Under the pieces are notes generated by a model, which saw only the letters and a list, made by a program, of their open reading frames with translations, had not been told where the DNA came from and did no database searches. A stretch of 64,000 bases of DNA from an uncultured delta proteobacterium (GTDB lineage: Bacteria > Desulfobacterota > RBG-13-43-22): contig CAWBOS010000010.1 of NCBI GenBank assembly GCA_963790475.1, forward strand, positions 928,001 through 992,000. The letters run 5' to 3'. Position 1 is the first letter of the stretch, and each line of letters opens with the position of its first letter. Below are positions 1 to 64,000 of the stretch, piece after piece. Position numbers and translations under genes: made by a program.

Positions 1-566
1 AAGACGCTGAACTGAAATTTCCGGAGGCGGCCGGGACTTTTTCCTGCGCCATTAAGGCCCCAATCACTGAAAAAGATACACCCCGTCTATATATGCTTCT
101 GCGCCGTTCCCTCATGGATGCCGGACTTTCCACTTATAGGGCCAAGAATCAATACAAACGAATTCGTCCTTTCGTTGTATATCAGCAAGCCAGTTGTACC
201 CCTGATGAAGAAAAAAAACTGATGACCGACGGTTCCTATCCTTCGGGTCATTCTTCGCTGGGTTGGGCTTGGGCGCTTATCCTGAGTGAGATCGACCCCG
301 AACATTCCGATGCCATACTGGCCAGGGGCAGGGCATTCTGTGAAAGCCGTGTGGTTTGCGGCGTTCATTGGCAGAGCGATGTGATCGAAGGGCGATTTAT
401 AGGAGCGAGTACCGTCTCCAGGTTACATGCCGATCCAGTCTTCCGGGCAGATATAGAGGCCGCCAAGGCCGAACTGGCAGCCCTCCGTGCTAAAGAGCTG
501 AAACCCATTCGGGATTGTCAGGCGGAAGCCAAGGCCATGGCCCTGCAGCCGCCCATAGCACCATAG
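1..566 (+). CDS. Class A non-specific acid phosphatase (PAP2 family), 5' end outside window
   Basis: Motifs KxxYxRxRP, SYPSGH and SRVVCGVHWQSD; frame is open from the window start. Confidence 0.9.
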   Translation, partial: DAELKFPEAAGTFSCAIKAPITEKDTPRLYMLLRRSLMDAGLSTYRAKNQYKRIRPFVVYQQASCTPDEEKKLMTDGSYPSGHSSLGWAWALILSEIDPEHSDAILARGRAFCESRVVCGVHWQSDVIEGRFIGASTVSRLHADPVFRADIEAAKAELAALRAKELKPIRDCQAEAKAMALQPPIAP

Positions 567-795
567 CACCATAGCCGGCCAACCAAATCTTGGCCGGCGA
601 GCGTTGAAAACTTCCGGTTTAATGCTTTTTCTCTGAAGAATATTAAAGGGGAGAATCAATCTTTGAGGCTTCCAGCCATTGATTGCCGGAAGCCTCAAAC
701 CCGGGGATTCACCAAAGCAGTCGATTAGTAAAACTAGTAAAGACGTGTGAAATTATCGTTTTTTCCTGACTTGGGTCTTTGATTGGATAACCGCT

Positions 796-2984
796 TTAAG
801 CGTCCAGCAGAGCAGCAATCCTTGTTTTTGTTTCTTCGTTCAGAAAACCCCATAACCCTATTTTTTTTAAGGTATCTATCGTGGGGATTCCGGAATCGGT
901 CCAACCCCGTTCCTGATAATAGATCTGAATCAACTTGCGAAGCTGTTTTTTCCTGATGTTCATCAGGATTTCCCGTTTTTCTGAAAGATTCATGGCCGAG
1001 ATCTCCGAGAGGGGTTTCTCCAATATCCTGCTTAGTTCGTTGTCATTATAATCCATTTCTGCGGCATAAATTTGGTCATCGGTCGGTCCTATGGCCCGGT
1101 CGGGTATCCAATCGTGTTCCCCGGTGGTTTTTCCATAGGTCATTACGTTCATGATCCGCTGGAGATTGATATCTCGATCCGTTTGCTCGAAGATCTTTTC
1201 CCAGGTCATGTCCGTTCCCAGCATGCCGTTATAGAATTCGGCATAGATTTCCTGAGAAGCGGGATTGATGTATTTGTCTCCATCCTTTGTCTTTTCCGAT
1301 TCGGGATTGAAAACGTCCACCCAGGGGAGTTTGCACAGACCCAGGTTGTCATTTCCCAGGCGCACCCGGGGATAGGTAATCAAGGCCTTGGCCCTGGCCT
1401 CAAAAGTGGGAAAGGCCCCGAGTAGATCCACCTTGATGAGCCAGGCGGCGGCATGATGGGCCCCGATATCGCTGGCCGCCGCGTAGGAACCCTGCATGGA
1501 CAAAGACCGGTGGGTGCGGTAAAGCGAGAAGGGAAGCCCTTTGGTGTGCATGGCGAAGCGGCCAATTTCTTGTAAAGGAGCCGTCTTTCCGGTTCTCTGG
1601 GCATATTTTTCGGCTATCCAGTTGATTAATTCAATCATTCCCTTGCCGGCGGTTTCTGCCAATTCGTTTTCCTTACGGGCAATTTGATGGATAAAGTTCA
1701 GGGCCGCTTTTTCATCGCCCCAGTTCAGTTTAAATCCGTTGGTATCCTCTTCGGTCAGATATCCCCTTTGAAAGCATTCCATGATTAAGGCCATAATGAC
1801 GGCCACGGTAATGGTATCCATACCGTAGTTGTCGCAGTGCCAGTTGGCTTCCATGATAAATTCGGGATTCCACATGCCGAGGTTGGAACCGAATCCGGCG
1901 GCTGTTTCATATTCCGGTCCATCCACCCAGACCCGCTCTTGGCGTGGACCGGTGGTCAGGGTCACGCAGCCCCCTTTGGTGCATCTCAGGTTACATCCCG
2001 GAAAACATCCATCCATACCCCGATGCTCAAACAATCGCTCGGCATAGGTCGAGCCGCATATCTGCCCGGCCTGCGGGTCTGATCCAAACTGATAATTTTT
2101 TACCGGCAGGGACTGATAGGCCTCTTGATTCATAAAAGAAATCAGACCGGCCGAGCCCTTACGGGACATCTGCAAGGAATTGGGATCGACTTCCTTGACG
2201 ACTTTGTGTAGCCGGGCTCCGGCCTTTTTCACCCTCTCCCAATCATGGGCGCCGTAGGGATTTTCCCCCTGGGGATATTCGGCCAGGATGACGATGGCCC
2301 GGATATGCTTATCCATCATCACCGAACCCAGACCGGTCCTCCCGGCCTGTTTGGTCCTGAAAATCCCTCTGGTCCCGTCAACCGGTTTGGTGGGATCATA
2401 ATAATGGCTGTTGATACACCCATAGGTCGTGTTGGCCGCCCCAATACCGGTGGAAACAAAGACGATATTTTTTTTAGCATAACCTCGGCTCGTAAAATCA
2501 TCGACGATGGATTTTTCCAATTCAAAGACCTGATCAATGAGCAGGTGCCGGAGTCGATGGTGATTTCGTTTTTAAAACCGTCAATGACTATCATGACCTC
2601 TTTCGAGGCCTTCCCGGAAATTTCCAGGGCATCAAATCCGGCGTATTTGAGAAAGGCTCCGAAATGCCCTCCGAAATTGGAAACTCCCGCTATATGGGTG
2701 ATAGGCGATAGCGATATGGCCATACATTTGCTGGTGCCGGGGAACTGAGGAATCCCCCCGAGAGGTCCGGGAGAAAAGATTAAAGGGTTTTCCGGATCAT
2801 AGGCCGATGTTTTTGAGGTTATGCGCCGGTGAAGAAAATATAGCCCCAGTCCCCGGCCGCCTATAAAGAAATCTCTTATTTTCGGATCCAGTTTTTGGAT
2901 ATTGATATCACCGGTGTTTATATCGATGGAAAGTGTCTGATTGGAATATCCGTGATCAAGCTGAGGTTTGGTATAGCGCATCAT
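796..2984 (-). CDS. Aldehyde:ferredoxin oxidoreductase (tungsten AOR family), frameshifted near 2545
   Basis: N-half (2319-2984) has FIGGRGLG, SNFGGHFG and LKYAGFDAL. C-half (796-2520) has AGRTGLGSVM, CFPGCNLRC, GPEYET and CDNYGMDTI. One frame change joins them. Confidence 0.85.
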
Positions 2985-3262
2985 TATTAATAATAAGCTC
3001 CTTTTTTTAAGTTGTTATAATTGGATGGGGCGAGTATAAGATAGAGAGGAAAGGGGAGTCAAGGAGAAAATGGGGAAAAATCAGGGAGAAAAATCAGGCC
3101 GGGTAGGGATGATCTGGAGGGCGCTTGAAGAGAAAAATAATTGTCGATATTAAAGGAAGGCACCGGGTGATTATTCTGCGGCGGAATCGCCGGGGTCCTT
3201 GGACCCTTCCGGATGATTAATAAAGGACCTTGAAGAAAGGTGCCTTCTAAGGGGAATGAAAG

Positions 3263-3616
3263 ATGATCGATAAAAACAGAATAAAGAGAGAATACAAACA
3301 GACTGTACCCCCGATGGGTGTTTATCAAATAAAAAATTTAGTCAATGGGAAAATTCTTGTCGGAAGCAGCAAAAACTTACCCGGAAAAATCAACAGCCAT
3401 CGATTTCAGCTTAAGATGGGCTCCCATAGGAATAGGGCGCTTCAGAAAGACTATACCTCTTTTGGCGAGGAAAATTTTTCTTTCGAGGTCCTGGATCATC
3501 TTGAACCCCAAGAAGATCCTAAATATGATTACTCCATTGAGTTAGAGGTTCTGGAGAAAATGTGGTTGGAAAGACTTCAACCTTATGATGAGCGGGGATA
3601 TCATAGAAAAAAATGA
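3263..3616 (+). CDS. Stand-alone GIY-YIG domain protein
   Basis: MGVYQIKNLVNGKILVGSS...H..QL..G.H.N..LQ.DY pattern. Confidence 0.8.
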   Translation: MIDKNRIKREYKQTVPPMGVYQIKNLVNGKILVGSSKNLPGKINSHRFQLKMGSHRNRALQKDYTSFGEENFSFEVLDHLEPQEDPKYDYSIELEVLEKMWLERLQPYDERGYHRKK

Positions 3617-3681
3617 CCCTCGCCGGGAAATCGGGATGTTGAGTTGAGACGGAATTTTTAAAAAGGCAGCCTTCCGGTACT

Positions 3682-4824
3682 TTAAAGCCCCAAGGGTTTG
3701 AAAAATTCCTGTTCAAAGAGTCGGGAGAATTCTCCCGGGTGAGGAGGGATATAAGTTTCAGCCATTAATCTGATCCTCCGGGCCTGAAGGATAAATCTTT
3801 CCCGTCCTTTTATTCTGGCTTGTTCAATCCCGGCCCAATCTTTACCAATTTTGAATTTTCTGATCGCTGAGACAATTTCCGGATAAAGCGACCGGCGAAG
3901 GCCTTTTAAATTGGAAAGATAGAAACCCAGAGAGCCTGTTTTTTTCTCTCGGATGATAAATTTCAGGGTTCCTCCGGAATGAGTATCGGCCAGAAGGTCC
4001 TTCAGGGTCCGCAAATATAACTCGATTCGGCTGAGGGGAAAATGGGCCAGTAATGATCGCCACAAGCCTTGAGGAAAGGATCGGTCTCTGGCTTCTCCCA
4101 ATTCGTGGAATAAAATGGTTTCCAATTCGGACTGGACTATCGATTCCATTTGTCTATCCGGAGGAAGAGATGGATTCCAGCCGTAATAGCCAAGGGCCAT
4201 GTCCGTTCCCTCCCTCTCCAATTGTTCCAATTCCTGAATCTTGGACCACAGGAAAAAACGTAAAGGGTCCAGACGAATAACGATGGTCTTTCCTCGCTTC
4301 AGAGCCGGGGCCGGGGATAGGTCACAGGCCAAGTCCCGGTCCAGTATGATAATGGTAAAGCCATCAAGCAGGCGTTTTTCCTTGACCGTTCCCAGGAAGA
4401 AAGTGGGTTTCAAGCCCCGGCCGTAACCCGACCCGTAATAGAGCCCGGCCGGCATCAGATATTGATTAACGATTTTATTATTCAGATAATTAACGGTATG
4501 TCCGTTTACCCTGATCGGTTCATAAGGGGAGTCGAGGCAATTGAGCCACAGGGTTTCCTGGCCATCGATCCAATTTAAGAGTTGAACTTTGTCGGTGGGA
4601 TTCCAGGGGGGATTTTTTTGTTCCCAGTTGTATTGGTCTTTCAAACGAAGGAAAAGTCCGCATACAGAAAAAAGACCGCTGTGATGGGCGTTGGATATGT
4701 CGCAATTTTTACGAATAGCCGGCAGGATTTCTTTGAGGATCTTGTCCCTGCCGTTCGAAAGGTCAAATTTTTGTTCCAGGTCGGGCATAAGGCCTTCAAT
4801 AAAATCCTTGACGTTTGCTGCCAT
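3682..4824 (-). CDS. Sfum_1244-family protein of unknown function
   Basis: RKNCDISNAHH..FSVCGLFLRLKDQYNWE, YGSGYGRGLKPTFFLG, ILFHELGE and KDLLADT motifs. Confidence 0.7.
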   Translation of the reverse strand: MAANVKDFIEGLMPDLEQKFDLSNGRDKILKEILPAIRKNCDISNAHHSGLFSVCGLFLRLKDQYNWEQKNPPWNPTDKVQLLNWIDGQETLWLNCLDSPYEPIRVNGHTVNYLNNKIVNQYLMPAGLYYGSGYGRGLKPTFFLGTVKEKRLLDGFTIIILDRDLACDLSPAPALKRGKTIVIRLDPLRFFLWSKIQELEQLEREGTDMALGYYGWNPSLPPDRQMESIVQSELETILFHELGEARDRSFPQGLWRSLLAHFPLSRIELYLRTLKDLLADTHSGGTLKFIIREKKTGSLGFYLSNLKGLRRSLYPEIVSAIRKFKIGKDWAGIEQARIKGRERFILQARRIRLMAETYIPPHPGEFSRLFEQEFFKPLGL

Positions 4825-4883
4825 ATCTTAGTAATTTTAATTCCGATCTGCAAGCAAGAAATTCGTATGGGAAAGAAGGCTTG

Positions 4884-5831
4884 ATGAAAAAAGGAATCTA
4901 TTTTCTTGCCGGGGTGTTTTTTTTATGTTCTGGAATATTCACCCCTTTTTCCCTCCAAGCCAGGGAACCGGGAAGGTCCCTACAAGTGGTCTGCACGATC
5001 CTCCCGGTATATATTCTGACCCTTAACGTGGTCGGTCAGATCCCGGGTGTTCAGGTGAAACTGCTCTTACCTCCCCAACAAGGTTGTCCCCATGATTACG
5101 ATTTGACCCCGAGCGATTTGATTAAATTATCACAGGCCGATCTTATCGTGGCCAACGGATTAGGGATGGAGGAATTCTTGGGGAAAATTTTAAAACAACC
5201 CAACCTTCAGACTCGGGTCATTTTGGCGGCCGAGAAGGTGGAGCCAATCCATAATCAACAGATACCGAAGCCTTTACATTTTAAAGAAAAAAAGGGCGAA
5301 GCGGAGCACCACCATGAGGGGTCTGTTAACGGACATGCCTGGGTCAGTCCGAAAGCGGCCGCATTGATGACCCGGACGATTGCCCAGGGGTTGGCCCTGC
5401 AAGATCCCTCTCATGCCCGGGAATTTCGTTTCAATGCGGAACAGTATTCAAAAAAACTGGAAGCCCTGGCCCAGGAAATGACCGATTGGGTTTCCCGGGC
5501 CCGGAATAAGAACTGCCTTGCCTTTCATGATATTTTGGCCTATCTGGCCCGTGATATCGGACTAAATCTCATCGGGGTTATTGAATCCTATCCAGGTCTG
5601 GAACCTTCTCCGAAGGATATGGTCAGACTGATCAAAATACTCAGAGAGCAACGAGTCGCGGCTATCTTTTCAGAACCCCAGTATTCTGATAAAGTGGTCA
5701 AGGTGCTTTCCCGGGAATCCGGGGTTCCATTTTTTGAGCTGGATCCGGTGGCTACCGGGAAGCCGGCGGCCGATACTTATGAAAAGAGCATGAGGAAAAA
5801 TTTTGAAGTCTTGAAAAAGGCCCTGAAATGA
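4884..5831 (+). CDS. znuA: Zn/Mn ABC transporter substrate-binding protein
   Basis: Signal peptide, CPHDYDLTP, NGLGME, His-rich loop, HAWVSP; start moved to ATG 4884. Confidence 0.85.
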   Translation: MKKGIYFLAGVFFLCSGIFTPFSLQAREPGRSLQVVCTILPVYILTLNVVGQIPGVQVKLLLPPQQGCPHDYDLTPSDLIKLSQADLIVANGLGMEEFLGKILKQPNLQTRVILAAEKVEPIHNQQIPKPLHFKEKKGEAEHHHEGSVNGHAWVSPKAAALMTRTIAQGLALQDPSHAREFRFNAEQYSKKLEALAQEMTDWVSRARNKNCLAFHDILAYLARDIGLNLIGVIESYPGLEPSPKDMVRLIKILREQRVAAIFSEPQYSDKVVKVLSRESGVPFFELDPVATGKPAADTYEKSMRKNFEVLKKALK

Positions 5832-5964
5832 CCACTAACCAGGAATTAAACCTCGGGAATTTAGAGGCCAAAAAAAGGAATCCTCTTTTCTTTCGGGTTC
5901 TGTATTCTGACCCCTTACTCCTAGTCCTTTGGTCTAAAAGGACTGAATAGGCCTAGCTGTTATT

Positions 5965-6744
5965 ATGAGCCAGGATCACCCACCTTCTCCCGACACCGCC
6001 ATTGAAATCAGAAATTTAGGGGTTTGTCTGCGTAAGATCGATATCCTAACCGAGGTTAATTGCTCCATCCCTGTCCGCAGAACGACAGCCGTTATCGGGC
6101 CTAATGGGGCGGGAAAGACCACTCTGCTTTTGGCTATTCTCGGATTGGTTCCTTATACCGGGAGCATTGATTTTAATTTATTTAAGAAAGGCCGTCCTTC
6201 CATAGGCTATGTACCGCAGCGTTTAGAATTTGACCGGGGCCTGCCTTGCACCGTTGAAGATCTGATGGCTACTTCGATCTGCCGAAAGGCCCTCTGGTTG
6301 GGGAAAAAACAAAAGATCAAAGACCAGGTGCACATCGGACTGGAAAGGGTAGGGGCCGAGGGGTTAAAAAATAGGTTTATAGGCAAACTCTCCGGCGGGG
6401 AATTACAGAGGGTCCTGTTGGCTATGGCCATGGAGGGGAACCCGTCCATCTTGCTTTTAGATGAGCCGACGGCCGGAATTGACGCCCCGGGAGAACAACT
6501 GTTTTGTGATCTCCTGGCCGACATCCAGACTCAAGCCGACTTGACCGTAATCTTGATCTCCCATGACCTTTCCGTGGTCTCCAATCATGCCCAACATGTG
6601 ATCTGTTTAAATAAGACGGTCCGTTGTTCCGGAGGCCTGAACACCCTGACCGAAGAGAACCTGCTGAAGACTTTTGGACTGCATGTTCAAATATATCCTC
6701 ACAGTCACGGCCCCCATCAATCTCAAAATATTTTGAATCCCTGA
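5965..6744 (+). CDS. znuC: Metal ABC transporter ATP-binding protein
   Basis: GPNGAGKTT, IGYVPQ, LSGGELQRV, LLDEPT. Confidence 0.85.
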   Translation: MSQDHPPSPDTAIEIRNLGVCLRKIDILTEVNCSIPVRRTTAVIGPNGAGKTTLLLAILGLVPYTGSIDFNLFKKGRPSIGYVPQRLEFDRGLPCTVEDLMATSICRKALWLGKKQKIKDQVHIGLERVGAEGLKNRFIGKLSGGELQRVLLAMAMEGNPSILLLDEPTAGIDAPGEQLFCDLLADIQTQADLTVILISHDLSVVSNHAQHVICLNKTVRCSGGLNTLTEENLLKTFGLHVQIYPHSHGPHQSQNILNP

Positions 6745-6747
6745 ATT

Positions 6748-7596
6748 ATGGAACCCTTTTTTCAATCGCTCTATTCTTTTCTGCAGACCGCAATCCCCTT
6801 TGAATGGGCTCAATTCGATTTTGTCTGGCGGGCAATCGGGGCCATGTTGATCATAGCTCCTTTGTGCGCTGTCTTGGGAGTTCATGTCGTCAATTTTCGT
6901 ATGGCTTTTTTTTCCGATGCCATCAGCCATTCCACTTTTGCCGGCGTGGCCTTGGGGGTCCTCTTAGGAGTAAATCCTTCTATTACCTTAATCGGTTTTG
7001 GGATACTGGCCGGACTAAGCATCACCCTGTTCAAGGGACGATCAGACTTATCGTCAGACACAGTGATCAGCGTCATTCTTTCGGCTACGGTTGCCTTAGG
7101 GATTACCGTGCTCTACGCCCAGAAGGAAACCCGCAATCTGGAGACCTATCTCTACGGAACCGTTTTGACCATCAGCGATTGGGAATTATTTCTTTTGCTG
7201 ATGATCGGGATCCTGGTTTTTATCATTATGGGTTTTTTATTCAATCATTTGTTTTTAATAAGCCTTAATCCCCACCTGGCCGCCTCCCGTGGGATTCCGG
7301 TAACGGTGTTAGAATACGGCTTTGCCCTGATTCTGGCCGTCGTGGTTACTTTCAGTATTCGGGCCATAGGACTTTTTTTGGTCACGGCTATGCTGGTCGT
7401 GCCGGCGGCAACAGCCAGAAACCTGGCCGCTGGTATGTCCAGCTTATTCTGGTTGGCCCTGATTTGTGCCCTGACCTCCGGTATTGCCGGCATCCTGTTC
7501 TCTTTTTATTGGGATACACCAGCCGGAGCCAGTGCCATTTTGGTCGGTTGCCTTTTATTTCTTATATCCTGGCTCAAGGTGCGCTGGTTTCAATAA
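6748..7596 (+). CDS. znuB: Metal ABC transporter permease
   Basis: MAFFSDAISH, YLYG, multiple TM segments, operon context. Confidence 0.85.
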   Translation: MEPFFQSLYSFLQTAIPFEWAQFDFVWRAIGAMLIIAPLCAVLGVHVVNFRMAFFSDAISHSTFAGVALGVLLGVNPSITLIGFGILAGLSITLFKGRSDLSSDTVISVILSATVALGITVLYAQKETRNLETYLYGTVLTISDWELFLLLMIGILVFIIMGFLFNHLFLISLNPHLAASRGIPVTVLEYGFALILAVVVTFSIRAIGLFLVTAMLVVPAATARNLAAGMSSLFWLALICALTSGIAGILFSFYWDTPAGASAILVGCLLFLISWLKVRWFQ

Positions 7597-7610
7597 AGAC
7601 TTTTTTTCAT

Positions 7611-7639
7611 TTGACAAGAAAAAGCATTTCGAGTATTTT
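7611..7639 (+). promoter_or_regulatory. Sigma70 promoter of the tRNA pair
   Basis: TTGACA (7611)-N17-TATTTT (7634), ~10 nt before tRNA-Gly. Confidence 0.7.
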
Positions 7640-7649
7640 TAAAGATTGA

Positions 7650-7724
<75 letters not shown>

Positions 7725-7747
7725 AAAAACAGGATTCCCATCTGAAA

Positions 7748-7823
7748 GGCGGCATAGCCAAGTGGCTAAGGCAGCGGTCTGCAAAACCGTTATTCACCGG
7801 TTCGAGTCCGGTTGCCGCCTCCA
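7748..7823 (+). tRNA. tRNA-Cys(GCA)
   Basis: GGCGGCA/TGCCGCC acceptor stem, anticodon GCA, GGTTCGAGTCC, 3' CCA. Confidence 0.97.
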
Positions 7824-7856
7824 TTTTTTGATCCGGCTCCAGCCTTCCTTCAATAC

Positions 7857-8702
7857 ATGAAATCTATTAGAGCCCTGACATTAATTATCCTTTTTTTATT
7901 ATTTTCTTCCTCATTGGGGGGACAAGAAAAGCCTAATCAAGCGCCTGTCCTTTGGCAAACCCTTTCTCCGGGCCTTTCCTTTTTTCGTTGGGAAGTTCGC
8001 TCTGCCAATAATTCGATTGATAATACTCTCGTTGTCCTCCGTATTGACCCCGAGCTTTGGTCATTTCGGGTTTTTTTTGACCGAGAGCCTAAAACGGTCA
8101 AGGAATGGCAACAGAGTACCCGGGCCACCGTAACCTGCAACGGCGGATACTATCGGGAAAATTTTCAACCGGCCGGAAGGATTTTAGTGAATGGAACGTC
8201 CCTGGGTCCAAACAAAAACCGGCATATGAAAGGAATGTTTCTCTCCGAACCCAAGAAGGGGTTTGAACATCTCCCTAAAGCGACCTTGATTGATTTGAAG
8301 GACATTAACAGCGAGGAAAGAATTTCCTCCTACGAGCAGGGGATTCAATCCTTTCCGATCCTTTTGGATCCCGCAGGGCAGGTTCGAGTTAATCCGAGTA
8401 ATTTCCAGGCCAATAGAACGGTCCTGGCCCAGGATCATTCCGGGAATATTTATATTTTGATAACGGAGAAGCCTTCTTTTACTCTTTATGATTTTGGTAA
8501 TTATTTAAAAGGGTTGCCGTTTAGATTCCAATTCATTTTAAATCTGGATGGAGGATTGCGTACCCAATTAATGATTCAGGCCAAAGGGTTTAAATATCTT
8601 TTCCCCGGTCAGGGGGAAGGAAGAGGGAACCCCCTCCTGTTTTTCCCGGAGCCGGTTAAACTCCCTTCGGTGATCGGCCTTTTTCCGCGAGGTCCTCATT
8701 GA
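7857..8702 (+). CDS. Phosphodiester glycosidase (NAGPA/DUF2233-like) secreted protein
   Basis: Signal peptide, NGGYY, RTVLA and LNLDGG motifs; start placed after the tRNA. Confidence 0.75.
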   Translation: MKSIRALTLIILFLLFSSSLGGQEKPNQAPVLWQTLSPGLSFFRWEVRSANNSIDNTLVVLRIDPELWSFRVFFDREPKTVKEWQQSTRATVTCNGGYYRENFQPAGRILVNGTSLGPNKNRHMKGMFLSEPKKGFEHLPKATLIDLKDINSEERISSYEQGIQSFPILLDPAGQVRVNPSNFQANRTVLAQDHSGNIYILITEKPSFTLYDFGNYLKGLPFRFQFILNLDGGLRTQLMIQAKGFKYLFPGQGEGRGNPLLFFPEPVKLPSVIGLFPRGPH

Positions 8703-9346
8703 ACCAGGTGTTTATTATCGGATTCGGAAAGTTCGGGAAATTGGCGCTGACCCAGGGGGCTCGTTTGTGGGAAAAGGCGCGGGTCTGGATTATTGATTCC
8801 CGGCCGGAAGCTTTAATCAAACCGGACCCCGAACCTTTTTCGGCGATACGGGTTTTGGCCGACGGCCCTCAATTTTTAACCCAGTATCAAGGATGGATTG
8901 GGGATGAAGATTGGATCATCCCCGCCCTGCCGGTTCACCTGGCCTGGAACTGGCTGGGGCTAAATATAAAATTTCCGAAAGACGCTCGAACCATAATACC
9001 GCCAAAAAGTTTTGGTCGGGGTTTGCCTTTTCATCAAGTCAGCACCCAAGCCCTTTTCCTGAGTTATGCCGACTTTTTGTGTCCCGAAAACTGTCCCGCC
9101 CCACTCCACAGCTGTTTTAAGACCAAAGAAAAAAGGGCTGTTCCCCTCTGGAAATTGATAGCCAATAGACGGTGTCCGACCGGCACCCTGAAGGTGATTG
9201 AAAGTCGGCAAATTGCACCTGGAGTCGGGGGGTATGCTTTTAGGGAGTTAAGAAAAATCCGGGACCTGGCCCTGAAGGCTGATCCTCCTTTTTTTGTGGG
9301 TACGGCCTGCCGTTGTCACGGGGTGGTTAATGGGGTGACCTGGTAG
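8699..9346 (+). CDS. Hypothetical protein with NAD-binding (TrkA-N-like) N-terminus and Cys motifs
   Basis: IIGFGKFG; CPENCP and TACRCHG; TTG start overlaps the upstream stop. Confidence 0.6.
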   Translation: MNQVFIIGFGKFGKLALTQGARLWEKARVWIIDSRPEALIKPDPEPFSAIRVLADGPQFLTQYQGWIGDEDWIIPALPVHLAWNWLGLNIKFPKDARTIIPPKSFGRGLPFHQVSTQALFLSYADFLCPENCPAPLHSCFKTKEKRAVPLWKLIANRRCPTGTLKVIESRQIAPGVGGYAFRELRKIRDLALKADPPFFVGTACRCHGVVNGVTW

Positions 9347-9530
9347 AACAGGGGTTAAGTGCGGGCATCAGAAGTCAGTACTTTCTTAAATAAAATGTAT
9401 GAAGACGCAGGATAAGATTGCCGGTTTTTCTTGACTTACCGCAAGGAGAATGATAATCGATTATTATTAATAATTTCGTTTTTTTAAAGGGCCTTCGAAT
9501 TTGTTACGAGAGACAGAAAGGAGCAGAACG

Positions 9531-10019
9531 ATGGTATCTAATAAGGGTTTAAAGGTATGGGGATGGACTATAGTCTGTATTGGTTTATTGGGGTTCATGC
9601 TGGGTTGTGGGAGTGTCCTGCAGGAACAAAAAAAGGAATCTTCTACCGGAATGACAACTCCCCCGTCCCAAGGCGCCAAAAAACTGGATCGACCTGATGC
9701 CAGATATTACGATTTTGAAGATATCCAGATCCCCAACGAACTCAAGTTGGATACCAAAAATTCGCGAGTTTTTCAATCTCCCAACCTGATGGCCGGGGTC
9801 CTGGTTTTTGATGGTTATGTGGAAGTGAAATCCTTGACCAATTTTTTTAAAGACGCCATGGCCAAGGACAACTGGCAGGCCAAAGGTAGTTTTAAATTAC
9901 CCCCTAAGACGGTTTTGCTGTTTGAAAAAAAGAACAAAAGGAGTGTCTTTTTTATTGAAGAAACCATGTTCAATACCCACGTTGAAATTTGGATGATCCC
10001 AACCCAGGAGGGAGTGTAG
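9531..10019 (+). CDS. Putative lipoprotein
   Basis: SD AAGGAG, hydrophobic leader with lipobox MLGC, YYDFEDIQIP. Confidence 0.65.
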   Translation: MVSNKGLKVWGWTIVCIGLLGFMLGCGSVLQEQKKESSTGMTTPPSQGAKKLDRPDARYYDFEDIQIPNELKLDTKNSRVFQSPNLMAGVLVFDGYVEVKSLTNFFKDAMAKDNWQAKGSFKLPPKTVLLFEKKNKRSVFFIEETMFNTHVEIWMIPTQEGV

Positions 10020-10113
10020 AAGGAACAGCAAACCTCGAAAATGTAACAGATGCGATTGACTTGAGGCCAATGCTAAAGTTAAGGCTGAAAATGATAGGAA
10101 AGAATAAGACCCT

Positions 10114-11334
10114 ATGAGTCCTCTGCTTAAAGACCGGCATATCGTTTTGGGGATCAGCGGCGGGATAGCCGCTTATAAGGCCGTTGAACTGTTGCGCCGT
10201 CTTTCGGATGAAGAAGCCCAGGTGGCGGTGGTCATGACTCGAAACGCCCAACGGTTCATCACCCCTTTGACTTTTCAGGCCTTGACTCCTTATGGGGTCT
10301 ACTGCGATCTTTTCGATTCTTATCGTCCCGGGGCCATGGATCACATCCAATTGGCCGGATGGGCGGACCTGATCGTTCTGGCTCCAGCCACAGCCAACTT
10401 GATCGCCAAAGCAACTCACGGCCTGGCGGATGATCTGCTTTCCACCTTCCTTTTGGCTTGTCCGGCCCCCAAGTTATTTTGTCCGGCCATGAATGTTCGG
10501 ATGTTCGAAAACCCGGTTGTCCAGGCCAATTTAAGTTCACTAAAAAAATATGGGAATCGAGTTTTGGAACCTTCCTCTGGTCCTTTGGCTTGCGGACAGA
10601 CCGGGCCGGGACGTTTGCCGGACCCGGAGACTATCATCGAAGAGGTCCTCGGACTGCTCTCTCCTCAAGATCTGAAAGGGGAAAAGGTTTTAATCACCGC
10701 CGGTTGTACCTGGGAAGCTATTGATCCGGTTCGATTCATTGCCAACCCTTCCACCGGCAAGATGGGGTTTTCTTTGGCCCGGATGGCGCGCAGGCGGGGT
10801 GCCCAGGTTACCTTGATTACCGGCCCTACCCACCTGGAATCGGTGCCCGGTGTTTCTACCATCCGGGTAACCTCGGCCCTGGAAATGGAAAAAAAGGTTT
10901 GGAAGGCTTTCCCCCAAGCCACCATAGTAATCAAGGCAGCGGCCGTTTCCGATTATCGCCCTCAGACAGTTGTCCCCCATAAGATCAAAAAGAAGGGGCA
11001 AACCCAACTCCATTTGACCTTAATCCAAAACCCGGATATCCTTCGCCGGTTGGGAAGAAATAAAAAAAATCAATTTCTGGTAGGTTTTGCCGCCGAAACT
11101 GACGATCTCATTAATAATGCCCTTCAAAAGTTGAAAGAAAAAAACCTGGATATGATCGTGGCCAACCCCATCGGAAAGCCGGATGCCGGTTTTGGCTGGG
11201 ATACGAATCAGGTCCTTTTACTTTTTCCCGATGGAAAAACCAAGTCATTGCCGGTGATGCTCAAGGATGAAGTGGCCGGGCTCATTTTCGACAATATTCT
11301 CCATCACCAAAAAAAGAAACCCGGAAAATCGTAA
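10114..11334 (+). CDS. coaBC: Phosphopantothenoylcysteine decarboxylase/ligase
   Basis: GGIAAYKA, PATAN, PAMN, DPVRFIAN.STGKMG, AAVSDY, VGFAAET. Confidence 0.97.
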   Translation: MSPLLKDRHIVLGISGGIAAYKAVELLRRLSDEEAQVAVVMTRNAQRFITPLTFQALTPYGVYCDLFDSYRPGAMDHIQLAGWADLIVLAPATANLIAKATHGLADDLLSTFLLACPAPKLFCPAMNVRMFENPVVQANLSSLKKYGNRVLEPSSGPLACGQTGPGRLPDPETIIEEVLGLLSPQDLKGEKVLITAGCTWEAIDPVRFIANPSTGKMGFSLARMARRRGAQVTLITGPTHLESVPGVSTIRVTSALEMEKKVWKAFPQATIVIKAAAVSDYRPQTVVPHKIKKKGQTQLHLTLIQNPDILRRLGRNKKNQFLVGFAAETDDLINNALQKLKEKNLDMIVANPIGKPDAGFGWDTNQVLLLFPDGKTKSLPVMLKDEVAGLIFDNILHHQKKKPGKS

Positions 11335-12044
11335 TGGGTCCAGGTCCTGATCAAGCCAACCTCGGCCGGTTCGTAGGACAGCTCAAAGAATATTTTGAAT
11401 TCCAAAAAAGCCGGGGGAAGCAATTTTTTCCTAAGTCTGAAAAAAATCCAGATGCCCCCATTCTCAGGGTGGACACACATGGACAGTACCAGTCTTTCGC
11501 GGCCTTATCCCGGGCCATCGTTGAATGTCAAAATTGCCTTCTGGCCCGAAATCGAAGGCAAGCCGTCCCTGGACAGGGCCCCCAAAATTCACGTTTGATG
11601 TTTATTGGGGAAGGTCCGGGTTTTGAAGAAGACCAAAAAGGCCGTCCTTTTGTCGGCCCGGCAGGCCAACTGTTGACGAAGATGATCCAGGCGATTAACT
11701 TGTCCCGGGAGGAAGTCTACATTACTAATGTCGTTAAATGCCGACCCCCGGAGAACCGTGTCCCTTTTGATAGTGAGATTGAGGTTTGCCGATCATTCCT
11801 GGAAGAAGAGATTCGTCTGGTTGATCCCCGAATCCTTGTGCCCCTGGGTAGTTGTGCGGCCCAAACCTTAACCCGATCAAAAAAGAAGATATCCGACTTG
11901 CGCGGCCACACATTGGATTTCAAGGGCAGGCGGCTCATAGCCACCTATCACCCGGCGTATCTCCTCAGAAACCCTGGGGCCAAAAGAGAGGCCTGGGAAG
12001 ACCTGAAAAGGGTAAGGCGGGAGTATGATGGATTGGAAAAATAA
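11334..12044 (+). CDS. Family-4 uracil-DNA glycosylase
   Basis: CQNCLL, GEGPG..ED..GRPFVG, KCRPPENR, TYHPAY. Confidence 0.93.
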   Translation: MGPGPDQANLGRFVGQLKEYFEFQKSRGKQFFPKSEKNPDAPILRVDTHGQYQSFAALSRAIVECQNCLLARNRRQAVPGQGPQNSRLMFIGEGPGFEEDQKGRPFVGPAGQLLTKMIQAINLSREEVYITNVVKCRPPENRVPFDSEIEVCRSFLEEEIRLVDPRILVPLGSCAAQTLTRSKKKISDLRGHTLDFKGRRLIATYHPAYLLRNPGAKREAWEDLKRVRREYDGLEK

Positions 12045-13470
12045 ATTGCGGAATGCGGATTGCGGATTGCTGAGTAACCGGTACTGGATATCAGATACCG
12101 GATTCCGACCCCGGTCTGTTATCGGGCATCAGACATCGGGTACCGATCATCTTTTTTCGTCATTCATTCCCCATCCCTCGTCCGTCATTAGCGTCCTTCT
12201 TTTCATCGGGATTTTATTGTCATTCGTTTGTTCTGCTCAATCCGCTGAAAAACCACCCATCTATGTCATTACCATTGCCAGCTCCATAAACCCTCCCGTG
12301 GCCGATTTTATCAATAGGGCCATTGCCAAGGCGGAAAAAGACAAAGCAGCCGCTTTGGTCATCCAATTGGATACCCCCGGAGGACTGGATACTTCGATGA
12401 GGGCCATCGTCCAGGGGATATTGAACGCCCAAATTCCGGTTTTGGTCTTTGTCGCCCCCAGCGGGGCCCGCGCGGCCTCGGCCGGGGTCGTGATCGTCCT
12501 GGCGGCTGACTTGGCGGCCATGTCCCCAGGAACCAATATCGGGGCCGCCCATCCGGTCAATGTGGGCGGGAAAGATATCGATAAAACCATGGCCCAAAAG
12601 GTGGAAAAGGACATGGTGGCCTATGTCCGCAGTATCGCCGATCAACGGCAGCGAAATGCCGACTGGGCTGAAGCGGCGGTTTTAAAAAGTGAATCCATCA
12701 CGGCTGAAAAGGCCTTGGAATTAAAAGTGATTGATCTGATCGCCAAGGACCTAACGGATTTGCTGGAAAAGGCCGATGGCCGGCAGATTACCACCTCCAA
12801 GCAGCCCAAAACCATAAAGACCAAAGGATTACCGGTTATTCACCTCAAAGAAAATTTTCGAGACCGTATTCTTCGGACCATCAGTGACCCCAATATCGCT
12901 TATGTCCTGATGATGCTGGGGATGATGGGTATCTTTTTTGAATTAATTCACCCCGGGGGTATTTTCCCTGGAGTCATCGGCGGAATTTCTCTGATCTTGG
13001 CCTTCTTTGCCCTGTCAACTTTGCCGGTCAATTACGCCGGGATCCTCTTAATCCTTTTGTCTATTATTTTTTTTATTGCCGAGGTTAAGGTGATCAGCCA
13101 TGGTTTGTTGACCATTGCCGGAATCTTTTCTTTGACCCTCGGCTCTCTGATGTTATTTAAAACAACGGAGGGACAAATGGGGCTTTCTCTTCAGATTCTG
13201 ATTACCACAGTTCTGGTTATCTCTGCATTTTTTATCCTGGTCATTTCCCTGGCCGTCAAGGCCTACCGGCGGAAGCCCCAGACCGGGGACCAGGGAATTT
13301 TGAAGGAGGTCGGGCGGGTGCATCAAAAGATTGCTCCCGGTCATCCCGGCAAAGTGTTCGTTCATGGAGAAATCTGGAATGCAATCTCCGATGAAATTTG
13401 TGAACCGGGAGAAATGGTGGAGGTGGTGGGCTTGGAGCACCTGTTGTTGAAAGTGAAACGAAAGATATAG
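12025..13470 (+). CDS. nfeD: NfeD membrane-bound serine protease
   Basis: LDTPGG, AASAG, TNIGAAHPV, C-terminal GKVFVHGEIWNA; N-terminus lengthened by repeats. Confidence 0.9.
   Translation: MMDWKNKLRNADCGLLSNRYWISDTGFRPRSVIGHQTSGTDHLFSSFIPHPSSVISVLLFIGILLSFVCSAQSAEKPPIYVITIASSINPPVADFINRAIAKAEKDKAAALVIQLDTPGGLDTSMRAIVQGILNAQIPVLVFVAPSGARAASAGVVIVLAADLAAMSPGTNIGAAHPVNVGGKDIDKTMAQKVEKDMVAYVRSIADQRQRNADWAEAAVLKSESITAEKALELKVIDLIAKDLTDLLEKADGRQITTSKQPKTIKTKGLPVIHLKENFRDRILRTISDPNIAYVLMMLGMMGIFFELIHPGGIFPGVIGGISLILAFFALSTLPVNYAGILLILLSIIFFIAEVKVISHGLLTIAGIFSLTLGSLMLFKTTEGQMGLSLQILITTVLVISAFFILVISLAVKAYRRKPQTGDQGILKEVGRVHQKIAPGHPGKVFVHGEIWNAISDEICEPGEMVEVVGLEHLLLKVKRKI
12044..12190. repeat. Heptamer tandem-repeat patch inside the nfeD 5' end
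   Basis: attgcgg/aatgcgg/attgcgg; tactgga/tatcaga/taccgga; gggcatc/agacatc. Confidence 0.65.
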
Positions 13471-13587
13471 GGAATAAAATCAAAAAAGGGAGAAGAATGA
13501 GGCCTGATAAGAACTCTGGGCGACATTAGGTCTTCGGAAATCCACAATTAATATCCAAAATCCACAACCAAAAGAGAGGAGTCTATC

Positions 13588-14352
13588 ATGTACACCCTGG
13601 CTGCCATTGTCGTTTTATTGATCTTTTTTTTAAGCAGCGCTGTACGCATTTTAAACGAATATGAAAGAGGTGTTATTTTCCGCTTAGGTAGAATACTGGG
13701 GGCCAAAGGACCGGGTTTGATTCTCCTGATTCCCATTATTGACAAAATGATTAAAGTGGATCTACGAACGGTGACCATGGATGTACCTCCGCAGGATGTC
13801 ATTACCCGCGACAATGTCTCGGTTAAAGTCAATGCTGTAGTCTACTTCCGGGTCATGGATGCCGTAAAGGCCACGATTGAAGTTCAGCAATATCTTTACG
13901 CCACTTCTCAATTGGCCCAGACTACGTTGCGAAGTGTCTGCGGTCAGGCGGAGTTGGATAAGATCCTGTCGGAACGGGAAAAAGTCAATACGGAAATTCA
14001 AGAGATCCTGGATATGCATACCGATCCCTGGGGAATAAAGGTGACGGTCGTCGAAGTCAAACAGATTGACTTGCCGCAGGAAATGCAGCGGGCCATGGCT
14101 AAACAGGCCGAGGCCGAACGGGAACGTAGGGCCAAGGTCATCAATGCCGAAGGGGAGTTCCAGGCCGCCTCGCGGATGGCCGATGCCGCCGGCATCATTG
14201 AGGCCCACCCGATTGCCCTTCAACTTCGCTATCTCCAGACCTTACGAGAAGTGGCTTCGGAACATAATTCAACGACCCTTTTCCCCATCCCCATTGATCT
14301 ATTTAAGCCGTTTTTAAAAATGGCGGAATTAGCCGAACCAAAAAAAGGGTAG
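13588..14352 (+). CDS. SPFH/stomatin (slipin) protein
   Basis: [38 protein letters not shown]; partner of nfeD. Confidence 0.95.
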
Positions 14353-14476
14353 GGGAGAAAGCTGGAATACTTTTTGGCTCAAAAATCAAAGTTAAAAAGC
14401 CCTTTGTTATCCCACTTTTAACTTTGTGATTTGAGCCGCAAGGATATACTATATAATTCAAAGGAGAAGATTGAAT

Positions 14477-14806
14477 ATGGCTAAAAAAGAAAGGGCTGAG
14501 AAAAAAGAAAAACCCCTGGAGAAAATGACGGCCAAGGAACTACGCGATGTGGCCATGACCATTCCTGAGATATCCGGTGTTTATGGAATGAATAAAGAGG
14601 AAGTCCTGACGGCCGTCAAAAAGGCCCGTGGAATTAAAGAAACCCCGGTTAAGAAAGGGGACCGATCCATGCGCCAGTTGAAAGAAAAGGTCAAGGAATT
14701 ACGGGGAAAGAAACTTGAATATCAAGAGAAAAACGATAAAAAAGCGGTCAATCAATTGAGACGCCGGATCGGGCGGCTGAAGAAGAAGACCCGGAAGGCA
14801 GCCTAA
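14477..14806 (+). CDS. Small basic protein with Rho-N-terminal-like domain
   Basis: LEKMTAKELR...ISGVYGMNKEE, Lys/Arg-rich; SD AAGGAG. Confidence 0.6.
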   Translation: MAKKERAEKKEKPLEKMTAKELRDVAMTIPEISGVYGMNKEEVLTAVKKARGIKETPVKKGDRSMRQLKEKVKELRGKKLEYQEKNDKKAVNQLRRRIGRLKKKTRKAA

Positions 14807-14814
14807 TACATAAA

Positions 14815-14896
14815 AAGGTCCAAGGTTTAAGGTTAAAGGTTAAAAGGAAAACCACAAAACCATAAAACCTTAAACCTTGGACCTTAAACCTTAGGA
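14815..14896. repeat. Inverted heptamer tandem repeats (aaggtNN / NNacctt)
   Basis: caaggtt taaggtt aaaggtt ... ccttaaa ccttgga ccttaaa. Confidence 0.8.
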
Positions 14897-14903
14897 CGTA
14901 TTT

Positions 14904-16178
14904 GTGAAAACCCTTTCTATCCCCTACGGCGCTATAACCCTGCCACTTCAAATCCCCGAAGAACATTGGGGAGAGCTTCTTGCGCCTTTGGAAGTCCATC
15001 CCGTTTCTTTTGAAAATGGATTACTGCGAGCAATCGAAAACCCGCTGGATTCCCCTTCTTTGACTGAATTTCTGAAGGGCTGCCGATCATTGCTGGTTCT
15101 TATTAATGACGAGACCCGGCCAACCCCGACCGGCCGGGTTTTGGAATTTCTCTGGTCTGAAATTTCCGCCTGCCCAATGAAGATCATGGTGGCCACCGGG
15201 ACTCACAAAAGAAGCAGCGAAGAAGGTTGCCGAGGTATCTTTGGTCCCTTATGGGAGGAAGTCAACAAAAGGCTCCTGTTTCATGACTGCCGGCAGGAAG
15301 GAGGGATGATCTTTCTTGGAGAAACCTCCAGAGGGACAAGAGTCCTGGTCAATCAAGAGATTATGTTGGCCGATCGATTGCTGGTCATCGGTTCCGTGGA
15401 GCCCCATTACTTCGCCGGCTATACCGGCGGGCGAAAAGGTGTTATCCCCGGCGTGGCTGCCTATTCGACCATAGTGGCCAATCATTCTCTGGCTATGGAT
15501 CTAAACGCCCGGCCCCTCCGTCTGGCAGGCAACCCGGTCCATGAAGACCTGGAAGAGGCCTTGCGTTTATTGACCATCCCTCCCATCTTCTCCTTGATGC
15601 TGGTTTTGACCCCGGAGCACCAACTCTATGCCGCTTACAGTGGATCGATACCGGAAACCTTGGTTCAGGCCGCTCAACAGGCCGATGAGGTCTTTACCCT
15701 CCCTTTTCAACAAAAAGCGGATATCTTAATCAGCGTGGTATTACCCCCTTTGGATCTCGATCTTTATCAATCTCAAAAGCCGATTGAACATGGTAAAATA
15801 GCCTTAAAGGATGATGGAATCCTGATTCTGGTCATGCCCTGTCCTCAAGGGCCTGGGCCCGCTGATTTTCAATATCTGATGTTGCAGACCGGGAACCCGG
15901 AGAAAGCCAGGGCTTTGCTTGAACAACCTTACCGCTTGGGCGACCATCGCATAACCCGGAACTTGAGATTCCTGGAGCAGGGAGGGCAGGTCTGGGGTAT
16001 AACCGATCTAAATCCCCTTTTCTTATCTCAGACTTTTATCCGGCCCAGACCTTCGCTTCAAAAAGCGGTGGATATGGCCCTGGCCCAGAAAGGAAAGAAG
16101 GCCAAGGTGAGCGTCCTGCTTAACGCCGGCCTTTGTGTGCCGAAACAACAAATGGCCGGTTCTTTTCCGACCGGTTGA
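14904..16178 (+). CDS. larA: Nickel-dependent lactate racemase family protein
   Basis: NDETRPTP, ATGTH, EPHYFAGYTGGRK, NPVHED, DLYQSQK. Confidence 0.88.
   Translation: MKTLSIPYGAITLPLQIPEEHWGELLAPLEVHPVSFENGLLRAIENPLDSPSLTEFLKGCRSLLVLINDETRPTPTGRVLEFLWSEISACPMKIMVATGTHKRSSEEGCRGIFGPLWEEVNKRLLFHDCRQEGGMIFLGETSRGTRVLVNQEIMLADRLLVIGSVEPHYFAGYTGGRKGVIPGVAAYSTIVANHSLAMDLNARPLRLAGNPVHEDLEEALRLLTIPPIFSLMLVLTPEHQLYAAYSGSIPETLVQAAQQADEVFTLPFQQKADILISVVLPPLDLDLYQSQKPIEHGKIALKDDGILILVMPCPQGPGPADFQYLMLQTGNPEKARALLEQPYRLGDHRITRNLRFLEQGGQVWGITDLNPLFLSQTFIRPRPSLQKAVDMALAQKGKKAKVSVLLNAGLCVPKQQMAGSFPTG
16114..16151 (+). repeat. Left copy of 38-bp direct repeat (larA 3' end), island boundary
   Basis: tcctgcttaacgccggcctttgtgtgccgaaacaacaa is identical to 32793-32830. 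Confidence 0.9.
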
Positions 16179-16254
16179 GTGATCGAATAAAGGCACTTAA
16201 TCCCTCATGGGCCAGGCGGCTGCCCTTCTTTTCCTCTCCCTTATTTCGATCATT

Positions 16255-16760
16255 TTAGTCGTACCCTATCGACCAGTTCTGCCAAATCGAGAACTTTGAG
16301 CTGATCCTCCCGACCTTCGACTTAATCGCGTTGTCCAACATCCTGGCGCATTGGGGACAGGCCACCGCTATGATCTCAGTTGCGGTCTCCAGGGCCTCCC
16401 GGACGCGGACGCGGGCCGGACGGTCTTCCCCCGGCCCGATGATGTCGGTAAGAGAGCTTTGAAAAACGTCCCCCTTTGCCCAATTTCTGCGTCAGACTCA
16501 AATTTTAATCCTCGAAATACTAAATGTATTCCTGTGGTTAAAATTTTCGTCTTCCTTGACCTTGAACAAAATTAAACGTTTTTCAAAGGTCTCGGTAAAG
16601 AAGTTACCCCCGCCTCCTCCGCATCAAAAGGCATTTCCCTTATTCCGGCGCATTTCTATGAATTCGAGGCCGGGGATACTTTTTAATATTTCGCGTAGGG
16701 GCCCATAAATTTGATTGTGCCGACCCAGACAACACGGATCATGATAAGTCACCTTGGCTC
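16255..16760 (-). pseudogene. C-terminal fragment of a CCG-domain (Fe-S)-binding protein, interrupted by a MITE
   Basis: KVTYHDPCCLGRHN...NAF*CGGGGGNFFT|MITE|DIIG...RVREALET..IIAVACPQC; no 5' part present. Confidence 0.85.
16452..16593. mobile_element. 142-bp MITE with 18-bp TIRs and a 5-bp target duplication
   Basis: GAGA(G/C)CTTTGAAAAACGT TIRs; GGTAA at 16447-16451 and 16594-16598; removal restores FFT-DII. Confidence 0.9.
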
Positions 16761-16807
16761 GCTTGGCCCCCCGGCTTTCACCGGGGGGACGACTTTTTAC
16801 TGGACCT

Positions 16808-17572
16808 TCATTCTTTCTTTCTTGGATAATAGTTGGCCAGCATAGGATTGGGATCAACATAAGCCCCAATACTTGAGATGGGATACTTGAAGCCGATTTT
16901 CCCTAAAATGGCCAAGCCCTCGATGGCCCGATCCATATCCGAGGGCGGCAAGGCGATAACGATCTCCTCATCTTTTACCTGCCCCATGGAGCGTTCCCCG
17001 TAACAAGGAATAGCCAGGGAAGGTTTCCCGGTATTATAACATTGACCCAGCGAATCGACACAGGCTCCTTCTCCAATAAAATGAAACTCGAATCGCTCAT
17101 AATGAACCTTTTGCAGTCCGCACATCAGCATCATGAGCTGTGCCGGATTACCGTAAATCAGGATAACCTCCGGATCAAGGTTACCCTTGGCCAGAGGACC
17201 TATGACGATCGCCTCCCCGGGCGGAATCCTGGGGTAATCGTCCTGTTGCCTCCGACCTTCCTCAACCGATGGCATCCAGGTCCGGGAAAGCATTTTGGCT
17301 TCCTGCATCATAGCTTTCTCATCGGTAGCCAGCAGCCCGTGAATGCGTTTACAGCGTTCCCCGATGTTGTCTTCACTGGTCAATCCGATGGTTAAACCTC
17401 CGACTCTGGCCATAAAGGGGATCTGACAAAACATGGCGGGTCGGGTCCAGTGCATGACTCCCGGAACACTCTCCAATTCAGCGGACTTTTCAAAACGTCT
17501 ATAGCCGAGCGGTTCGCTTGAAAGACAGAGTTTTTCCTTTAATATTTTGCTTTTTTCAGCCCAGTTTTCCAT
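16808..17572 (-). CDS. DUF169 family protein
   Basis: L.LSSEPLG, FCQ, PEVILIYGNPAQLMML, GEGACVD, PCYGER. Confidence 0.85.
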   Translation of the reverse strand: MENWAEKSKILKEKLCLSSEPLGYRRFEKSAELESVPGVMHWTRPAMFCQIPFMARVGGLTIGLTSEDNIGERCKRIHGLLATDEKAMMQEAKMLSRTWMPSVEEGRRQQDDYPRIPPGEAIVIGPLAKGNLDPEVILIYGNPAQLMMLMCGLQKVHYERFEFHFIGEGACVDSLGQCYNTGKPSLAIPCYGERSMGQVKDEEIVIALPPSDMDRAIEGLAILGKIGFKYPISSIGAYVDPNPMLANYYPRKKE

Positions 17573-17711
17573 AGCTCTTCTCCTTTGTTCCTCATTTTAA
17601 GTAACGTTATTCTTAATTTTCCATAGCTTAGAAATGATGGAATTTTTACCAAGCCGTTAAAAATAGTTCTGTCTGTCATTGGTATAATAATCTAAAATCC
17701 TCAGGATCAAC

Positions 17712-18242
17712 CTAGTCGACGGCCTGAGGAACAAGGCAGAACGTTGTAATCTGGTCGAAGCCGCTGTGACCACCGCCCTCTGTTCCCGAGACGACAACGG
17801 CATCGGCCCCAGCCTGCTCGGCTTTCCTGGCGTGTTTTACAGTGGAGCATACGTGAATCACCTTGATACCGGCTCTTTTTAGGATAGGGGTGTAAACTGC
17901 CGGGTTACCTTGAGAAACGATAGCCACCGGTATCCGCTCACTGAGTCCGACTTTCAGGCATTGATCACTGAAGTCCCGGTCCAGTCCGGGGACACCGACT
18001 ACGAAATTAACCACAAAAAGTTTATCCGTTAATTTTCGAAATTTTTTAATCTGTTCCCTGAGTCGTTCTCCTGTTTCAAGGACATCGGTAGTTACTGTTT
18101 GAAACCCGGCATTCGGCCCAATGGTGCCGAGCGCTCCGGCTTCGGAGACGGCAGCTGCGAGATCGGCATCCGTGATCCAAGCCATAGGCGCCAGCACAAT
18201 GGGGTAGGTGATCCCTAACATTTCAGTGATTCTGGTTTTCAT
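17712..18242 (-). pseudogene. Nitronate monooxygenase/FabK-like protein, 3' truncated
   Basis: ITEMLGITYPIVLAPM, AVSEAGALG, GTEGGGH; stops at LVPQAVD before the expected IAAGG motif (176 aa). Confidence 0.8.
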
Positions 18243-18457
18243 TTATCTGATCCTTTTTAGAGAGCAAAAGGATTTATTGACCGAGGTGATGCCTCAAAAG
18301 CCCTTAAATACCGGTTCCCTTTTCTCCTGGAAAGCTTTCGCTCCTTCTTTGAAATCTTCACTTTCAAATTGAGGTCGGACAAATTGCTTAAATTCTCTCT
18401 CGGCCTGTGCTACCGGAGTGTCCATTATTTTGTACATCCCGTATTTAATGATCCTTA

Positions 18458-20442
18458 GCCCATCTTCCGCAGTTTGGAGAAAAAATCAAGAAAAACGTGA
18501 TGAATTTTTAGGAATTGTTAAATGATTTCAAATCCTGATCTTTGAAAATTGGATGTAGTGAAGACCACCCCCTTGCCAGGTGCTGTGGGAACGGAGATAA
18601 TGGGGTTATGTATCTCCGGCGTGCAACCAAAAAGAAAGGTGGAGCGGAGTACGAGAGCTGGCTTTTAGTTGAGTCGGTCCGTACTGCCCGAGGGCCCCGT
18701 CAGCGAGTAGTGGCGACGATAGGGAAACTTCCTGGCCTTGATCGGGAAGAGCGGATAGGTTGGGAGGAGATCGGACGGATTCTTTCCGGAAAGCCTCTAC
18801 CTGGACCTGAACTGTTTGAGCAGGGGGAAGACCCCCCATCTTGGGCCACGGTCAATATCCATGGCGTAAGCGTCGAGCGACTCAGAGGCTTCGGCGATGT
18901 CTATTTGGGGTTGCTTTTGTGGAACAAACTGGGGCTTGCCAGGTTCTGCCGAGATCATATTCCTTCCAACCGGGAAGAGATTCCTTGGTCGATCATGGCG
19001 TCTATTTTAGTTCTTGGACGCTTTTGCGCCCCATCGTCGGAATTACAGATGGCCGAGTTTTGGTATGGCCAGACGGCCTTAGACGATCTGCTGGGAGTGG
19101 CCGACTATAAGATCAATGAGGATCGGCTTTATCGTGCCCTGGATGCCTTGCTTCCCCACAAGGATGCCTTAAGCCGTCACCTTCAGGAGCGTTATGGGGA
19201 ACTGTTCGGCAGTAGCTTTGATTTTTTGTTTTATGACATAACCTCCACCTATTTTGAGGGGACCGCCAAGGGCAATGCCCAGGCCAAGAGGGGTTACAGC
19301 CGGGACAGTCGTCCAGATTGTCCCCAGGTCTGCATCGGCCTGGTGGCCACCCGAGAGGGCTTTCCCATAGCCTTTGAGGTTTTTGACGGCAATCGACCGG
19401 ATGTTACGACGACCCAAGAGATGGTTCAGATGATGGAGGCCAAATACGGCCAAGCCAACCGGATCTGGGTTATGGATCGCGGCATGGTGAGTGAGGAGAA
19501 TCTGGAGTTTATGCGCAAAGTCGGTGCCCGCTATTTGGTCGGCACCCCAAAAGTGATGCTGAAGAAGTTTGAGCAGCAGCTTTTCGAACAGAACTGGGAA
19601 GCGGTCCAACCTGATGTTGAGGTCAAGCTCTGTTGCTCGCCGGAAGGAACGGATGAAATCTTTGTCCTGTGCCGGTCTCAAGGCCGGAAGGAGAAAGAAA
19701 ACGCCATTCTAAACCACTTTTTGACCCGACTGGAAAGCCAACTGGATCACCTGGCCCGCCAGGCCGAAACCGGCAAGCTCCGAGACAAGCAGAAAGTCGA
19801 GCGGAGAATAGGGCGACTGCTGGAACAAAATAAACGTGCGGCCTCGTTGTTCAATATTACAGTCATAGAGACCGGTACCGGAAAAGACGCACCGCTTTCC
19901 CTAGAAGTCAAGAAGAACGAACAACGGCAACAGTGGGCCTTGGAGACCGGCGGTAGCTACATCCTGCGCACCAACTGGACCGAAAGTGACCCGAAAGTCC
20001 TATGGAATACCTACATCCAACTGACGGAAGTGGAAGATTCATTCCGTACCGAGAAACATGATCTGGGAATGCGACCGATCTTCCATCAAAAACAGGAACG
20101 GACCCAGGCTCATATCCTGGTCTGCTTCTTGGCGCTGACTATGTGGCGAACGCTCCAGCAATGGATGAAAGCCTCGGGACTCGGTACCGCCCCAAGAAAG
20201 CTGTTGGAGGAGTTGCGGGAATTGAAATCTTTGGATGTGCTACTACCGGCGCGGGAGAGAACCCTCCGGCTCAGAATGGTGGCTACTCCCTCAAAGGAAC
20301 TCAAAGTGCTGCTTCAGAGATTGAAAATTCTGCTCCCCAACAAACCAAAAATTATTGAAAATGTAGTGAAGAAAATGCCCTAATTCTTGTCGTAACTATT
20401 TGATATCGCGTCTTCCATGCTTTCTAACTGCGGAAGATGGGC
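18458..20442 (+). mobile_element. IS1634-family insertion sequence
   Basis: Perfect TIR GCCCATCTTCCGCAGTT / AACTGCGGAAGATGGGC, flanked by TA (alternatively read as TAG). Confidence 0.92.
18608..20383 (+). CDS. IS1634-family DDE transposase
   Basis: MYLRR...LVESVRTARGPRQRVV, YDITSTYFEG, GYSRD.RPD, VMDRGM, EVEDSFR..K.DL..RPIFHQ. Confidence 0.93.
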   Translation: MYLRRATKKKGGAEYESWLLVESVRTARGPRQRVVATIGKLPGLDREERIGWEEIGRILSGKPLPGPELFEQGEDPPSWATVNIHGVSVERLRGFGDVYLGLLLWNKLGLARFCRDHIPSNREEIPWSIMASILVLGRFCAPSSELQMAEFWYGQTALDDLLGVADYKINEDRLYRALDALLPHKDALSRHLQERYGELFGSSFDFLFYDITSTYFEGTAKGNAQAKRGYSRDSRPDCPQVCIGLVATREGFPIAFEVFDGNRPDVTTTQEMVQMMEAKYGQANRIWVMDRGMVSEENLEFMRKVGARYLVGTPKVMLKKFEQQLFEQNWEAVQPDVEVKLCCSPEGTDEIFVLCRSQGRKEKENAILNHFLTRLESQLDHLARQAETGKLRDKQKVERRIGRLLEQNKRAASLFNITVIETGTGKDAPLSLEVKKNEQRQQWALETGGSYILRTNWTESDPKVLWNTYIQLTEVEDSFRTEKHDLGMRPIFHQKQERTQAHILVCFLALTMWRTLQQWMKASGLGTAPRKLLEELRELKSLDVLLPARERTLRLRMVATPSKELKVLLQRLKILLPNKPKIIENVVKKMP

Positions 20443-21079
20443 TAGACTTAAGGGGGCAAGTTTTAACAGTCGTTCGGCCCATTCTTTGGCTGTATCCATA
20501 AGCTTTTCATTGGCCACCACTTTGTTGACCAGACCGACTTCATAGGCCTTTTGAGCGTTAAACCAGGTCCCCAACAAGTAGAATTCCATACTTTGCTTAA
20601 AGGTCATATAAGGACGGTATTCAATAATTCCGCCTACCCTGCCTGCTCTTCCCTCAGGGAAGCCGAATTGCGCATCTTCGGCTGCGACCGTAAGGTCGCA
20701 CCCCCGAATGGCCAGACCGGAACCGGCTCCCATGGCCAATCCATGTACAGCGCCAATGATTGGTTTTAACACCTGGGTTCCGTTTGCCGGATAGCACTTA
20801 CGAACCGTCCCTGGCTCCAAGGCTCCCGGAGTTATATCCGCACCACCACAAAAAGCCTTTCCGGCACCACTAAGGATAGCCACGCGGGCCTCAGGGTCTT
20901 GCTCAAAACGATCCCAGGATTGACTCAGCGCAGCCACCATTTCATTGTTGATAGCATTCAATTTTTCGGGACGATTCAGGGTAATATAGGAAATCTGATT
21001 TCTTACTTCATAAAGAATCACATCGGCCATACCCTTCTCCTTCTTCTTCCGACCTTATTCCAAAATCGAGGTAAACCTC

Positions 21080-22102
21080 CTATACCGGCCAGGGTATCTC
21101 GCCCAGGGCCATTCGGCACAAATCGGTGATAAAAATTTTCGGAAGCCCGACCCTTGCAGTGGGCCGGCGCATCACAGCATCACAGATCGGGCATATGGTT
21201 ATCAGGGCCTCGGCCCCGGAATCTAAGGCATCCTGGACATTCTTGGTCTGCATATCCATAGCCAGGTCTTTATTGACGCCGATAGCGGGGCCACTGCAGC
21301 ACACGGCATCCAGGCCGTCATACCGTCTGGAAACGTGCTCCGCACCGATCAGGCCGAAGATTTCATCCAACCAGATATCCTGCTCCCGTATCCAGCGCAC
21401 CGCACAATTTGGCTGGTAGGCCACTTTCTTATTTAACCTGGTAAGGTCTTTTTGGTTTTTTTGGAGATAATCCCGCAGGTATTCGAACAGATGGTAATAC
21501 TTGAAAGGGACGGGTATTCCAAGTTCCTTGGCCTTCACATGGGCCAGGACATATCCCTCATTATGGATATAGACGATCTCCTTCTCCAATTCCGCTAATT
21601 TTTCAATCACCTGGCGGCCAAACCGCTCGGCGAAACTCTCTCCACCCATATGCACCATGCCGACCAGGGACATGTATTGCCCCCCTCGTACCACGGTCAG
21701 TCCTTTGAATAACCGACTCTCCACAGTCCCTTCTGGAAATTGCTTGAATTCAAAGCCATCAAAAGAAAGCGCCGGCTTATCCGGATCTCCTGCTATCACC
21801 TGACTATCGGTTTGGCCTTCCTCAAATCTCTTGGCCCGATCGGAGAGCATCGGTTTGGCATTGAGGACTAAGGGACTGGTTCCGATCTTCTCCTGCATTT
21901 TAAAAATCAGATTAGCCGGATCCGCGCCGGTGGGGCAGTTGTCAAAACAGGTGTTACAGGTGATGCAATTGTTCAGGATATCCGCGGGCTTCCCCTCCAT
22001 GAGCCGTTTTATTTCGCTTACCGCCTTGTCTTTATCATAGTTGACATAACGACATTTTACCAGACAATCACCGCATAAATCACATTTTGAAGCATTCCAC
22101 AT
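21080..22102 (-). CDS. (Fe-S)-binding protein: two ferredoxin motifs plus CCG domain
   Basis: CDLCGDCLVKC, CITCNTCFDNCP, CCSG, CPIC; first CCG domain is degenerate. Confidence 0.85.
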   Translation of the reverse strand: MWNASKCDLCGDCLVKCRYVNYDKDKAVSEIKRLMEGKPADILNNCITCNTCFDNCPTGADPANLIFKMQEKIGTSPLVLNAKPMLSDRAKRFEEGQTDSQVIAGDPDKPALSFDGFEFKQFPEGTVESRLFKGLTVVRGGQYMSLVGMVHMGGESFAERFGRQVIEKLAELEKEIVYIHNEGYVLAHVKAKELGIPVPFKYYHLFEYLRDYLQKNQKDLTRLNKKVAYQPNCAVRWIREQDIWLDEIFGLIGAEHVSRRYDGLDAVCCSGPAIGVNKDLAMDMQTKNVQDALDSGAEALITICPICDAVMRRPTARVGLPKIFITDLCRMALGEIPWPV

Positions 22103-22138
22103 TTTCCACCTCCGTTAGATTTTTGATGGTTTTTATAT

Positions 22139-23011
22139 TCAACTGGGACCCGTCTCAATTCCTATCTGGGCTAAGTATTCCATAAATCTCAAGCTCAATT
22201 CTTCAGGGCTTCCTTCAAATAATTCCTTGTTTTTTTCAGCCAACCCCCCCGACATAATCTGCCACATCCGGTCCTCGGCTGAAAGACTGGTATCGGGCGT
22301 AAAAATTCGTTTAGGCCTTGGCTTGGGTATTTTGATATTCAGCAATTCTACCTTGGTCTGTCCTAGGGTGTCTTCCGGCGATATGTTCAGACCTTTTTCC
22401 TTTATTCTGTTGATTTCGGTCTTCAGGGCGGATAAGAGGCAGGGCAGGGTGGAGTATCGCGGTTCATTCAAGCTTTCCTCTAGAGTGAGCAGGGCCGGAA
22501 GGGGAACCACGATCCTTTCCCTGTAGCCCTTTTCCAATTTTTTTTCCAACACCAGCTGCTTCTTCTCAATAAGCAAATCGAGTTTGGTTACCCGGGAAAC
22601 GATCGGCAGGTTCAGCCGGTCCGCTATCACGTATCCGGTCTGACCTCCAAAGTTGTCCATCGATCCGTGTCCGCAGAGGATGAGGTCTATGTCCATTTTA
22701 CGACACCAAGCCGCCAGGAGAACACCAATCGCATAGCCGTCCGGATTATTAACGGAGGATTCAATAATTGAGGCCTCATCAGCCCCGAGGGATAAACAAT
22801 GCCGTATTAAATTTTCTGCGGAAGGAGAGGATAGGGCGATCAGAAAGACCTTGCCCGATCCATTCGTCTCTTTCAAGCTCACCGCCGCTTCGACGGCGAC
22901 CAGATCGGAGGGGTGAACCGTATAAATAAGATCTTCCGGGTCGATCCGTCCGTCGTCGAAGCTGATGATATTCGGATCTGGAAAAAAATGGAGGCAGACA
23001 ATGATATTCAT
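22139..23011 (-). CDS. fixA: Electron transfer flavoprotein beta subunit (FixA/EtfB)
   Basis: MNIIVC, D..AVEAA, LGADEA, DLILCG..S.D..GGQ, NEPRY. Confidence 0.88.
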   Translation of the reverse strand: MNIIVCLHFFPDPNIISFDDGRIDPEDLIYTVHPSDLVAVEAAVSLKETNGSGKVFLIALSSPSAENLIRHCLSLGADEASIIESSVNNPDGYAIGVLLAAWCRKMDIDLILCGHGSMDNFGGQTGYVIADRLNLPIVSRVTKLDLLIEKKQLVLEKKLEKGYRERIVVPLPALLTLEESLNEPRYSTLPCLLSALKTEINRIKEKGLNISPEDTLGQTKVELLNIKIPKPRPKRIFTPDTSLSAEDRMWQIMSGGLAEKNKELFEGSPEELSLRFMEYLAQIGIETGPS

Positions 23012-23017
23012 TTATAA

Positions 23018-23118
23018 GCTTTCAGCGATCAGCATTCAGACGTCAGGAAAACAACAGATAGCTCCTTGCTCATTACTGGGTGCTCGAAAAAACGAGAAAC
23101 GAGTAATCAGTAACGAAA
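23018..23118. repeat. Heptamer repeat patch downstream of the MerB-like gene
   Basis: gctttca gcgatca gcattca gacgtca; ttgctca ttactg ... gagtaat cagtaac. Confidence 0.65.
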
Positions 23119-23122
23119 CTTT

Positions 23123-23803
23123 CTATGGCATTTTCGCTCCCAGCTCCTTTCTGGCTTGTTTGGCTTCATCCGACCTGAGCCAGGAGATATAATCGGGACG
23201 TTTCCGGGCGCGAAAAATAAGGTTGCTGAACAGATCCGCCCAGAAGGCCAGAGGTTTTAAGGTTTTTTCAAACTCGGGATTAAATGAAGCCCACCCACGA
23301 ACATGTTCTTCCGACCGGAAGAGGTTCATGCCCGCTCAACGATACGGTCTGGTCTCAAGGGTCCCGCCGATCTCACTGTAGGTATAACCAACAATGGGCT
23401 CAGGCTGCACCGAAAGGATGTCCTCGTCCTTCATTTCAATAACGATGGGTTCTCCGCAGTCCAGACAAATGGCATCAAGCCGTACATGCTTTCCGGGGAA
23501 GAGCCAGCGAACCGCCAGCGCTTCGAATCCTCACTGGGCGAACCATTTTGGTTCACCGTCTATGGTGATGCGGTATTGGGTGGGTTGGTTGTTGAAGGGA
23601 GGGAAAGAGGCAATCCAGTCCGTCTGGGGGTGGACCCAACCGGGCACCCCGGAAGTCATCAGGTCATGGACCAATTGACGCCCTTCTTCCATCCCGATCC
23701 CCAGGTCCTTGGCCAGTTCGGTATGATGGGGGGCCTGACCGGTTTTGATGAAACGTTGCATGATGTTGTAAAACGCCCGATCCATTAAAGCGAGATCTGC
23801 CAT
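23123..23803 (-). CDS. MerB-like (organomercurial lyase fold) selenoprotein, 226 aa, Sec91 and Sec156
   Basis: One frame with TGA at 23531-33 and 23336-38: WFAQ-U-GFE...CLDCGEPI...R-U-AGMNLFRSEEH; SD AGGAGG; hairpin after each TGA. Confidence 0.88.
23297..23335 (-). promoter_or_regulatory. SECIS-like hairpin for Sec156
   Basis: GCGGGCATG-aacc-TCTTCC-ggtc-GGAAGA-a-CATGTTCGT directly 3' of the TGA. Confidence 0.75.
23498..23524 (-). promoter_or_regulatory. SECIS-like hairpin for Sec91
   Basis: GAAG-c-GCTGGCG-gtt-CGCTGGC-t-CTTC; G-initiated loop ~18 nt after the TGA. Confidence 0.65.
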
Positions 23804-23828
23804 GTTGGTATCCTCCTTTTATAAAAAT

Positions 23829-23992
23829 AAGGGTTTAAGGTGCAAGGTACAGGGTTTAAAGTAAAAACCAGTGGTAACTTGGAGTACTGGAGTGATGGAG
23901 TACCGGAGTATTGGTCTGAAAAACCCGGTACTTCAAATTTTCAATATACCAATATCCTGTGTTCCAACACTCCCATACTCCATTACTCGCCT
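23829..23992. repeat. Heptamer plus inverted octamer tandem repeats between fixX and the MerB-like gene
   Basis: taaggtg caaggta cagggtt; ggagtact ggagtgat ggagtacc ggagtatt ... aacactcc catactcc attactc. Confidence 0.8.
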
Positions 23993-23998
23993 CCCGAT

Positions 23999-24268
23999 CT
24001 ACCCGTATCGCAGACATACTCCGTATCCCCCGCGGGGATAACTCCATTCAATAGCTTGGTTTTCGCAGGTGATGCGGCAGGCACCGCATTCCACACAACC
24101 TTGCCAGGAAAAAACAATTTCGCCCTGGCTCAGTACATAATTCTTAACCGGGCAAACATACAGACAAGGTTGATGGACGCAGGTAGAGCAACGTGATCGG
24201 TCGATCTTAATGTGCGGAGACAGATCGACCTTGAATCGTACTCGGGTTAATTTTTCTTCTATGTCCAT
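23999..24268 (-). CDS. fixX: FixX-type ferredoxin
   Basis: PHI...C..C...PCLYVCP, CVECGACRI.C, WSYPRGGYGV..RYG. Confidence 0.93.
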   Translation of the reverse strand: MDIEEKLTRVRFKVDLSPHIKIDRSRCSTCVHQPCLYVCPVKNYVLSQGEIVFSWQGCVECGACRITCENQAIEWSYPRGGYGVCLRYG

Positions 24269-25566
24269 AGAATTGCCCGTACCCCCTGAAGGATATCTTT
24301 AAACAATCGAGACTTAGGAATTTTCCCTTTGGTGGTCTCCCGCATTATGGATAGAATATTTTTTCTCGGCTCCCCATTGACACGATAAAAACGGTGGGCT
24401 ATTTCACAGGCCAAATCAGGGTACGCTTTATACAACCTGGGATTGGAAAGGAATTCCGGGACACGGCGAAAGGTTTTAAGGTCTTGGAGTACAAAGCTCT
24501 TCTCCAGCAATTCCAGGTAATAAGCCATTTGCCGTTTAGAAAAATCTCTGTTCTTCTTGGCCCGGATGACGGTTTTGGCCGCCGCCAGACCGGAGGCAAT
24601 GGCTAAATTCATCCCTTCCAGTGTAATACCTGTCGAGCAGACGAAGCCGGCCGCGTCCCCGGAAAAGAGGACTCCGTTCCCATACAGTTTGGGCAGGGCT
24701 TTATAACCGCCTTCAGGAATCAGATGCCCGGAATATTCTTTCAGGATTGCGTTTTTTATTTTGTTTTCAATAAAGGGCTGGGTTTTAAATTTTTCCATAA
24801 GGTCGGCAATGGACAATTTCTTTTTTTGCAGGGCCTCCAAATTGGCCACGACGCCAATCGAAAGGCTTGAAAGGTTGGTATAAAGAAATCCGCCTCCTTC
24901 CACTCCCTGAGTACATTCACCCAGAAAAAGATGGGCCAGCCCTTCTTTGGGTTTCAGCTCGAAACGTTGGTTAATGATTTCTTCAGGAAGGGTCAAGACC
25001 TCCTTGGCCGCGACCGAGATATTCGAAGGGGACAAGGTCTTTCTAAAGCCGGACTTTTCAGCCAGAATCGAATTCACCCCGTCGGCCACGATAACCGCAT
25101 CCCCCAGCAGCAGGCCGTCGGACCTCGAGGTTTTGACCCCGGTTACCCTATTGTCCTCCAGCACCAGGTCAACCACGGTCGTTTCCGGAACGAGCAAGGC
25201 CCCTGCTTCCCTGGCCTTTTCGGCGTACCATCGGTCGAACCTGGATCTTAAGAGGGTAAAACCGTTATAGGGTTCTCTACCGAACCGATTATCCTGAAAG
25301 GTCGTGGAGAGGGATGAATCGGAAGTGAGAATCGTGGTCTGATATTTTGTAATAAAGCGTTCAACCGGGGCCTGGGTCCAATAATCTGGAATCAATTCGT
25401 TTAAGGCCGCGGAATAATGTAATACGCCGCCGAACATATTTTTCTGACCAGGTTCTTCAGCTCGTTCGAACAAAACACATTTCAGACCGGCCCGGGCCGC
25501 GGCCAGGGAGGCTGTAGTGCCAGCCGGACCGGCTCCCACCACAATTAAATCATATTTATCTTGCAC
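24259..25566 (-). CDS. fixC: FixC-type ETF:quinone oxidoreductase
   Basis: VVGAGPAG, KNMFGG, RSRFDRW, GGGFLYTN, EYSGHLIPEGG, GDAAG; GTG start assumed. Confidence 0.92.
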   Translation of the reverse strand: MQDKYDLIVVGAGPAGTTASLAAARAGLKCVLFERAEEPGQKNMFGGVLHYSAALNELIPDYWTQAPVERFITKYQTTILTSDSSLSTTFQDNRFGREPYNGFTLLRSRFDRWYAEKAREAGALLVPETTVVDLVLEDNRVTGVKTSRSDGLLLGDAVIVADGVNSILAEKSGFRKTLSPSNISVAAKEVLTLPEEIINQRFELKPKEGLAHLFLGECTQGVEGGGFLYTNLSSLSIGVVANLEALQKKKLSIADLMEKFKTQPFIENKIKNAILKEYSGHLIPEGGYKALPKLYGNGVLFSGDAAGFVCSTGITLEGMNLAIASGLAAAKTVIRAKKNRDFSKRQMAYYLELLEKSFVLQDLKTFRRVPEFLSNPRLYKAYPDLACEIAHRFYRVNGEPRKNILSIMRETTKGKIPKSRLFKDILQGVRAILWT

Positions 25567-25570
25567 CAGA

Positions 25571-26581
25571 CTATCCCTTCGGCCGCTTTCCTGATCGGCG
25601 ACCGAGTCGGTCATTGATCACCCTTATTAGTTCTACGGCGTCTCCCACCAGGCCCATATCCGAATATTTGAAGATATCCGCCGAGCGGTCTTTGTTGATG
25701 GCCACGATGGCCTTTGAATCTTTCATCCCCAGGACATGATAGATGGACCCTGATATTCCGCAGGCCACATAAAGATCAGGGGTCACTGTCGTACCGGTTT
25801 GTCCGACCAGGCATTTTCGTTCCGCCAGTTCGGCATCGACGGCCCCGAGGGAGGCCCCGGCCACCCCCCCTAACTTCCTGGCCAGCTCCCTGACCAGTTC
25901 GAAATTTTCCCGGCTGCCCAGCCCGCGCCCTCCGGAGATGATGATTTCAGCCTCGTCCAGGGTGATGGTTTCAGGGTCGGCCTTTATCTTGTCTGTGATT
26001 CGAAAATGCCTTTCCTCCTCGTTCAAACCGGGGTTGAAAACTTCCGCTATGATTTCCTTTTTGGGCCTGGTCCGTTTCTTATTAAAGGCGCCGGGGATAA
26101 TCGTAGCCATCTGAGGGGTCCCGTGGCGGCAAATAAAGGTGCCGGCTATCCGGCCGCCAAAGATAAGCCTGGTCTGCAGTAACAAACCCTCGTCGTTCAG
26201 AGAAAGATCAAGGCAGTCCATGATCAGCCCGGTTTTCAGTCTTGCCGCCAGCCGCCCGGCCAGGTCATTCCCGAAAAAAGTGGCTCCAAATAGAATAAAG
26301 CCCGGCCTTTTCTCAGCGCATATTCCGGAAAGGGACCGGGCATAAAGTTCCGGATCTTCGTTCACCAGCAGGGGATGTTCTAGAAAAAAGATCCGGTCCA
26401 CCCCGTAATCGGCCATGCCTTTAAGGGCCTCCCGGTTGGTTTCTCCGATTATCAAGGCCTGGAGTTCGCTGTTAAGTTTGGAGGCCAGATCCCTCCCTTT
26501 GTTCAGCACTTCCCGGGAGACCTCGGCAGCTTCTCCATTGCGCCACTCGACAAAAACCATGACGGATTTGTTTGAGTTCAC
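25571..26581 (-). CDS. fixB: Electron transfer flavoprotein alpha subunit (FixB/EtfA)
   Basis: EIIISGGRGLG, VGQTG.TV.PDLYVACGISG, AINKD..A.IF. Confidence 0.93.
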   Translation of the reverse strand: MNSNKSVMVFVEWRNGEAAEVSREVLNKGRDLASKLNSELQALIIGETNREALKGMADYGVDRIFFLEHPLLVNEDPELYARSLSGICAEKRPGFILFGATFFGNDLAGRLAARLKTGLIMDCLDLSLNDEGLLLQTRLIFGGRIAGTFICRHGTPQMATIIPGAFNKKRTRPKKEIIAEVFNPGLNEEERHFRITDKIKADPETITLDEAEIIISGGRGLGSRENFELVRELARKLGGVAGASLGAVDAELAERKCLVGQTGTTVTPDLYVACGISGSIYHVLGMKDSKAIVAINKDRSADIFKYSDMGLVGDAVELIRVINDRLGRRSGKRPKG

Positions 26582-26702
26582 GGCTTATTGCAAGATTTTT
26601 ATTAAGGTTTAACTTTTTCTTGAAATAAGTTAATGCCACTGACCCACAATGACGCCCACAGACTTTTCCCACTGCGGAGTTTCGCAGGGGAAAACGACCG
26701 GG

Positions 26703-26728
26703 TACTGATTGACAGTCGTCAATCAGTA
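26703..26728. promoter_or_regulatory. Perfect palindrome, probable repressor operator upstream of fixB
   Basis: TACTGATTGAC-agtc-GTCAATCAGTA (11-bp arms), overlapping a minus-strand TATACT. Confidence 0.65.
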
Positions 26729-26798
26729 TAATTTATAGTCTGATCTTGTCTGTTTTTGTCCGTGGCAAAAAAATAATTAAGGCTTTGGTCTTATCCAT

Positions 26799-28754
26799 TC
26801 ACAATTTCCTGGCCGCCCGAGCGGCATCCCAGATCGAGTCCTGCAGTTTGCGCGGGGAATGGCAATGACCGATGTCATAGAGCTCTTTGATCTCACCCTT
26901 TAATGACCGGTATAAGGCGTTGTCCGATTTCCCGATATGGGCGTAAACAACCGTATCCACTCCTTCGATGCGTCTTTCTTCACCCGAGAGCACATGGCCG
27001 GCGATTACTGTATTCTCCCTGATCTCCTTGACCCTCGTCAGGGGGGTTATGACCACACCTTTCCTGGCCATTCGGGTATAAACAATGGCCAGGGTAGTGG
27101 CATCCAATTCACCGCCGGCATAAAGGGTGCGGATCAAAACCTCCACCTTTTTACCCCTGTCGGCCAAGAATTCGGCTGTGCCCAGGGCCTCTTCGTGGTG
27201 TTCATCGGCGATTATGACTACCTTATCTCCGACTTCGGCTTTCTCACTAAGCACCTTGCGAACCGTGACCAGGTTGGCACTCTGGTCCGTCTTTATACTG
27301 GGCAAAATTTCCACGGATCCCGTAGCCACGATAACCGCGTCGGGATTTTTTTCTCGGACCATCGCGGGGGTGACTGTCGTCCCCAGAACCACTTCCACCC
27401 CAAGCAGTTTCATCTGGTTTGAATAGTATCGGATGGCTTCGGCAAAATCGATTCGGCCTGGGATTTTGGTGGCGATATTCAACTGCCCACCAAGGGTTTC
27501 TTCCTTATCATAAAGCGTAACCTGATGGCCTCTCAGAGCGGCCACCCTGGCCGCCTCCAGTCCGGCCCCGCCGCCGCCGATGACCATTACCCTTTTCATT
27601 TTGGTTGCCGGGACAATGCCCATTCGCCCCTCTCTTCCCGCCTCGGGGTTGAGCGAGCAGCTTATGGGCCAATTTTTCTGGTAATACCCTATACAGGCCT
27701 GGTTGCAACCGATACATTTTCGGATCTCATCCAGCCGGCCTTCCTTGGCTTTTAGAGGCCATTGCGGGTCGCAGATCAGTGCCCTGGCCATGCCTATAAA
27801 GTCGGCCTGGTTATTCTCCAGAATCTGTTCGGCCTGAATGGGGTCGTTTATCCGTCCGTGACAGATGACCGGGATGTTGACCACTTCCTTGACTCCGACT
27901 GCCAGGTGAACAAAGCATCCCAGGGGGAAATACATGGGAGGAACGTGCCCGGAAAGGCCGGCGCAGACGCTCAAGTAGTCGATGTTACCGGTCTCCTCCA
28001 GCTTGGAGGCAATGACCCTGGCATCATCCAGGGTTAGTCCCCGGTTAATCAGCTCATCGGCCACCAATCTCATACCAACTGCGAAATCAGGACCCACCGA
28101 GGCCCGGACGGCCTCAAGGATTTCCCGGTGTATCTTCATCCGATTCTCCAGGCTGCCACCGTACTCGTCCTGCCGTCGGTTGGAAAGAGGGGACAGGAAG
28201 GAGACCAGAAGCATCCCCGCACCGACCGTGGACGAGATTTCTACCCCGTCAAACCCGACACTCTGCAGCCTCTTGGCTGCGTCGGCATAAGCCGACACCA
28301 CCTGCTGGATATGGTCGATTTCCATCTCATAGGGCGTGGAGTATTCAGGGGCCATCAACCCTCCGGGAAACTGTATCGGTGACGGCGCAAATCCCGTACC
28401 CCCGGTCAAGCTCCCATCGATTCTCGGTCCGGCATGCAGAAGCTGCCCAAATAACTTTGTTCCCTGATCATGCAAGGCCGTGGCTAGTCCCTCATAGGCG
28501 GGAAGAGAGCGGTCGTTCTGTATGGCCATAAAACCTCCGGCCGTACTCATCGCTCCCACCGCGTTCTGGCCTAATATGATTAAACCCACGCCGCCCTTAG
28601 CCCTGGCCAGGAAATATTGCAAGGCCCTTTCATTCGGTCCTTGATTTATCGGCCAGTATAACGGGACATGAGCGGAAAAAACGACCCGGTTCGGGATGGT
28701 CACATTGTGAATTTTCATGGGGGTGAATAGATACTTGAATTCTTGCGTTGCCAT
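26799..28754 (-). CDS. NADH:flavin oxidoreductase (OYE + Fe-S + FAD domain; FadH/DgcA/TMADH-like)
   Basis: ARAKGGVGLI, FLSP.SN.R.DEYGGSLENR, CIGCNQAC...CSLNP, VIGGGGAGLEAA. Confidence 0.92.
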   Translation of the reverse strand: MATQEFKYLFTPMKIHNVTIPNRVVFSAHVPLYWPINQGPNERALQYFLARAKGGVGLIILGQNAVGAMSTAGGFMAIQNDRSLPAYEGLATALHDQGTKLFGQLLHAGPRIDGSLTGGTGFAPSPIQFPGGLMAPEYSTPYEMEIDHIQQVVSAYADAAKRLQSVGFDGVEISSTVGAGMLLVSFLSPLSNRRQDEYGGSLENRMKIHREILEAVRASVGPDFAVGMRLVADELINRGLTLDDARVIASKLEETGNIDYLSVCAGLSGHVPPMYFPLGCFVHLAVGVKEVVNIPVICHGRINDPIQAEQILENNQADFIGMARALICDPQWPLKAKEGRLDEIRKCIGCNQACIGYYQKNWPISCSLNPEAGREGRMGIVPATKMKRVMVIGGGGAGLEAARVAALRGHQVTLYDKEETLGGQLNIATKIPGRIDFAEAIRYYSNQMKLLGVEVVLGTTVTPAMVREKNPDAVIVATGSVEILPSIKTDQSANLVTVRKVLSEKAEVGDKVVIIADEHHEEALGTAEFLADRGKKVEVLIRTLYAGGELDATTLAIVYTRMARKGVVITPLTRVKEIRENTVIAGHVLSGEERRIEGVDTVVYAHIGKSDNALYRSLKGEIKELYDIGHCHSPRKLQDSIWDAARAARKL

Positions 28755-28853
28755 AGTATCCCTCCTCTTTCACCAAAAAATTGGTTGTTCTCCCTCCTCG
28801 GATTCGTTCACCAGTAAGCTACCTAAGGCAATCTTAATAAATTGAAACCGCCT

Positions 28854-29351
28854 TCACGGAATCGCTTGAACGGTCCCTGAATCGTCCTCGAAGGAAAATA
28901 ATTTTTCGATAATATAGAGGACGTATTTTTCACAGGTATCTTTTGCTCTGCCTGATTCCCGGAATTTTTGGTACGCCCCGGGAACATTAAAATCCAGACC
29001 CAAAAGGCCCCGGCAGGTGATATCGCCGAATTGCCGGGTAAAATCATCAATCAAATTCCCGGCCTGAAGGCGGATATTATTTCTGGCCTCCTTGGCCTTT
29101 TCTTTGTCCGCCAGGGAACAACGATGCCGCAGTCCCAAACAGACGGCCGATGCGGAAACAGCACCGCAGGGGGCTTGTTGACGTCCGCTGATCCCCCCAT
29201 TGAAGGGAATGGCGGCCCAAAGAAGATCTTCATTGCCCAGATCGTAGCTTTCCCACATAACTTGCAGGACCGCCGGCCCTCAGTGATATCCTTTGTGCAA
29301 AAATTCCATGGTCTTCGTTTTTGCTTCTTCGAGCGAAATTTTAGTTGGCAT
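28854..29351 (-). CDS. C-GCAxxG-C-C family redox protein, probable selenoprotein (Sec24)
   Basis: MPTK...KGYH-U(TGA 29280-82)-GPAVLQV joins in frame to GGI...PCGAVS, ITCRGL, TCEKYV; SD present. Confidence 0.82.
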
Positions 29352-29438
29352 ATTGAGCTTCCTTTCTATTAGATCTCTAACTGGTTGTTGAAACCGGGCA
29401 TCACGCCACTTGATGAATTTCTACGATTTCATAAAATT

Positions 29439-30245
29439 TTATTGATCGGCCAATTTGATCTTTTCCCTTAATTCCTCCACAGTCTTATTGAACCTCGGTT
29501 CAAAAAAAAGAAACTGATTGATGGGATATTTGGTGCTCTTCTCATGAGTTTCTTGTAATCCGATTAAGAAATTATCCAGTTTGCCGGCCGGCATGGTAAA
29601 AACCATTTCATCATCGCCGGCCATTCCCAATTGTCTGGCCCCCCGGCCCGGTATGACGTATCCGGCCTTGTCTTCAATCATCGGGGCGATCATTTCCCGG
29701 ACACAGGAGGCCCCGATGCTCGCCCAGGATTCTATAACTCCTCCTTCCGTGTAGATCATGGATTGAATCATCCTGGCCGTTTGAGCCGGATTGCCGTAAA
29801 TTAAAATAACATCAGGGTCCTGAATGATATCAGAATCCAAAGGAGATACCATCAAACCACGGGAAGAGAATTTTCTTTCGTCCATCAGAGATGAGGCCTT
29901 CTCTAAATTTTTTTTGGCGGCTTCACGATCCTTGATATACCCGGCATTAATCCTGAAATTGATCAGTTCTTCTTCTTTATTAAGATTTTTATTCAAGTCT
30001 CCCCAGCCAAAACTCATAAGAGCGGCAACACAATTAATGTCTTCGGGGGTAACAGCAAATGACCAGCCCCATTTCCGGGCGATGGTATTTATCTGGCAGA
30101 AGGCCATTTTCATCCCAAAAACAGCCGGGCGCCGCAAGGTGCTGGGGAGGTCGTTGACGTTATCAACAAATTTTATAGCTAAGGGATGTGTATGAACTCG
30201 CAAATATTTTTCAATGGTCTCGGCGGCCTTTTTAAAATCGGTCAT
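29439..30245 (-). CDS. DUF169 family protein
   Basis: LRVHTHPLAIK, FCQ...AR..GW, PDVILIYGNPAQ, ASC, PG.GAR...A.DDEM.F..P. Confidence 0.85.
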   Translation of the reverse strand: MTDFKKAAETIEKYLRVHTHPLAIKFVDNVNDLPSTLRRPAVFGMKMAFCQINTIARKWGWSFAVTPEDINCVAALMSFGWGDLNKNLNKEEELINFRINAGYIKDREAAKKNLEKASSLMDERKFSSRGLMVSPLDSDIIQDPDVILIYGNPAQTARMIQSMIYTEGGVIESWASIGASCVREMIAPMIEDKAGYVIPGRGARQLGMAGDDEMVFTMPAGKLDNFLIGLQETHEKSTKYPINQFLFFEPRFNKTVEELREKIKLADQ

Positions 30246-30310
30246 GGTTACCTCTCCTTCTTTTGAAATGATTGGCTTCTTATCTTCCCATGATGATTGG
30301 TATTATCGTC

Positions 30311-31480
30311 TTAAAGAAGCGATATTTCTCCGTTTTGAATGATATACCTTTGTTTTAATGCTTCGGGGTTCTCGCTGACACCTTTAAAGATATTCCTGGT
30401 AAGTTGGTTCTTGACCTCTTCAATCCGATGAGGCGGCTTTTCACCGACGGCGATCTGGGCCAATTCGGTAATATTGTAGATCTCCAGGCCGTGCTCGGCA
30501 GCCTTTTCCGATAAGGCGAAACATCCGGTACAACTGACAACGATGGTATCCGCCCCGGTTTCTTTGGCTTCCAGTACTCGTTTTTCGGCTATTTGTGAGG
30601 CCAATTGAGGGTTCCGACCGGATAGGGGGGAACCACAGCAGAGAGACTCTCTTCGATTGTGTTTCATTTCCACCAATTCTGTCCCCAGGAGTTTAAGGAG
30701 CCGACGCGGATTTTCATGAATTTCGGGTTTCATTTTTCGCCAGGCGCAGGAGTCATGAAAGGTGACCCGCCGATTAATAGGTTGGGGGAAGGTTATCTTT
30801 CCCGTTTGATGTTGTTCCAAAAGATAATCGACAATGTTTATATTTTTAATGGTGAATTCGGGAAGGAGCCGCGGATAGACCTCACCGATCATACGGTCAC
30901 ATCCCGGACAAAAAGTGACCATTTTTTCAACCCCTATTTTTTTTAGTTCTTCAAGGAGCTGTCGGCCTTTGAGGACGGCCTCTTCCTGTCCGAATAGATT
31001 ATTGACATATCCGCCACAGCAATATTTCATCCCCCCGATGATGGGCAGTTCTTTCAGTAACTTTGTTTTAGCCAGATCGTTATAGATATACGACAGACTG
31101 CATCCCAGGTAAAAAACCGTGTTTCCCGGTGAAGGATGGGGTTTGGTCTGGAGACTTTTTAATTTTTCCTCCTTTTCAAACTCAAGGCCGATCGACATAA
31201 GATTAAACGGGACTTCCTCGGTGATCAAGGATAAACAGGACACCCCTTTAGTTCGGGTTTTCTTTAATAAGATTTCTTTTCTAAGCTCTGAAGGGTTGGA
31301 TTGGGTCGGACAAATAATGTCGCAATAGGAGCACCCGGCGCAATTCCTGGCGACCACCTTTGACTCCATTGTTTCGATCATTTGAGAAATTTCCGCTGCC
31401 GCTTCATCCTGGGGCATTTCCAGAAAAGGACACCTCGTGAGGCATAATCCGCATCGTTGGCAATTTTCTTTGTTGAACAT
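30311..31480 (-). CDS. (Fe-S)-binding oxidoreductase with two CCG domains (HdrD/GlpC/DgcB-like, soluble)
   Basis: CQRCGLCLTRCP, CAGCSYCDIICP, YCCGG, CPGC, HDSC, CCG, CTGC. Confidence 0.88.
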   Translation of the reverse strand: MFNKENCQRCGLCLTRCPFLEMPQDEAAAEISQMIETMESKVVARNCAGCSYCDIICPTQSNPSELRKEILLKKTRTKGVSCLSLITEEVPFNLMSIGLEFEKEEKLKSLQTKPHPSPGNTVFYLGCSLSYIYNDLAKTKLLKELPIIGGMKYCCGGYVNNLFGQEEAVLKGRQLLEELKKIGVEKMVTFCPGCDRMIGEVYPRLLPEFTIKNINIVDYLLEQHQTGKITFPQPINRRVTFHDSCAWRKMKPEIHENPRRLLKLLGTELVEMKHNRRESLCCGSPLSGRNPQLASQIAEKRVLEAKETGADTIVVSCTGCFALSEKAAEHGLEIYNITELAQIAVGEKPPHRIEEVKNQLTRNIFKGVSENPEALKQRYIIQNGEISLL

Positions 31481-31506
31481 AATCTCCTCTATCCGTTTGT
31501 GTTTTT

Positions 31507-31583
31507 ATTATACTTTGTTTGTTATCACTTGACGAACAAAAAGAAAAGTGGCATAAACGGCATTAAACGTCTCGTTTGCGTCA
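31507..31583 (-). promoter_or_regulatory. Promoter (-10 TATAAT, weak -35 TCGTCA) with an upstream 21-bp-period direct repeat, candidate AraC site
   Basis: Minus strand: TGACGCAAACGAGAC-n6-TGCCGTTTATGCCAC ... TCGTCA-N17-TATAAT. Confidence 0.45.
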
Positions 31584-31617
31584 TATTAGCTAAGAAATAC
31601 CCCCAAGAGAGATTATT

Positions 31618-32595
31618 ATGAAAAAAATTACCATATTGGCCCTCCATAACTGTTTTGCCTCAACAGTGATGAGTCCGATGGACGTATTTTTCATGGCCGG
31701 GCAACTTTGGAATTTCATATGTGGTCTTCCCCCGACCCCCTTCTTTGAAATCGAGATCGTCTCATTTGATGGAAAGCCGGTAAAGTGTCTTAATAATGTT
31801 TTTATACAACCACACCGGGCAATAGAGTATGTAGAAAAAACCGATTTAATCCTTATTCCAAGCATTGCCAACATTGAAAAGACCATTAAATACGGCGCCC
31901 AAGGGCTTCGTTGGCTTCAGCACCAATATCACCAAGGAGCAAGTATCGCCAGTGTTTGCACTGGTTCTTTCTACCTGGCCGAAACCGGTTTGTTGAATGA
32001 GAAGACTGCTACTACCCATTGGGGTTATGTGGATTTGTTTAAACAACGGTATCCCCGGGTCAACTTGAAACCCGAGCGCCTTATTACCGACGAAGGGGAT
32101 TTATTTTGTGCCGGAGCCTTAGGCGCAAAATTTGATCTTCCGGTATATTTAGTTGAAAAATATTGCGGTCATGAGGTGGCCATCCAGTGCTCAAAATCAA
32201 TGATCCATGATATGGGAAGAGGTTCGCAGACGCCTTATACCGTGTTCCGGTTTCAAAAAAATCACACCGATGAAAGGGTCAAAGTCATCCAACAATGGAT
32301 CGAAGAGCATTTTGCCGAAGAAATAGATTTCGATATTGTTTCAAAGAAATTTGGCATGAGTCGACGAACTTTTGAGCGTAGATTTAAAAATGCAACCGGT
32401 GACACCCCTTTGGTGTATTTGCAGCGGACCAGAGTCGAAGCTGCCAAAGAGAGGTTAGAAGCAAAAGACGAGACCTTTGACGAAATTTCCTGTCGGTCGG
32501 GTTATGAAAACAGCAGTCATTTTAGGGAAATTTTTAAAAAACATACCGGGCTTTTGCCGACGGAATATCAAAAAAAATTTCGTCGCCTTCGATAA
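31618..32595 (+). CDS. GlxA-family AraC regulator (DJ-1/amidase domain + HTH)
   Basis: SVCTGSFYLAETGLL...ATTHW; MSRRTFERRF; GYEN.SHFR.IFKK.TGL.P. Confidence 0.92.
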   Translation: MKKITILALHNCFASTVMSPMDVFFMAGQLWNFICGLPPTPFFEIEIVSFDGKPVKCLNNVFIQPHRAIEYVEKTDLILIPSIANIEKTIKYGAQGLRWLQHQYHQGASIASVCTGSFYLAETGLLNEKTATTHWGYVDLFKQRYPRVNLKPERLITDEGDLFCAGALGAKFDLPVYLVEKYCGHEVAIQCSKSMIHDMGRGSQTPYTVFRFQKNHTDERVKVIQQWIEEHFAEEIDFDIVSKKFGMSRRTFERRFKNATGDTPLVYLQRTRVEAAKERLEAKDETFDEISCRSGYENSSHFREIFKKHTGLLPTEYQKKFRRLR

Positions 32596-32736
32596 CGAAA
32601 TCCAAACAAAACCTTTACCATTCTTTTGATTCCTCGTTGACCTACTTCGAGTGATAATAGGACCTAAGGGAGGTTGTCAATAATTATAGCAGAATATATC
32701 CACGACCAACTGTTCGATGGCGCATATCTTTTCAGC

Positions 32737-32857
32737 CAAAAAGCTTTGTGATGTGGCCTTGTCCGAGAAAAGGAAGAAGGCCGGGGTGAGCATCCTGCTT
32801 AACGCCGGCCTTTGTGTGCCGAAACAACAACTTTGGAAATCCCGCAGCCCTGAATAA
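32737..32857 (+). repeat. Second copy of the larA 3' end (38 bp identical, ~55 bp diverged upstream)
   Basis: Translates DVALSEKRKKAGVSILLNAGLCVPKQQLWKSRSPE* versus larA DMALAQKGKKAKVSVLLNAGLCVPKQQMAG. Confidence 0.9.
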
Positions 32858-32910
32858 AAAAAATGGCTTCGTTGAACACTAGATATTAAAGAACGAACGA
32901 TATTTTGGTG

Positions 32911-33846
32911 CTAAATATCCAATTTTTTCATAGCCTCCACCAGTATTTTGACCGCTTCGGCCGATTTTTTCAAAGCCGCATCCTCTTCCGGAGTCAGTTT
33001 GATCTGAATGATCTCTTCAATGCCTGCTGAACCCAGCTTTACCGGTACACCGATAAATAAATCCTTAATGCCGTATTCTCCGGTCAAGTAAGCCGCGCAA
33101 GGAAGGATTTTTTTCTTGTCCTTGATGATGGCCTCGGCCATTTCGCAGGCTGCCGAGGCCGGGGCATAGTAAGCACTCCCGGTCTTGAGTAGGCCGACGA
33201 TCTCGGCTCCACCTTCCCGGGTGCGTTTGACCAGCCGCTCGATGGTTGCCGGATCCATCAGTTCCGTGATAGGAATCCCGGAGACAGTGGAAAAACGAGG
33301 CAGGGGAACCATAGTATCCCCGTGTCCGCCAAGGACAAAGGCATGGGTGTTTTCCACGGAGACTTTGAGCTCTTGGGCGATAAAGGTTCGGAAACGGGCC
33401 GAATCCAGGACCCCGGCCATACCCAGGACCCGGTTCTTGGGGAACCCACTGGCTTCAAAGGCCACGTGGCACATGGCATCCAGGGGATTACTGACAATAA
33501 TCAGTACCGCCTGCGGTGAATACTGAACAGCCTGGCTGACCACGGATTTCATGATCTTGGCATTGGTGGACAGCAAGTCATCCCGGCTCATGCCTGGCTT
33601 TCTGGGGATGCCGGAAGTGATGATGATGACCTCAGAGTCCTTGGTGGCCGAATATTCATTGGCGCCGGATAGTTTGGCATCATGTTTTTCAATCGGAGCG
33701 GCTTCTGATAAATCCAGGGCTTTGCCGAAAGGGACCCCTTCCAGGATATCCACCAGGACCACATCCGCCAATTCTTTTTCTACAATCCGCTGAACCGCTG
33801 TGGCCCCCACATTGCCGGCACCAATTACGGAAATTTTATGTTTCAT
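32911..33846 (-). CDS. mdh: Malate dehydrogenase (LDH-like)
   Basis: [37 protein letters not shown]. Confidence 0.96.
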
Positions 33847-34011
33847 CAGTTCTTCCCCCCCTTGTTGAATGATTTGGAATAAAATTGGGAATTGTTGGAT
33901 TTTTCAGCCTTAATAATGTTGGTAGAATAGTTTAAAATGTATTTCAGTTCAAGAAAAAGGTATTTCTTAGAAAGCATTTATTCAATTAGACTGTAGGGAC
34001 GGTTGAAAAAT

Positions 34012-35268
34012 TTACAAAAAAAACAAACTGAGAAAAGGTAAATAAGTGATCATGGCCAATGTCAACAACAGGATTAAGATAAAAGGAATGGAAGCCTGAT
34101 ACAATTCGATTACCGATCGTTCAAAACGAATACTGGAGATAAACAGGTTAATACCTAAGGGAGGCAATGAAGCCCCAATCTCCAGGTTGGTCAGCAGGAT
34201 GATCCCCAGGTGCACAGGATGAAGACCGTAGGCCTGGGCAACCGGGACAATCAGAGGAACTAAAATAATCAAGGCTGGAAAAGTTCCAAGAAGACAGCCA
34301 GCGCCCAAAAGGAACAGATTCAACCAGAGGAGAAAGGAATAGTGGGTATGGACGTGGAGTTTTAAAAAATCCAGAATTTTCATGGGGATTTCCCCGTTAA
34401 TCAGGGTATTGGTCAGTCCAAAAGAAACTCCTAAAATAATCAGGATGCCCCCCACCAAGATGGCGCTTTTGATGATCACAGGAAACAGTTCCTGGATTTT
34501 GATATCCCGATAGATTCCCACTTCGACAAGCAGCACATAAAGGACGGTCAGAACCGCTGCCTCACTAATGGCTACAAGCCCCGTGTAAATTCCACCCAGA
34601 ACCACAAAGGGCAAGGGGATTTCCCAGACCGATTCCCGTAAAGATTCTGCCACCTTGTGAAAGGTGAATTTTGGACGGTCTACCCTCGCCTGGAATCCTT
34701 TGAAACCGCTATACAGTGAAAGGAGTAAAACGATCAGGAGGCCGGGTAAAATCCCGGCCAAAAACAATTGATCAATACTGGTCTGGGCCACAACCCCATA
34801 TAGAATCAGAGGTAAACTGGGCGGAAAAAGGAGGCCCAAAGTCCCCGAAGTGGTCAAAAGTCCCAGGGAAAATTTTTCAGGATAATGCTGGATCTTTAAA
34901 GCCGGAAAGAGAAGCCCCCCCAGAGCGATAATGGTCAAACCTGTGGCTCCGGTCAAAGCGGTAAATACAGCTGAAACCATCAGAGCGATGACGGCCAATC
35001 CGCCGGGCAGCCAGCCTAAGAGAGCATTGGAAAGACGAACCAGCCGATCAGAAGCTTTGCTGGCAGCCAAAATGTAACCGGCTAAAGAAAAGAGGGGGAT
35101 GGCCACCAGGGTGGGGGTGTGAGCTAATTTATAGAGCTCAATAATCATTGCCGACAGGTCTATCCCATTGAAAAAAAGGAAGAGTAGACCGCTAAAGGCA
35201 ATGACAATAAATAAAGGGGTTCCTATAAGAGCTAGAAAAACGGTCAGAAGGGATGATATCAGGCCCAT
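34012..35268 (-). CDS. TRAP transporter large permease (DctM)
   Basis: LVAIPLF.LAG, GTLGLLFPPS, P.H.GI..L.NLEIG...PP.G.NLF. Confidence 0.92.
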   Translation of the reverse strand: MGLISSLLTVFLALIGTPLFIVIAFSGLLFLFFNGIDLSAMIIELYKLAHTPTLVAIPLFSLAGYILAASKASDRLVRLSNALLGWLPGGLAVIALMVSAVFTALTGATGLTIIALGGLLFPALKIQHYPEKFSLGLLTTSGTLGLLFPPSLPLILYGVVAQTSIDQLFLAGILPGLLIVLLLSLYSGFKGFQARVDRPKFTFHKVAESLRESVWEIPLPFVVLGGIYTGLVAISEAAVLTVLYVLLVEVGIYRDIKIQELFPVIIKSAILVGGILIILGVSFGLTNTLINGEIPMKILDFLKLHVHTHYSFLLWLNLFLLGAGCLLGTFPALIILVPLIVPVAQAYGLHPVHLGIILLTNLEIGASLPPLGINLFISSIRFERSVIELYQASIPFILILLLTLAMITYLPFLSLFFL

Positions 35269-35319
35269 AGTTTTATGCCCGAAAGCTAATAATCTTTTCT
35301 GGATACGGGGTAGAGTTTT

Positions 35320-35850
35320 TCATGTTCGGGCAGTATTCGATTGCTCGGATGAGAAAGATTCTCCCCTTTTAATAAAAGCATTCCAGGTTTTGCTCAGAAA
35401 CCGAAGCCCCAGGACGGTTAACATGAGCGGAATAACCGATTGAGAGGCCCATAACGGGATGTTAAAGGCCAGAATTTTCCCGACAGCATATTCCTCTTGA
35501 ACAAACCGGATTGCAGGCCAGACCAAAATCAGGCAGATCACAGCAGCAAAAAGATTAATGGCCCCCTGAAGGTATGAACGACTTTTATATCCTAATTTCT
35601 CAGAAAGGAGGTCAATCGAGATGTGCCGATTTTCCCGAGCGGCGATCGAAGCCCCAAGCAGGGCAACCCAGAGGACCGAGTGGCGTAATAAAGGGTCGAT
35701 CCAATACAGACCCACCGAAAGGACATTGCGGAAGAGTATCTGGATAAACCCCAAAAGGACCATTAAGATCAAAAAAGAACCTAACAGAATTTCTTCCAGC
35801 CGATTTAAGAAAGAAAGGATCTTTTTAAATTTTAAAGCAGGGGAGGGCAT
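35320..35850 (-). CDS. TRAP transporter small permease (DctQ)
   Basis: Four TM segments, LW..LLGA..A....RHI.ID. Confidence 0.9.
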   Translation of the reverse strand: MPSPALKFKKILSFLNRLEEILLGSFLILMVLLGFIQILFRNVLSVGLYWIDPLLRHSVLWVALLGASIAARENRHISIDLLSEKLGYKSRSYLQGAINLFAAVICLILVWPAIRFVQEEYAVGKILAFNIPLWASQSVIPLMLTVLGLRFLSKTWNAFIKRGESFSSEQSNTART

Positions 35851-36935
35851 CAATTTTCTTTGCGTAAGGTTTTCAAAAAGGCCTTGACCTCGGCCAGAGT
35901 TTTTTTGCTGAAAACGTCCTCTCCCAGGGTATCCACGCCTTTCATGGAGAGGGCCTGCATCTCCTTCACCTCTTTTGAGTTGGGGGTTACGAGTTTGATC
36001 CCTTGCTTGGTGAGCACATTGATGGCCTTCTGATCCTCTCTGCGGACATTATCTTTCAGCAGTGCCAGATGACGCCGGAAGATTTCTTCCACTGTACCCC
36101 GCAAGGCCGCGGGAATTTTTTCAAAGGCGGATTTAGATAATATCGCGGCCCCCACTGAATAAGAAAGAGGAACATCGGTCATGTATGAAACTCGAGTAAA
36201 CCACTGCATTGAAATAGCCGCTGCCGGTGAGGCGTAAACCGTATCGATCATCCCGGTCTGGAGGGAGACCAGGACATCAGGGATACCCAGAGGAATACCA
36301 TTGATCCCCAATTCTTTGAAAACAGCCCGTCCTATGGCCGTATCCTCCCAGATCCAGACTTTGCCTTTACGAAGGTCGGCCGCACCTTTAATGGGGTGTT
36401 TGGAAAAAAGATAAATAAACCCCGATTCGGCCCAGCCCATAACTTTAAAGCCGTTATCCAAAAGCCCCTTTTCGAAATATCCGCTCATTTTGGCCATAAC
36501 CGCGTCCACTTCCTTATAATTCTCAAACAGGGAAGGAATAACCAGAATTTTGATATCTTTAAAGATGATCCCCAGGCCGCCGCCGGAAAAGAATCCTCCT
36601 TGAATCTGACCGACCTTGATTTTTCGGAGCATGTCTTCTTCATCGCCCAGGACTCCACCGGGAAAAATGTGAATAGTCACCTGATTCCCTGTCTTTTGTT
36701 CCAATTCCTGTTTGATATCCCGAAAGGTTTTAACCCAGGTGCTTCCTTCCGGGGCCAGGGTGCCTATTTTCAGGACCACTTTTTCGGCCGAAGCGGGAAC
36801 GGGAATAGCTAGCGATAAAAAAAGCAAGGGCAAGGAGAGGAGTAATGTCAAAGATACGAAAGACGAGAGACGGAAAACCCCCCTCTCTTTTTTATTGATA
36901 TTCCACAATTCACAATCCCCAATCCGCAATTTCAT
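35850..36935 (-). CDS. TRAP substrate-binding protein (DctP/TatP)
   Basis: KIGTLAPEGS.W, GGVLGDE, V..SLQTG.ID; SD AGGAGG before ATG 36935. Confidence 0.9.
   Translation of the reverse strand: MKLRIGDCELWNINKKERGVFRLSSFVSLTLLLSLPLLFLSLAIPVPASAEKVVLKIGTLAPEGSTWVKTFRDIKQELEQKTGNQVTIHIFPGGVLGDEEDMLRKIKVGQIQGGFFSGGGLGIIFKDIKILVIPSLFENYKEVDAVMAKMSGYFEKGLLDNGFKVMGWAESGFIYLFSKHPIKGAADLRKGKVWIWEDTAIGRAVFKELGINGIPLGIPDVLVSLQTGMIDTVYASPAAAISMQWFTRVSYMTDVPLSYSVGAAILSKSAFEKIPAALRGTVEEIFRRHLALLKDNVRREDQKAINVLTKQGIKLVTPNSKEVKEMQALSMKGVDTLGEDVFSKKTLAEVKAFLKTLRKEN
36853..36932. repeat. Heptamer repeats within the TatP N-terminal coding region
   Basis: acgaaag acgagag acggaaa; attcaca atcccca atccgca. Confidence 0.65.
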
Positions 36936-36944
36936 AAGTTCCTC

Positions 36945-37823
36945 CTAAAAAAATTCATCAACCTGCTTAAGCAGCGCTTTCGCCTTTTCATGGGCCAGGG
37001 TATTGATTAAAGTCAGGTCCGGCTCTATATCAACCGGTGTGGAAAGTACCTTCTTCAACGTGTTAACGAAAAGATCTCGATCCAGGGATTGCTTGGCATA
37101 ATATTGGGCATAGAAAATGTACGCCATTAGGAACTTGCCTTGAGAATAGTCCAGGGCTTTCTTAAAATGGATCTCAGCCTTTTTCAGGTCTCCGCCATAT
37201 TGAGTCGGCCGGGCGGAAAGCAGAATGGCTTTAAAAAGATGGGGACCGCCGTAATAATAACCGGGGTCGAGTTGGAGAACCCGGTCCATCAAGACTTCTA
37301 CCTTGGGAAGATCGGCCATGGCCTCGACCGGTTCGGGACCTTGGGCAATCCAGGTCCCCCAAATATTTCCTACTGAGAAGAGAATAGGTACTTGATCCTT
37401 TTCGGTTTTTGAAATTTTTTCTTGAAAAAGATCGACGGATTTATCAAGACTTCCTTTAAACAGGGGGTTCAGTTCCAACGCCCTCAAAGCCTGGATTTTG
37501 GCTTTTTGAATCAGTTGGGCGGCCCGAACTGACTCATCTTCTCCCAAGATGGAGGCATAGGAGGCATAAGCCTGGGCACCGGCCAGGAGAAGGTTTTGGT
37601 TTCCTGGATTGGCTTGAACCATTCCATCAATTAACAGTAAATAGGAAGGGATCCCTTGTCGGACCAGGGCGACATCCGATTGTCGGTTGACGGACAGGGC
37701 CAATTCCTGAAAAAGACCGACGGCACTATCGTTAATCATCTGCCGGCCGGAGAAACATCCGGCCAAGGATAGGCAAAGGAGGACTGGGATGATAGTTATT
37801 TTCAAATAAGAAGGAGAATTCAT
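36945..37823 (-). CDS. TRAP transporter TatT component lipoprotein
   Basis: Lipobox LAGC, P.YYYGG.H, GGDL.KA..HF.KA, YA..YA....DR.LF...L; operon with PQM. Confidence 0.85.
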   Translation of the reverse strand: MNSPSYLKITIIPVLLCLSLAGCFSGRQMINDSAVGLFQELALSVNRQSDVALVRQGIPSYLLLIDGMVQANPGNQNLLLAGAQAYASYASILGEDESVRAAQLIQKAKIQALRALELNPLFKGSLDKSVDLFQEKISKTEKDQVPILFSVGNIWGTWIAQGPEPVEAMADLPKVEVLMDRVLQLDPGYYYGGPHLFKAILLSARPTQYGGDLKKAEIHFKKALDYSQGKFLMAYIFYAQYYAKQSLDRDLFVNTLKKVLSTPVDIEPDLTLINTLAHEKAKALLKQVDEFF

Positions 37824-37958
37824 AAGCTCCAAAATTAGCACCGATCCCGGTTTCGGTCAAGAAAAAGAATTGTCCTCCCAGCCGGGAAAGAGTTCCTTAT
37901 TGACAGTTTTGCGTTCCGGGATTATTAAGTCTGAAAATACCTTTGCAGGATCGTAAAT

Positions 37959-38720
37959 ATGTCCGAATCCATATCCGCCGCTGACAAAAGAGTTCAAGGA
38001 CTCCTGGGGAAAGCCGTCCTGAAGTACGATTTGATCAATAACGGCGATCGGGTGGCAGTGGCCGTCTCCGGGGGAAAAGACAGCATGGCCTTGCTCTATA
38101 TGCTCAAAGAACGGCTTAATTGGATTCCCATCCGCTATGATTTACTGGCTGTTCACTTGGATATGGGCTTTGAAGGGACCCAACCTCATTTGATAGAACA
38201 GGGTTGCCATCAAATAGGTGTCCCGTTTTATATGGAAAAAACCGATTACGGGATAAAGGCTCATGGACCGGACAATAAGGAAAACCCCTGTTTTTTATGC
38301 TCCCGGTTAAGACGGAAACACCTTTTTCAACTGGCCGACTCCCTGAATTTTTCCAAGATCGCTTTTGGACATAATAAAGACGATATCATTGAAACCCTGT
38401 TCTTAAATATGTTCTTCAGCGGGGAGCTCAGCACTATGCTCCCCAAGCAATCTTTATTTAAAGGAAATTTGACCATTATTCGCCCCTTGGCCTTGCTGGA
38501 AGAAAACAGGATTAAACAGTTTTCTGTACGGAAGGGACTGCCGGAAATAACCAATCCCTGTCCCAGCGCCCGGAAATCCGCCCGCAAAGAGATCAAGGAT
38601 TTCTTGTCAGTCGTTTATGCCCGCAACCGGAAAATCAAGGGCAATATTTTTCATGCCTTAAGCCATGTTCGGCCCGAATATCTATTGCCATCCATTTCCA
38701 AAGATCATCCGGCCGTCTGA
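37959..38720 (+). CDS. ttcA: tRNA 2-thiocytidine biosynthesis protein
   Basis: SGGKDS PP-loop, PCFLCSRLRR, GHNKDD..ET, IIRPL, NPCP. Confidence 0.9.
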   Translation: MSESISAADKRVQGLLGKAVLKYDLINNGDRVAVAVSGGKDSMALLYMLKERLNWIPIRYDLLAVHLDMGFEGTQPHLIEQGCHQIGVPFYMEKTDYGIKAHGPDNKENPCFLCSRLRRKHLFQLADSLNFSKIAFGHNKDDIIETLFLNMFFSGELSTMLPKQSLFKGNLTIIRPLALLEENRIKQFSVRKGLPEITNPCPSARKSARKEIKDFLSVVYARNRKIKGNIFHALSHVRPEYLLPSISKDHPAV

Positions 38721-38824
38721 AAAAAAATCTCCGCAGCAATTCGGATAAGGGAACAAAAACTTGCTATTGACCTTAGTCCAATTAGTTAGGAATATTTTCC
38801 ATTTAGGATTTCGGATTGTGAATT

Positions 38825-38853
38825 TTGACAAAATGAGGTAAAATGATTATATT
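38825..38853 (+). promoter_or_regulatory. Sigma70 promoter for the NifU-like gene
   Basis: TTGACA-N17-TATATT. Confidence 0.55.
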
Positions 38854-38892
38854 ATTAAGCGGTAAAATTGATCTATCATCAGGAGAAAAACA

Positions 38893-39117
38893 ATGACGAA
38901 AGAAAAAGTTCAAGAAGCTTTAAATAAGATCAGACCCCAACTCCAGGCTGATGGAGGGGATGTGGAACTGGTGGATGTCAATGAGGCCGGACAGGTCAAG
39001 GTCCGTTTAACTGGGGCCTGCGGGGGCTGTCCCATGTCTCAAATGACCTTGAAGATGGGGATTGAAAAATTCCTCAAACAACAGATTCCGGAAGTCTCCG
39101 GCGTCGAATCAGCCTGA
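38893..39117 (+). CDS. NifU/Nfu-type Fe-S carrier
   Basis: [24 protein letters not shown]. Confidence 0.95.
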
Positions 39118-39128
39118 TATAGGATCGG

Positions 39129-39212
39129 TCCAAGGTATAAGGTTTACGGTTGTGACCGCCGGATCAATGTCTCCTAACCGTGGGCTTTTTCACCTTATAC
39201 CTTGGACCTTTC
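39129..39212. repeat. Inverted heptamer repeats between convergent genes
   Basis: ccaaggt ataaggt ttacggt ... accttat accttgg accttt. Confidence 0.75.
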
Positions 39213-39681
39213 ATTTATGGTATTTCTCTCCAGCCATAAAATTAAGGTACCGGTAAATCTGTTCCATCAAAAAAAGGGCGCTCATTTCGTGGGTCAGGGT
39301 CATGCGTGATAGGGAGAGGATTTTATCGGCCTGGCTCAAGACTTCCTGAGAAAGCCCTAAGGGACCGCCGATCAGATAATAAATTTTTCGTACTCCGAGT
39401 TTGGCCTGGGCATTCAAAAAATCAAAATGGTTCAGGGAACTCGTTTCCTTTCCCTGGCGATCCAGGGCCACCCACAAGCCGTCCCGGGGGATTTTACTTA
39501 AAACTCTTCTTCCTTCTTTTCGCAATATCTGGTCCTCTGTAACTCCCTTGGTCATCCTTTCTTCTTTGACGGGGACCAGATTCAGTTGCGTGTAACGGCT
39601 TATCCGACCATGATATTCCTTGATGCCTTCCGCAATAAAGTTTTCCCTAATCTTTCCTACGGTAACAATCGTAAATTTCAT
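39211..39681 (-). CDS. rlmH: 23S rRNA pseudouridine-1915 N3-methyltransferase
   Basis: VGK, IGGP.GL, LSLS.MT..H, EQIYR....G.KYHK. Confidence 0.95.
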   Translation of the reverse strand: MKFTIVTVGKIRENFIAEGIKEYHGRISRYTQLNLVPVKEERMTKGVTEDQILRKEGRRVLSKIPRDGLWVALDRQGKETSSLNHFDFLNAQAKLGVRKIYYLIGGPLGLSQEVLSQADKILSLSRMTLTHEMSALFLMEQIYRYLNFMAGEKYHK

Positions 39682-39797
39682 TAAATTTTAGTGATAAGCC
39701 TTTTCTAAAATATCGTTGGGCTTCGCTGGAATTCTTTTAATCAGAAATTGGCGAGGCGTCCCCACAAACGCTCAATGACTAAAATAAAGTCAGCAGC

Positions 39798-41291
39798 CTA
39801 CATACCCAGTAAATCCGTTATCTTTAATGCTGTTTTTTCAATAAAAACATTATATTCTCTTTGGGTGATCAATTTGTCAGGCCTGGCGAAGGAATCCCCC
39901 TTAGCCAACTCCGCTGATATAGGACGGTTCTGCAATCTCTTTTTGGGTCGAATGCCAAAATCAGGCAAGAAGTTGTCCTGGAAATACATTTCCTGGAAAC
40001 CGGAAAATTTTAATGAATGGGCGGTAGCATTGAGGACAGCTCTTTCTTTAGGCGAAACTTTTTTTTCGGCCAAAGCCTTAACCAGTCCAGCCAGGCTTTC
40101 TCCACCCTGGGTACAAGCGATATGTCCATTTCGGTTGGCCAGGAGCATATGATCCATGATTGATTGTTCCGTCACCTCGACGACAAAAATATTCTGTTTT
40201 CCTCCCGTTTGATTATATTCCTCAACCATCTCAATAACCCTGGGCATGGATACCGGATTCCCGATCATGGCCGCCTGGGCTACGCTGGATCTTACCTGCA
40301 TTGGTTTGAAAGATCGTTTTGCCGCGCGAGGTTCAAGATAATAGCGATAAACCGGATTGGCATGGTGCGACTGGACCCCGATAATCTTAGGCAAGGTGGA
40401 AATTAAGCCATAACGGAATAGTTTCAAAAATCCTGAGATGATCGCTGTGATGTTACCGGCATTACCAATGGGAACCAGAAGAACGGTGTTGTCCAGTTGA
40501 TAATCCAGCGCCTGGGCGACCTCGAAGGCATAAGACTCCTGCCCTAAGATACGCCAGGCGTTCTTGGAATTGAGAAGGGCCACCGGATAGTGGTCGGAGA
40601 GATATTCCACGACTTTCATGCAATCATCAAAAACTCCCGGAATTTCCAGAACCGTTGCCCCGCTTCCCAGGGGTTGAGAAAGTTGTTGAGGGGTCACTTT
40701 CCCCTTGGGAAGTAATACCGCTGATCGAACCTTTTCCCCAAGATAAGCGGCATAAAGGGCCGCTGAGGCTGAGGTGTCTCCGGTTGAGGCACAGATGGCC
40801 AGGACGTTTTTCATTTTATTCTTGGAGATCAGGTAATTTAAATAGCTTAAAGCACAAGCCATCCCGCGGTCTTTGAAGGAGGCGCTAGGATTTTGTCCCT
40901 CATTTTTAAAAGAAAAAGTCATGCCGATCAATTCTTCAAGCCCTTGATTGGCCTGCACCAAAGGAGTATGTCCTTCTCCTAGATAAAGGATATAGTTGAG
41001 GGGAATAACCGGCGCAATGAATTCATGAAATAAAAAGATCCCTTTCAAGGCTGGAATGGTGGTCATACGCCGGTAATCGAATAACCGGCGCCAAAGCTTT
41101 CCAGATCGTTTTTGTTTCTTTCTTTCCTCTAAATCATAAATGAGCAGGACCCCACCGCAATCAGGGCAGGTATATAAGAGGTTATCGATAGAATGAACCC
41201 GGTGGCAACTGAGACAACGGTATTCCATATGCCCACCAATTTTAGGAATGACATAAGGGCGAATATTTTGGGGGAATTCTGAAAGCTCCAT
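39798..41291 (-). CDS. thrC: Threonine synthase
   Basis: LGEGHTP, NPSASFKDRG, CASTGDTSAS, VPIGNAGN. Confidence 0.93.
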   Translation of the reverse strand: MELSEFPQNIRPYVIPKIGGHMEYRCLSCHRVHSIDNLLYTCPDCGGVLLIYDLEERKKQKRSGKLWRRLFDYRRMTTIPALKGIFLFHEFIAPVIPLNYILYLGEGHTPLVQANQGLEELIGMTFSFKNEGQNPSASFKDRGMACALSYLNYLISKNKMKNVLAICASTGDTSASAALYAAYLGEKVRSAVLLPKGKVTPQQLSQPLGSGATVLEIPGVFDDCMKVVEYLSDHYPVALLNSKNAWRILGQESYAFEVAQALDYQLDNTVLLVPIGNAGNITAIISGFLKLFRYGLISTLPKIIGVQSHHANPVYRYYLEPRAAKRSFKPMQVRSSVAQAAMIGNPVSMPRVIEMVEEYNQTGGKQNIFVVEVTEQSIMDHMLLANRNGHIACTQGGESLAGLVKALAEKKVSPKERAVLNATAHSLKFSGFQEMYFQDNFLPDFGIRPKKRLQNRPISAELAKGDSFARPDKLITQREYNVFIEKTALKITDLLGM

Positions 41292-41459
41292 GATAAATAT
41301 CCTTCTTAAGTCTTTACGGCCCGTTAAATACCTGTCGAAACGTTAAATGAAACATATAAAGTGATTATTTTATTTGTAGCTAAAAGAGGGTAGGGTGTCA
41401 ATAAATTTACTTTGATTTGGCTTGAATTAGGATTCCATTTCCTATATAAATTCTCGATC

Positions 41460-42143
41460 ATGAACTCTAAAACTTCTTTAGGAAATAAGAATATCAAGGC
41501 AATTTTATTTGATATGGATGGGGTCCTTGTGGATAGTATGAACTATCACCTCAGGTCCTGGAAGGAATTACTTGGTTCTTTTGATGTTAATGTATCCGAT
41601 GAATTTATCTTTGAACATGAAGGGGCCATGTCTACGGAAATAATAAGAGAACTTTTTAAAGAAAATGGGTACCTTATTGATGAGGAGCAAATTAAAGATA
41701 TCTATTTGACCCAAAATTCCGTGTTTATGACCCGGTATTTATCTCAGGTGAATCTTTACCCGGATTCATTGCCTCTATTGGCGCAATTAAAGAACAAAGA
41801 AATTTTGTTAGGACTGGTGACCAGTTCCAGAAGAAATCTGGTCGATCAAATATGGAAGCAAGAAGAGTTGGCCTACTTTTCCACGACTATCTCGGCCGAC
41901 GACATTGACCGCTTTAAACCCTATCCCGACCCCTACCTCAAAGCGGTTCAAGAAATAGAACAAGAGCCGATGAACTGTTTAGTGATCGAAAATGCCCCGG
42001 CCGGCATTCAATCCGCCTCTTCCGCAGGAATTTCTTGCTTTGCAATTTCCTCCACTCTTTCGGAAGAAAAGCTGTCCGGAGCACAGCAAGTCTTTCCAAA
42101 TCTTAAATCCTTAAGCCTTTTCTTTGATAAGATCATTCCCTAA
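41460..42143 (+). CDS. HAD-superfamily phosphatase
   Basis: FDMDGVLVDS, VTSS, KPYPDPY, IENAPAG. Confidence 0.9.
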   Translation: MNSKTSLGNKNIKAILFDMDGVLVDSMNYHLRSWKELLGSFDVNVSDEFIFEHEGAMSTEIIRELFKENGYLIDEEQIKDIYLTQNSVFMTRYLSQVNLYPDSLPLLAQLKNKEILLGLVTSSRRNLVDQIWKQEELAYFSTTISADDIDRFKPYPDPYLKAVQEIEQEPMNCLVIENAPAGIQSASSAGISCFAISSTLSEEKLSGAQQVFPNLKSLSLFFDKIIP

Positions 42144-42207
42144 CCGGTTATATTTGTGAACAATCAGTTTTATAGAGCTCTGATCTTACCCTTTTCTTTA
42201 TTATATT

Positions 42208-42235
42208 ATGTCTGATAAGATATATTATGTAAACT
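42208..42235 (+). other. dif site (XerC/XerD chromosome-dimer resolution)
   Basis: ATGTCTGATAA-GATATA-TTATGTAAACT (11-6-11) versus E. coli GGTGCGCATAA-TGTATA-TTATGTTAAAT; intergenic; KOPS converge on it. Confidence 0.85.
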
Positions 42236-42804
42236 AAATTAAATTTATCTAAATTTAAGCCGTTAAAGGGATCTGGACAGACTAGCCCACATCACTATTT
42301 CCAAAACGATACATTTCAATAAGAGGATATTAGTAAAGGGTTCAAGGGGATTTCTGTGATTTATGAGTAGGATTTTTGACTTGAAATTTCGGCCACCCGA
42401 CTCTAGCGCCTGGACCGGATTTGATTTTAAACCTCCAGCCTTAGAACAAAGAAAATAACAATGCGCATCCGGTCATGACATGACCGGCACCTATTGCTGG
42501 GATAAACAATAAATCAACAAATTACAATGTTTTTAGAGTTATTGATTTAACTTTCTTGGCATAGGAATACTAAATCCTTTCAGCTCCAAGGCATATTTAG
42601 ATTATAAGAATACGATTATTCATAATAACATTTTAATAAATAATTACAAATGCATACATTGTATTAGTAACGTATCATATTAGTAAATTAAATTAAACTC
42701 AATAAAACGTAATGTATTAAATTATATTAGTTGTGTATTGTACTGTTAATGAGTATAAAATATAAATTTAACCATATAACATTACAGCCCCAAAATATCT
42801 CCCA

Positions 42805-43122
42805 TCAAATCGGAGGCGCGATAACAGCAAGAGCCCGCATATCGGTCTTAGCCTGAATTCCATGGGGGTCACTGATATCACACACCAGGACATCTCCAGT
42901 TTCGGCCGGCAGCGTTTGGCCTTCCTTCGCCAAGAATAAACCGCTCCCCTCCAGAACGATGATGCTGACCTCCCCTTCTATATCATGGGAATGGATCGGC
43001 AGGGATTGTCCGGCCTTAAGGTTGAAATTCATTACTTTCATATAGGGGGATTCATGTACTAGAAAGGTCGAGAGGGCATTGTCTTTGAATTGGTTTTCTT
43101 TGAAAACGGCGATTTTTTTCAT
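42805..43122 (-). CDS. Cupin domain protein
   Basis: GQSLPIHSH...VLEG.G...PHG; SD AAGGAG before MKKI. Confidence 0.88.
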   Translation of the reverse strand: MKKIAVFKENQFKDNALSTFLVHESPYMKVMNFNLKAGQSLPIHSHDIEGEVSIIVLEGSGLFLAKEGQTLPAETGDVLVCDISDPHGIQAKTDMRALAVIAPPI

Positions 43123-43219
43123 TGTGACATTCTCCTTTTCTTGATTTGGCCCGACCATATCAGGCAAGTCAGTTCTTAAGTTTGTCGCAAGTTCAAACTG
43201 TCTCCATCATTTAGTTGAT

Positions 43220-43900
43220 TTAGAAACCCCCGCCCTAAGGGCGGGGTCATGTGGACTGGCTATGCCGGTCCCGAATGGGCTTGGCTGAAAGCCCACCCAC
43301 TGCTATTTTTTCCATCGAGTTGTTGCCGCAACATCGAAAGAAAGGAGATAGCAGTGAGTAGATTCCGAAAATTATCACATACCATATGGCATTGTCAGTA
43401 TCATATTGTCTGGGTTCCGAAATATCGCTATCAGATATTGGCTGGGAACATCGGGGAAACGATGGCCAGCGGGATCCAAGCGATTTGCGGGTATGCGGGT
43501 TGTGAAGTTAACGAGTTGAATGTTCAAAAGGATCATATTCATCTGGTAGCCATGGTTCCGCCCAAAGTATCGATATCGGACTTGATGGGGCGGGTCAAGG
43601 GTCAGACATCGATGAAAATGTTTAACCAGTATCGGCAGTTGCGGAAGAAGCCGTATTGGGGTAATCATTTTTGGACCCCGGGGTATTGTGTGGATACCGT
43701 TGGAATGGATGAGGAACTGATCCGGAAGTATGTCCGGTATCAAGAGGAAAAAGAAAAACAGTTCGAACAATTGCACTTGAATTTGTAGATCATCCATAAC
43801 GCGGCACAACTCGGAAGCCCTGCCTCCTCAGGGGGCAGGGCCATTGCCCCCCTATGGGGGGCCCAGTTAAAGCCACGCCCTATGGGCGTGGATTATTTAC
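43220..43900 (+). mobile_element. IS200-type element (tnpA only)
   Basis: Follows TTGAT; LE hairpin CCCCGCCC-taa-GGGCGGGG; RE hairpin CCACGCCC-tat-GGGCGTGG; ends approximate. Confidence 0.9.
43354..43788 (+). CDS. tnpA: IS200/IS605 Y1 (HUH) transposase
   Basis: YHIVWVPKYR, DHIH, HFW..GY, YVRYQ; GTG start after SD AAGGAG. Confidence 0.95.
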   Translation: MSRFRKLSHTIWHCQYHIVWVPKYRYQILAGNIGETMASGIQAICGYAGCEVNELNVQKDHIHLVAMVPPKVSISDLMGRVKGQTSMKMFNQYRQLRKKPYWGNHFWTPGYCVDTVGMDEELIRKYVRYQEEKEKQFEQLHLNL

Positions 43901-43914
43901 AAAACTCAAATTTT

Positions 43915-44202
43915 CTATTTGCCCACGACTGTCTCCTTTCCCTTGGTTGCTTCCTCTATCCCCTTCAGTTTCGCCCTCAAATCGGCCAAAGCCTTTTCCT
44001 GCTCGATGAGAATGGAGACCAGGATGGTTTCCAGGGGCCAGGGACGGGAGGCATAGACCCCGGCCTGGACGTGAAGGCGGGCCAGGTCAAACAGCCGGTC
44101 CAGAACCGCCTGATCTTCCCGACGCAGGCCGCGGCGGAATTTCTTCCAGTCCTGATATTCCCGCTCCAGAATCTGGCTGAAGGGCAAAACCGTCCGTCCC
44201 AT
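43915..44202 (-). CDS. Small helical protein, arCOG07300-like (PolB2-operon associated)
   Basis: MGRTVLPF...W..FRR.LR.EDQ...D.LF..AR.H; start 2 nt after the upstream stop. Confidence 0.7.
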   Translation of the reverse strand: MGRTVLPFSQILEREYQDWKKFRRGLRREDQAVLDRLFDLARLHVQAGVYASRPWPLETILVSILIEQEKALADLRAKLKGIEEATKGKETVVGK

Positions 44203-44204
44203 TG

Positions 44205-44795
44205 CTATCCCTTTCTTTCGGGAAGGAAAAGGGAAGGGTATAATTTCCCTTCCAGTCCCTGACCTCCCTGGCTGACCCGGATAACCCATTGGACGGATCT
44301 GGACAGCTCTCTTCCGAAATGCCGGTTTTTTACCTGCCGGGAAATGGGACCTTGAAAAAGATAACACCCCTGCCCTCTCTCTTTTAAGACAAGTAAAGAA
44401 CGAACCACCTGGCGAAAAAGGGTCTGCCTTTCCTTTAAAGGAACCTGTTCGTCATAGAACAGGATACCCGGTCCCAATACAAAAAGAGGACCTTCCGCCC
44501 TTTGGCCGGGAAGGGTCTCGCAGAGCAAGGTTGCCAATTGGTGGCAAGTGAAGGCCCGGCTGAGACGGATCCGTTCCAGAAGGGGACGCAAAGGGGTTTC
44601 TGATAACCGGCCTACTCTGGCCACCAGATAGGGATCAAAGGATTGGGCGGCATCCACCAGAGTGATCGATTTTCCCTGAAGCGATAACTGGCCCATCAGG
44701 TAAGCGGAAAGGCGGGCCATGGCTTCCCCGAAGAAAAGGATGCTGCCTCCGGAAAGGGCCAAAGACCGCATCTTTTGCCAAGGCAAAAAATCCAT
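44205..44795 (-). CDS. Inactivated RadA/RecA-like (ImuA-like) protein
   Basis: LVDAAQSFDPY, L..I.LSRAFTCHQL; no Walker A GKT. Confidence 0.75.
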   Translation of the reverse strand: MDFLPWQKMRSLALSGGSILFFGEAMARLSAYLMGQLSLQGKSITLVDAAQSFDPYLVARVGRLSETPLRPLLERIRLSRAFTCHQLATLLCETLPGQRAEGPLFVLGPGILFYDEQVPLKERQTLFRQVVRSLLVLKERGQGCYLFQGPISRQVKNRHFGRELSRSVQWVIRVSQGGQGLEGKLYPSLFLPERKG

Positions 44796-44800
44796 CTCCC

Positions 44801-45412
44801 CTACCCTACTTCCACCGGGCGATAAATCCCAATGACTTTGCCCAGAATACTCATGGTCGTTATATCCCGGCCTTTCAGGATCAGGGGAGGAAATTCCGGG
44901 TGTTCCCCCCTTAAGATAACTTTATCTTTTTCTCGATAGAACCGTTTCAATGTGATTTCCTCACCAATCCGGAAAACCCCTACGGCCCCCTGAGAGAGAT
45001 GGTCCTGACGGCGGACGATGACCTGATCCCCGGTTAAAATATAAGGGCTCATGCTTTCTCCTTGTACCCGCAGGAGAAAAACCTCTGCTCCCCTGACCCA
45101 ATTTTCCGGAAGGGAAACATGTCCTTCGGCGGATTCTTCTATCTGCCGGGGATCGCCGGCCGGAATGGCCCCATACAGGGGAACGGTACGCATCGGCCCG
45201 GGAGAAGGGATCAGACGAAGCCCGCGGGAACGGTTAACTTCACGGCTCAGGTATCCTTTTCGAGTCAAGGCCTTCAGATGATCCTGAACCGTGCCCAGGT
45301 TGATCTTAAAAAACTTTGCCGTTTCCCGGAAAGAAGGAGGATAGCCGTGTTCCGTCTGGTAATCCCGGAGATACCCTAATATTTGTTTTTGACGATTGGT
45401 AAGGGACTGCAT
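44801..45412 (-). CDS. lexA: LexA repressor
   Basis: LT.RQ.QIL, GYPPS.RE, cleavage site IPAG, catalytic GESM and TLKR. Confidence 0.95.
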   Translation of the reverse strand: MQSLTNRQKQILGYLRDYQTEHGYPPSFRETAKFFKINLGTVQDHLKALTRKGYLSREVNRSRGLRLIPSPGPMRTVPLYGAIPAGDPRQIEESAEGHVSLPENWVRGAEVFLLRVQGESMSPYILTGDQVIVRRQDHLSQGAVGVFRIGEEITLKRFYREKDKVILRGEHPEFPPLILKGRDITTMSILGKVIGIYRPVEVG

Positions 45413-45427
45413 GGTAGTGAATCAAAT

Positions 45428-45451
45428 ACCATACATTTGTATGGTTGTCAA
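45428..45451 (-). promoter_or_regulatory. lexA -35 box with a palindromic operator in the spacer
   Basis: Minus strand: TTGACA directly followed by ACCATACA-aa-TGTATGGT. Confidence 0.7.
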
Positions 45452-45465
45452 TAAAAAAACGACCG

Positions 45466-45499
45466 ATTGGGCAATGGGCTATAGGCGATGGGCAATAGG
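45466..45499. repeat. Heptamer tandem repeat
   Basis: gattggg caatggg ctatagg cgatggg caatagg. Confidence 0.7.
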
Positions 45500-45639
45500 T
45501 TGTGAAAATTGATGAAATAAATTCTTGAACAAAAGAAATTAACTGTGTAGTAAAAAGACAGAGAGCCGGGCTGAGGACGGATGGGTTGAGGTAGTTTAAG
45601 CGGGTGGAGGATCTATTTGCAAAAAAAGAAAGGGGCCCA

Positions 45640-47067
45640 ATGCGCAATCTCACCTTGTTGACCGATATGTATGAATTGACCATGGTTGGCGGATATCTGA
45701 TCAACGGTAAGGAAAACCAAAGGGCCAACTTTGATTACTTCTTCCGCAAAATTCCGGATGAAGGAGGGTACTGTATTGCCGCCGGTCTTGAACAAGTAAT
45801 TGATTATATCAAGAATATTCGTTTCACCTCCGAGGACTTGGCGTACCTGGAAGGCCTGGGGGTCTTTCCTGAAAAGGTCTTCCGCTATCTGGAGCAATTC
45901 CACTTTACCGGTGATCTTTTCGCCGTGCCGGAAGGTACGATTATTTTCCCCCATGAACCGATCATCCGGGTTACGGCCCCCTTACCGGAGGCCCAGTTTA
46001 TTGAATCGGCCTTGCTTAATATTATGAATTTTCAAACCCTGATCGCCACCAAGGCTTCCAGGGTAAGCACGGCGGCGGAAGGAGATCCGGTTATCGAATT
46101 CGGTCTCCGGCGCGCCCATGGTCCGGATGCCGCCATTGGGGCTGCCCGGGCGGCTTTTATCGGCGGCGCCCAGGGCACCTCCAATATCCTGGCCGGAAAA
46201 TTGTTCGACATACCGGTCCGCGGGACGGTAGCCCATAGCTGGGTGGAATCTTTTCCTTCGGAGCTTGACGCCTTCAGGGCCTATTGCCGGGTTTATCCCA
46301 AGGATTGCCTGTTGTTGGTGGACACCTATGATACCCTGAAAAGCGGGGTACCCAACGCCATCAAGATAGGAAAGGAATTAAGGGACCAAGGAAAGGGAGA
46401 ATTAAAAGGGATTCGCCTCGACAGCGGAGATCTGGCCTACTTGAGCAAAGAAGCCAGAAAAATGTTGGACCGGGAAGGATTTGAAGGGGTCAAGATCTTC
46501 GCTTCCAGTGATCTGGATGAGTGGATTATTGAAAGTATCAAAAAGCAAGGAGGCCGGATTGATACCTGGGGGGTCGGGACTAAGCTGGTAACCGCCTATT
46601 CCACCCCGGCCCTGGGCGGCGTCTATAAGCTAACGGCCATCGAAGAAAAAGGACGGATGCAGCCCAAAATCAAACTATCGGACAATCCGGAAAAGATAAC
46701 CAATCCCGGATTGAAAAAAGTGATTCGATTTTTTGATGATTCGAATTTAATGCGCGGTGACATTATGTTTCTGGAAGAAGAGCTCCTGGAGGCTAAACCG
46801 TTACGGGGATACCATTCTGTTATCCCAAATATCAGCAAAGTATATCCCCTTCAATTCTCAAGGCAGGAGTTGTTGGTTCCGATTTTTCAAGGAGGCCGGC
46901 TGGTCTATCCCCTCCCCTCCTTGAAGGAAATCCAAGAAAACAGGCGGCGGAATTTGGATCAATTGGGTTTTGAATTTAAACGATTTAAGAATCCCCATAT
47001 TTATCATGTAAGCTTGAGCAAGCAATTGATGAAAACCAAAAAGGATCTGTTACGAGAAGTTATTTAG
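45640..47067 (+). CDS. pncB: Nicotinate phosphoribosyltransferase
   Basis: LLTDMYELTM, EFGLRRAHG, GT.AHSW, LVDTYDT, IRLDSGDL, GVGT. Confidence 0.95.
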   Translation: MRNLTLLTDMYELTMVGGYLINGKENQRANFDYFFRKIPDEGGYCIAAGLEQVIDYIKNIRFTSEDLAYLEGLGVFPEKVFRYLEQFHFTGDLFAVPEGTIIFPHEPIIRVTAPLPEAQFIESALLNIMNFQTLIATKASRVSTAAEGDPVIEFGLRRAHGPDAAIGAARAAFIGGAQGTSNILAGKLFDIPVRGTVAHSWVESFPSELDAFRAYCRVYPKDCLLLVDTYDTLKSGVPNAIKIGKELRDQGKGELKGIRLDSGDLAYLSKEARKMLDREGFEGVKIFASSDLDEWIIESIKKQGGRIDTWGVGTKLVTAYSTPALGGVYKLTAIEEKGRMQPKIKLSDNPEKITNPGLKKVIRFFDDSNLMRGDIMFLEEELLEAKPLRGYHSVIPNISKVYPLQFSRQELLVPIFQGGRLVYPLPSLKEIQENRRRNLDQLGFEFKRFKNPHIYHVSLSKQLMKTKKDLLREVI

Positions 47068-47417
47068 GGTTCAATCATCTTCCTTCTCCCCTGCCCTTTC
47101 TTGAAAAATTTTCTTCGCTCTTTGGATACGGGTACATCTTTCTTTCGCCTGTCCAATACTTCTACAAGAAGGGGTAAAAGTAATGAACCCCCCGACAATA
47201 TGAAGACCAAAAGAATAGGGATCTTCTTCTCCAGGATGATAAATTGGGTTTTAACCAACAGAAGTTCACTCTTCGTCCAACCCCTCTGGGTTCCTTTCAT
47301 AAGCAGGGCAGTGAGGCCTTTGACGGAATCAATCTCTTTCAGAATCCTTTTCCGATATTTGACAAGAAGTTTTCTGAGAATTTCCCGGTCAAAAAGTTTG
47401 GCGTAGTTTATAAGCAT
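47064..47417 (-). CDS. Hypothetical membrane protein (possibly LETM1-like)
   Basis: WTK.E......Q.....K.IP.L..F...GG..LLP.L pattern; start uncertain. Confidence 0.5.
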   Translation of the reverse strand: MLINYAKLFDREILRKLLVKYRKRILKEIDSVKGLTALLMKGTQRGWTKSELLLVKTQFIILEKKIPILLVFILSGGSLLLPLLVEVLDRRKKDVPVSKERRKFFKKGQGRRKMIEP

Positions 47418-47541
47418 CTTCAACCTTTATGGCTCAATAATATGAACCGGGGGCATGGTGAGGTGATTTAAACTTTGTTCATTTATCGTCACACCCAACC
47501 CAGGACCGACTAACGGGCCTGCTTCCTTTTCCCCTATAAAT

Positions 47542-47570
47542 AAAAAAACCCCTCTCGTGAGGAGGGGGTT
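47542..47570 (-). terminator. Rho-independent terminator after the acyl-CoA dehydrogenase
   Basis: GC-rich hairpin AACCCCCTCCTCACGAGAGGGGTT followed by a T run on the minus strand. Confidence 0.65.
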
Positions 47571-47603
47571 CTCGATTGTTCATTTCAAGTCAAGCCAGCG
47601 CTG

Positions 47604-49425
47604 TTAGAAGGCCTCTGCCGGAATATCGACTGCCGAGGTGTCTTCCAGCTCCAGGGTGGCATGCCGGGAAAAGACATTGGGCAGGATATTCCGGCAGAAA
47701 TACTTTACCGTTTCTATTTTCCCGCGGTAGAAGAACCCATCGGCAGAATCGGCCTTAACGCCCTTCAACTGTTCCCGGGCCAGCAGTCCCTGTTCCAGCA
47801 GCAGGTTGGCCATAAGGGTTTCAGAGAAACAATCCAGGAAACGGGTGGCGGTCAAGGGAACCAGTCTGATCTTCTCTCCCCCAAAATACTGCATATACCG
47901 GGTTGGAAAATCATTGGTCTCCTGGGCCGCTCTGAGGAGGAGTTCAAAATCTTTTCCGAAATCCGGATCCCCTTTATGTTGATTGGCAAAGTCCATAATC
48001 CCCTGGATCCAGTCCTGATACACCTGACCGCCATTCAGGGTCAGCTTGCGGCCAAACAAGTCCTGGGCTTGTATGTAGTTGGTGCCTTCCCATATGGAAA
48101 CAATCTTGCAATCCCGGGCATATTGCTCTACCGGGAACTCTTGACAATATCCGACCCCGCCCAGAACCTGGATGGCATCCCGGATGAGCAGGTAGCCGAA
48201 GTCGGAAATATAGGCCTTGACCAGGGGGGTCAAAAGTTCCACCTGACTGAAGGCCTTATTCCGGGTGGCCTGGTCAGGGTCGTATTCCGAAATGTCGATC
48301 AGGTAGAAAAGCTTTCCGATCATGGCCCGCATGGCTTCCGTTCCAGACTTGAGGTTCATGAGCATGCGCCGCACATCTTCGTGTTGAATGATCGTTCACA
48401 GACGGCCCTCGACGATTGGTAAGCAGAGGCCCTTGAACCCTTTCTTTGGCGTATTGGCGGGCGGTGTCGTAGGCGGCGGCGGTCAATCCCAGGGTCTGAA
48501 CCCCGCAGCCCATCCGGGCCTCGTTCATCATCTCGAACATCTTGGCCATGCCACTGTGTGGTTGACCCAGCAGGATGCCTCGGCAACCCCCCTTTTCCCC
48601 AAAGATCAAGGAAGCAGTCGGAGAACCGTGAATGCCCATTTTATGCTCTATGCTGCTGCAAAAGACATCGTTAGGTTCTCCGAGGGTCCCATCGGGGTTG
48701 ACCCAGATCTTGGGTACGATAAATAAGGAGATTCCTTTGGTCCCCGGCGGGCCTCCTTCAACACGGGCCAGCACCAGATGAATGATATTATCGGCCAGGT
48801 CATGATTCCCGCAGGTGATAAAACATTTATTACCTTCAATTTTATAGATTCGAGGGTCTTTCGAGTTCGGATCGGGCACGGCCTTGGTTCGTGTGTTGCC
48901 CACATCAGACCCGGCATTGGGTTCGGTCAGACACATGGTCCCGGTCCAGACGCCGGTGTTCAGCTTTTCCAGAAACAGGGCCTTGTCTTCCTCGGTCCCG
49001 TGGTGCTCAATGACCCGGGCATTGGAAATACTGAGTCCCGGAAAAGTCATAAAGGCCATATTGGCGGCGATGAATAACTCATTGACCAATCCCGTAAGAA
49101 CGTTCGGAAGGCCTTGGCCCCCGAACTGCGGATTGCCGTTAAGGGAAATCCAGCTGTTTTCCGCCATTACCTTCCAACTTTGATGAAATGATTTGGGGAC
49201 CTTGACCTCTCCGTTGTCATAGGTACAGCCCTCCTTGTCCCCATCCTGATTGGTCGGGCCGATGACTTCCTTGCAGACCTTCATTGCCTCCTGAATGATC
49301 ATTTCAAAATCGTCCAAACTGAAATCCTTGAAAGCCTCATACTTTAAAAGATCGGCCATCTTCAGATGCTCGAAAAGAACAAACCTCAGGTCCCGATCAT
49401 CGCGATTAAAAAAATTTGTTCCCAT
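47604..49425 (-). CDS. Acyl-CoA dehydrogenase (~600-aa type), +1 frameshift near 48395
   Basis: GTMCLTEP.AGSD, EHKMGIHGS, ERVQG; then IIQHEDVRRML, QVLGGVGY, IWEGTNYIQ in the other frame. Confidence 0.9.
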
Positions 49426-49613
49426 GAGATGCCCCCTATTAAATTATTAAATCAAAAATCTATTCTGGTTTCCGGGTTTCACCGGACCCCGACAGACTTT
49501 TGCGATGGTTCCGGTTTTTTTTACTATAAATAATCTAAGAATGGAAGAGAAGAATTAGAAAATATTAAAGAAAGCCCTTGAAGAATGGGTTAGAAACAGG
49601 ATAATATCAATCC

Positions 49614-51611
49614 ATGGAGCAAGCATTCAAACTGATTTCTGAATTCACTCCTAAAGGGGATCAGCCCCAGGCTATTGAACAGTTAGTTCAAGGGGTTGAA
49701 CAAGGATTGGAACACCAGGTCCTCCTGGGGGTCACCGGTTCGGGGAAGACCTTTACCATGGCCCAAGTCGTGGCCCGGGTCCAAAGACCGACCCTGGTTC
49801 TGGCTCCCAATAAGACCCTGGCCGCCCAGTTGTATGGTGAATTCAAATCTTTTTTTCCGGAAAATGCCGTTGAATATTTTGTCAGTTATTATGACTATTA
49901 TCAGCCTGAGGCCTATCTCCCCCAGACCGATACTTATATTGACAAGGATTCCTCCATTAACGAAGCCATCGATAAAATGCGGCACTCAGCCACCAGGTCT
50001 CTATTGACCCGTAAGGACTGCCTGATAGTAGCCAGCGTCTCCTGCATTTATGGTTTGGGATCTCCCGAAGCCTACCGGGGGATGCTCCTTTCTCTGCAAG
50101 AAAATCAGGAAATAGGCCGGGAAGATATTTTAAACCAACTGGTTTCCATGCTTTATGAACGAAACGACTTCGACTTCCACCGGGGTACCTTTCGGGTCCG
50201 GGGTGACGTCGTGGAAATCTTTCCCGCTTACGAAGAAGATCAAGCCCTGCGCATTTCCTTTTTTGGCGATTCCATTGAAAGCCTGTCCATGATCGATCCC
50301 TTACGGGGAAAAATAACCGGCCGGCTGCCACAAGTTCATCTCTTTCCCAACAGCCACTATGTAACCCCGGAAGCCACGATGGAACAGGCCTATCAAGCCA
50401 TTGAAGTCGAATTGGAAGAACGGATCGCCTTCTTTCGCTCCCGGGAGAAACTGATCGAGGCCCAGCGGATCGAAGAACGGACCCGGTTCGATCTGGAAAT
50501 GATGCAGGAACTTGGTTACTGCCACGGTATCGAAAACTATTCCCGTCACCTAACCGGCCGCCAACCCGGTCAACCTCCCCCTACCCTGCTGGAATATTTT
50601 CCCAGGGATTTTCTTCTTTTTATAGACGAAAGTCATCTGGCTGTTCCCCAGATCCGCGGCATGTACCGGGGAGACCGGTCCCGCAAACAGACCCTGGTTG
50701 ATTATGGATTCCGGCTTCCTTCGGCCCTCGATAACCGCCCCTTGAATTTTGAAGAATTTGAAAAACTGGTGCACCAGGTTATCTATGTCTCGGCTACCCC
50801 GGCCGAATTCGAACTGACGAAATCGGGAGGTCTGGTGGCCGAACAAATTATCCGTCCCACGGGCCTGATGGATCCCCTTATCCAGGTCTTCCCGGCGGAC
50901 AATCAGGTGGAGCATTTGAAAAAAGAGATCGAAAAGCGGGTCTCCCGGCAGGAACGGATTCTGGTCACCACCCTGACCAAACGTCTGGCCGAGAATCTCA
51001 CTGAATATTATCAGGAGTTAGGGATCAAGGTTCGTTATCTCCATTCCGATATCGACACCCTGGAACGGATCGAGATCCTGCGGGATTTACGTCTGGGGGC
51101 CTTTGATTGTCTGGTTGGAATCAATCTCCTGCGGGAGGGACTGGACCTGCCGGAGGTAAGCCTGGTGGCCATCCTGGATGCCGACAAGGAAGGTTTCTTA
51201 AGATCCACCCGTTCCCTGATCCAGACCTGCGGACGGGCCTCCCGAAATGTCTCCGGCGTGGTCTATTTCTATGCTAACCAGGTCACCCGTTCGATGCAGG
51301 AAGCTATACAGGAAACGGAAAAGCGCCGAGCCATCCAGATGGCCTACAATAGAAAAAATAAAATAACCCCCGCTTCAATAAAAAAATCGATTCAGGATAT
51401 TCTTTCATCGGTCTATGAGGCCGATTATGTGACCGTTCCCGTTGCCAAGGACAAACAAAAGGAATTCGTGGAACCCCAACAGGTCCCCCAACTGATCAAA
51501 CAACTCAGGAAAAGAATGAAAGATGCGGCCACTCGCCTGGATTTTGAGGAGGCCGCCGAACTTCGGGACCGGATCAAGGTGTTGCAGGAAGAGGAGTTGC
51601 TTTGGAAATGA
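49614..51611 (+). CDS. uvrB: Excinuclease ABC subunit B
   Basis: [36 protein letters not shown]-terminal UVR domain. Confidence 0.98.
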
Positions 51612-51616
51612 GAATT

Positions 51617-51742
51617 AGGCATGAGGCGAGAGGCAAAAGGCAAAAGGCAGGAGGAACGAGGCCTGGGTAGCCGCTGATGGAAAAACAGAAATATTTCTTT
51701 ATTGACCATCGCCTCATGGCTCACGCCTTACGCCTCTTACTT
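51617..51742. repeat. Inverted heptamer repeats (aggcNNN / NNNgcct)
   Basis: aggcatg aggcgag aggcaaa aggcaaa aggcagg ... cgcctca tggctca cgcctta cgcctct. Confidence 0.8.
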
Positions 51743-51765
51743 AATTCTGAAACAAGGAGAGAACA

Positions 51766-53313
51766 GTGACCAACGGATATGTCCTTGGGGCTTTATTGGC
51801 TGGACTGATCATTGGGGCCGGATTAGTCTGGATGGTTTTTCGAATGAAAACCTCTCAGAAGATTTCTGAAGTCTTCCAACCCCTGCAATCGGAATTGGCG
51901 GTGGTCGGGGAACGGCTCAAAGCCCGAGATGCTGAACTTCAAGGGTTTTCAGCGGATAATCAAAAACTGGAATTGGAAATCCGACAACTAAGACAAACGC
52001 TCCTCCAAGAAGGCCAGGAAAAGGCCGCGGCTGTGAAAGAGGCCGAACAATTAACTGAACTCCGGGACCGCCTCCAAGACCGGGAAAAGGAACTCAAGAC
52101 CTTACGGGAGGAAGTCACCGCCTTGAAACAGGTACAAGCCGAGTTGGAAACCACCCTGCACAAGGAACGACAAGGCATGGAAGAGAAAATCGCCTTCTTG
52201 AATGAAGCCGCCGAAAAAATGGAGGATGCCTTCAAAGTCTTATCAGCCGAATGTTTGAAAAGTAATAACCAACAATTTTTAGACTTGGCCCGGGCCACTC
52301 TGGAAAAATATCAATCCGAGGCCAAAGGAGATCTGGAACAACGTCAAAAGGCCGTGGATAGCACCATCGCCCCATTGAAGGAAACCCTGGAAAAATACGT
52401 CCAACAGGTCCAGGCCATGGAAATGTCCCGTCAGCAGGCTTACGGGAGTCTGAGCCAGCATTTGGAAACTATGTCCATCACTGAAAAACAGCTTCAACAG
52501 GAAACCGGCAATTTGGTGAAGGCCTTGCGGTCACCCCAGGTTCGGGGAAGGTGGGGTGAAATCACTTTAAAACGAGTTGCCGAATTGGCTGGCATGTCTG
52601 AACATTGTGACTTTTTTGAGCAAGAATCGGTGAACAGCGAGGAAGGAAGGTTGAGGCCGGATATGATCGTTCGACTGCCCAACAAGAAATTGGTGGTCGT
52701 GGATTCCAAAGCCCCTCTGCAATCCTATCTGGATTCTCTCGAATCTCCGGCCGAAGAGGAGCGAAAGACGAAACTCGGGGATCATGCCCGCCTCATCCAA
52801 TCGCACATGCAGAAACTTTCCGCCAAGAATTACTGGGACCAGTTTCCCGAAGCCCCGGAATTTGTGATTCTTTTTTTGCCGGGAGAAAATTTTTTCAGCG
52901 CCGCCCTGGAGCAGAACCCCTATTTGATTGAAGAAGGGGTGAACCGGAAAGTTATTCTGGCTACACCCACCACCCTGATCACTCTTCTTCGGGCTGTAGC
53001 CTATGGCTGGCGTCAGGAGGCCCTGGCCGAAAATGCCCAAGCCATCAGTGAAATGGGAAAAACCCTTTTTGAAAGGCTGGTCAAGCTGGCCGCTCATTTT
53101 GCCGATTTAGGCCGGCATCTCGATAAATCCATCCATTCCTATAATGAGGCCGTCGGCTCTCTGGAAAGCCGGGTCCTTCCGGCTGCCCGGCGATTTAAAG
53201 AATTGGGCATCAGTTCCAAGGCCAATGTTCCCGAATTAAGCCCTTTGGAAAAAAAATCCCGTAATTTTCAGTCTCCCGAGCTTTATGCCGAAAAAGAAAG
53301 TGAAGACCTTTAA
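51766..53313 (+). CDS. rmuC: DNA recombination protein RmuC
   Basis: N-terminal TM + coiled coil, RGRWGE..L, RPD.IV.LP, VDSK.P, TPTTL..LL. Confidence 0.93.
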   Translation: MTNGYVLGALLAGLIIGAGLVWMVFRMKTSQKISEVFQPLQSELAVVGERLKARDAELQGFSADNQKLELEIRQLRQTLLQEGQEKAAAVKEAEQLTELRDRLQDREKELKTLREEVTALKQVQAELETTLHKERQGMEEKIAFLNEAAEKMEDAFKVLSAECLKSNNQQFLDLARATLEKYQSEAKGDLEQRQKAVDSTIAPLKETLEKYVQQVQAMEMSRQQAYGSLSQHLETMSITEKQLQQETGNLVKALRSPQVRGRWGEITLKRVAELAGMSEHCDFFEQESVNSEEGRLRPDMIVRLPNKKLVVVDSKAPLQSYLDSLESPAEEERKTKLGDHARLIQSHMQKLSAKNYWDQFPEAPEFVILFLPGENFFSAALEQNPYLIEEGVNRKVILATPTTLITLLRAVAYGWRQEALAENAQAISEMGKTLFERLVKLAAHFADLGRHLDKSIHSYNEAVGSLESRVLPAARRFKELGISSKANVPELSPLEKKSRNFQSPELYAEKESEDL

Positions 53314-53502
53314 TCATTGAAACGAAATCCGATGAGCCCGGGTCAGGAGGACGAAAATGGAAATTTCTGGTTTTTATTTTAGAGTTCATATAAAGTAATA
53401 AGTTATACGGAAAAAGGAAATCAGACTATATTGCCCAAAATCCTGGGATTGAAGTCTAAGGAAATTGTTTGAATTTTTCAAAACCCACGATGGAAGAACA
53501 CT

Positions 53503-54741
53503 ATGGAACCCATTGATAAAAGCACCATCCTCAATCAAATAGCCGCCAACGATTATCTGCCTTCCCTTTCCCCTTTAACCATACAATTAATCGGATTAGC
53601 CGCCGATGAACACAGTTCCATCCTGGATCTGACCCGAATCATCGAAAAGGACCCGGGATTAACTGCTCGCTTGCTGAAAATCGTCAATAGTGCTTTCTAT
53701 GCTCATCGGGAACCCATTTCTTCCATCTCCTATGCGGTTATGGTAGCCGGGTTTAATAAAATCCGGGTGATGGCTTTGAACATTTCTTTAAAGGACACCT
53801 TCCCGCTGGGTAAAGTGAGCGGTATGGATTATGACTTTTTCTGGAAAACCTCTCTCTACCGGGCCATTATTGCCCAGGGCCTGGTGAAAGGTTCCTATCT
53901 CAACGACCGGGTTGATTCTGAAGAAGTTTTTACCGCCGGACTGATCCTTGAAATCGGCATGCTGCTCCTATTTCATCTTTGCCCCGAACCTTTAAAAGAA
54001 TCCTTTCCGGGGGGGGATGTCCCTTTGGAAGAAGCCCTCCTCTGGGAGGAAGAACATATAGGAATCAACCACCGGGAACTCGGGCGTCAGACCCTTGAGC
54101 ACTGGCACTTTCCGGAACAGTTCATTGAAGTCCAAAAAATCTACGGACCGGAGGCCCTGCAGGAAGGAACTTCAGAATTATGCAAAATCTCGGAAATTGC
54201 CCGAGTCTGCACCCAGCTTTTTTTCGGGTTCAGGGATGATTTTGCTTTACTAAAGGAAATCTCAGGGCTGTTGAAAATGGATTTTGACCGGATAAGTGAA
54301 ATCCTTTCCGAAGCCTTTTTCCGGGTCGAGGAATTCGCCCGGGAACTCCGCCTGCAGATCAGTCCCAACCAGGACATGTTGGAGGTGATGGGAAAAGCCA
54401 ACCGGGCTTTGATCAAAATCAACGGTTCCCTGGAAGAGAATCTTGGAAAAATTGTCGGAATGGTTTCCGGCCAGGACAAAGAGACCGGACTTATCCCATC
54501 GGACCAGCCGGAAAAAGAAAAGAAAACATTTGAAACGGCTCTGGATGCGGTGGCCCATGAAATCCGAAACCCCCTGACGGTCATCGGCGGGTTCGCTCAG
54601 CGTATCATGAAGAAAGGTCATGAACAGGGTGATGTGGTCAAATATGCCGAATTAATCGCTCAAGAATCGCTTCGTCTGGAAAAGGTTTTGAATGATTTTA
54701 TGGATTCCACTACTTTCTCCCGGCCTTCGGAAAAAGATTAG
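53503..54741 (+). CDS. HDOD-domain protein with C-terminal HisKA domain (no HATPase)
   Basis: DPGLTARLLKIVNSAFY, GINH.E.G....W.FP, VAHEIRNPLTVIGGFA. Confidence 0.85.
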   Translation: MEPIDKSTILNQIAANDYLPSLSPLTIQLIGLAADEHSSILDLTRIIEKDPGLTARLLKIVNSAFYAHREPISSISYAVMVAGFNKIRVMALNISLKDTFPLGKVSGMDYDFFWKTSLYRAIIAQGLVKGSYLNDRVDSEEVFTAGLILEIGMLLLFHLCPEPLKESFPGGDVPLEEALLWEEEHIGINHRELGRQTLEHWHFPEQFIEVQKIYGPEALQEGTSELCKISEIARVCTQLFFGFRDDFALLKEISGLLKMDFDRISEILSEAFFRVEEFARELRLQISPNQDMLEVMGKANRALIKINGSLEENLGKIVGMVSGQDKETGLIPSDQPEKEKKTFETALDAVAHEIRNPLTVIGGFAQRIMKKGHEQGDVVKYAELIAQESLRLEKVLNDFMDSTTFSRPSEKD

Positions 54742-54868
54742 ATTTTTACATTCATAAAACCGAGAATTTATCTCCAGCATTTAATTTAAGGGCTAATCTT
54801 TCAAACATGTTTGGGTAAGCTTTCCCCGGAACGAGAAATCATCGAAACCTATCAAGGAGGAAAGAAAT

Positions 54869-55669
54869 ATGGACGAGTTAATCCAAAGAGCGGCGGAACA
54901 ATTAATAAAAAGCAACCATGCCATCACCTTGACCGGGGCGGGATGCTCCACCGAATCGGGAATTTCAGATTTTCGCGGACCAAACGGAATCTGGACCAAG
55001 AACCCCGAAGCCGAACGAAAGGCCAATCAGAGTTACGCCAAGTTCCAGCAAAACCCAAAAGAATACTGGAAAGATCGAATGGCCGGTGCTTCGCTTCTGG
55101 GGGATCTGACCAATGCCGTCCCCAATTCCGGGCATTATGCCCTGGCCGAACTGGAAAAAATGGGTATCCTGAAATGTGTAGTCACCCAGAATATCGACAA
55201 CCTGCACCAGAAAGCCGGAAGTGAAAAAGTCTTGGATTATCATGGAAATATTTCTTTACTGCGATGTGCTTCCTGTGACACCCGGTTTAATCCCCTGGAA
55301 TTCGATCTGGATCGCTTATTGGCGGAGGATCAACTACCGCCCTTATGCCGAAAATGCAATGGGGTCCTGAAGTCCGATGTGGTCCATTTCCATGAGGCCA
55401 TTCCCACGGATGTTGCCCGGGAAAGTCAGAAAGAAGCCGAAAAATGCGACCTCATGTTGATCTGTGGGACCTCGGCCGTGGTTTACCCCTTTGCTTATTT
55501 ACCCAGAATGGCCAGACAGCGCCAATCAGGGAAAAGAACCGTTATCATTGAAATCAATGCCGATCCCACACCTTTGACCGAAGAAGGGATATCGGATTAC
55601 CTGATCCAGGGCAAAACCGGCATAATCTTGCCGAAAATCGCGGAAGAGGTTAAAAGAAGAATTGGTTAA
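54869..55669 (+). CDS. cobB: Sir2-family NAD-dependent deacylase
   Basis: TGAG.STESGI.DFRG, TQNIDNLH, HG, two CxxC, GTS..VYP. Confidence 0.92.
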   Translation: MDELIQRAAEQLIKSNHAITLTGAGCSTESGISDFRGPNGIWTKNPEAERKANQSYAKFQQNPKEYWKDRMAGASLLGDLTNAVPNSGHYALAELEKMGILKCVVTQNIDNLHQKAGSEKVLDYHGNISLLRCASCDTRFNPLEFDLDRLLAEDQLPPLCRKCNGVLKSDVVHFHEAIPTDVARESQKEAEKCDLMLICGTSAVVYPFAYLPRMARQRQSGKRTVIIEINADPTPLTEEGISDYLIQGKTGIILPKIAEEVKRRIG

Positions 55670-55739
55670 TATCTTTTTTCACTCCGGGTCTCAATGCTGT
55701 CCCGATTAGTTCGGCAATGAACCTCCGAAGGAGACCGCA

Positions 55740-56594
55740 ATGAACTTGAAAGGAAGCCAAACAGAAAAAAATCTTGAAATGGCCTTCGCCGCAGAATCAA
55801 AAGCCCGAAATGCCTATACGTATTACGCCGAAGCCGCTCGGAAGGCGGGTCATCCCCTGGTGGCTGATGTATTCCTGGAAATTGCCAAAAATGAAGAAGA
55901 GCACGCCAGGGGTCATTTGGAATTCCTTGAAAAGATCCGGGATACCCAAACCAATTTGGAGGCTGCGGTTCACGGCGAACATTACGATGCCACCTCGATC
56001 TACCCTGATTTTGCCAGGACCGCTCGAGAAGAAGGGTTTAAAGCTATTGCCGATTATTTTGAACGAATGACTAAGATAGAGGCCAAACATGAAACAATAA
56101 TCCAGAATCTTCTTAGACTCTTAAAAGAGGGCGAGACCCTCAAGGAAAGGACCGCCGGACATTCCGCCATAACCCTGGTCGAGGTAATGTTGCCGCATCA
56201 GGGCAACGTTGCCGGCAATGTTCATGGGGGGGAGATCATGAAAATGATGGATACCGCCGCCGGGGTTGTTGCTGCACGCCATGCCCATTCCAATGTGGTG
56301 ACGGCCAAAGTTGAAGAATTGAATTTTCTGAGGCCGGTGCATATCGGAGAACTGGTTTTCGCTAAAGCCACCCTAACCTTTGTCAGTCGGACCTCGATGG
56401 AAGTTCTGGTTGAGGTCGAGACCGAGAATCTGGCAACGGAAGAACGACACATAGCCCTGACGGCCTCTTTTATTTATGTATCTCTGGATCAAACCGGGAA
56501 ATCTATAATGGTTCCCCCCCTTCTTATTACCACCGAAGAAGGTGAAAGACTTTTCGAGGAAGGGCGAAAACGATACGAAAACCGGAAGAAATAG
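55740..56594 (+). CDS. Rubrerythrin-like di-iron domain fused to a hot-dog acyl-CoA thioesterase
   Basis: LKGSQTEKNL..AFA.ES.A, NEEEHA, EAKH; then N..GNVHGGEIMK.MD, PV.IG, RTSMEV. Confidence 0.85.
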   Translation: MNLKGSQTEKNLEMAFAAESKARNAYTYYAEAARKAGHPLVADVFLEIAKNEEEHARGHLEFLEKIRDTQTNLEAAVHGEHYDATSIYPDFARTAREEGFKAIADYFERMTKIEAKHETIIQNLLRLLKEGETLKERTAGHSAITLVEVMLPHQGNVAGNVHGGEIMKMMDTAAGVVAARHAHSNVVTAKVEELNFLRPVHIGELVFAKATLTFVSRTSMEVLVEVETENLATEERHIALTASFIYVSLDQTGKSIMVPPLLITTEEGERLFEEGRKRYENRKK

Positions 56595-56649
56595 TTAGAC
56601 TCCTCACCCGATACCCGATTGAAATCAACTCCCGAAAAGGAACATTCCA

Positions 56650-56852
56650 ATGGCTAATCAAAAAGTTCCTGTCAAACATTACCAGCGTCTGTCCAAACTC
56701 TTTCCAGAAGCCATCTCCGCCCTTGAGAATTTGGGCTCTGCCATCCACAATTCCGGTCCAATAAGAGGAAAAACGGCAGAACTCATTCAACTGGCAGGAG
56801 CGGCGGCCGTACAATCAGAGGGGTCGGTCCATTCTCATACTCGCCGGGCTGC
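56650..56852 (+). pseudogene. Carboxymuconolactone decarboxylase/AhpD-like gene truncated by an IS200 remnant
   Basis: KTAELIQLA.AAA..SEGSVHSHTRRA, then runs into antisense tnpA sequence. Confidence 0.8.
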
Positions 56853-57165
56853 CCTTTTGAACATTCAACTCCTGGAACTTCACAACCGGCATATCCGCAA
56901 ATCGCCTGAATCCCGTTGCCGATCATTTCTCCTACATTCCCAGCCAATATCCTTTAGCGATATTTCGGAACCCAGATAATATGATACTGACAATGCCATA
57001 TCGTAGGTGATAACTTTCGAAATCTACTCACTGCTGTCTCCTTTCATTCGAGATTGCGGCAACAACTCGATGGAAAACATAGCAGTGAGTGGGCTTTCAG
57101 CCAAGCCCATTCAGGACCGGCATAGCCAGTCTACATGACCCCGCCCTTAGGGCGGGGGTTTCTAC
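56853..57165 (-). mobile_element. Truncated, degenerate IS200 copy (left end + 5' of tnpA)
   Basis: Colinear with 43220-43531; same LE hairpin; in-frame TAA after VPKYR; preceded by TTGAT. Confidence 0.9.
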
Positions 57166-57198
57166 ATCAAACTAAACCCTATTGCACCGGAGTAAATA

Positions 57199-57690
57199 AT
57201 GCCTATCACTTTAGAACCCATGACCGCTGCCGACCGCATACCGGTTATAGAGATTTTTAATTTTTACATCGAAAAAAGTTTTGCCGCCTATCTTGATCGG
57301 AAGGTCCCCTATAACTTCTTTGATAGTCTTCTAAAAGCCGGAGAAGGTTATTCGGCCATTGTGGCTAAAGATGAAACAGGTGAGGTGTTGGGATTCGGAA
57401 TGCTCAGGGCCTACCATTCCTTTCCGGCCTTCTCCAGAACAGCAGAAATTTCCTATTTCATCAAGCCCGAATGGACCAGAAAAGGTGTGGGGGACTTGAT
57501 GTTAACCCACCTTATCCGAAAAGCGGAGGGAAAAGGCATTACCTCCCTCCTGGCCAGCATTTCCTCCCTTAATGAACCGAGTATCCGTTTCCACAAAAAA
57601 AACGGATTCATGGAATGTGGACGGTTCAAAAAAATCGGAGAAAAAAAAGGACTGTTGTTTGATGTAGTTTATATGCAAAAGATGCTTTAA
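57199..57690 (+). CDS. GNAT N-acetyltransferase (Pat/YncA-like)
   Basis: IFNFYI, TAEISYFI, N..SIRFH.K.GF..CG, G.K.G..FDV..MQK.L. Confidence 0.88.
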   Translation: MPITLEPMTAADRIPVIEIFNFYIEKSFAAYLDRKVPYNFFDSLLKAGEGYSAIVAKDETGEVLGFGMLRAYHSFPAFSRTAEISYFIKPEWTRKGVGDLMLTHLIRKAEGKGITSLLASISSLNEPSIRFHKKNGFMECGRFKKIGEKKGLLFDVVYMQKML

Positions 57691-57846
57691 TCCATCCCTT
57701 CTCTATCACTGCCTGCAAACAACAATCATTCCGAATTTACATAACTACAACAAATTCTGGACAAGAGGTAAAAAATTTTATATAATTTCTTTATTAGTAT
57801 TTAATAGGTTAAGCCAAACCAACTAAGGGAAATCAAGCAGGAATTC

Positions 57847-59112
57847 ATGGTCATTCAAGCCTTAAAAGGATTTAAAGACATTCTGCCCGGGGAAGCGGAG
57901 AAATGGGTCTTTATGGAAGAAACGGCCCGCAGGATCTTTCGGACCTTCGGGTTTTCCGAAATAAGAACCCCGGTAATTGAAAAAACCGATCTTTTTGTCC
58001 GTTCCATCGGGTCTTATACCGATATCGTAGAAAAGGAAATGTACACTATTATTGACCGAAGCGGGGATTCGATCACCATAAGACCTGAGGCTACGGCCTC
58101 GGTGCTGCGGGCCTTTATCGAACATAACCTGCAGAGTCAACAGCCGGTTCACAAACTTTTTTCTATCGGCCCCATGTTCCGGCACGAACGCCCGCAAAAA
58201 GGACGATTACGGCAGTTTCATCAGATCAATGCCGAATATATAGGGACCCCCAGCCCTTGCGCCGATGCGGAAATTATTTATTTGTTGATTCAACTCCTGG
58301 ATCATATGGGTCTTCAGGAGACTCGCTTACGAATCAATTCCCTGGGCTGTCCGCTTTGCCGGCCATCTTTCTCTTCGGCGTTGCAGGATTTTTTAGAGGA
58401 ACAGAAGTCATCGTTATGCCCGGATTGTCAACGCCGGATGGTTTACAACCCGTTGCGGGTCTTTGACTGCAAGGTGGACCGCTGCCAGGAGGTTATGACC
58501 AAAGCCCCAACGATTATGGCCTTTAATTGCCCGGATTGTCAAAGTCACTATGATCGGGTATTGGAACTTATCGCCGAACTTTCCATCCCGGTTCAATCGG
58601 ATCCACGGTTGGTCCGTGGCCTGGATTATTACTGCCGGACCACATTTGAGGTCAGTGCCAGCCATCTTGGGGCCCAGGATGCCGTGGCCGGCGGAGGTCG
58701 TTATGATGGTTTGATGCAGCAATTGGGAGGCCCGGATCTGCCGGCCATCGGTTTTGCCATCGGCCTGGAACGAGCGGCCCTTTTATTATCCACTCAGGAA
58801 GAATGGATAAACAGGCCTTTTGTCTATCTGATCCCCCTGGGGGCAGAGGCCCGTCAAAAGGCCTTCAATCTTTTGACGACCCTTTACAAAAAAGAAATAC
58901 CGGCCATGATGGATTATGAGGAGAAAAGTCTGAAAAGTCAGCTCAAGCGGGCGGATAAGGCCAAAAGTCCTTATGTGGCTATTATGGGAACCGAAGAACT
59001 GAACAAAGATCAAATCCTTATCCGAAATCTGAACACTCAGAACCAGGAAAGCATCCCGATCCCCCAATTTTTGGATTATTTCTTGGAAAGATACCATAAA
59101 AAAAAGGTATAA
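57847..59112 (+). CDS. hisS: Histidyl-tRNA synthetase
   Basis: KEMY, RPEATA, FRHERPQKGRLRQFHQ, LVRGLDYY, GGRYDGL. Confidence 0.98.
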   Translation: MVIQALKGFKDILPGEAEKWVFMEETARRIFRTFGFSEIRTPVIEKTDLFVRSIGSYTDIVEKEMYTIIDRSGDSITIRPEATASVLRAFIEHNLQSQQPVHKLFSIGPMFRHERPQKGRLRQFHQINAEYIGTPSPCADAEIIYLLIQLLDHMGLQETRLRINSLGCPLCRPSFSSALQDFLEEQKSSLCPDCQRRMVYNPLRVFDCKVDRCQEVMTKAPTIMAFNCPDCQSHYDRVLELIAELSIPVQSDPRLVRGLDYYCRTTFEVSASHLGAQDAVAGGGRYDGLMQQLGGPDLPAIGFAIGLERAALLLSTQEEWINRPFVYLIPLGAEARQKAFNLLTTLYKKEIPAMMDYEEKSLKSQLKRADKAKSPYVAIMGTEELNKDQILIRNLNTQNQESIPIPQFLDYFLERYHKKKV

Positions 59113-59198
59113 GGTTCAAGGTCTACGGTTCAAGGCAAAGTTATATTTAACGTTTAAATCTTATTGCCTTACACCGTATCCCGTGTACCGTGCACCTT
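59103..59198. repeat. Inverted heptamer repeats between hisS and aspS
   Basis: aaggtat aaggttc aaggtct acggttc ... tgcctta caccgta tcccgtg taccgtg cacctt. Confidence 0.8.
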
Positions 59199-59217
59199 CA
59201 AGATCAAGGAGAAATCA

Positions 59218-60999
59218 TTGACTGAAACCAAACCGATTGGGCAACGGACCCATGACTGCGGGACTCTGACTGCCCGGGATATCGGCCAAGAAGTGACCTT
59301 GGCCGGATGGGTGGATACCCGCCGCGACCACGGGGGGCTTATCTTTATCGACCTCCGCGACCGGGCCGGCATCACCCAGGTGGTATTCAACCCGGAAATC
59401 AACGACGCCGTCCATCAGCAGGCCCATCAACTGCGCAGTGAATATTGCATCACCATTCAAGGGAAAGTACGTTCCCGCCCTGAAGGCATGGCCAACCCCA
59501 ATCTGAAAACAGGGGAAATCGAGGTCATGGTTAACTCCTATCAATTACTTAATACCTCCAAGACCCCTCCCTTTACCCTGGAGGACACGGCCGAAGTCTC
59601 CGAGGCCGTGCGTTTGCGTTACCGCTACCTGGACCTGCGCCGTCCGAACCTGCAAAAAAATTTCTTTAGGCGTCACCAGGTGATCCGGTTCATCCGCAAT
59701 TTCCTTGATCAAAAGGGATTCTATGATGTGGAAACTCCCTTTCTGACGAAAAGCACCCCGGAAGGGGCACGGGACTATCTGGTCCCCAGCCGGGTACAGC
59801 AAGGTAAGTTCTTCGCTTTACCCCAGTCGCCTCAACTTTTCAAACAACTCCTAATGGTGGCCGGTTTCGATCGTTATTACCAGATAGTCCGTTGTTTCCG
59901 GGATGAAGACCTGCGTGCCGATCGTCAGCCGGAGTTCACCCAGTTGGACATGGAAATGTCCTTTATTTATGAAGATGACATTTACGTTTTAATTGAAGAT
60001 CTTATCTGTAATTTATTCAAGGAAATTCTTGGAATTGAAATCTCCCGGCCCATCCGCCGCCTGACCTATGAAGAGGCCCTGAGCCGCTATGGAACCGACC
60101 GTCCGGACCTGAGGTTCGGGTTGGAAATAACAGACCTGACCCCCCTGGTCAAGGATTCCGAGGTCAAGGTCTTTGTCGAAATCGCCCAAAAGGGGGGTTG
60201 CATCAAGGCCATTTGCGTTCCGGGAGGGGCCTCATTTTCCCGTAAGGAACTGGACGATCTGACCGCCCTGGCCCAAAGTTGGGGAGCCAAAGGTCTGGCC
60301 TGGGCCAAGATTAATCCCGAGGGATGGCAATCTCCGCTGGCCAAATTCTTTAAAGAAGAAGAACGAAGCACCATAGATCGGACCCTTGACGCCCATCCTG
60401 GAGACTTGATCCTCTTTCAGGCCGATGTCCCTTCAGTGGTCCATGAAGTATTGGGGAAAATCCGCCTTCATCTCGGCCAGAGGCTTGCCCTAGCCCAAGA
60501 CCGGTTCGAATTTACCTGGGTTACCCAATTCCCACTTTTGGAATACCGGGTGGAAGAGGGCCGTTACGGAGCGGTTCATCATCCCTTTACCGCCCCTTTG
60601 GAGGAGGACCTCCCTATCCTGGAATCCCGGCCGGAGAAGGTCCGTTCCCGGGCCTACGACCTGGTCCTGAATGGAAATGAAATCGGCGGCGGCAGTATCC
60701 GTATTCACCAACGGGCTTTGCAGGAGCGGATATTCAGCGTTTTGAAAATTTCTCCGGAAGAAGCCGAGGAAAAATTCGGTTTTCTTTTAGAGGCCCTGGA
60801 GATGGGTGCCCCGCCCCACGGCGGGATCGCCTTCGGAATGGACCGACTTGTCATGCTCATGACCGGAGCCCAATCCTTGAGGGAGGTCATCGCCTTTCCC
60901 AAGACCCAAAAGGCGGTCTGCCCCTTGACCAATGCCCCCACCAGTGTCAGCAGGGTTCAATTGAATGAACTAGGGTTGAGGTTGGATATAAAGAAATGA
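59218..60999 (+). CDS. aspS: Aspartyl-tRNA synthetase
   Basis: RDHGGLIFIDLRD, STPEGARDY, ALPQSPQLFKQ, GAPPHGG; TTG start after SD AAGGAG. Confidence 0.97.
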   Translation: MTETKPIGQRTHDCGTLTARDIGQEVTLAGWVDTRRDHGGLIFIDLRDRAGITQVVFNPEINDAVHQQAHQLRSEYCITIQGKVRSRPEGMANPNLKTGEIEVMVNSYQLLNTSKTPPFTLEDTAEVSEAVRLRYRYLDLRRPNLQKNFFRRHQVIRFIRNFLDQKGFYDVETPFLTKSTPEGARDYLVPSRVQQGKFFALPQSPQLFKQLLMVAGFDRYYQIVRCFRDEDLRADRQPEFTQLDMEMSFIYEDDIYVLIEDLICNLFKEILGIEISRPIRRLTYEEALSRYGTDRPDLRFGLEITDLTPLVKDSEVKVFVEIAQKGGCIKAICVPGGASFSRKELDDLTALAQSWGAKGLAWAKINPEGWQSPLAKFFKEEERSTIDRTLDAHPGDLILFQADVPSVVHEVLGKIRLHLGQRLALAQDRFEFTWVTQFPLLEYRVEEGRYGAVHHPFTAPLEEDLPILESRPEKVRSRAYDLVLNGNEIGGGSIRIHQRALQERIFSVLKISPEEAEEKFGFLLEALEMGAPPHGGIAFGMDRLVMLMTGAQSLREVIAFPKTQKAVCPLTNAPTSVSRVQLNELGLRLDIKK

Positions 61000-61003
61000 A
61001 AAG

Positions 61004-61089
61004 AACGTTCGGCGTTCATCGTTCGTCGAAAAAGGAAAAATAATTTAGGTTTTATAATCGACGAACGACGAACGCTCAACGCTGAACGG
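61004..61089. repeat. Inverted heptamer repeats (NNcgttc / gaacgNN)
   Basis: aacgttc ggcgttc atcgttc ... gacgaac gacgaac gctcaac gctgaac. Confidence 0.8.
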
Positions 61090-61112
61090 TATGACGATAC
61101 GGAGGTACACCA

Positions 61113-62943
61113 ATGGCCCGCTGGAACCCCAATAAGAAAGTCCTTGATCATGAGCATAGCCGCTTTTGGGACTATGAATTAAAAGATATCCCCGAACCCA
61201 ACCTGCAACGGGATATCTTTCCTTATGATGAGATCACCCGTATTGATTTTGATCACAAAATTATGCCTATTGACCCCAGCGAAGAATTCTGGATCACCGA
61301 CACCACCTTCAGGGACGGCCAGCAGGCCCGTCCCCCCTATACCCTGGACCAAATTCTGCATATCTTTGATTTTCTCCACCGCATGGGCGGCCCTTATGGG
61401 GTCATCCGCCAGACTGAATTCTTCCTCTACAGTGCAAGAGATAAAGAAGCGGTGCGTAAGTGTCAGGAAAAGGGTTATCCCTATCCGGAAATTACCGGCT
61501 GGATCCGGGCCCATCCCGAAGACCTGAAACTGGTGAAGGAGATGGGACTCCCGGAAACCGGAATACTCACCTCGGTTTCCGATTACCACATTTTTTACAA
61601 GTTGAATTTAACCAGGTCTCAGGCCTTTAATCAATACCTCTCCATTGTGCGGAGAGGCCCTGGATCTGGGTATTGTCCCCCGCTGCCATTTTGAAGACAT
61701 CACCAAGGCCGACATCTACGGCTTCTGTGTCCCTTTAGCCAAGGAACTGATGAAACTGAGGGAGTCTTCGGGGATCGACATCAAGATCCGCCTCTGTGAT
61801 ACCCTGGGGTACGGGGTCACTTACCCCGGCGCGGCACTGCCCCGCAGTGTGCCCAAGTTGGTCCGGGCCATGATCGATGATGCCGGAGTCCCGGGCCGTC
61901 TCCTGGAATGGCACGGCCATAATGACTTTCACAAAGGATTCATCAACGCCACCACCTCCTGGCTTTACGGCTGCGCTGCCGTAAACGGCGCCCTGCTTGG
62001 CTTCGGGGAACGGACCGGAAATACGCCGGTGGAGGGTCTGCTCATCGAATATATCAGCCTTATCGGTCAGGATAACGGAATCGACACCCAAGCCATTACC
62101 GAAATGGCTGAATATATCGAGAGGGAACTCCATTATGCCATTCCGGCTAATTTCCCCTTTGTCGGGGCGGACTTCAATGCCACCAGCGCCGGAATCCATG
62201 TCGACGGTCTGATCAAGAATGAAGAAATCTACAATATTTTTGACACCCAAAAAATTCTGGGCCGTCCGATCAGCATCATCATCACTGATAAATCAGGCCT
62301 GGCTGGTGTCGTCCACTGGTTGAATAAAAGGCTAAACCTTGTCGGCCCGCGTGCCGTGGATAAACAACACCCCGGGGTGATCAAAATCTACAAATGGGTC
62401 ATGAAACAGTACGAAGAAGGCCGGACCACTTCCATCTCCGCCCAGGAAATGGAACGGATCAGCCGAAAGAACCTGCCGGAGTATTTTGTCTCGGAATTCG
62501 ACGAACTGAAACAAAAGGCCTATCATCTGGCCTTTCATATTGTCGAAGAAATCCTCCAAAGGGAAGAGATATGCAGCATGAACCCGGTCCTTCAGGAACC
62601 GGTCATGGAGAACTTCATTGAACTCAATCCCTTTATTCAATTCATTTACATCACCAATATGGAAGGGAAAAAGATCACTAAAAACATCACCCGTATTGTA
62701 GACCGGTCCAAATACCAGGTCTTTAAATTGGATGAAGACTTCTCCGACCGATCCTGGTTTGCCCAGCCTATCAAAGACGGGAAGATTCATGTTACCGACT
62801 TTTACACCTCTAAAATCACTGGTGCCCTGTGCATCACCGTCTCCGGACCGATTCGAAATCAGGAAGATGAGATCCAGGGAGTTCTGGGTCTGGACATCAA
62901 ATTTGAGGATCTGGCCAAGATGGATCAGGACGGCGAATTGTAG
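61113..62943 (+). CDS. DRE-TIM enzyme, probable Re-citrate synthase, with a C-terminal Cache-like domain; +1 frameshift near 61653
   Basis: DTTFRDGQQ, SDYHIF, RCHFEDIT, EWHGHNDF, GERTGN; tail DFSDRSWF..P...YTSKITGALCITVS.PI. Confidence 0.78.
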
Positions 62944-63056
62944 ATCATTTCCTCCCTGTACCTTTGGGCTTGACAAAATTTTTTATAATTATTAGATATT
63001 CTGTAACGTTTGAGCATTTACACCAAATAAATTCCTAGCGAAGAAGGAGGAGTATT

Positions 63057-63269
63057 GTGGCAGAGATTTTAGCACCTATGGCCGGCAAGGTTATCGAAAT
63101 TAAAGTGAATGTGGGCGATTCGGTTCACGAAGACGATGAAGTGGCTGTTATTGAGGCCATGAAAATGGAAATGCCGATCCTGTCTTATTCGGATGGAACG
63201 GTGAAAGAGATCAAAATAGCCAAAGGCGATTCTGTTGAGGCTGACCAGGTCTTGATGATTGTTGGGTAA
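63057..63269 (+). CDS. Biotin carboxyl carrier protein
   Basis: APMAGKV, EAMKME. Confidence 0.93.
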   Translation: MAEILAPMAGKVIEIKVNVGDSVHEDDEVAVIEAMKMEMPILSYSDGTVKEIKIAKGDSVEADQVLMIVG

Positions 63270-63270
63270 G

Positions 63271-63370
63271 AATAGTTCCGGGGCTATAGGCCATAAGCCA
63301 AAGGGTATCGCAGAAAAGAAGTTTTCATTCTTTTATTTCCTATTACCGCTGCTTATCGTCTATAGCCTGT
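63271..63370. repeat. Degenerate inverted heptamer repeats
   Basis: ctatagg ccataag ccaaagg ... cctatta, cttatcg tctatag. Confidence 0.55.
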
Positions 63371-63495
63371 TTTCATTGAACCCTAATTGGGTCTGTATTT
63401 TTCAGGCCCCTTTGCTGGATTATAAAACATTCTATGTGATTTCGACGAATGCCGATCGATTAACGCCGAACGGTATTTCGTATTAAGGGCACCCC

Positions 63496-64000
63496 ATGAC
63501 CAACGAAGACCGGATAAAGGAATTAATGGCCCTGAACGCCCAGGCTGAATTGGGCGGCGGCCAGGATAAGATCGACAGTCAGCATAAGAAAGGCAAACTG
63601 ACCGCCAGGGAACGAATCGATTATCTTTTAGATCAAGGCACCTTTGAGGAACTGGATAAATTTGTGGTCCATCGCTGTTATGATTTCGGCATGGAAAAAC
63701 AAAAGATTTTCGGCGATGGCGTAGTAACCGGGTATGGTCAGATCAACGGACGTCTGGTCTACGTCTTTTCCCAGGATTTTACCGTCTTCGGCGGAAGCCT
63801 TAGCGGTCCTTTTGGGGAAAAAATTTGCAAGATAATGGATATGGCCTTACAAAACGGAGCACCCGTCATCGGGCTGAATGATTCCGGAGGAGCACGGATC
63901 CAGGAAGGGGTAAACAGCCTGGGGGCCTATGGTGAAATCTTCAAGCGAAACGTTAGAAGCTCCGGCGTTATCCCTCAAATTTCGGCCATCATGGGGCCAT
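63496..64000 (+). CDS. Acyl-CoA carboxyltransferase subunit (PccB/MmdA-like), runs off the window
   Basis: Absent from the ORF track; MTNEDRI...[45 protein letters not shown]. Confidence 0.93.

Follow-up and report, generated by a model that had tools for sequence, protein, structure and literature searches.

A gene that appears to be broken by two stop codons in an uncultured delta proteobacterium very probably encodes a relative of the organomercurial lyase MerB with selenocysteine (Sec) at both positions that align to the metal-binding cysteines of MerB, and it belongs to a large, misannotated family. The analyzed window is a stretch of 64,000 nucleotides (GenBank assembly GCA_963790475.1, contig CAWBOS010000010.1, positions 928,001 to 992,000), and the gene is located at window positions 23123 to 23803 on the minus strand. 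The 90-aa ORF (23531-23803, minus) and the 68-aa ORF (23123-23329, minus) are the two ends of a single frame of 226 codons plus a TAG stop, whose only internal stops are TGA at codon 91 (23531-23533) and codon 156 (23336-23338). A ribosome-binding site, AGGAGG (23812-23817, minus), lies 8 nt upstream of the ATG (23801-23803). The first-pass annotation had described this interrupted frame, the hairpin following each TGA, the correspondence with the MerB active site, and the precedent of the selenoprotein SaoL, and all of its sequence statements were confirmed.

The read-through protein passes the Pfam MerB profile (PF03243) with 62.9 bits against a cutoff of 27, residues 71 to 185 matching profile positions 2 to 114 of 126; in a search of the genome with stops read through, the score is 46.2 bits. 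An AlphaFold model (pLDDT 88.8, pTM 0.85) shows an N-terminal helical domain and a beta-rich core, and the top 11 Foldseek matches in the PDB are all MerB or MerB2 (probability 1.00, E values from 5.9e-9 to 8.7e-7), whereas rank 12 has an E value of only 0.096; the MerB fold is a predicted one, not a solved one. HMMER alignments to solved MerB chains place U91 on Cys96, Glu94 (23522-23524, minus) on Asp99, the proton donor in MerB, Cys113 on Cys117, and U156 on Cys159. Cys113 is part of a Cys113-x-x-Cys116 motif (CLDC; 23456-23467, minus), and Glu94, Cys113, and Cys116 are invariant in 92 of 92 loci that were checked at the DNA level.

The genome encodes the complete Sec machinery, i.e., tRNA-Sec (selC; 74.3 bits), selB (390.6 bits), selA (629.5 bits), and selD (394.1 bits, with an in-frame TGA of its own), all above their curated cutoffs, with selB and selD located on the contig of the window. 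The absence of this machinery, or non-Cys residues at the two codons in homologues, had been named in advance as grounds for rejection, and neither was found. The standard genetic code applies, since TGA closes 541 of 1,617 long frames in the genome. In the 92 loci, the TGA or Cys codons fall in the same two alignment columns; site 156 is TGA in 92, while site 91 is TGA in 52 and TGC or TGT in 40, and TGG occurs at neither site. Of 28 matches in 61 related genomes, 25 carry exactly two in-frame TGAs. The dN/dS values of the segments before, between, and after the TGAs are 0.155, 0.245, and 0.183, respectively. Of the 120 listed database homologues, 80 are truncated at the second UGA (154 to 156 aa), 33 carry W at both sites, and one carries W at site 2 alone; that these residues represent TGA is inferred from the absence of TGG in the DNA-checked loci. 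Three of the 120 are Cys/Cys forms, although these could in principle be Sec records displayed as C.

Each TGA is followed by a SECIS-like hairpin. Hairpin 1 (23498-23524, minus) consists of an outer GAAG/CUUC stem and an inner GCUGGC(G)/(C)GCUGGC stem; the 6- to 7-bp stem closes a GGUUC/GUU loop (apical loop GGUUC) about 18 to 20 nt downstream of the TGA. The six inner pairs are all formed in 51 of 52 TGA forms but in only 10 of 40 Cys forms, and among the eight commonest loop types listed, GGUNN accounts for 41 of the 52 TGA forms and CGUNN for 7. Synonymous entropy in this hairpin is 0.48 in TGA forms compared to 0.82 elsewhere in the gene. However, the association with TGA is not significant after tree correction: there are only 6 state changes and 5 to 6 independent pairs, of which the hairpin changes in the same direction in about 2 and remains unchanged in about 3 (sign test, p about 0.5), and the raw contrast mostly reflects a single Actinomycetota clade. 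Hairpin 2 (23297-23335, minus) has a long two-part stem, with an upper stem (C)UCUUCC/GGAAGA(G) and a GGUC apical loop on a variable lower stem. The upper stem is paired at 7/7 positions in 76 and at 6/7 in 16 of 92 loci, and the loop is GGUC in 85 and GUUC in 7. Codons 161 to 165 are the five columns with the lowest synonymous entropy in the gene, and dS is 0.29 here compared to 0.73 to 0.86 elsewhere.

The support for both hairpins comes from comparison and not from folding energies. Against shuffles, single-sequence energies are not unusual (z = +0.65 and -0.79), and the mean energy over 50 nt after site 1 is even lower in Cys forms (-17.0) than in TGA forms (-14.6), probably because of their higher G+C content (0.68 versus 0.63); bulk energy was therefore replaced by scoring of the specific hairpin. 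The upper stem of hairpin 2 is 97.6% paired compared to 35 to 46% when the register is slid, but it is nearly invariant, so that a covariation analysis is uninformative apart from one compensatory double change. The lower stem is 67.5% paired, with no covariation above shuffles, and an Rfam scan of positions 23000 to 23900 at E values up to 10 returned no match.

The gene is not a singular oddity. At least 506 loci occur in species-representative genomes, including lineages labeled Acidimicrobiia, SAR202/Dehalococcoidia, Binatia, and Methylomirabilota, and the present genome alone contains five two-TGA MerB-family genes. Exactly two TGAs in the same columns are retained across paralogues that are about 50% identical and across several phyla. 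The window copy, for which a scan detected no promoter or terminator of its own, sits inside a same-strand cluster of ETF-alpha, FixC-like, FixX-like, and ETF-beta-like genes, a CCG/4Fe-4S protein, enoyl-CoA hydratase, and an Old-Yellow-Enzyme-type reductase. Other copies lie beside CoA-transferase, acyl-CoA ligase, SDR, amidase, radical-SAM, and molybdopterin oxidoreductase genes. There are no mer genes nearby and no MerA above the cutoff in the genome (best score 353.9 against 454.45). No neighbor is conserved across the family; the most frequent one is found in 15 of about 95 loci, and the commonest immediate flank family in 12 of 150 scanned ORFs (of 161 flanking ORFs).

The genome also encodes HgcA (438.6 bits against a cutoff of 275) with the signature motif NVWCAAGK, followed by an HgcB-like ferredoxin with CxxCxxC motifs, so that its bearer plausibly makes methylmercury. 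Co-occurrence is, however, loose and was rejected as a functional link. In the taxonomic family of the window, 11 genomes have both genes, 5 only the MerB-like gene, 2 only hgcA, and 3 neither. Of the 40 genomes from other families of the phylum, 11 are hgcA positive, of which 10 gave no match with this query and one gave only an N-terminal fragment. Moreover, the four lineages named above, in which the MerB-like family is common, are not known to be mercury methylators.

Overall, the frame is best explained as an intact gene for a cytoplasmic selenoprotein of roughly 26 kDa with the predicted MerB fold. Comparison across loci shows or strongly supports that both UGAs are decoded as Sec by the SelA/SelB/SelC/SelD system, each directed by a SECIS hairpin with a GGU-containing apical loop about 18 to 22 nt downstream, and alignment and the modeled fold show that Sec91, Glu94, and Sec156 occupy the positions of Cys96, Asp99, and Cys159; the incorporation of selenium into a full-length product itself remains an inference from sequence, and no RNA run covering the region was found. 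The function is likewise inferred. In this view, the two selenolates would bind a soft metal or metalloid atom of an organometal(loid) substrate, and Glu94 would protonate the leaving carbon, i.e., protonolysis of a carbon-metal(loid) bond as in MerB, releasing the hydrocarbon and leaving the metal bound between the two seleniums until a downstream thiol or selenol acceptor takes it. We regard a genuine two-Sec protein with the MerB fold as very likely and the lyase chemistry as an even proposition, whereas methylmercury is a candidate but an unlikely physiological substrate; the explanation as a whole is only slightly more probable than not. Multiple paralogues per genome and the absence of mer genes suggest a broader or different range of substrates. 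The invariant Glu instead of the Asp that defines MerB speaks against the lyase reading, and since two selenolates would bind Hg(II) extremely tightly, product release and turnover would be problematic without a dedicated acceptor. The interpretation of the first-pass annotation is thus partly supported: a hidden MerB-superfamily gene with two Sec codons and an Asp-to-Glu exchange, outside a mer operon and invisible to ordinary gene calling, is confirmed, but its implied singularity is not supported, and gene context lends no direct support to the proposed high-affinity organometal lyase or anaerobic methylmercury demethylase, which stays hypothetical.

A noncatalytic role as a metal(loid) binder, chaperone, or sink is possible but unlikely. 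The Sec91/Sec156 pair, possibly together with Cys113/Cys116, could capture a soft metal or metalloid (Hg, Cu, Cd, As, or Se/Mo/W species) and buffer it or hand it on without bond cleavage. The deviating acid residue fits this possibility, a single change at that position converts MerB to a copper binder (Haft & Gwadz preprint), and the PDB entries 5c0t and 5c17 are among the fold matches. Diselenolate-metal complexes would be very stable. In addition, the commonest immediate neighbor in the family is a ModA-type solute-binding protein (SBP_bac_11; 12 of 150 flanking ORFs), along with PBP_like regulators (8 of 150), and in nine Dehalococcoidia/SAR202 loci the gene heads a codirectional run of binding protein, permease, and TOBE-ATPase. 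This transporter association is, however, confined to one lineage and may reflect shared descent. The use of costly Sec at two positions and the conservation of an acid residue three positions after the first Sec would be more typical of catalysis than of storage, and the four to five paralogues per genome occur in varied catabolic contexts.

We consider it still less likely that the fold is reused by a redox selenoenzyme acting on organic substrates, in which one Sec would attack a carbon-heteroatom bond in reductive cleavage or exchange, the second would resolve to a diselenide, and Glu94 would serve as acid/base, with electrons from neighboring flavoprotein or ferredoxin systems. The ETF/Fix surroundings of the window copy, the contexts of the other copies, and family-wide flanks enriched in FAD/FMN oxidoreductases, enoyl-CoA hydratases, luciferase-like monooxygenases, and SDRs would fit, and most prokaryotic selenoproteins are thought to be involved in redox reactions (PMC9312934). 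Yet no neighbor is conserved across the family, such catabolic genes are abundant in these genomes, so that adjacency may be background, the conserved residues are exactly the MerB metal-binding triad positions, and redox chemistry is not known for the MerB fold. That the gene is no selenoprotein at all, but a decaying pseudogene, three separate small ORFs, or a frame in which TGA is read as Trp or Gly, is close to refuted. The W residues in database homologues are what a TGA=Trp gene call would produce, the hairpin energies are unremarkable, and expression evidence is lacking, but the normal use of TGA as a stop, selA and selB genes without internal stops, Cys codons rather than TGG as the alternatives (the signature of Sec rather than Trp), the retention of exactly two TGAs, purifying selection in all three segments, and the complete Sec machinery argue against it.

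A bacterial enzyme with Sec at both metal-binding catalytic positions is rare; the vast majority of the 119 prokaryotic selenoprotein families in a 2026 review have a single Sec, and only SaoL is listed there among MerB relatives (PMC13188914). Our literature searches found no description of a two-Sec or Glu-type MerB family, although supplements, the journal version of Haft & Gwadz (PMC9879109), and Haft & Tolstoy 2025 (PMC12013261) were not covered and could list it; MerB was not mentioned in the passage of PMC2398784 consulted, and the terms searched for did not occur in PMC5029168. The systematic misannotation, with several truncated homologues named organomercurial lyase, affects both selenoproteome catalogues and merB-based environmental surveys. 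Net methylmercury levels depend on demethylation as well as methylation, the genetics of mer-independent demethylation are an open question, and a multicopy Sec-MerB family in an hgcA-carrying genome makes this question directly testable. A Sec/Sec/Glu triad is also a natural experiment on how chalcogen identity tunes the protonolysis of metal-carbon bonds. The possibility that the family is a widespread, overlooked, selenium-dependent carbon-metal(loid) lyase working without the mer operon, and the missing enzyme for reductive, MerA-independent methylmercury demethylation in hgcAB-carrying anaerobes and possibly in marine SAR202 and Acidimicrobiia, is unlikely on present evidence but cannot be ruled out. 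If so, organisms that make methylmercury also carry several selenoenzymes that destroy it, and merB surveys relying on standard gene calls would have mis-scored hundreds of species.

Among known systems, MerB (plasmid R831b enzyme; PDB 3F0O, 3F0P, and 1S6L) and MerB2 (PDB 5C17) share the Pfam family, the predicted fold (TM-score 0.49 to 0.63 normalized to the query and up to 0.69 normalized to MerB2), and the aligned active-site positions. Sequence identity is, however, only 15 to 20%, and the protein scores far below the NCBIfam equivalog cutoffs of canonical MerB (EC 4.99.1.2; NF009710/NF033555), i.e., 31.1 against 193 and 24.1 against 200. The two catalytic Cys positions are occupied by Sec, a chemically analogous but not identical residue, the acid is Glu, an additional invariant Cys116 forms a CxxC motif, and the gene is chromosomal, multicopy, and not part of a mer operon. 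HgcA/HgcB selenoprotein variants of methylmercury formation are further examples of Sec in proteins of organomercury chemistry (Haft & Gwadz preprint), but they are unrelated in fold and reaction (a corrinoid methyl-transfer protein), and the HgcA frame of this genome shows a Cys-Cys pair and not Cys-Sec in its N-terminal extension. SaoL, the MerB-like organometallic lyase selenoprotein of the SAO locus (NF040728; Haft & Gwadz preprint), is likewise a MerB-superfamily selenoprotein that is truncated in databases at a UGA, lies outside a mercury resistance operon, and has an unknown, suspectedly organometallic substrate; its Sec162 aligns to MerB Cys159 and thus to codon 156 here. SaoL has a single Sec in a Cys-Sec dipeptide and keeps Cys99 and Asp102, whereas the present protein has Sec at both positions, Glu instead of Asp, and Arg before the second Sec (R-U-A). 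It scores 37.9 against the SaoL cutoff of 140, and the four other copies in the genome score 30.4 to 45.3. Pfam annotation of nine flanking ORFs, without the Sao-specific NCBIfam models, revealed none of the nine-gene SAO neighborhood (selenoprotein ABC transporter, SaoE, SaoC, SaoT, and SaoD). SaoL is reported from 45 of 52 neighborhoods in strict anaerobes, while the family described here comprises at least 506 loci, including lineages labeled Acidimicrobiia, SAR202, Binatia, and Methylomirabilota.

On the minus strand, positions 23123-23803 of the window form a single frame of 226 codons, which starts at an ATG located 8 nt after an AGGAGG box and ends in TAG. The only internal stops are TGA at codon 91 (23531-23533) and at codon 156 (23336-23338), and under the standard code the frame therefore appears as two ORFs of 90 and 68 amino acids. 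Each TGA is followed by a hairpin, which after the first TGA consists of a 6-7 bp inner stem, a GGUUC/GUU loop, and a short outer stem, and after the second TGA of an upper (C)UCUUCC/GGAAGA(G) stem with a GGUC loop on a longer lower stem. The first-pass annotation, which had reported one frame interrupted by two TGA codons with a hairpin downstream of each, was thus correct in its observation, although the folding energies taken alone are no better than those of shuffled sequences (z = +0.65 and -0.79). Its interpretation as a MerB-like lyase with selenocysteine (Sec) at both catalytic positions was partly supported, since the family and the Sec codons are backed by comparison, whereas the lyase function remains an inference.

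The read-through product passes the MerB model of Pfam (62.9 bits; cutoff, 27). HMMER alignments to solved MerB chains place the predicted Sec91 on Cys96, Glu94 on Asp99, Cys113 on Cys117, and the predicted Sec156 on Cys159. An AlphaFold2 model built on 27 homologues is confident (pLDDT 88.8, pTM 0.85), and its 11 best Foldseek matches in the PDB are all MerB or MerB2 (E values from 5.9e-9 to 8.7e-7), while the 12th match has an E value of 0.096. However, the protein is not a canonical MerB, as it scores 31.1 against a cutoff of 193 with NF009710 and 24.1 against 200 with NF033555, and it is not SaoL either, with a score of 37.9 against 140 for NF040728.

The genome (6.34 Mb in 20 contigs, with the window located on contig C10) encodes tRNA-Sec (74.3 bits), selB (390.6 bits), selA (629.5 bits), and selD (394.1 bits). 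The selD gene (C10, 1969676-1970587) contains one in-frame TGA itself and is probably a selenoprotein form of SelD. A second selA-like region on contig C13 (443305-444664) is split into four pieces in different frames with a TAA inside, and may represent a decayed copy or an artifact of assembly or contamination, the contamination estimate of the genome being 9.68%. TGA is an ordinary stop codon in this genome and closes 541 of 1,617 stop-to-stop frames of 400 codons or more.

Among 61 related genomes, 18 had a match, and of the 28 matches listed, 25 contained exactly two TGAs, two were N-terminal fragments without stops, and one was a weak hit with one TGA. A pattern scan of species-representative genomes found 506 loci encoding a relative, a number that is a lower bound because the first search pattern could not match TGA at site 1 (codon 91), and the best 80 loci were retained. 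BLAST column mapping over 92 loci, i.e., those 80 plus 12 from the search of related genomes, including the window's own, showed that site 2 (codon 156) is TGA in 92 of 92, whereas site 1 is TGA in 52, TGC in 31, and TGT in 9, and neither site is ever TGG. Among the 120 best database proteins of 432 hits, 80 have Cys at site 1 and end exactly before site 2, 33 have W at both sites, 1 has Cys/W, 3 have Cys/Cys, 1 has Gly and then ends, and 2 are partial. We infer that W stands for TGA called under a TGA=Trp code. The protein with Cys/W (P0013) lacks the MNLFRSEEH stretch that encodes the site-2 hairpin, and this protein and the one with Gly at site 1 (P0028) may be decayed copies, assembly errors, or variants. 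In 161 sequence pairs, the median dN/dS was 0.155 for codons 2-90, 0.245 for codons 105-155, and 0.183 for codons 170-205, from which we infer that the frame is translated through both TGAs.

Comparison across the 92 loci was also used to assess the putative SECIS elements. At site 2, the upper stem is fully paired (7/7) in 76 loci and paired at 6/7 positions in 16, and the loop is GGUC in 85 and GUUC in 7. Codons 161-165 (Leu CTC 100%, Phe TTC 99%, Arg CGG 92%, Ser TCG 100%, Glu GAA 99%) are the five columns with the lowest synonymous entropy in the whole gene, and the median dS over codons 157-169 is 0.29, compared with 0.73-0.86 elsewhere. In the 92-sequence alignment, the upper stem is 97.6% paired and has one compensatory double change, and the whole structure is 80.7% paired, compared with 35-46% when the register is slid, but the lower stem is only 67.5% paired and shows no covariation above that of shuffled alignments. 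All three Cys/Cys database proteins have substitutions within codons 160-166, which fits a relaxed RNA constraint, albeit with a sample of only three. At site 1, the six inner pairs are all formed in 51 of 52 TGA forms and in 10 of 40 Cys forms, and the normalized synonymous entropy over codons 95-103 is 0.48 in TGA forms (0.82 for the rest of the gene) and 0.69 in Cys forms (0.70 for the rest). On a tree built without those columns, however, the Sec/Cys state changes only 6 times, which gives 5-6 independent pairs in which the hairpin follows the state in about 2 and is unchanged in about 3, and the association is not significant. A search of the region against Rfam returned no match.

Glu94, Cys113, and Cys116 are invariant in 92 of 92 loci. 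According to the lineage labels of the records, forms with Sec at both sites occur in Binatia, "Deltaproteobacteria," Dehalococcoidia/SAR202/Chloroflexota, and Methylomirabilota, and in two Actinomycetota genomes, while the Cys/Sec forms are mostly from Acidimicrobiia. The genome under study holds five MerB-family genes, all with two TGAs. Four of them are of the Glu type described here, and the three paralogues are about 50% identical to the window copy. The fifth gene (locus L112, 6015-6686, minus strand, corresponding to about 349414-350085 on contig C6) is more distant and retains the canonical Asp (U-A-A-D ... C-A-H-C ... F-U-T-E-C), so that two Sec residues have arisen or persisted in two MerB branches. 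All five genes score below the SaoL and MerB equivalog cutoffs.

The window copy is located on the same strand between genes for a FixX-like ferredoxin (23999-24268) and an ETF-beta-like protein (22139-23011), with FixC-like, ETF-alpha, and OYE-type reductase genes further along on one side and CCG/4Fe-4S and enoyl-CoA hydratase genes on the other. A scan for promoter and terminator consensus sequences around the gene found none, from which we infer cotranscription. At locus L018 of the same genus, the low-coordinate flanking ORF is an ETF-domain protein according to Pfam, and the corresponding ORF at locus L019 is 63% identical to it. At the edge of the ETF/enoyl-CoA hydratase cluster, a DDE transposase gene (18542-20383, plus strand; DDE_Tnp_1, with a DUF4277 match below its cutoff) lies next to a 176-aa ORF of the nitronate monooxygenase family (17712-18242, minus strand) that matches only positions 2-190 of the 331-position profile, which may reflect an insertion that truncated it. 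The other copies in the genome sit beside CoA-transferases and an acyl-CoA ligase; a hydroxyacyl-CoA dehydrogenase, an aldo-keto reductase, a hydrolase, and an MFS transporter; radical-SAM, amidase, SDR, glyoxalase, and molybdopterin oxidoreductase genes; and, for the distant fifth gene, a sulfatase gene directly downstream.

Across the family, no shared neighbor was found. The largest neighbor clusters cover 15 of about 95 loci, and among 150 immediate flanking ORFs the commonest families are SBP_bac_11 (12), FAD oxidoreductases (9), and PBP_like (8), followed by OYE, enoyl-CoA hydratase, and luciferase-like monooxygenase (6 each). In nine Dehalococcoidia/SAR202 loci (L053, 5998-9683, plus strand, and likewise L051, L055, L058, L062, L065, L070, L076, and L100), the gene heads a codirectional run of a binding protein, a permease, and a TOBE-domain ABC ATPase, with a divergent HTH-plus-PBP-like regulator, a Lin0512-family gene, and a UbiD gene nearby. 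The binding protein is read as ModA-like from its sequence and from the SBP_bac_11 hits.

With respect to mercury genes, the genome encodes HgcA (C10, 447409-448386, minus strand; 438.6 bits, cutoff 275) with an NVWCAAGK motif, followed by a ferredoxin with CxxCxxC motifs that appears to be HgcB-like. The frame upstream of the profile match shows a Cys-Cys pair rather than the Cys-Sec reported for most HgcA proteins. Subthreshold matches to the HgcA model of about 70 bits, e.g., at 75158-75580 on contig C12, many of them with in-frame TAG or TAA, recur in most related genomes and are possibly corrinoid iron-sulfur proteins of the acetyl-CoA pathway. A search of the genome for MerA returned nothing above the cutoff. 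The co-occurrence of hgcA with the MerB-like family is only loose: of the 21 genomes of the same taxonomic family, 11 have both, 5 have only the MerB-like gene, 2 have only hgcA, and 3 have neither, and of the 40 genomes from other families of the phylum, 11 have hgcA, of which 10 gave no match with this query and one gave only a fragment.

Overall, the analysis establishes, at the level of sequence comparison and structure prediction, a MerB fold with Sec/Glu/Sec at the positions of the triad, and the decoding of both TGAs as Sec is supported by the machinery, the Cys/Sec homology, purifying selection, and conserved SECIS elements, whereas the chemistry is inferred. The MerB triad of Cys96, Asp99, and Cys159 is named by Haft & Gwadz. 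MerB acts by protonolysis, and by analogy the two selenolates would bind a soft metal(loid) center while Glu94 would protonate the departing carbon, as Cys96, Cys159, and Asp99 do in MerB. A simple role in mercury detoxification is argued against by the absence of mer genes, the presence of several paralogues per genome, the occurrence of the family in lineages that are not known to be methylators, and the expectation that Hg-diselenolate binding is tight enough to hinder turnover. Alternatively, the protein may be a metal(loid) binder or chaperone, perhaps tied to oxyanion uptake in Chloroflexota, or a redox selenoenzyme acting on organic substrates in catabolic clusters.

The family is real, widespread, and apparently undescribed, with its function so far only inferred. 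No model of NCBIfam release 20 is passed by this family, and literature searches, which did not extend to supplementary material or to every relevant paper, found no description of a two-Sec or Glu-type MerB family. The selenoproteome reviews of 2022 (PMC9312934) and 2026 (PMC13188914) list only SaoL as a MerB-like entry, with one Sec. SaoL is the closest described protein, but its single Sec is located in a Cys-Sec dipeptide at the position equivalent to Cys159, it retains Cys and Asp at the other two positions, where the protein encoded in the window has predicted Sec and Glu, and it lies in a nine-gene SAO locus in anaerobes (Haft & Gwadz).
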